A stretch of DNA of 63,943 nt, filler included, from Octopus bimaculoides (taxonomy: Eukaryota): NCBI RefSeq assembly GCF_001194135.2. It is 8 parts of 7 records of this genome, joined end to end, with 100 filler letters (N's around TTAATTAATTAA, not from the genome) between each part and the next. Parts side by side here need not be neighbours in the genome. Positions count along the whole stretch, not along the records: positions 40,932 to 51,515 come from NC_068983.1; 7 more parts are not named here. The stretch is one strand, 5' to 3'. Below the pieces are notes generated by a model. That model was not told where the DNA came from, did not search any database, and saw nothing but the letters and a program-made list of their open reading frames with translations. The translations under genes were made by a program, and so were the position numbers. This document shows, piece by piece, positions 1 to 63,943 of the stretch (position 1 is the first letter of the stretch; each line of letters begins with the position of its first letter).

Positions 1-13856: not shown

Positions 13857-14499
13857 CTTTGAGTGTGGCTCCCGAGAAAGAGTAAAAGTAATTACCCAAT
13901 AGACAGGCAAACAAACAATGAAATTGCAAATGGAACAAACAGGAGATTTAATTACATGACCAGCCAAAACCTCAAATATTTTCTTTGCAAATGATATCAA
14001 CTCCTTAGTTTCCTTCTAAAATTACCATGACTGTTATAATACTTAGAAACACTCTCCCATATGTGCATGTGTACATGTCCGCGTGCATGTATAATTTAAA
14101 TAAAAATGAGGCTAAGAAAAAGCAATTGAGTGACTAATGGCATGAATTTGGGCAACGAAGGCAAACAAATGTATTTCAAATACTATCTGTACAAAATAGA
14201 AAGGCAAGAGAGTTTATAAATGATAGGAAAGCTTAGAAAGCGTTTGTGGATGGATGAGTGAATTTTGATGTTGCTCAAAGGGGTACAGAACCAGCATGAT
14301 GTGGTGGGGGTAAACTAGCATACGCCGTCGGGCCCCGCTGCTGATATTGGAGGTTGCATTCTATGCCTTGCATAGAACAGGGCTCACCCTTTTGAGCTGG
14401 GAAATGAATGGAATGCCTGGTATATGTCTTGCTGTGGCTACCCCCTCCAAGAAAGAAAAAAAAAGGGAATAAGCCTGGGTATATGATATGATACTAAAT

Positions 14500-14800
14500 A
14501 AATTGAATATTGGAAGGTTGTGCAGTGGGTATCTCCACAGTTAACATCAGATATGAAGGAGATAAGTCTGGAAGTTTGTTCTGGTCTACTGGAAGCATTT
14601 GAAGCCTATGAAAACATGCTCTTTTTTCCGATCTGGGGACAGGAAATGAAATGTAGGTGTATCTTTATGATCCAGCAACGAATGGCATCATATATCTTCT
14701 CCAAAGCCTCAAAAGTTCAAGAGCCAGTGTTCCGCATAGTAAGTTATGGTAGTTGTTTGATGAGATGACAAAAGCATCATTCTTTAATTTATGGAACATG
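14500..14800 (+). mobile_element. Mariner transposase fragment (WVP..L region)
   Basis: ORF 14520 WVSPQLTSDMKEISLEVCSGLLE resembles WVPRLLT..QK..R..C..LL. Confidence 0.55.
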
Positions 14801-14884
14801 GTTGTATTGTGAACAGCAAATGGAGCATTGAAACACTCAAAAGTTAAGAGAAGCTATAAGCATAAATCTTCCGTTAAAATGGAA

Positions 14885-15363
14885 TACACTGATCCTGTGC
14901 TATTTCCCACTTCTTGAGCAATTTCATGGATTATTAGACAATGGTCTTCCATGACTATTCACCTCGTTTCGGCTTGTGAATGGCCAACCTGGGCATGCCT
15001 CACTCCCCACTGAAGTGTGGCCATGTTTGAAGCGGTTGTACCACAGAGTTTTACCAATGGCATCATTGCCAAAGGCTTGCTGAATCTTCTGGATGGTTTG
15101 ATCTTGAGTAACACCAAGCTTTTTTGAAAACCTTGATGCAATATCTCTGCTCAATGCGTTTGGAGAAAAGGAAAATGTGACGAGCGTGCACTACACATAT
15201 GTACTCTAGGCGTAACAGCTGGAAACTGATGTGGGCTACTGGCGTGAAAATTTTCACGCATGCGCTGGAAGGGTAGCGTCACCTCCTGTCCAAGTGATTT
15301 TGCCTTCACAGCATGAGATTTAGTGGGGAAAAATGAAATCGGATACCTTTTGAATGCACCTCA
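14885..15363 (-). mobile_element. Mariner 5' end (TIR plus HTH N-terminus)
   Basis: EQRYCIKVFKKLG..TIQKIQQAFGNDAIGKT..WYNRFKHG; TIR-like GGATACCTTTTGAATGCACCTCAT. Confidence 0.75.
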
Positions 15364-15515
15364 TATTATATACTCTTCACCAATGAGATTTCTGAATTTA
15401 CAGAAGCATGGTGACATGAATTTTGTAACCTAAACAACTGTTTTCTTGATAGCCAAACATCTAACAGAATGCTTAGCAAAAGTACTGTTTGATGATTTGA
15501 ATCCCTATTTCCAGT

Positions 15516-15552
<37 letters not shown>

Positions 15553-16029
15553 CCATACATACATACATCATAGAAATATGGTCAGGCTACTTAAAATAAA
15601 GAACTCAAAGTGCAAAGTCTGGGTATTAATATGTTTATGAGTCTTTGACGCACTTCAAAGCGAAATGAAATAAAAAAGTTTTATCGAACACATGTGCCCA
15701 ATCAAAAGGCTACAATATATATATTTTTTTTCAAGTTTATAATGTATCTGAGTTTTTCTTCTCACTCATGTGTTATTGTCTTCATTGCATTGTTGTACGT
15801 TTTTGAAAGTTGATCTTTTCTACTGTGGTCACCAAAGGTGTATCTTGTTTATGGACATGAAACTATTGGCCACAAATAACATGGAAATATCGTCCTAGTT
15901 TCTGGTGACACATGCACATTTGCTGGGTCTATAATCCTTGACTGCACATACAATCACTGTGCCTTGCAATCACCCAGTGTAATTTCCACCACGCAATCAT
16001 GCTTGATAAGGAAACTAATATGTCATCTG

Positions 16030-16681
16030 GGATCTAGTTTAAAACGGGGGCACCGGTATTTTCTTAACGAAACACTTTGAAACTTGGGACACTGGTAGAA
16101 TGTGTCATATAAAACATCTTTTACTCTTAGTCTTCTTAACAAAAAAAAAAGGAATTCGCAAGTTATTCCATATTAAAGTTGTCGTATTTCTGTAATTTCA
16201 ACCAATCACTGACGTCTATTCAGCTGAATAGAGTTACTGCTTGGCGGTCATAAAAATGTTATTCCCTGTGACATATTTCATCCGGTTTAATCGTAATTTA
16301 TACGCATATATTGTTTATATAATAAATTACGCTGTGCGTATCTATGTGTGTAACAATTTTAGAGTTCGGATTTTAGAGTTAGGGTTAGTTTTAGGGTTAG
16401 GGTTAGGGTTAACAGTCTAGTTAGGGTTAGGGTTAGGGTTAGGGGATTAATACGATATACACCGTTACAGCGCTAACTGTTTTCAACTGAATAGACGTCA
16501 GTGATTAGTAGAAATTATCGAAATAAGACAATTTTTTACATGAAATAAATTCGAATACAAAATTTTTTTTCTGTTCTATAACACAAAATAGATAAGTATA
16601 CGAAGTTTGAAAGTCTTTCGGTACCAAAAACACTACATAAAACATTAATGAAAACTGGTGCCCCCGTTTTAAACTAGATCC
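16030..16681. mobile_element. GGATC-terminated MITE, copy B, with an internal (TTAGGG)n array
   Basis: TIR GGATCTAGTTTAAAACGGGGGCACC / GGTGCCCCCGTTTTAAACTAGATCC; TSD GTCATCTG/GTAATCTG; internal 35-bp IR 16194-16228 / 16482-16516. Confidence 0.9.
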
Positions 16682-17590
16682 GTAATCTGACTTCAACAAA
16701 ACAGCAACGTGTTGATTGTCATCACTGACCTGTGATAATATATAGATATATAGTATTTACTCTGTCACGTGGAGCATAGAATGGAATGAAATGCTGCTGC
16801 TGTTTACCCAAAGTAACCATGTGTCCTGAAATGATATATGGTAGCCCAAGGATCCTCAGCTAAAAGATATATTTTTATTTCTTTCAAACATTCTTTATAC
16901 TCTTACTCTGCACATCTGAGGATGGGAACACATTCTACTCCTGCGAAACTTGATGTAATGTGAAGCTGTGTCAACCTATTATCATATAACACCAACTAAA
17001 TGTGTTGGATGCTACATTCTTCATGTGTTCATCTATTAGTGCAGGCAGGCAGACAGGCAGGCAGCCAGGCAGACAAACAGATAGATATGCTACGTTCTCC
17101 ATTCGAATAACGTCGAAGACTACTACTACTTTAATAAATATCAAGGTCTCACGACGCTTGGTAGAAATATGAGTCCTTTAGCCTTTCGACAATGATACCG
17201 CTACATCAAATTGCAATCCTTCTTTAATGAAAATTAACTGTTTCATTTTAGCTCGGCTTCATTTATATAAGAACTTTGGATCTAATTGTTTGTCAGCTTT
17301 ACTGCTTTACAAGAACATTGCAGTCAATGATAATTCAATTGATACATAGAAAATATTAATAATGATAATTTATTATAAAGACAGGAAGTGAATCTGATAC
17401 TTTCACTTGTATAACACGCAAGCTCATAAATCTAATAATGATTTGACGGCAGCTGTCATCTATGATGAAATAATTTCTATTCATATCCGATAGTGTTAAC
17501 TGCATGTATTACAATCAAAAGACTAATACGTGGCTCAGATGTTCATTATTGAAGCTAATCCGGATGTGTGTGTGTGTACGTACGTACGTA

Positions 17591-17692
17591 GGATCTTTCT
17601 ATACAAGTATACGAAGTTTTAAAGTGTTTCGGAAGAAAACACACTAAATAAAAGCTAAATAAAAAATGGTGTCCGCCAAATCAGAAAGATCC
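17591..17692. mobile_element. 102-bp mini-member of the GGATC MITE group
   Basis: TIR GGATCTTTCT / AGAAAGATCC; perfect TSD CGTACGTA; interior homologous to the right arm (AAGTATACGAAGTTT..AAGT.TTTCGG). Confidence 0.8.
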
Positions 17693-18084
17693 CGTACGTA
17701 CGTACGTATACAACATACATACGTACGTACGCACACATTACATGTTAAATTTTTTATGTTACTTGTTTCAGTCATTGGATTGTGGCCAAACTGGGGCATT
17801 GCGCTGAAAGGTTTTTAGTTGATCAAATCGATTACAATACTAGTTAGTCATTTACTACCTTTTATTTCACGATCGTTACCTAAAGATATGGTCTTTCTTT
17901 GTCACTTTCATAGAGATGCATCTGCAATAAAGTCCGACACTACTTAAAACATAAAATAAACAATGGAAACTATAAAATGAAATTGTATTTGAAACAGATA
18001 CAAATTATTACACTTCTAAAGCAGTGTCTGTTCAATATTCATTAAATCACTGAAAATTTTCATGATTCTACTTTCTTCGATGTA

Positions 18085-19555
18085 GCTTAGTTCTTCACTC
18101 TCTTCATAGAACATTGGAGACAAAAGACCTCCACCCGCCACGGCTTCAAGCACTGTCACGTGTCTGCTCTTTGGTCAAGCTCATATCACCCAGATTCTCT
18201 ACATTTTTCAGTGAGGTCTTAGTAGGTCTCCTTGTCTCCAAACTCCTTACCTAACTTCTACTCGTGAGTGACTTTCAACGATGATCACTTCACGAGCATT
18301 CGCAGCATGTGATGCAGCATCTTCTGCTGTTTTACTGTTAGGTTATTCTGGAGATTACTCAGCTTGGCCCATTTTATGACTTCATTTACAGCCTGAGAAA
18401 TTTTTAGTTAGGCAACATCTATAGAAGACATCTGTATTCTTTTACTATGTCACGCAAGTGTTAAGTCACTGCCGGCATTACATATGTTATATACAGGTAG
18501 AGTTTGTGATTCAGTTAGCAGAAAAAATGGACAATACAAGCTTTTCAGGTGTTGCAAGAGAGTTGCAGCTTTGCCAAGTCTCTTCTTGCCATTAGTTTCT
18601 GAGTAATATTACTGCCCAGGTTCACAAAGGTGTTAACGATCTCTAACATCTGTTCTTCTCGCCGGACTGGACTCCACTTTCGTCTTTTCATTGCTGATCC
18701 GAAGACCGAGCTTTGAGCTACTGTTGCTGAGACTGGTGATTATAACATAAATTACCATAGACGTAGTATTAAAGAATCTCAGATCATCAGCGAAGTCAAG
18801 GTCAGTGAAACTCCCTTATTTCCATTTGATACCATACATTTGATCTTCTATAGAATTCCTCGTGATGAAATCCATCAGCAGCAGGAAGAAAATAAAGCAA
18901 GCATATCTCTGATGGCCCTGTTCTCATCTTTGCTTTTGAAATAGCAATATGTCTTCCGGTAAAGTGATAATCTAATGTTATAACTTTATATACTTTATAT
19001 AGCACAACGGTCTTACATAGATATTCCATGTACACCTGTCGAAAACTTCTTAAAGTCAATGAAGTTGACCATTTGACCATAAGCGACAGCTGAGACTCAC
19101 AGCGCAGCTCGATGTTGCGTAACGTAACAGTTTGTTCATTGCATGATCTTCCACTCCTGAATCTCGCCTCGACTTCCCGTAAATGCTCAAACACTTTCTT
19201 TAGAAAGGTAAGAGGGACACTACAGAATACTTTGCCAGTTCAAAATCAATGAGAAAACTCATTAGTTTTGAATCTAGTAGACTTCGTAATAGTTTGCAGC
19301 TAGGCCGCTTTGTTTAATTAGTACACTTGCCATTCTCTATAATTACTTACTTGTCTAAAACTTATAATTTTCATTTAATACCATATCTAAAAGGGCTCAG
19401 AAAGTTACTGGTAGACATTCAAAAGGGAACATTTTGCCAAAGTATTCTGCAAAAACTGAATCGAGGTTATTCCATTCCAGCTTTTGCATCGCTCAGAATT
19501 CTTTTATTGAACAATGTTATAATCACACCTTTACTCCAGAACTTGTCGACTTCAT
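18085..19555 (-). mobile_element. Degraded RTE-clade LINE RT and C-terminus
   Basis: ORF 18802-19194 LRE..ARFRSGRSCNEQTVTLRNI; FADD-like motif near 18790-18800; RTE-like C-terminal remnant near 18100-18240. Confidence 0.75.
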
Positions 19556-19559
19556 CATC

Positions 19560-19639
19560 ATGCCATATGAGGCTGAATGCCATATGAGGCTGAATGCCAT
19601 ATGAGGCTGAATGCCATATGAGGCTGAATGCCATATGAG
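19560..19639. repeat. 17-bp tandem repeat ATGCCATATGAGGCTGA, 4 full units plus 12 nt
   Basis: Direct reading; identical units, no spacers. Confidence 0.95.
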
Positions 19640-20049
19640 TTGTTTATATCGTTGAACACATGGTAAAATTGGCGTCGCTTTATTCTTACGTTTCATTTGA
19701 AGTAGTCATATCAATGATATTGATAATGCTACAAAGCTTTAGCAGGCCCGGAGCTATAGTTGAAGACAGTTGCGCAAGGTGCCGTGCAATGGGATCGAAC
19801 TCGAAACTTCATGGTTGGAAAGCAATCGAATAAAAGTGCGTACTGACACGCACTCAGCACATTGCAATGTGTACGTATGCACGTATATGTGTGTGTACTT
19901 TTGTGCATGTACAGATGCTAATATCTTGCCATTATATACACATATATATATGTATGGTTAAGTATCTATATATAACGATATGTATATAAGTATGCGTGCA
20001 TGAGTATGTATGTGCTCTTTGTTCATGTATATGAGCGTGAGTATATATG

Positions 20050-21904
20050 TGTAGTAACGCTGTGCGCATGCGTAGTCTCACGCATGCGTGGAATTCAACA
20101 ACCAAGCGTTCCCGCTTCTATTCTGTCTCTTTCTTGCTGGCCAGCGATTGAGCATGGACGTGTTTAGCTGTCTCTCTCCATCTTTCGGACTTACGCTCGA
20201 CAGCTCGCTTACATCCACATCCCAACGTCCCAACAATAATGCTCACACACACAGAAGCTGTAACAACAAACAAGAGCTAAAGATGTATATATTTACCACC
20301 TGAATAAATGTTGTTTAAGTTGATAGTCTGGAGTTCAGCGTTCCGTATAATTCTTAATTTTATATAGGAAAGTCAGGTATACATCTAATGATGTATAACC
20401 CACTTTCCTATAAAGTGGTGACCCCGACGAAGAAACAAACGCAGCATGGATTCTGGACTACCAACCTATAACTGGTGAACCCCGACTAAAGAACAAATGC
20501 GGCCATGGAGACTGAACTACCAAGCAACGATGACCACCAACATCTCCAACCATAGTCAACACGACTTTCCAATTGTGTACTCAAGAACTTGGTATAAAAC
20601 TCTCACGTGTACTGACTTTCTATCTGCTGTGATATCTCACATACATATAGACGGCCTGTCTTTTATTATGTTCTTATATGTCGCATTCACACTCTCACAT
20701 ACACATACATCTTTTATGCCACACTAAATATCTCTTGTTATTCATTTCATACGGTTGTCTTTTCTATTGTCTCTTCATTACTGGTATTTACGAAATCTAT
20801 GTTATCGTAGTATAACATATTTGTATATCATCATTGATAAATTATTTTTTGTGTTCGACGTGTGACACGTTTAAATAAAAGGAGTCCTCTGTTTTTCCAT
20901 TCGTCACCATTCCTCCTTTTTGAGTTCGCACGGTCGTTTTTTCATCTTGGGTTAAGAAAATTTTCTTCGAGGTTTTCGCTAATGGTCGTACGGAGATTTG
21001 TCTGTCGACCGTCTGTAAAAGCGCACCTCTTCAAACACCATCACCAAGCAGCCTTTTCGCCACCAGCTTCGTTCAACCAAGATTACCACCGCGACGACAA
21101 CAACTACTACTACCAACTACAAGCATTCCCCCGACGTCGCCAAGTTTCAACAGGACATCATTACCACTGTCAATATCATTACCACCACACATACAGAACA
21201 CAGCTATATTACAGTTCCTGCGCCGACGTCTTCNNNNNNNNNNNNNNNNNNNNNNNNNNNNNNNNNNNNNNNNNNNNNNNNNNNNNNNNNNNNNNNNNNN
21301 NNNNNNNNNNNNNNNNNNNNNNNNNNNNNNNNNNNNNNNNNNNNNNNNNNNNNNNNNNNNNNNNNNNNNNNNNNNNNNNNNNNNNNNNNNNNNNNNNNNN
21401 NNNNNNNNNNNNNNNNNNNNNNNNNNNNNNNNNNNNNNNNNNNNNNNNNNNNNNNNNNNNNNNNNNNNNNNNNNNNNNNNNNNNNNNNNNNNNNNNNNNN
21501 NNNNNNNNNNNNNNNNNNNNNNNNNNNNNNNNNNNNNNNNNNNNNNNNNNNNNNNNNNNNNNNNNNNNNNNNNNNNNNNNNNNNNNNNNNNNNNNNNNNN
21601 NNNNNNNNNNNGCTACATCTTGTGGGTGGTTTTCAGTGGCCATCCTGCCTCAGGCGTTCCAACAGATTTCATATTATCGGACTTACACTCGACAGCTCGC
21701 TTACATCCACATTCCAACGTCCCAACAACAATGCTCACACACACAGAAGCTGTAACAACAAACAAGAGCTAAAGATGTATATATTTACCACCTGAATAAA
21801 TGTTGTTTAAGTTGATAGTCTGGAGTTCAGCGTTCCGTATAATTCTTAATTTTATATAGGAAAGTCAGGTATACATCTAATGATGTATAACCCACTTTCC
21901 TATA
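20050..21904 (+). mobile_element. Short LTR retroelement (non-autonomous or deleted Gypsy-type) with tRNA-Trp PBS
   Basis: 228-bp near-identical direct repeats 20185-20412 / 21677-21904; PBS TGGTGACCCCGACG at 20416-20429; TGTAG start at 20050; candidate 4-bp TSD TATG/TATG. Confidence 0.7.
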
Positions 21905-21936
21905 TATGTATTATATTATATGTGGTTGTATGTGCA

Positions 21937-21971
<35 letters not shown>

Positions 21972-22538
21972 ATGATGTACCTAATGTTTGTGTGATGTGT
22001 ATATGTATCTTGTGTGTGTAAATGAAACTATCTTCCTGCTCTTTCTTTCCATTTCACGACTGACTTCAAAAAGTTGACTTGTTTTTAAAGTCAGCTTTTA
22101 GTAATTCTATTTAGCCTTGTAAGATTTCAGTCTTTTGTGTTTTGTCTGCTTTTTAGTTCAGGCTTTTGTATCATTTTGCTTTGATAATATCGTCTGGACT
22201 ATTCAACACTTCTGTTGTAGCTTTTGCCTTTGTTCACAGACTATATTACTTGATGGTAGGTCGGTCACTCCATTTTCGAGTTATCAAGTTTCATCTTGAT
22301 CATCCGTTTCTCGTTAGAACAATATCCTAATTCCTGGGTAATCCATCTAATGTGGATACACACACACACTGATACATGTACACGAAATATATTTACTCAC
22401 ACTCCCATACATGCACAAGCAGACACATATTCATGCATGCGTATGAAAATAAGAAAAGAAATTTAAAAAAAGATGAGTTTTTAAAAAAATCAAAAGCCGT
22501 TGTTAATAACTATTTATATGGCTAATACTAGCATCTGC

Positions 22539-22702
22539 CAGGGTCGGACCTAAGGGAGGGAGGGAGGATGGGAGGCACGTTCCCCTCCCCGTCAAGAAAA
22601 GAAGTGCGCCCTTCTAAATAATGTTATTACGCCCTTTTCTCCTGGAATTATTTTCCCTTCTGACCTTGTACCTACCGTCAAAAATTCTTGGGACCGTGCC
22701 TG
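22539..22702. mobile_element. CAGG...CCTG MITE with apparent 5-bp TSD
   Basis: Ends CAGGGTCGGACCTAAG / CTTGGGACCGTGCCTG flanked by TCTGC on both sides. Confidence 0.5.
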
Positions 22703-23169
22703 TCTGCAGCAACTGGAAGATAAAAATTCTTCCTGAATGCAAGTTTTAACACCTGAATTCAGGACATGTCCTGGAAAAGAAAGGACGTATGCCAGTAATG
22801 CTATCAGGAAAAGGAGGGTTTGAATGATTAGTCGCAATAGCGGTAGAAAAAGATTGATGGATACATGCGGGGGAGTGAAGGTCGTGAGGTGTATCAGACG
22901 TGACGTAATCTCTCCTTGGTCAGGTTTTGTTACGAAGGAGAGACATTAATAACAGATATATATTTCTGGTAGGAAGGAGAAAGCAAGCGAGTATCATGTA
23001 CGTGATCTGATGCAATATCTCGATAGTCAAGCATCATGATGAGAACGAAGCGCAAGATGATGGTAAGAAAATGATAGCGAGGGGTGAAAAATGAGAGATA
23101 AGATATATACTAAATGATGGTAGGAGAGAGAGGGGGGGGGAGGGTGAAAGTTTTTTTTTACCTTTTCAC

Positions 23170-24170
23170 TTACAGATTGTATTTTTTATATTTTATACAT
23201 TTTTTTTTCTTTGAATAGCTAAGTTTATTATACAACAGATAACATTTTAAATTAAAACATTTAAATACAAAGAAACAGAAAAAAAGAAAGATTAAAAAAG
23301 TAAAAAAGATAGAGTAAAGCAGCAGAATTTGAAGGGGGAAAGGGCTATACACCTCGGAACAAATGATGTGCTCAACCGCGCCTTGCAGTAATGACCGCGA
23401 TGGCGTTGACACGGAAAATGGTCAGCGATACACGTTGCCGCAGTCACTCCGCCTTGCGAGATTCATTTCTCAGTCGGGTCGCTGTTATTTCGATTTTGTG
23501 GAGGAAATCGGTAGTACGGGTTCGAGAACACCTGACGTCTCGACGGCAGCCGGTACAAACTGGTAGCGGCCAGTCAGGTCCCTGTATTTATTGACTTTTC
23601 TCTCCTCTGCGTTACGGGCAGCGACACCACAGTTTGCAGTCGATACAGCAAGGTTGGAACCGGAGAACATGTCGCTGAACGTCGCATCCCAGACTAGAGA
23701 TATGCCTCCCTCGAATGGGAAGAATGTAATTCTGTCGGAGTGCTTACCACCCTTTAGGTCGAGACCTGCTGGCTCCAGCTGAGACGAGAAGCAGCCGCGT
23801 CAAAGTCCCTTCTGATTATGTCTTTCAGAGCGGTGTGTTGGGGGAAACCAGTCGCGCTAAGGCTTCAGGATAATTAATGCAGGCCGAATCCATCTACTAC
23901 CGACAGTTGTGCGGTTCACATACGCGGAGACCGAGGTGATGGGCCACTCCGATATGAGTGCACTCATCATCTAGAAGGATACCGGAAGGTGAGACGGACA
24001 CCGAATTGAGCCAGGCGTCGCTATTTGGCTGCGATGTGGAATGGAAGCATGCAAGGTGGTGCTGTCTCTAACCGCTTGAAGGTGGACTTGCATCTGATGT
24101 CATCCCAGTTACGCTGGACATTTGTATTCTGGCAGAGAAGTTCGCTTTGAACTTCTATATATTATGATCT
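23170..24170 (-). mobile_element. CRE-clade-like non-LTR retrotransposon 3' fragment (zinc finger plus RLE endonuclease)
   Basis: Broken minus-strand frames give LGLRVCEPH, LEPAGL, PDRITFFPFEGGISLVWDAT, AEERKVNKYRDLTGRYQFVPAAVETSG, LRQRVSLTIFRVNA; A-rich tail at ~23170-23320. Confidence 0.8.
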
Positions 24171-25069
24171 GAAATGTAAGATCTTCTCTACCTTGATGAT
24201 GAAGGCTCGATTTATCTAATGTTGATTACAGCCATTACGGCCGCATATTTTGATGAACTACATCAAGATGGATCTCCGAGCCCCCAGAAACACTTATAAC
24301 ACCTTTCTTCCTCCCTTTTAATTTTCTCTGTCGCTTGTACTCTGTGTAAGTTGGATCTATTAATATAAATATCTATATATTTATACTTAAATATTCATCG
24401 TCTGAGAGTCTCCACCTTTTGCTTTCTCTCGTTTTGCTTGTATATATATAAATATATATATATATATATANNNNNNNNNNNNNNNNNNNNNNNNNNNNNN
24501 NNNNNNNNNNNNNNTTAATTAATTAANNNNNNNNNNNNNNNNNNNNNNNNNNNNNNNNNNNNNNNNNNNNATATATATACAATAAGAAAGCGTGATCGAT
24601 AAATAGAAATGTATATATATTTATACATGCTTTTATATATATATATATATATGTGTGTGTAAGTGTGTGTTTGTGTGTATGTATTATGTATATGTACATG
24701 TGTGGGGGGGGCCTGTGTGAGGGTGCATTCATTTCACTGTCTCTCTGTATTTTCTATCTATCTATCTGTCTATCTGTCTCTCTATGTGTAAGTTTGCACA
24801 TGCGTGTGTATGTGTGTAAGTGTGTGTTTGCATGTGTGTGCGTTCGTGCGCGTGTGCATATAAACTCACTGACAGATATTTTTCGTATCAATGAAAATGG
24901 ACGCTAAATGCGTCCATTTTGGTTGACATATTTTTCGTCTTCATCTATCATCTATAATGAAATTTGGAAAACTTAACTCGCACTTAGAATTACTACTACT
25001 ACTAATAATAAAATTGTCCGTGAGTTGTAGTGATGAGCGATAAATATATCGAAATGTCAGCTAACAATT

Positions 25070-25420
25070 AATCGAAAACAGTATTTAACTCGTGGTTATT
25101 TGATCGATGCCGTAAGAATGAAATGCAATGTCAGTCTCGACAGAATTTGAACTTCGAATGTAGAGACAGACGAAACGCCTCTAAGAATTTTTCCCGTTGT
25201 GATAACGATTCTCATATCTATTACATGTACAAGACCTGAGGTTTTGAGGGAGGGGATGTGTCAATTACATCGACCCCAGCGTGTAACTGGTACTTATTTT
25301 ATCGACTCCGAAAGGATGAAAGGCAAAGTCGACCTCGGCGGAATTTGAACTCAGAACGTATCGACCGGTGAAATACCGCTAAGCATTTCGTCCATTGTGC
25401 TAACAATTCTGCCAGCTGGC
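25070..25420 (-). mobile_element. tRNA-derived SINE family S1 (two adjacent partial copies)
   Basis: Head with GAGTTCAAATTCCGCCGAGG B-box and core GCCTTTCATCCTTTCGG.GTCGATAAA..AAGTACCAG; other copies ~29625-29800, ~32525-32620, ~35590-35725, ~37095-37325, ~53130-53290, ~55290-55432, ~61389-61465. Confidence 0.8.
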
Positions 25421-25924
25421 TACCTTGCAGAAGACAGAAATATCAATGGTAAAGCAAATGTCGAGAGTTCGAATCCGAGGAAAGAATCTCTAACTTGGGT
25501 CTGAAACTTCACCCCTTTCGATGAATTATATATGGTTTTTTTTGCCTGTAAAAGGAAATCTAAGTCAACTAATTTATTTCTTGGAAAAACTGCTGATAGA
25601 AGAAAATAATGTCATGTGACTGGCACAAAAATATGANNNNNNNNNNNNNNNNNNNNNNNNNNNNNNNNNNNNNNNNNNNNNNNNNNNNNNNNNNNNNNNN
25701 NNNNNNNNNNNNNNNNNNNNNNNNNNNNNNNNNNNNNNNNNNNNNNNNNNNNNNNNNNNNNNNNNNNNNNNNNNNNNNNNNNNNNNNNNNNNNNNNNNNN
25801 NNNNNNNNNNNNNNNNNNNNNNNNNNNNNNNNNNNNNNNNNNNNNNNNNNNNNNNNNNNNNNNNNNNNNNNNNNNNNNNNNNNNNNNNNNNNNNNNNNNN
25901 NNNNNNNNNNNNNNNNNNNNNNNN

Positions 25925-26252
25925 TGGTGGCGGTGGTGGTGGCGGTGGTGGTGGTGGTAATTATGATGATGATGCTGATGGTGATGATGAGCACGCCCAC
26001 GGCGACAACAACGACGAAGATGATGACGACGACGACAATAATGATAACGATGACAATAATGATGACAATGACGAGGATGGTGGCGGCGGTGATGTTGCAG
26101 CTGCTGCTTCTGCTGGTGTTGGTGGTGCTGGTGGTAGCAAGCTGGGGATGAAGACAGAACACAAATAATGGATGAATAAAACAAAGAAAACCTTGAGAGA
26201 ATGTTATCAAGTTTATTGAAGTTTGTAGTAGTAGCAGCAGCAGCAGCATCAT

Positions 26253-26308
<56 letters not shown>
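25925..26308. repeat. Mosaic trinucleotide low-complexity array (GGT/GAT/GAC/AGT)
   Basis: Direct reading; similar arrays at ~29870-30570, ~32920-33667, ~59340-59690, ~61465-62205. Confidence 0.9.
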
Positions 26309-26309
<1 letters not shown>

Positions 26310-39430: not shown

Positions 39431-40791
39431 TTAATACTAGTATGTACGAAAATTTATGTCAACACAACATTATCAAGGTAATCCAAATTGATGAAATTCT
39501 AACTGAACATCTGAAAAAACTTTAGCTGTTAAAAAAATGCTAACAAGAAGAAGCACCAAACCAAATTCAATTTTAGACATTCATTCATTTAACCAAGAGC
39601 AACGTCATTGAATAACCTATTTAGTTTATAAAAATAAAATATAAAAAATACCATACTAATTACATATTTTTTGACAATATGAAATCTGCATAAAAAGTAT
39701 ATTTATCAACTAAAATTGATGACGCCACTGGATATCTAAAGAACAAAATATATTTTATTGAATTTTAACGGTCACTTAACTTCAAGCTGTTGCCATAAAT
39801 TTAGAAAGATATTCAAATATTTCAATTATTAATTATAATGATCTTTTAACTAATTATTATATAAGGTTAATTTCTATTAAAGGGCTTAATATAATGAGTA
39901 AGTAATTATTTATTGCGATGTAAAGTATCTATGCTTCAATTAAGCATAACGTAGAATTCTTATCTAGAGATCATCAATAATTGTACATATTATTAATTAT
40001 AGTAATTTTTCAATTATTATATAATAATCTTAATTCCTATAAAAGGTTATAATATAAAAATAAATTGGTATTTAATTATCTTATCCGTTATTTTTATTCT
40101 TTATTAATCTACCGTAGTCATCAATAATTGTATATATTATTATTAATTATTATGGTTTTTAAATTAATATATAATAAGGTTAATTCCTATATAAGCGTTT
40201 ATTATAATTTAAAAGTAGATATTTGGTTATCTTTTCTGTAATTTTTAGTTTTTAATTACCCAGTGAGTTCCTCGGTGGTTGTATATGTTGTTCATTATAA
40301 TAATTCTTCAGTTATTATAAAATAAGGTTAATTCTTATAGCAGGATTTATTATATTAAACAGGAAATTAATTATTGCGACGTAAAATATATAAATTTCTA
40401 TTAAGCATTACATAGAATTATTATCTGTAGTCTTTATTTTTAAGTTATCTATTAAGCAGAACGTTGAATTCTTGTCTGAAATTTTTGTTCTTTAGATATC
40501 CAGTGACGTCTTCAATTTTAGTAGATAAATATACTCGTTTTCTAAGTTTTTTCTTTTATTGTCAAATAATATGTATTTAGTATGGTATTTTTTATATTTC
40601 ATTTTTATAAACCAAATTAGTTATTCAACGATGTCGATCTTGGTTGAATGAATGAATGTTAAAAGTTAAATTTGGTTTGGCGTTTCTTCTTGTCTTCTTC
40701 TTACGTTTTTTCAGATGTTCAGTTAGAATTTCACCAATTTGAATTACTTTGATAATGTGTTGACATTAATTTTCGTACATATTATTATTAA
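39431..40791. repeat. ~315-bp diverged inverted repeat pair around an AT-rich tandem spacer
   Basis: 39431-39748 is the reverse complement of ~40483-40791 (shared GAAATTCTAACTGAACATCTGAAAAAAC, ACTGGATATCTAAAGAACAAAA). Confidence 0.85.
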
Positions 40792-40831
<40 letters not shown>

Positions 40832-40931
40832 NNNNNNNNNNNNNNNNNNNNNNNNNNNNNNNNNNNNNNNNNNNNTTAATTAATTAANNNNNNNNNNNNN
40901 NNNNNNNNNNNNNNNNNNNNNNNNNNNNNNN

Positions 40932-41590
40932 AGGCCTCACCGATGCAATGACTTCTGACCGAGACCTTTGGAAATATGCTGTGCATGAGAAGACCCGGCA
41001 AGCCAAGTGAGACCAAAATCCAAGGCCTCTGCCAGGGATGTAGCCAGCCCACTTATGCGTACTCCACTTGCGAAGACCTGTTGAGGCAAGTGAAATCGAA
41101 ATGGAACTAAATTCGACGACTGGCCCCCATGCCAATGTCTCCTCCATTTGACACTAAACTCTGCTTGCGAAGACCTGTTGGGGCAAGCGAAAGCGAAATC
41201 GTGATGGCACCACCTTTTGAGCGTGATCGTTACTAGCGTCGCCTTCTTGGCATTTGTGTCGCAGCTTTGCGTTCCTGGTACGTGAAAAGTCATTTGAGTG
41301 AGATCGTTGCCAGTTCCTCTGGACTAGCTCCTGTGCAGTTGGCATGTGAAATACACCATTTTGAGCGTGGCCGTTGCCAGTACCGCCTGACTGGCCTTGG
41401 TGCCGGTGGCTCATAAAAGCACCCACTACACTCTCGGAGTGGTTGGCGTTAGGAAGGGCATCCAGCTGTAGAAACTCTGCCAAATCAGATTGGAGCCCGG
41501 TGTAGCCATCTAGATCACCAGACCTCAGTCAAATCGTTCAAACCATGCTAGCATAGAAAGCGGACGTTAAATGATGATGATGATGACATA
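40932..41590 (+). mobile_element. RTE LINE 3' end (ORF2 terminus, 3' UTR, (GAT)n tail)
   Basis: GLTDAMTSDRDLWKYAVHEKTRQAK* followed by UTR ending GGACGTTAAATGATGATGATGATG. Confidence 0.8.
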
Positions 41591-41782
41591 ACTTTACATC
41601 TTCACTAAAATTATCTCTGTACGCATATTGTCTCTGTATGCTTATCTTCTTTGTACACATATAATTATCTTTTTTAAATATATATATATNNNNNNNNNNN
41701 NNNNNNNNNNNNNNNNNNNNNNNNNNNNNNNNNNNNNNNNNNNNNNNNNNNNNNNNNNNNNNNNNNNNNNNNTATATACACA

Positions 41783-43056
41783 TCAGGTCATTAAGAATGA
41801 AATGTCCGATTTAAAATGAAAGTTTATTTTACTTTATCTCAACAAAAAGCAATGCAGTTGATCAATGTATGCACCTAAATTATCAACACAATTTTGCCAT
41901 TTTATCGGTAGCTTATTTATGTTGGCAGCAAAGAATTCTGGAGAGCAAAAGGTGATGAAATCATGAAAGGCTGTTTTTGTATCTTCTTCAAGTTTAAAGT
42001 TTTGCCTTGCAAAATGTTGTCTAATGGCTGGAAAATGTGATCATCAGTAGGTGCGAGGTCTGGTGAATATGTTCTTGTAACTTGAATAGTGTTCTTTGTG
42101 CAACATGTGGCTGAGCATTGTTTTGGAAGAGAATTGGCCTGGCTCTATTGACCAATCTCAGTTGTTTAATTACAACTTCACTCATCATTTCATCCAATTG
42201 GTTGATGCATGCATCCACTGTAATTGACTTACCCAGTCTCATGAAACTGTAGTGGATGATACCAGCACTGGACTACCAAACAGACACCATTAGCTTTTTT
42301 TGGTGACTATTCTTTTTTGGATTGTATCTTGGCACTTCATCTCTATCCAACCACCATGCAGAATGCTTGCTATTGTTGAAGAGAATCCATTTTTCATCAC
42401 ACTTAACAATACGATGCAAAAATAGTTCACTTTTATTCCATGACAGCAAAGAACAGCAAGTTTCAAGACGTATCATTTGATGCTCTTTCACTTCATGTGG
42501 TACCCATTTGATGCTCTTTCAGTTCATGTGGTACCCATTTGATACTCTTTCAGTTCATGTGGTACTCATTTGTGCAGCTTCTTTACTTTCCCAGTTTGTT
42601 TCAGATGATCCAATGCAATGCAGTTGGAATCGAAACATCAAACCTTGCTGCCAACTCACGCATAGTTTGAGATGTATCTGCTTCCACTACAGTTTTCAGC
42701 TCATCATTATCCACTTTAGTCTCAGGTCTTATAAAGGACTGATTTTCAAGAGTAAAGTCACCAGACTGGAACTTCTCAAACCATCAATGTACAGTGCGCT
42801 CATTCACATCTTCACCAAGCACCTCAGTGATGTTTCAAACTGTCTGGAATGCATTGGTTCCATGACAGAACTCATATTCATAAACAATATGAATTTTCAT
42901 TTATCCATGGGTTCACAAAAACTGATTTACAAGAGAAACTCACAATATAATCAGACACTATGAATTGCATTTTGAAAAGTGATGATGTAACTCTTCGATG
43001 TTGTAAAACAAAGAATTGTCATTAGAGTTAGCGATATTTCATTCTTAATGACCTGA
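41783..43056 (-). mobile_element. Near full-length decayed mariner
   Basis: TIR TCAGGTCATTAAGAATGAAAT at both ends (CA/TA flanks); WVPHEL and RIVKCDEKWI motifs. Confidence 0.9.
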
Positions 43057-43099
43057 TATATATATATATAACCATATTTTCCATAATTGTCTCTATACT

Positions 43100-46000
43100 T
43101 TGAATCCCTCTCTTTATCTCTCCCTCCTAGCTCTTAACTCTACACCTACATACAGATCATACTTATACCCCCAATGCACACAGAATGAAGTGAATAATAC
43201 AGCAAAGATGTCAAGAAATTGGAATGCCTCAGAAATAAACCTGTTTCTCAGAACTTGGGCAGTAGCTGAAAACAATTCTCCCAAAAACGTTATCACTTCA
43301 ACACTAAATAGCACAGGATTCAGCAGGTCCATTGCACAAATAGAGTGGAAGAAAAGTGTATTCAACCACTTCTACACACTCATCAGACCACATCTAGAGA
43401 AGCTGGAAACCATTTTTAAAAATGGTGAATCCTTAGGTAAAATACCTGATACAGAGAACAGTCCCAACACTGAACCCTCGAATAGACGACCCAATAAGGA
43501 AGGCACTAAAAAGGCCACCATGAATGAAGTTACCTAAGTTCATGGAGATGGAGAAATTGAAAAAAAAAGAAACACAAAAAGCCCCTTAGAAAAGCAGCCC
43601 CAACACCACCTCCTAAAACACTGGGAAAGGTAAAGGAACTGTGAAGCCTGTTGAAAGAGAGGCCAGTACCAAAAAAGTATGAAAAAAAAAGAAACAAAAA
43701 GGAAGAGAAATATAATTAGAAACAAGATGTTACATGAAGCATGTACCATTTGTAAATTTCATGCTAAAGGTATCTGCTGGCATTGAGAGATAAGGACAAA
43801 CTGCCACTTTGCACATCCAAAGCTCAAGCAGAATGGTACATGTGGCAAAACACACCTCCAAGGTAGGACAAACCCATGCTCAGAGAAACTCTTACCACAC
43901 TACAGGCCTGCAACAATGACTAAAAAACTATGCAAATGCAGTGTGAGCTACAACCATAGAGCAACAAAATTTTGTAAGTGTGGCTCAATTACAGGCCCGG
44001 GATGGCTACCATTACCACAAAGCTGGCAATCACACCAGTTCTTTTAATAAATATTAGGTTTCCTACAAAGCAACAACAATAAAAAAAATTGCATACTTGA
44101 GGGATCTTTCTGCATGCAATCAAGTGATATGCATTGCACGTACAGAGACACATCTCTTTGCAAATATAAATGACACAGAGATATACACACCAATGGCGGA
44201 GTTGCATTATATATCTATGAAGATATCACACCATTGACCCTGTTGTCACACTCAAACTCAGTCTGTGACACACTCATAGTGCATTTAATATAACTTGATG
44301 TGGTAACATGCACCCTGTATCGCCCCCTCATGCCTCAAAATCATGATGGTAAATTTGAGGAAATGATAAAAGTACTAGCAAAACTGGATCAAAGTGTTAA
44401 TATACTTCTGATAGGTGACTTCGACTTTGCCAACATCAGATGGCCTGAAGGCCACATAATCTCAGGAATGACATGCAAAGGATCTCTGCTTAACCTCCAA
44501 AAATGTTGTTCATGGAGCAAACAATACTCTCCCCAACCAGAAATGGTAACATGTTAGACCTCTGTTTCACCAACAATGTAGGTCTTATCCGCTACATTAA
44601 GATAACACCAACAATTTTCTCAGATCACAACATGGTTGAACTGACAATGTGTGGTCAAAATCAATTAATGATGTATTCCACACAGATGGCACCCAAACTC
44701 TGTCTGGTTTAAACTTCTACAAGGCTGACTGGAAGTCAATTGAAAAATGGATTATCTGATGAAATTGATCTAAAAGTCTCTCTATGCCACACATTGATAT
44801 GAAACTTAAAGAATTCATGTCAATAATGCAAGTCATATGCATAAAATTTTTTCCAGAGAAGAGAGCAACCACATACAAAAACATCATTCCTCAAGACAGG
44901 AGAGCCCTTATGAAACAGAGAATAAAGATCTCCAATTGCTTAAATAAACAACTTATTGACAAGAAGAAATCTCTTCTAGAAGAGAAATTTTTAGAGATCG
45001 AAAATTTACTCAGACTTTCTCATGAAAAGAAAAGGGTAGAAAGAGAAACCAAGGTGGTGAAAAATATAAAGTTTGCAAAAGAGTCTGCTTCAGTATACTA
45101 CAAAATAGGGCCACTGTTTGAAGATGGCTCGCTAACTGCAGACCCCAAGAGGATAAATGAAGTACTAAATAAGAAATCCCAGAGTGTCTTCACCTCTCCA
45201 CTGGAAAACTGGTAAGTGTGTAAGCCAAAAGAGTTCTTAAATACTGCAGACCTATATGGGAAAAGGTAACCATCGATTACATCAACATAAGGATGTAATA
45301 TTGGTCATTGATGAGATGAGCTCAAATTCAGCAATGAGCCCAGATGGATTTCCATCTGTTCTAAAAACATGCAAGAAAGTTCTTGCAGATACTTTTTCAG
45401 AGACTCCTTACATGTGGAAAACTTCTCAAATTGTTAAAAAAGGGTGTCATATGCCCTGTCCATAAAAGAGCAGATGCTAAAAATTATGGGCCTTTCTCTC
45501 CGATTTCACATGTTAGCAAGGTCATGGAATGCATTGTCAAGAGACTGATCATGTTCCTGGAAAAGAATAACTTGCTCACACACAACATGGTTTCTTCCCA
45601 GGGAGGAGTTGCCTCACACAGCTACTACAAAATAAAGGAAGATAAGAAGAAAGATGAGCCAGAAGAAAATGCAGATGATATTGAAATCAATGCCATGATT
45701 CTGTCTGCTCGGTGTTGGCCCACATTCAGAGAAGAGAAACTCAACTTGGCTGAAAATATGCAGACTTGTTTGGAGAATTACACCAAAAAGTTTGAATCCA
45801 GGAAAGGAAATCGCACGTTGACATGGAAACCCCATTTAGGTCTGGTCAACATCGATATTGAACTAAAAGAGAGAGACCTCAACCTGAACGTCTCACCTGT
45901 ACATGCAGCTATCATAATGCAGTTTCAAAATAAAGACCAGTGGACAGTTGAAGAGCAACGAGCTAACTCTGATGATATTATGCTTGCTGATGAAGAAGAG

Positions 46001-46880
46001 ACAGAATCTGCCATGGCATCGATGAGGACTCAAATGGAAGAGCAAATGCAGGTTTACTGGACATACATTGTTGGTATGTTGACCAATCTGGAAAGTCTCC
46101 CCATTGAGAGGATCCACTCGATGCTGCATATGTTTGCTGTACAAGGTCCTTCTTCTGTGGAATGTAGCCTGGCTGAACAGAAGGCCTTCCTTGACAAGAA
46201 AGTGAATTGGGTACTGAAACAGCAGCTCAACTGCTCAAATGTGGATGTGATATATCTCGAATTTACTAAGGCCTTTGACAAAGTTGGTCATGAAATGATA
46301 TGTCACAAACTACACGACCTTGGTATCACTGGAAAACTGAGAGAGTGGCTGCATGACTTTTTAAAAGACAGAAGATAAACAGTTGCAGCAAATAGTGCTC
46401 TCTCTCTGGAGAGACAATCTGCAGTGGAGTTCCTTAAGGAACTACTGGGGCCACCACTGTTTGTAGTGGCTCTCACAGACATGCCTTTAGTTGTACATTC
46501 AGCTACATTGGTGATATCAAAGTATCCCAGGTGGTCAAGAACCCTGATGACCTAGCAAAACTGCAAAATGACCTGTATGCAATATACAAATGGGCTGATG
46601 AAAATAACTTGCAGCTCAATGCTGATAAGTTTCAAGCACTCTGCTATTGGCCCACAAACTGACTACAATTGGAATACATAGGAATACAGTGGAATCCCAG
46701 AATTAGAATTGGTACATAACCTGAGGATCCACATGAGTAATGATGCAACATTTCATGTTCATATTATCAAGATGGCAACACTGTGCAGGTGAGTAGCTGA
46801 ATGGATCCTTAGATGATTCAGAACCTGAATTAAGAATGCCTTCCTCCTATGGAGGACATTTGTCCTCAATCATCTGAATT
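43100..46880 (+). mobile_element. Decayed CR1/L2-group LINE: ORF1-like region (Myb/SANT-like plus CCCH finger), APE endonuclease, RT
   Basis: ILLIGDFDF and LDLCFTNN..IFSDHNMVE (APE); KGVICPVHK..AKNY, VDVIYLEFTKAFDKV (RT); the YADD region near 46500-46520 looks damaged. Confidence 0.85.
45629..46204 (+). pseudogene. ANAPC2: Intronless ANAPC2 (anaphase-promoting complex subunit 2) C-terminal fragment inserted in the LINE RT
   Basis: INAMILSARCWPTFREEKL..YTKKFESRKGNRTLTWKPHLGLVNIDIEL..VSPVHAAII and YWTYIVGMLTNLESLPIERIHSMLHMFAVQGP match, from memory, APC2 ILSSEFWP../RTLSWK..LGLV/FWTYIQAMLTNLESLSLDRIYNMLRMF. Confidence 0.92.
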
Positions 46881-47222
46881 AATAGCAGTCAAATCTTGAC
46901 TCTAAACTACAATAAATGTTCATATAGCACCAGGGGCAAAGACGAAGAGACAAAATAAACAAGCAAAAATTACTGGATAATTCCAGATCCCGGATTTCTG
47001 GCTTTGCATAAGAAATGCTTTGCCTCATCAGTGGAATACACTCAGAAAAGCATATAAATACTAATATATATATATAACATACGATATACTTACATATACG
47101 AATGTATACATGCATATATATGCACGTATGCACACATATGCAAACTCCTCGTGCGATATGGTCAGAATATCACCGCAGTAAATATATATGTATGTATACG
47201 TTCGTATATGTAAGTATATCGT

Positions 47223-47263
<41 letters not shown>

Positions 47264-48103
47264 NNNNNNNNNNNNNNNNNNNNNNNNNNNNNNNNNNNNN
47301 NNNNNNNNNNNNNNNNNNNNNNNNNNNNNNNNNNNNNNNNNNNNNNNNNNNNNNNNNNNNNNNNNNNNNNNNNNNNNNNNNNNNNNNNNNNNNNNNNNNN
47401 NNNNNNNNNNNNNNNNNNNNNNNNNNNNNNNNNNNNNNNNNNNNNNNNNNNNNNNNNNNNNNNNNNNNNNNNNNNNNNNNNNNNNNNNNNNNNNNNNNNN
47501 NNNNNNNNNNNNNNNNNNNNNNNNNNNNNNNNNNNNNNNNNNNNNNNNNNNNNNNNNNNNNNNNNNNNNTATATATATATAGATAGATAGATAGATAGAT
47601 AGATAGACATATATGTGTGTGTGTATGTCCGTTTCACCCCCACCCCCTCCCCATTCCCATTCCCACGATCGCTTGAAAAGTACTAGGCTTACAAAGGATA
47701 AATCCCAGGGTTGATTTGCTCAACTAGAGGAGGTGCTCCAGCATGGCCACAGTCAAATGACTAAAACAAATAAAACAATAAAAGAATATATATATATATC
47801 ATCATCATCATCATTTAATGTGACAATGGCACGGGTGCTAGTTATACGACACTAGCATTGGCCACATTATCTCTGTCAGGAACAATGCTCGAAAGATGCT
47901 CTGTACATGCTACTGGCACAGATGCCAGTTATGTGGCTCCAGCATCGGTCACAACTACGATTTCACTTGGCTCTATGTGTATATTTGTGTGTGTGTAAAT
48001 ATATGTGCATGTATGTATATATATGTATATGTGTATATATATATATGCATGTGTATATATATATGTAAATATATATATTTATATACATAAATGTGTAATG
48101 GTG

Positions 48104-48850
48104 TCCGTCTGTGTGTGTGTTTGGGGTTACTCTCCAACCGATTTTAATGATTTTTGGCACATAGGGAGATCACACACCCTGAAGTTCAAATAAGGCCAGA
48201 ATTTTTCGAAAACTTGATAATGCTCGGTTGGCATTGATTTTTGTGAGCTCAATCGTGCGTTTGAATGGAAATTCCCATAACAATGTTATTTTTCCTGCAG
48301 CTTTTGCATTTTCTGTCCGATTTTGATGAAAATCGATGAGTGAGCAAGGCTCATGGCAGTGAGTTGATGTCAGTATATGGCATTGACAAAAAGTCGATAA
48401 TCGCGCCTGGCCAGTGGTTTTATAAAATCAATAGGCTTTTTGCATGCAAATACCCGTAAGGATTTTATTTTTGGCTATAACTCTTATATTTTTACGTAAA
48501 TGGTCACATGGATTTTATTTTATGACATAACCTTAACACTTTTCTTCAGATTTTGCTGAGATTGGACACGCTTATCAATTTTGTACAGGGGGTGGCATTA
48601 AGGGGAGAGAAATAAACAAACATCACTCTCAACGGGTTGAGTTACACCCAAAAGTTTGACTGCGATTTCAGACAGTCCAGTATGTAGGAGTATGTTGAAA
48701 GCGTTAACTGGGTAAAATCCCTGCCGAACCAGATATAACATCTAAATGGGTAATAGTTGGCACAGGGAACGTAGAAGATTTCAATACAAGGTCAGAGATG
48801 GGCTTAACTTCAACATGGAAAACACGAGCAACGCCGGGTCCAACAGCTAG
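48104..48850 (+). mobile_element. Non-autonomous Helitron-like element
   Basis: 3' end GAGCAACGCCGGGTCCAACAGCTAG followed by T (GC-rich motif plus CTAG|T); 5' part TCCGTCTGTGTG..CCGATTTTAATGATTTTTGG typical of such elements. Confidence 0.55.
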
Positions 48851-49362
48851 TATGTATGTATCGTCAGTAAATCATAAATCTGTAAAAGAAGCACACTCTA
48901 GCACTTAGCTTTACAGTATATCATCAGATCTTTAACCTGTTAGTCTACGGCCTCCCTAGAAAATGATCCCTATTATTAGCAAATATATTTTAGATCGCAT
49001 TTTAACTAAGTTAGATATTTATTTAAATTTACGGATTTGGAAAAATAATAAGTCGGTAATAGATTGATATTGTTGACTTTTACCCATCAATATCCAGACA
49101 TTTGCTCTTGAAAGCATTAGAATTCGCCAGACAGTATATCAACATTGATAGCTCGGAAATAGATATTATCGTACATGCAAGAAAATCACTTCTTCTTTTA
49201 TGAGGAATCTACCTGGATCAAAAAGAGTGAGGATTCTTTTTTCGATGTAGCGATGGAGGCATACGATGGGGCTGAGTGATGTACACTTATAGGAGTTTAT
49301 ATTTTGCACAATCTGAAGCTAGAATTCCCGTTTGTAGACACAGAATTGTATAGGGATGACAG

Positions 49363-49818
49363 TGTAAGAGGTAAAATTGGTTGGCACTGGAAGGGTGCCA
49401 CACAATCCCTTACATAAATGTTAGAGGAAAAATATCAGAACAAGAAAACATCCGAACAAAAACAATCTTTTTATTTTGTATGTACAAGGTTTACACCTCG
49501 GGACAATCAGTAGCCAAGTCTGGTGTGGAAGCAGCAAAGTCGGAGTTAATCATACTTTGTGAAGGCATTCTTCACACTAGTCCAGCTACAATGGAGCTGG
49601 TCAAATACCGAGCGTCTCAGGCAGCAGCGGAGGCGAACAGAGCTGCTAAGGACACATATCTGCATAGTTCAGCGGCTGCGTATCGAGTCTGGTGATACGA
49701 AAGAACTTTGCTGCTGCTAGTTTTCTGCGCATGCACATCAGGGACCTTTTGGCAGGCCTTCCAGAAGGTTCCAACCCTGCGCATGCGTGCTGGGGACCTT
49801 CAAAATGACGTCACTACA
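49363..49818 (-). mobile_element. Solo LTR (456 bp) inserted in the Penelope RT catalytic motif
   Basis: TGT...ACA termini; 4-bp TSD ACAG/ACGG; host frame YRDD-GL is restored on removal; AATAAA on the minus strand. Confidence 0.8.
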
Positions 49819-49959
49819 ACGGTCTTATAGCCACCCATAATTTAAATGGCCATGAATTAGATAAACTTAGGAAGGATCTAATTGCCGTCTTCCAAAGGAT
49901 AGGCTTGCGGATTACAATACCTCAAAAAAGTAGATTTCTTAGATGTAAATTTAGACTTG

Positions 49960-50754
49960 GGATCTATTTTAAAATGGGGGCCACAGTATTTTCTTAACGA
50001 AACACTTTGAAACTTGGAACACTGGTAGAATGTGTCATATAAAACATCTTTTTCTCTTAATCTTCTTTAAAAAAAAAAGAAATCCCTAAGTTATTCCATG
50101 TTAAAGTTGTCGTATTTCTGTAATTTCAACCAATCACTGACGTCCATTCAGCCGATATAAGTGCCGACTACATAAACAAACGATTCTGAAACAATTCTAT
50201 CGGTGATAAAATTATTATTTCCTTGTCAAAAAATGGCTGAAGCATATTGGCAGTAGCTAATAAACCTTTCTATTATAGGCTAACCCTAACCCTAACCCTA
50301 NNNNNNNNNNNNNNNNNNNNNNNNNNNNNNNNNNNNNNNNNNNNNNNNNNNNNNNNNNNNNNNNNNNNNNNNNNNNNNNNNNNNNNNNNNNNNNNNNNNN
50401 NNNNNNNNNNAATTTAAAAAGAAAAAAGCAAATAAAACGAAGAAAAAAAAAAGAAAAGAAAAAAAGCAAATTTAAAATGAAAAAAGCAAATAAAACGAAG
50501 CTATGGAGATTAAATACGCTTTACACCGCTTAATCGGCCAAAGGAGTAAATATAAACAACTGAATACTTGTCAGTGATTGGTTGAAATTATCGAAATAAG
50601 ACAATTTTTTACATGAAATAAATTCGAATACAAAAATATTTTTCTGTTCTATAACACAAAATAGATAAGTATACGAAGTTTGAAAGTCTTTCGGTACCAA
50701 AAACACTACGTAAAACATTAATGAACACTGTGGCCCCCGTTTTAAAATAGATCC
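49960..50754. mobile_element. GGATC-terminated MITE, copy C, with (CCCTAA)n next to an internal gap
   Basis: TIR GGATCTATTTTAAAATGGGGGCCAC / GTGGCCCCCGTTTTAAAATAGATCC; TSD TAGACTTG/TAGACTTA; host frame NLDLNSDKFKSYRKP restored on removal. Confidence 0.9.

Positions 50755-63943: not shown

What the first reader, a model, noticed from the sequence alone, without database searches (positions are those of the whole stretch)
45383..46378. ANAPC2 mRNA fragment embedded inside a LINE reverse transcriptase, forming one open chimeric ORF
Seen: LINE RT sequence runs ...PGRSCLTQLLQ (ends 45630). About 576 nt encoding the APC2 cullin C-terminal region and WHB follow, then RT resumes a few codons later (NWVLKQQLNCSNVDVIYLEFTKAFDKV). 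There is no poly(A), no TSD and no intron. The junctions show only short overlaps (AA/AAA left, TGA-like right). The APC2 part has no stops although the surrounding LINE is riddled with them. A frameshift just upstream puts RT-N, APC2 and RT motif sequence in one 331-aa frame. Established: APC2 is the cullin-like APC/C scaffold whose C-terminal region binds APC11 and whose WHB engages UBE2C. Inference: this fits a double template switch (LINE RNA to host mRNA and back) or mRNA-templated break repair, rather than ordinary retroposition. If multicopy, it would be a LINE lineage carrying a ubiquitin-ligase module.
Basis: partly seen in the sequence, partly recalled or inferred. Interest (0 to 1): 0.85.

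Follow-up and report, generated by a model that had tools for sequence, protein, structure and literature searches.

The report
Octopus APC2 cDNA patch inside dead LINE
A 575-base piece of spliced octopus APC2 messenger RNA sits inside an older, decayed LINE retrotransposon, most likely as a patch that repaired a DNA break; it is decaying neutrally, so it is a clean example of a known process and not a new gene.

Summary
Window 45632-46206 (+) is 575 nt of octopus ANAPC2 coding sequence. It is colinear with five exons of the O. bimaculoides and O. vulgaris genes, and four GT-AG introns are exactly removed. There is no poly(A), no 3'UTR and no target-site duplication. It replaces 7-9 nt (codons H-Y/F-D) between RT blocks ...CLTQLLQ and WVLKQ... 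of a jockey/CR1-like LINE copy.

The 331-aa ORF exists but is accidental. In the LINE's own frame the insert stops after 5 codons. An upstream frameshift opens the ORF and reads the QHGFxPGRSCLTQLL block out of frame.

The fragment is incomplete: 5'- and 3'-truncated, with a 38-codon internal deletion between two 10-nt repeats. Its changes fit neutral decay: 12 private changes, 8 of them nonsynonymous, against 0 of 16 in the parent lineages.

Three measures put the LINE about 3-4 times older than the insert: 8 stops and 8 frameshifts against 0, CpG loss, and changes at invariant RT positions.

Best reading: a partial spliced cDNA was captured at a double-strand break in a resident dead LINE (class-2 templated insertion, RT-product-mediated repair). 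A double template switch is less likely. Copy number and expression could not be tested.

The parts
44189..45630 (+). 5' portion of a decayed non-LTR (jockey/CR1-like) retrotransposon copy. It holds an endonuclease remnant (44189-44700) and the N-terminal RT up to ...QHGFFPGRSCLTQLLQ, which ends at 45630.
   Evidence: Homologue-guided frameshift-aware alignment to P0052 and P0044. Pfam Exo_endo_phos_2 1.6e-6 and RVT_1 1.5e-14 on frame-joined translations. Lesions: stops at 44291 and 45213; frameshifts at 44498, 45255, 45382 and 45578.
45383..46378 (+). It is an accidental read-through of RT N-terminal part, 16 out-of-frame RT codons, the APC2 fragment and RT block 3/A.
   Evidence: The left end is set by the frameshift at 45382 and the right end by the stop at 46376 (CAA/Q in relatives).
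45578..45580 (+). Frameshift in the LINE. It puts the upstream RT frame in phase with the insert and reads QHGFFPGRSCLTQLLQ out of frame.
   Evidence: fs event at 45578; three-frame translation.
45631..45631 (+). Single A at the left junction that matches neither the LINE relatives (C) nor the parent mRNA (C). It is either a non-templated base or a later C>A change within a 3-nt CAT microhomology.
45632..46206 (+). Captured partial ANAPC2 cDNA. It corresponds to codons I544-V772 (plus 2 nt) of the 789-aa O. bimaculoides APC2 and is in sense orientation relative to the LINE. Exon-exon joins lie at 45676|45677, 45839|45840, 45935|45936 and 46051|46052.
   Evidence: blastn to L001 (O. vulgaris) and L002 (O. 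bimaculoides): 17 mismatches to Ob and 24 to Ov over 575 nt. All four introns are removed at GT-AG sites. Protein alignment.
45947..45956 (+). Single surviving copy of the 10-nt direct repeat GTTGAAGAGC. It marks a 114-nt (38-codon) in-frame deletion inside exon 4 of the donor. The deletion is not a GT-AG intron.
   Evidence: Both parent genes carry both repeat copies and the 104 nt between them.
46207..46879 (+). 3' portion of the same LINE RT (WVLKQQLN..YLEFTKAFDKV..). The YADD box is deleted. It carries 6 stops and 4 frameshifts. Homology ends at 46879, about 176 codons short of an intact relative.
   Evidence: alignment to P0050 and P0048; RVT_1.

Best explanation
Proposed sequence of events:

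1. A jockey/CR1-like LINE copy had already been resident and decaying for roughly two thirds of its present age.
2. In the germ line of the O. bimaculoides lineage, after its split from O. vulgaris, a double-strand break occurred inside this copy. The break fell between the codons for ..LLQ and WVLK.. of the RT.
3. The ends lost 7-9 bp.
4. The gap was patched with a partial complementary DNA of spliced ANAPC2 mRNA. The cDNA was made by some cellular reverse transcriptase; active RTE and Dong LINEs are reported in Octopus.
5. The patch lacks both ends of the mRNA. It has no poly(A), no 3'UTR and no last 17 codons.
6. It was joined by end-joining with 0-3 nt of microhomology and possibly one non-templated base.
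7. It carries a 114-nt deletion between two 10-nt repeats.
8. The insert has since accumulated 12 private substitutions with no sign of protein-level constraint.

The 331-aa ORF is a by-product of the insert's youth (no stops yet) and a chance frameshift in the LINE.

Shown by the data: spliced-mRNA origin, junction anatomy, microdeletion, changes that fit neutral decay, and a LINE older than the insert.

Inferred: the break itself, which enzyme made the cDNA, and whether the cDNA pre-existed or was primed from the broken end. It is also inferred whether the 114-nt deletion arose by RT slippage or later.
For: (1) Donor is spliced mRNA. The 575 nt are colinear with 5 exons, and 4 GT-AG introns are exactly removed.

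(2) No poly(A), 3'UTR or TSD. The donor is truncated at both ends.

(3) Recipient microdeletion. All five RT relatives have exactly three codons (H-Y/F-D; CAY TAT GAC in L004 and L005) between LLQ/E and W. The window keeps at most the last 1-2 nt of them.

(4) Junctions show 0-3 nt of microhomology and one unassigned base. This is the NHEJ-type signature described for class-2 templated insertions and RMDR (PMC5110952; PMC4516963). In the latter, partial spliced Pcnt and Inadl cDNAs without poly(A) were captured at Cas9 breaks.

(5) The LINE is older than the insert.
- 8 stops and 8 frameshifts in 2019 nt of LINE against 0 in 575 nt of insert (binomial P=0.018).
- At the insert's 2.1% divergence only 1.7-2.1 stops are expected (P(>=8)=0.0004-0.0015; 0.01-0.08 at the upper bound of 3.6%).
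- CpG o/e is 0.16 and 0.07 in the LINE flanks against 0.50-0.54 in intact relatives. It is 0.32 in the insert against 0.50 in the parent.
- Of RT positions invariant in at least 4 relatives, 8 of 60 are changed in the window copy. In the insert 8 of 191 residues are changed (Fisher p=0.028).

(6) The insert's changes fit neutral decay. Private changes are 8 nonsynonymous to 4 synonymous, and all 4 synonymous ones are at CpG. Omega is 0.5, not different from 1 (p=0.27). The parent lineages show 0 to 16 (p=1.6e-4).

(7) RT activity in Octopus is documented (PMC9115989).
Against: - No true empty site was available. The pre-integration sequence is inferred from paralogous and heterologous LINE relatives that are only 59-71% identical in protein and 65-77% in DNA.
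- The age comparison rests on small counts and on assumed ancestral states, because no subfamily consensus could be built.
- An already-decayed LINE transcript mobilised in trans would also look 'older' than the insert.
- The insert is in the same orientation as the LINE. A template switch requires this; break repair gives it only half the time.
- Copy number in the genome was not testable, so a propagated chimera is not formally excluded.
Confidence: 0.68

Rival explanations
1. Double template switch during target-primed reverse transcription of this LINE. The RT copies the LINE RNA from its 3' end up to the W codon. It then jumps to an ANAPC2 mRNA and copies about 690 nt, with an internal jump between the 10-nt repeats. 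It then jumps back to the LINE RNA 7-9 nt upstream of where it left. This would be a tripartite chimera of the kind described by Gogvadze and Buzdin.
For: - All parts are in the same orientation.
- Junction microhomologies are short.
- The internal 114-nt deletion between 10-nt repeats looks like an RT template jump.
- Tripartite LINE-mediated chimeras are documented (PMC2104539).
- Another LINE relative (L003/P0052) has an internal deletion whose 3' edge also lies immediately before WVLKQ.
Against: - The return to the same template within 9 nt of the departure point is not expected from two independent jumps. It is automatic for a break.
- The LINE flanks are about 3-4 times more decayed than the insert. 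A single event predicts equal ages.
- The LINE 3' end, which TPRT needs, is absent from the copy. Homology stops at 46879 and no TSD could be defined.
- Known chimeras put the LINE or poly(A) part at the 3' end and a different RNA at the 5' end. They do not have the same LINE on both sides.
- The L003 coincidence is largely explained by similarity between ..DHN|MV.. and ..HYD|WV.. in that element.
Confidence: 0.13
2. DNA-level secondary copy. The patch was copied, or moved by repair synthesis, from a pre-existing ANAPC2 processed pseudogene elsewhere in the genome, not from cDNA at the time of the break.
For: Templated insertions at breaks can come from genomic DNA as well as from RT products (PMC4516963; PMC5110952). 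Some of the 12 private changes and the 114-nt deletion could predate the transfer.
Against: No other APC2 retrocopy was seen in anything retrievable here. That is weak evidence, because the genome could not be searched. This model adds a step without explaining anything more.
Confidence: 0.09
3. Assembly artefact. cDNA contamination or a chimeric contig joined LINE reads to APC2 transcript reads.
For: The piece comes from a gapped short-read-style scaffold with runs of N at about 41.7 kb, 47.3-47.6 kb and 50.3-50.4 kb.
Against: - The fragment differs from both octopus parent genes by 12 private substitutions, 8 of them amino-acid changing. In this region the two species' proteins are identical. 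It also has a 114-nt deletion.
- Contaminating cDNA would match the parent.
- The LINE continues in register on both sides, minus 7-9 nt. A misjoin would not produce that.
Confidence: 0.03
4. Functional chimera. This would be a trans-mobilised, multicopy LINE derivative or an expressed gene whose product uses the APC2 WHB/cullin piece, for example as a decoy for APC11 or UBE2C.
For: The ORF is open for 331 aa. The WHB-like segment is still recognisable (ANAPC2 Pfam 5.9e-17).
Against: - Changes fit neutral decay.
- 38 residues of the cullin C-terminal domain and the last 17 residues of the WHB are missing.
- The RT part cannot work: block 2 is out of frame, the YADD box is deleted and the stop at 46376 ends the ORF.
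- The insert is out of frame with the LINE ORF as it would have been when intact.
- No such protein was found among 5.8 billion proteins.
Confidence: 0.03

Closest known systems
[quoted passage not shown] 2015, PMC4516963; review PMC5110952)
   Same: - The insert is a partial, spliced cDNA truncated at both ends.
- No poly(A) and no TSD.
- Microdeletion of the recipient.
- 0-3 nt of microhomology and a possible non-templated base.
- The event is fixed in the germ line.
   Different: - This is a natural event in a cephalopod, not a nuclease-induced break in mouse or human cells.
- The recipient is itself a LINE RT gene, so paralogous LINE copies stand in for the empty site.
- The insert carries an extra repeat-mediated 114-nt deletion.
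- The break is inferred, not observed.
LINE RT template-switch chimeras, bipartite and tripartite (Buzdin; Gogvadze et al. 2007, PMC2104539)
   Same: Copies of different transcripts are fused head to tail in one orientation with short junction overlaps. More than one jump is possible.
   Different: - Those chimeras end in a LINE/SINE/poly(A) 3' part, are flanked by TSDs, and join different RNAs.
- Here the same LINE lies on both sides, with only 7-9 nt missing.
- Here the flanks are older than the middle part.
Canonical processed pseudogene / retrocopy made by LINE TPRT
   Same: It is derived from a spliced host mRNA and is decaying neutrally.
   Different: It has no poly(A), no 3'UTR and no TSD. 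The 3' end is truncated inside the CDS (51 nt before the stop). TPRT from the poly(A) tail does not produce that.
Endonuclease-independent LINE insertion at DNA lesions (Morrish et al. 2002, as cited in PMC5110952 and PMC4516963)
   Same: An RT-dependent patch at a pre-existing break, with no TSD and truncated ends.
   Different: The template here is a host mRNA, not LINE RNA. Whether the cDNA was primed from the broken end cannot be told.

Membership tests
Class-2 templated sequence insertion / RMDR | Insert templated by RNA: introns removed | tested here: met
   Four GT-AG introns are exactly absent. Five exons are colinear with L001 and L002.
Class-2 templated sequence insertion / RMDR | No poly(A) tract, no cryptic poly(A) signal use, donor truncated at both ends | tested here: met
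   The insert covers codons 544-772 of 789 and ends 51 nt before the stop codon. No A-run is present at 46207.
Class-2 templated sequence insertion / RMDR | No target-site duplication; instead microdeletion, microhomology or non-templated bases at the junctions | tested here: met
   7-9 nt (CAY TAT GA) of the LINE are missing. There is a 1-nt overlap on the right. On the left there is one unassigned A, or a 3-nt CAT overlap with one later change. The pre-integration state is inferred from LINE relatives, not from a true empty site.
Class-2 templated sequence insertion / RMDR | Recipient sequence existed before the insertion | tested here: met
   The LINE flanks are about 3-4 times more decayed than the insert, by lesions, CpG loss and changes at invariant sites. 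P values range from 0.0004 to 0.03, and counts are small.
Class-2 templated sequence insertion / RMDR | Empty orthologous site in a related genome | not testable with these tools
   No searchable cephalopod genome collection was available. Only single loci could be fetched through proteins.
LINE template-switch chimera (bi/tripartite) | All parts in one orientation, fused directly | tested here: met
LINE template-switch chimera (bi/tripartite) | Whole chimera ends in the LINE 3' end or poly(A) and is flanked by one TSD | tested here: inconclusive
   LINE homology stops at 46879, about 176 codons short of the end of the longest relative retrieved (P0050, whose own start is cut). Low-complexity DNA and an assembly gap follow. 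No ends or TSD could be defined.
LINE template-switch chimera (bi/tripartite) | All parts created in one event, hence of equal age | tested here: not met
   The LINE is older than the insert by three measures.
Canonical processed pseudogene (TPRT) | 3' poly(A) tail and flanking TSD | tested here: not met
   Neither is present.
Functional APC2/cullin-family protein | Complete cullin C-terminal domain plus WHB, under purifying selection | tested here: not met
   Only residues 544-772 are present. 38 residues are deleted and the WHB lacks its last 17 residues (Pfam ANAPC2 positions 1-47 of 60). Private changes are 8N:4S against 0N:16S in the parents.
Autonomous non-LTR retrotransposon (active copy) | Intact EN-RT reading frame with catalytic YADD | tested here: not met
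   8 stops, 8 frameshifts, the YADD box deleted and the RT interrupted between blocks 2 and 3.

The most novel reading that the evidence does not exclude
The chimera was made at the RNA/cDNA level by a LINE reverse transcriptase that left its own template and returned to it within 9 nt. The resulting LINE-APC2-LINE unit would exist in several copies, or be transcribed, in octopus genomes. That would be a non-LTR retrotransposon lineage transducing an internal host-gene module, analogous to oncogene capture by retroviruses.
Probability: 0.04. Interest if true: 0.8.

Novelty: new member of a known kind. Interest (0 to 1): 0.3.

Why it matters
It is a naturally fixed, base-resolved example of a spliced-cDNA patch at a chromosomal break in a cephalopod germ line. 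The recipient is a conserved RT gene, so the pre-break sequence can be read from paralogues without an outgroup genome.

Such events have mostly been documented at engineered breaks in mouse and human cells and as human polymorphisms. An invertebrate case suggests that RT-product capture during end-joining also operates in cephalopods. Octopus genomes are already reported to have active LINEs.

It has no bearing on APC/C biology. The captured piece is truncated, internally deleted and decaying neutrally.

Tried and rejected
1. Exon skipping or cryptic splicing as the cause of the missing 38 codons. Rejected. The deletion lies inside exon 4. No register within the 10-nt repeat gives GT...AG ends.

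2. Dating the LINE against a subfamily consensus. Not possible.
- The closest RT proteins in 5.8 billion sequences are only 59-71% identical, and the relatives are equally far from each other.
- The fetched LINE DNAs (L003-L005) are 64-80% identical.
- I used lesion density, CpG decay and invariant-site changes instead.

3. Searching for chimeric copies. The whole ORF used as a protein query returned APC2-only or RT-only hits, and none covered both parts. No tool here can BLAST a cephalopod genome, so copy number is open.

4. A template-switch hot spot suggested by L003/P0052, whose internal deletion ends just before WVLKQ. Down-weighted, because the two deletion end points in that element share about 9 of 10 similar bases.

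5. Looking for the LINE 3' end or a TSD after 46879 and beyond the N gap. Nothing was found.

6. Pfam on the neighbouring ORFs 43100-43537, 49381-49695 and 50890-51366. No hits.
Full report
**What is there**

The piece carries a decayed non-LTR retrotransposon on the + strand.
- An endonuclease remnant lies at 44189-44700 (Exo_endo_phos_2, 1.6e-6).
- The reverse transcriptase runs to 46879.
- With the frames joined by homologue-guided alignment and the middle segment removed, RVT_1 scores 1.5e-14 and spans the interruption.
- The nearest RT proteins include an O. bimaculoides 'jockey-like' prediction (P0048), an Argonauta protein and unnamed metagenome and Logan ORFs. They are only 59-71% identical.

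The ORF 45383-46378 (331 aa) exists. Its residues 84-275 are APC2:
- Pfam Cullin 8.4e-19.
- Pfam ANAPC2/WHB 5.9e-17.
- Human APC2 chains 1.8e-45, matching residues 574-681 and 716-804.

**Donor**

The best protein hit is octopus APC2: P0001 from O. vulgaris, with the 789-aa O. bimaculoides protein P0062 in the same cluster. I fetched both genes (L001, L002).

Window 45632-46206 (575 nt) is colinear with five consecutive exons. The four introns are removed exactly at GT-AG sites. The joins in the window are at 45676|45677, 45839|45840, 45935|45936 and 46051|46052.

The fragment starts at codon I544. It ends 2 nt into codon 773 of 789, which is 51 nt before the stop. It has no 3'UTR and no poly(A).

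Inside exon 4, 114 nt (38 codons) are missing between two copies of GTTGAAGAGC. One copy survives at 45947-45956. No register of that deletion gives GT...AG, so it is a repeat-mediated deletion and not splicing.

**Junctions and recipient**

Every RT relative has exactly three codons (H-Y/F-D) between ..CLTQLLQ/E and WVLK... In L004 and L005 these are CAC/CAT TAT GAC.
- In the window the LINE stops at CAA (45630).
- One A (45631) matches neither partner.
- The APC2 sequence runs to ..AAAGTGAA (46206).
- The LINE resumes with T TGG GTA CTG.

So 7-9 nt of the recipient were lost and nothing was duplicated.
- The overlap on the right is 1 nt.
- The overlap on the left is 0-1 nt. It would be a 3-nt CAT overlap if 45631 was originally C.

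**The ORF is accidental**

In the frame of QHGFFPGRSCLTQLLQ the insert reads QNKGR*. A frameshift near 45578 brings the upstream RT frame into phase with the insert. The cost is that the conserved block 2 is read out of frame.

The insert happens to be in phase with the downstream RT, which stops at 46376. The relatives have Gln at that position.

The insert itself is open simply because it is young. With 12 substitutions and a 4.3% chance of a stop per substitution, the probability of staying open is about 0.6.

**Selection and lineage**

I compared the fragment with both parent genes.

| Class of difference | Count | Nonsynonymous | Synonymous |
|---|---|---|---|
| Private to the fragment | 12 | 8 | 4 (all at CpG) |
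| Shared with O. bimaculoides only | 11 | 0 | 11 |
| Shared with O. vulgaris only | 4 | 0 | 4 |
| All three differ | 1 | 0 | 1 |

- All 16 differences between the two parent genes are synonymous third-position changes, and their proteins are identical in this region.
- Fisher's test for 8:4 against 0:16 gives p=1.6e-4.
- Omega for the private changes is 0.5, not different from neutrality (p=0.27).
- The fragment therefore belongs to the O. bimaculoides side of the split. Its changes fit neutral decay, and it is about 2.1% diverged.

**Which mechanism**

Two models fit the anatomy:
- (A) A double template switch during reverse transcription of the LINE.
- (B) Capture of a partial cDNA at a break in a LINE copy that was already in the genome.

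They differ in the relative age of the flanks and the insert, and in how they explain the near-exact continuity of the LINE.

Three measures say that the LINE is older.

| Measure | LINE flanks | Insert | Test |
|---|---|---|---|
| In-frame stops + frameshifts | 8 + 8 in 2019 nt | 0 in 575 nt | binomial P=0.018 |
| Stops expected at the insert's 2.1% divergence | 1.7-2.1 (8 observed) | - | P(>=8)=0.0004-0.0015 |
| CpG o/e | 0.16 and 0.07 (intact relatives 0.50-0.54) | 0.32 (parent 0.50) | - |
| Conserved residues changed | 8 of 60 RT positions invariant in at least 4 relatives | 8 of 191 | Fisher p=0.028 |

At the upper bound of 3.6% divergence, P(>=8 stops) is 0.01-0.08. Each measure puts the LINE at about 3-4 times the insert's age.

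Loss of only 7-9 nt at the site is what a break predicts. For two independent jumps it would be a coincidence. Shared orientation favours A by only a factor of two.

I therefore favour B. It matches class-2 templated sequence insertions and RT-product-mediated DSB repair. In that work, partial spliced Pcnt and Inadl cDNAs without poly(A) were captured at breaks, the Pcnt junction showing short microhomology (PMC4516963; PMC5110952). Tripartite template-switch chimeras (PMC2104539) remain the main rival. RT sources exist in Octopus (PMC9115989).

**Caveats**

- No true empty site was available.
- No LINE subfamily consensus could be built.
- No way to count genomic copies or check reads or expression.
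- An old LINE transcript mobilised in trans could mimic the age difference.
- A DNA-level copy from an unseen APC2 retrocopy is not excluded.
- An assembly artefact is unlikely. The fragment carries 12 private substitutions and a deletion, and the LINE continues in register on both sides.

**Verdict**

- Supported: non-canonical, mRNA-templated insertion.
- Not supported: a functional or lineage-forming chimera.

It is a new, well-resolved member of a known kind of event, of modest interest.

Noticed in passing
L003:1262-1870 (Logan SRR3401912 contig; protein P0052): A related LINE copy has an internal deletion that joins the end of the endonuclease (..IFSDHN) directly to WVLKQ.. of the RT. 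The 3' edge of that deletion is at the same RT position as the right junction of the APC2 insert. The two end points in that element share about 9 of 10 similar bases (..CATAAC ATGGTT.. and ..TATGAC TGGGTT..). This is probably a microhomology deletion and not a general hot spot.
   Followed up: partly
window 42021-42491 (-): Remnant of a mariner/Tc1-like DNA transposase, split over two ORFs. Pfam Transposase_1 scores 2.2e-7 on 42273-42491.
   Followed up: partly
window 41276-41586 and 47667-47798: Short interspersed repeats. They recur several times, at 70-92% identity and on both strands, in the introns and flanks of the APC2 genes of both octopus species (L001, L002). They are more similar to the O. 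bimaculoides copies (up to 92%) than to the O. vulgaris ones. This fits an O. bimaculoides-lineage source for the window.
   Followed up: no
window 42474-42572: Tandem repeat of a 31-nt unit, 3.2 copies, 95% matches. It abuts the transposase remnant.
   Followed up: no
L001 (O. vulgaris OX597834.1:16474415-16490244) against L002: The O. vulgaris APC2 gene appears to be annotated as two models (P0001, 503 aa, and P0063, 222 aa). O. bimaculoides has one 789-aa protein (P0062). This is probably an annotation split.
   Followed up: no
window 50890-51366 (+): Two adjacent ORFs (79 and 58 aa) contain a Cys-rich stretch..CNCKDGTSCPLEGRFLEKGIVYRAKV... It looks like a fragment of another mobile-element protein. 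There was no Pfam hit.
   Followed up: partly
window 46879-47270 and 47560-48200: LINE homology stops abruptly at 46879, about 176 codons before the end of an intact relative. TA/TG-rich low-complexity DNA follows, with (TA)n at 47229-47263, an assembly gap and (ATAG)n at 47571-47607. The LINE 3' end is either deleted or lost in the gap.
   Followed up: partly
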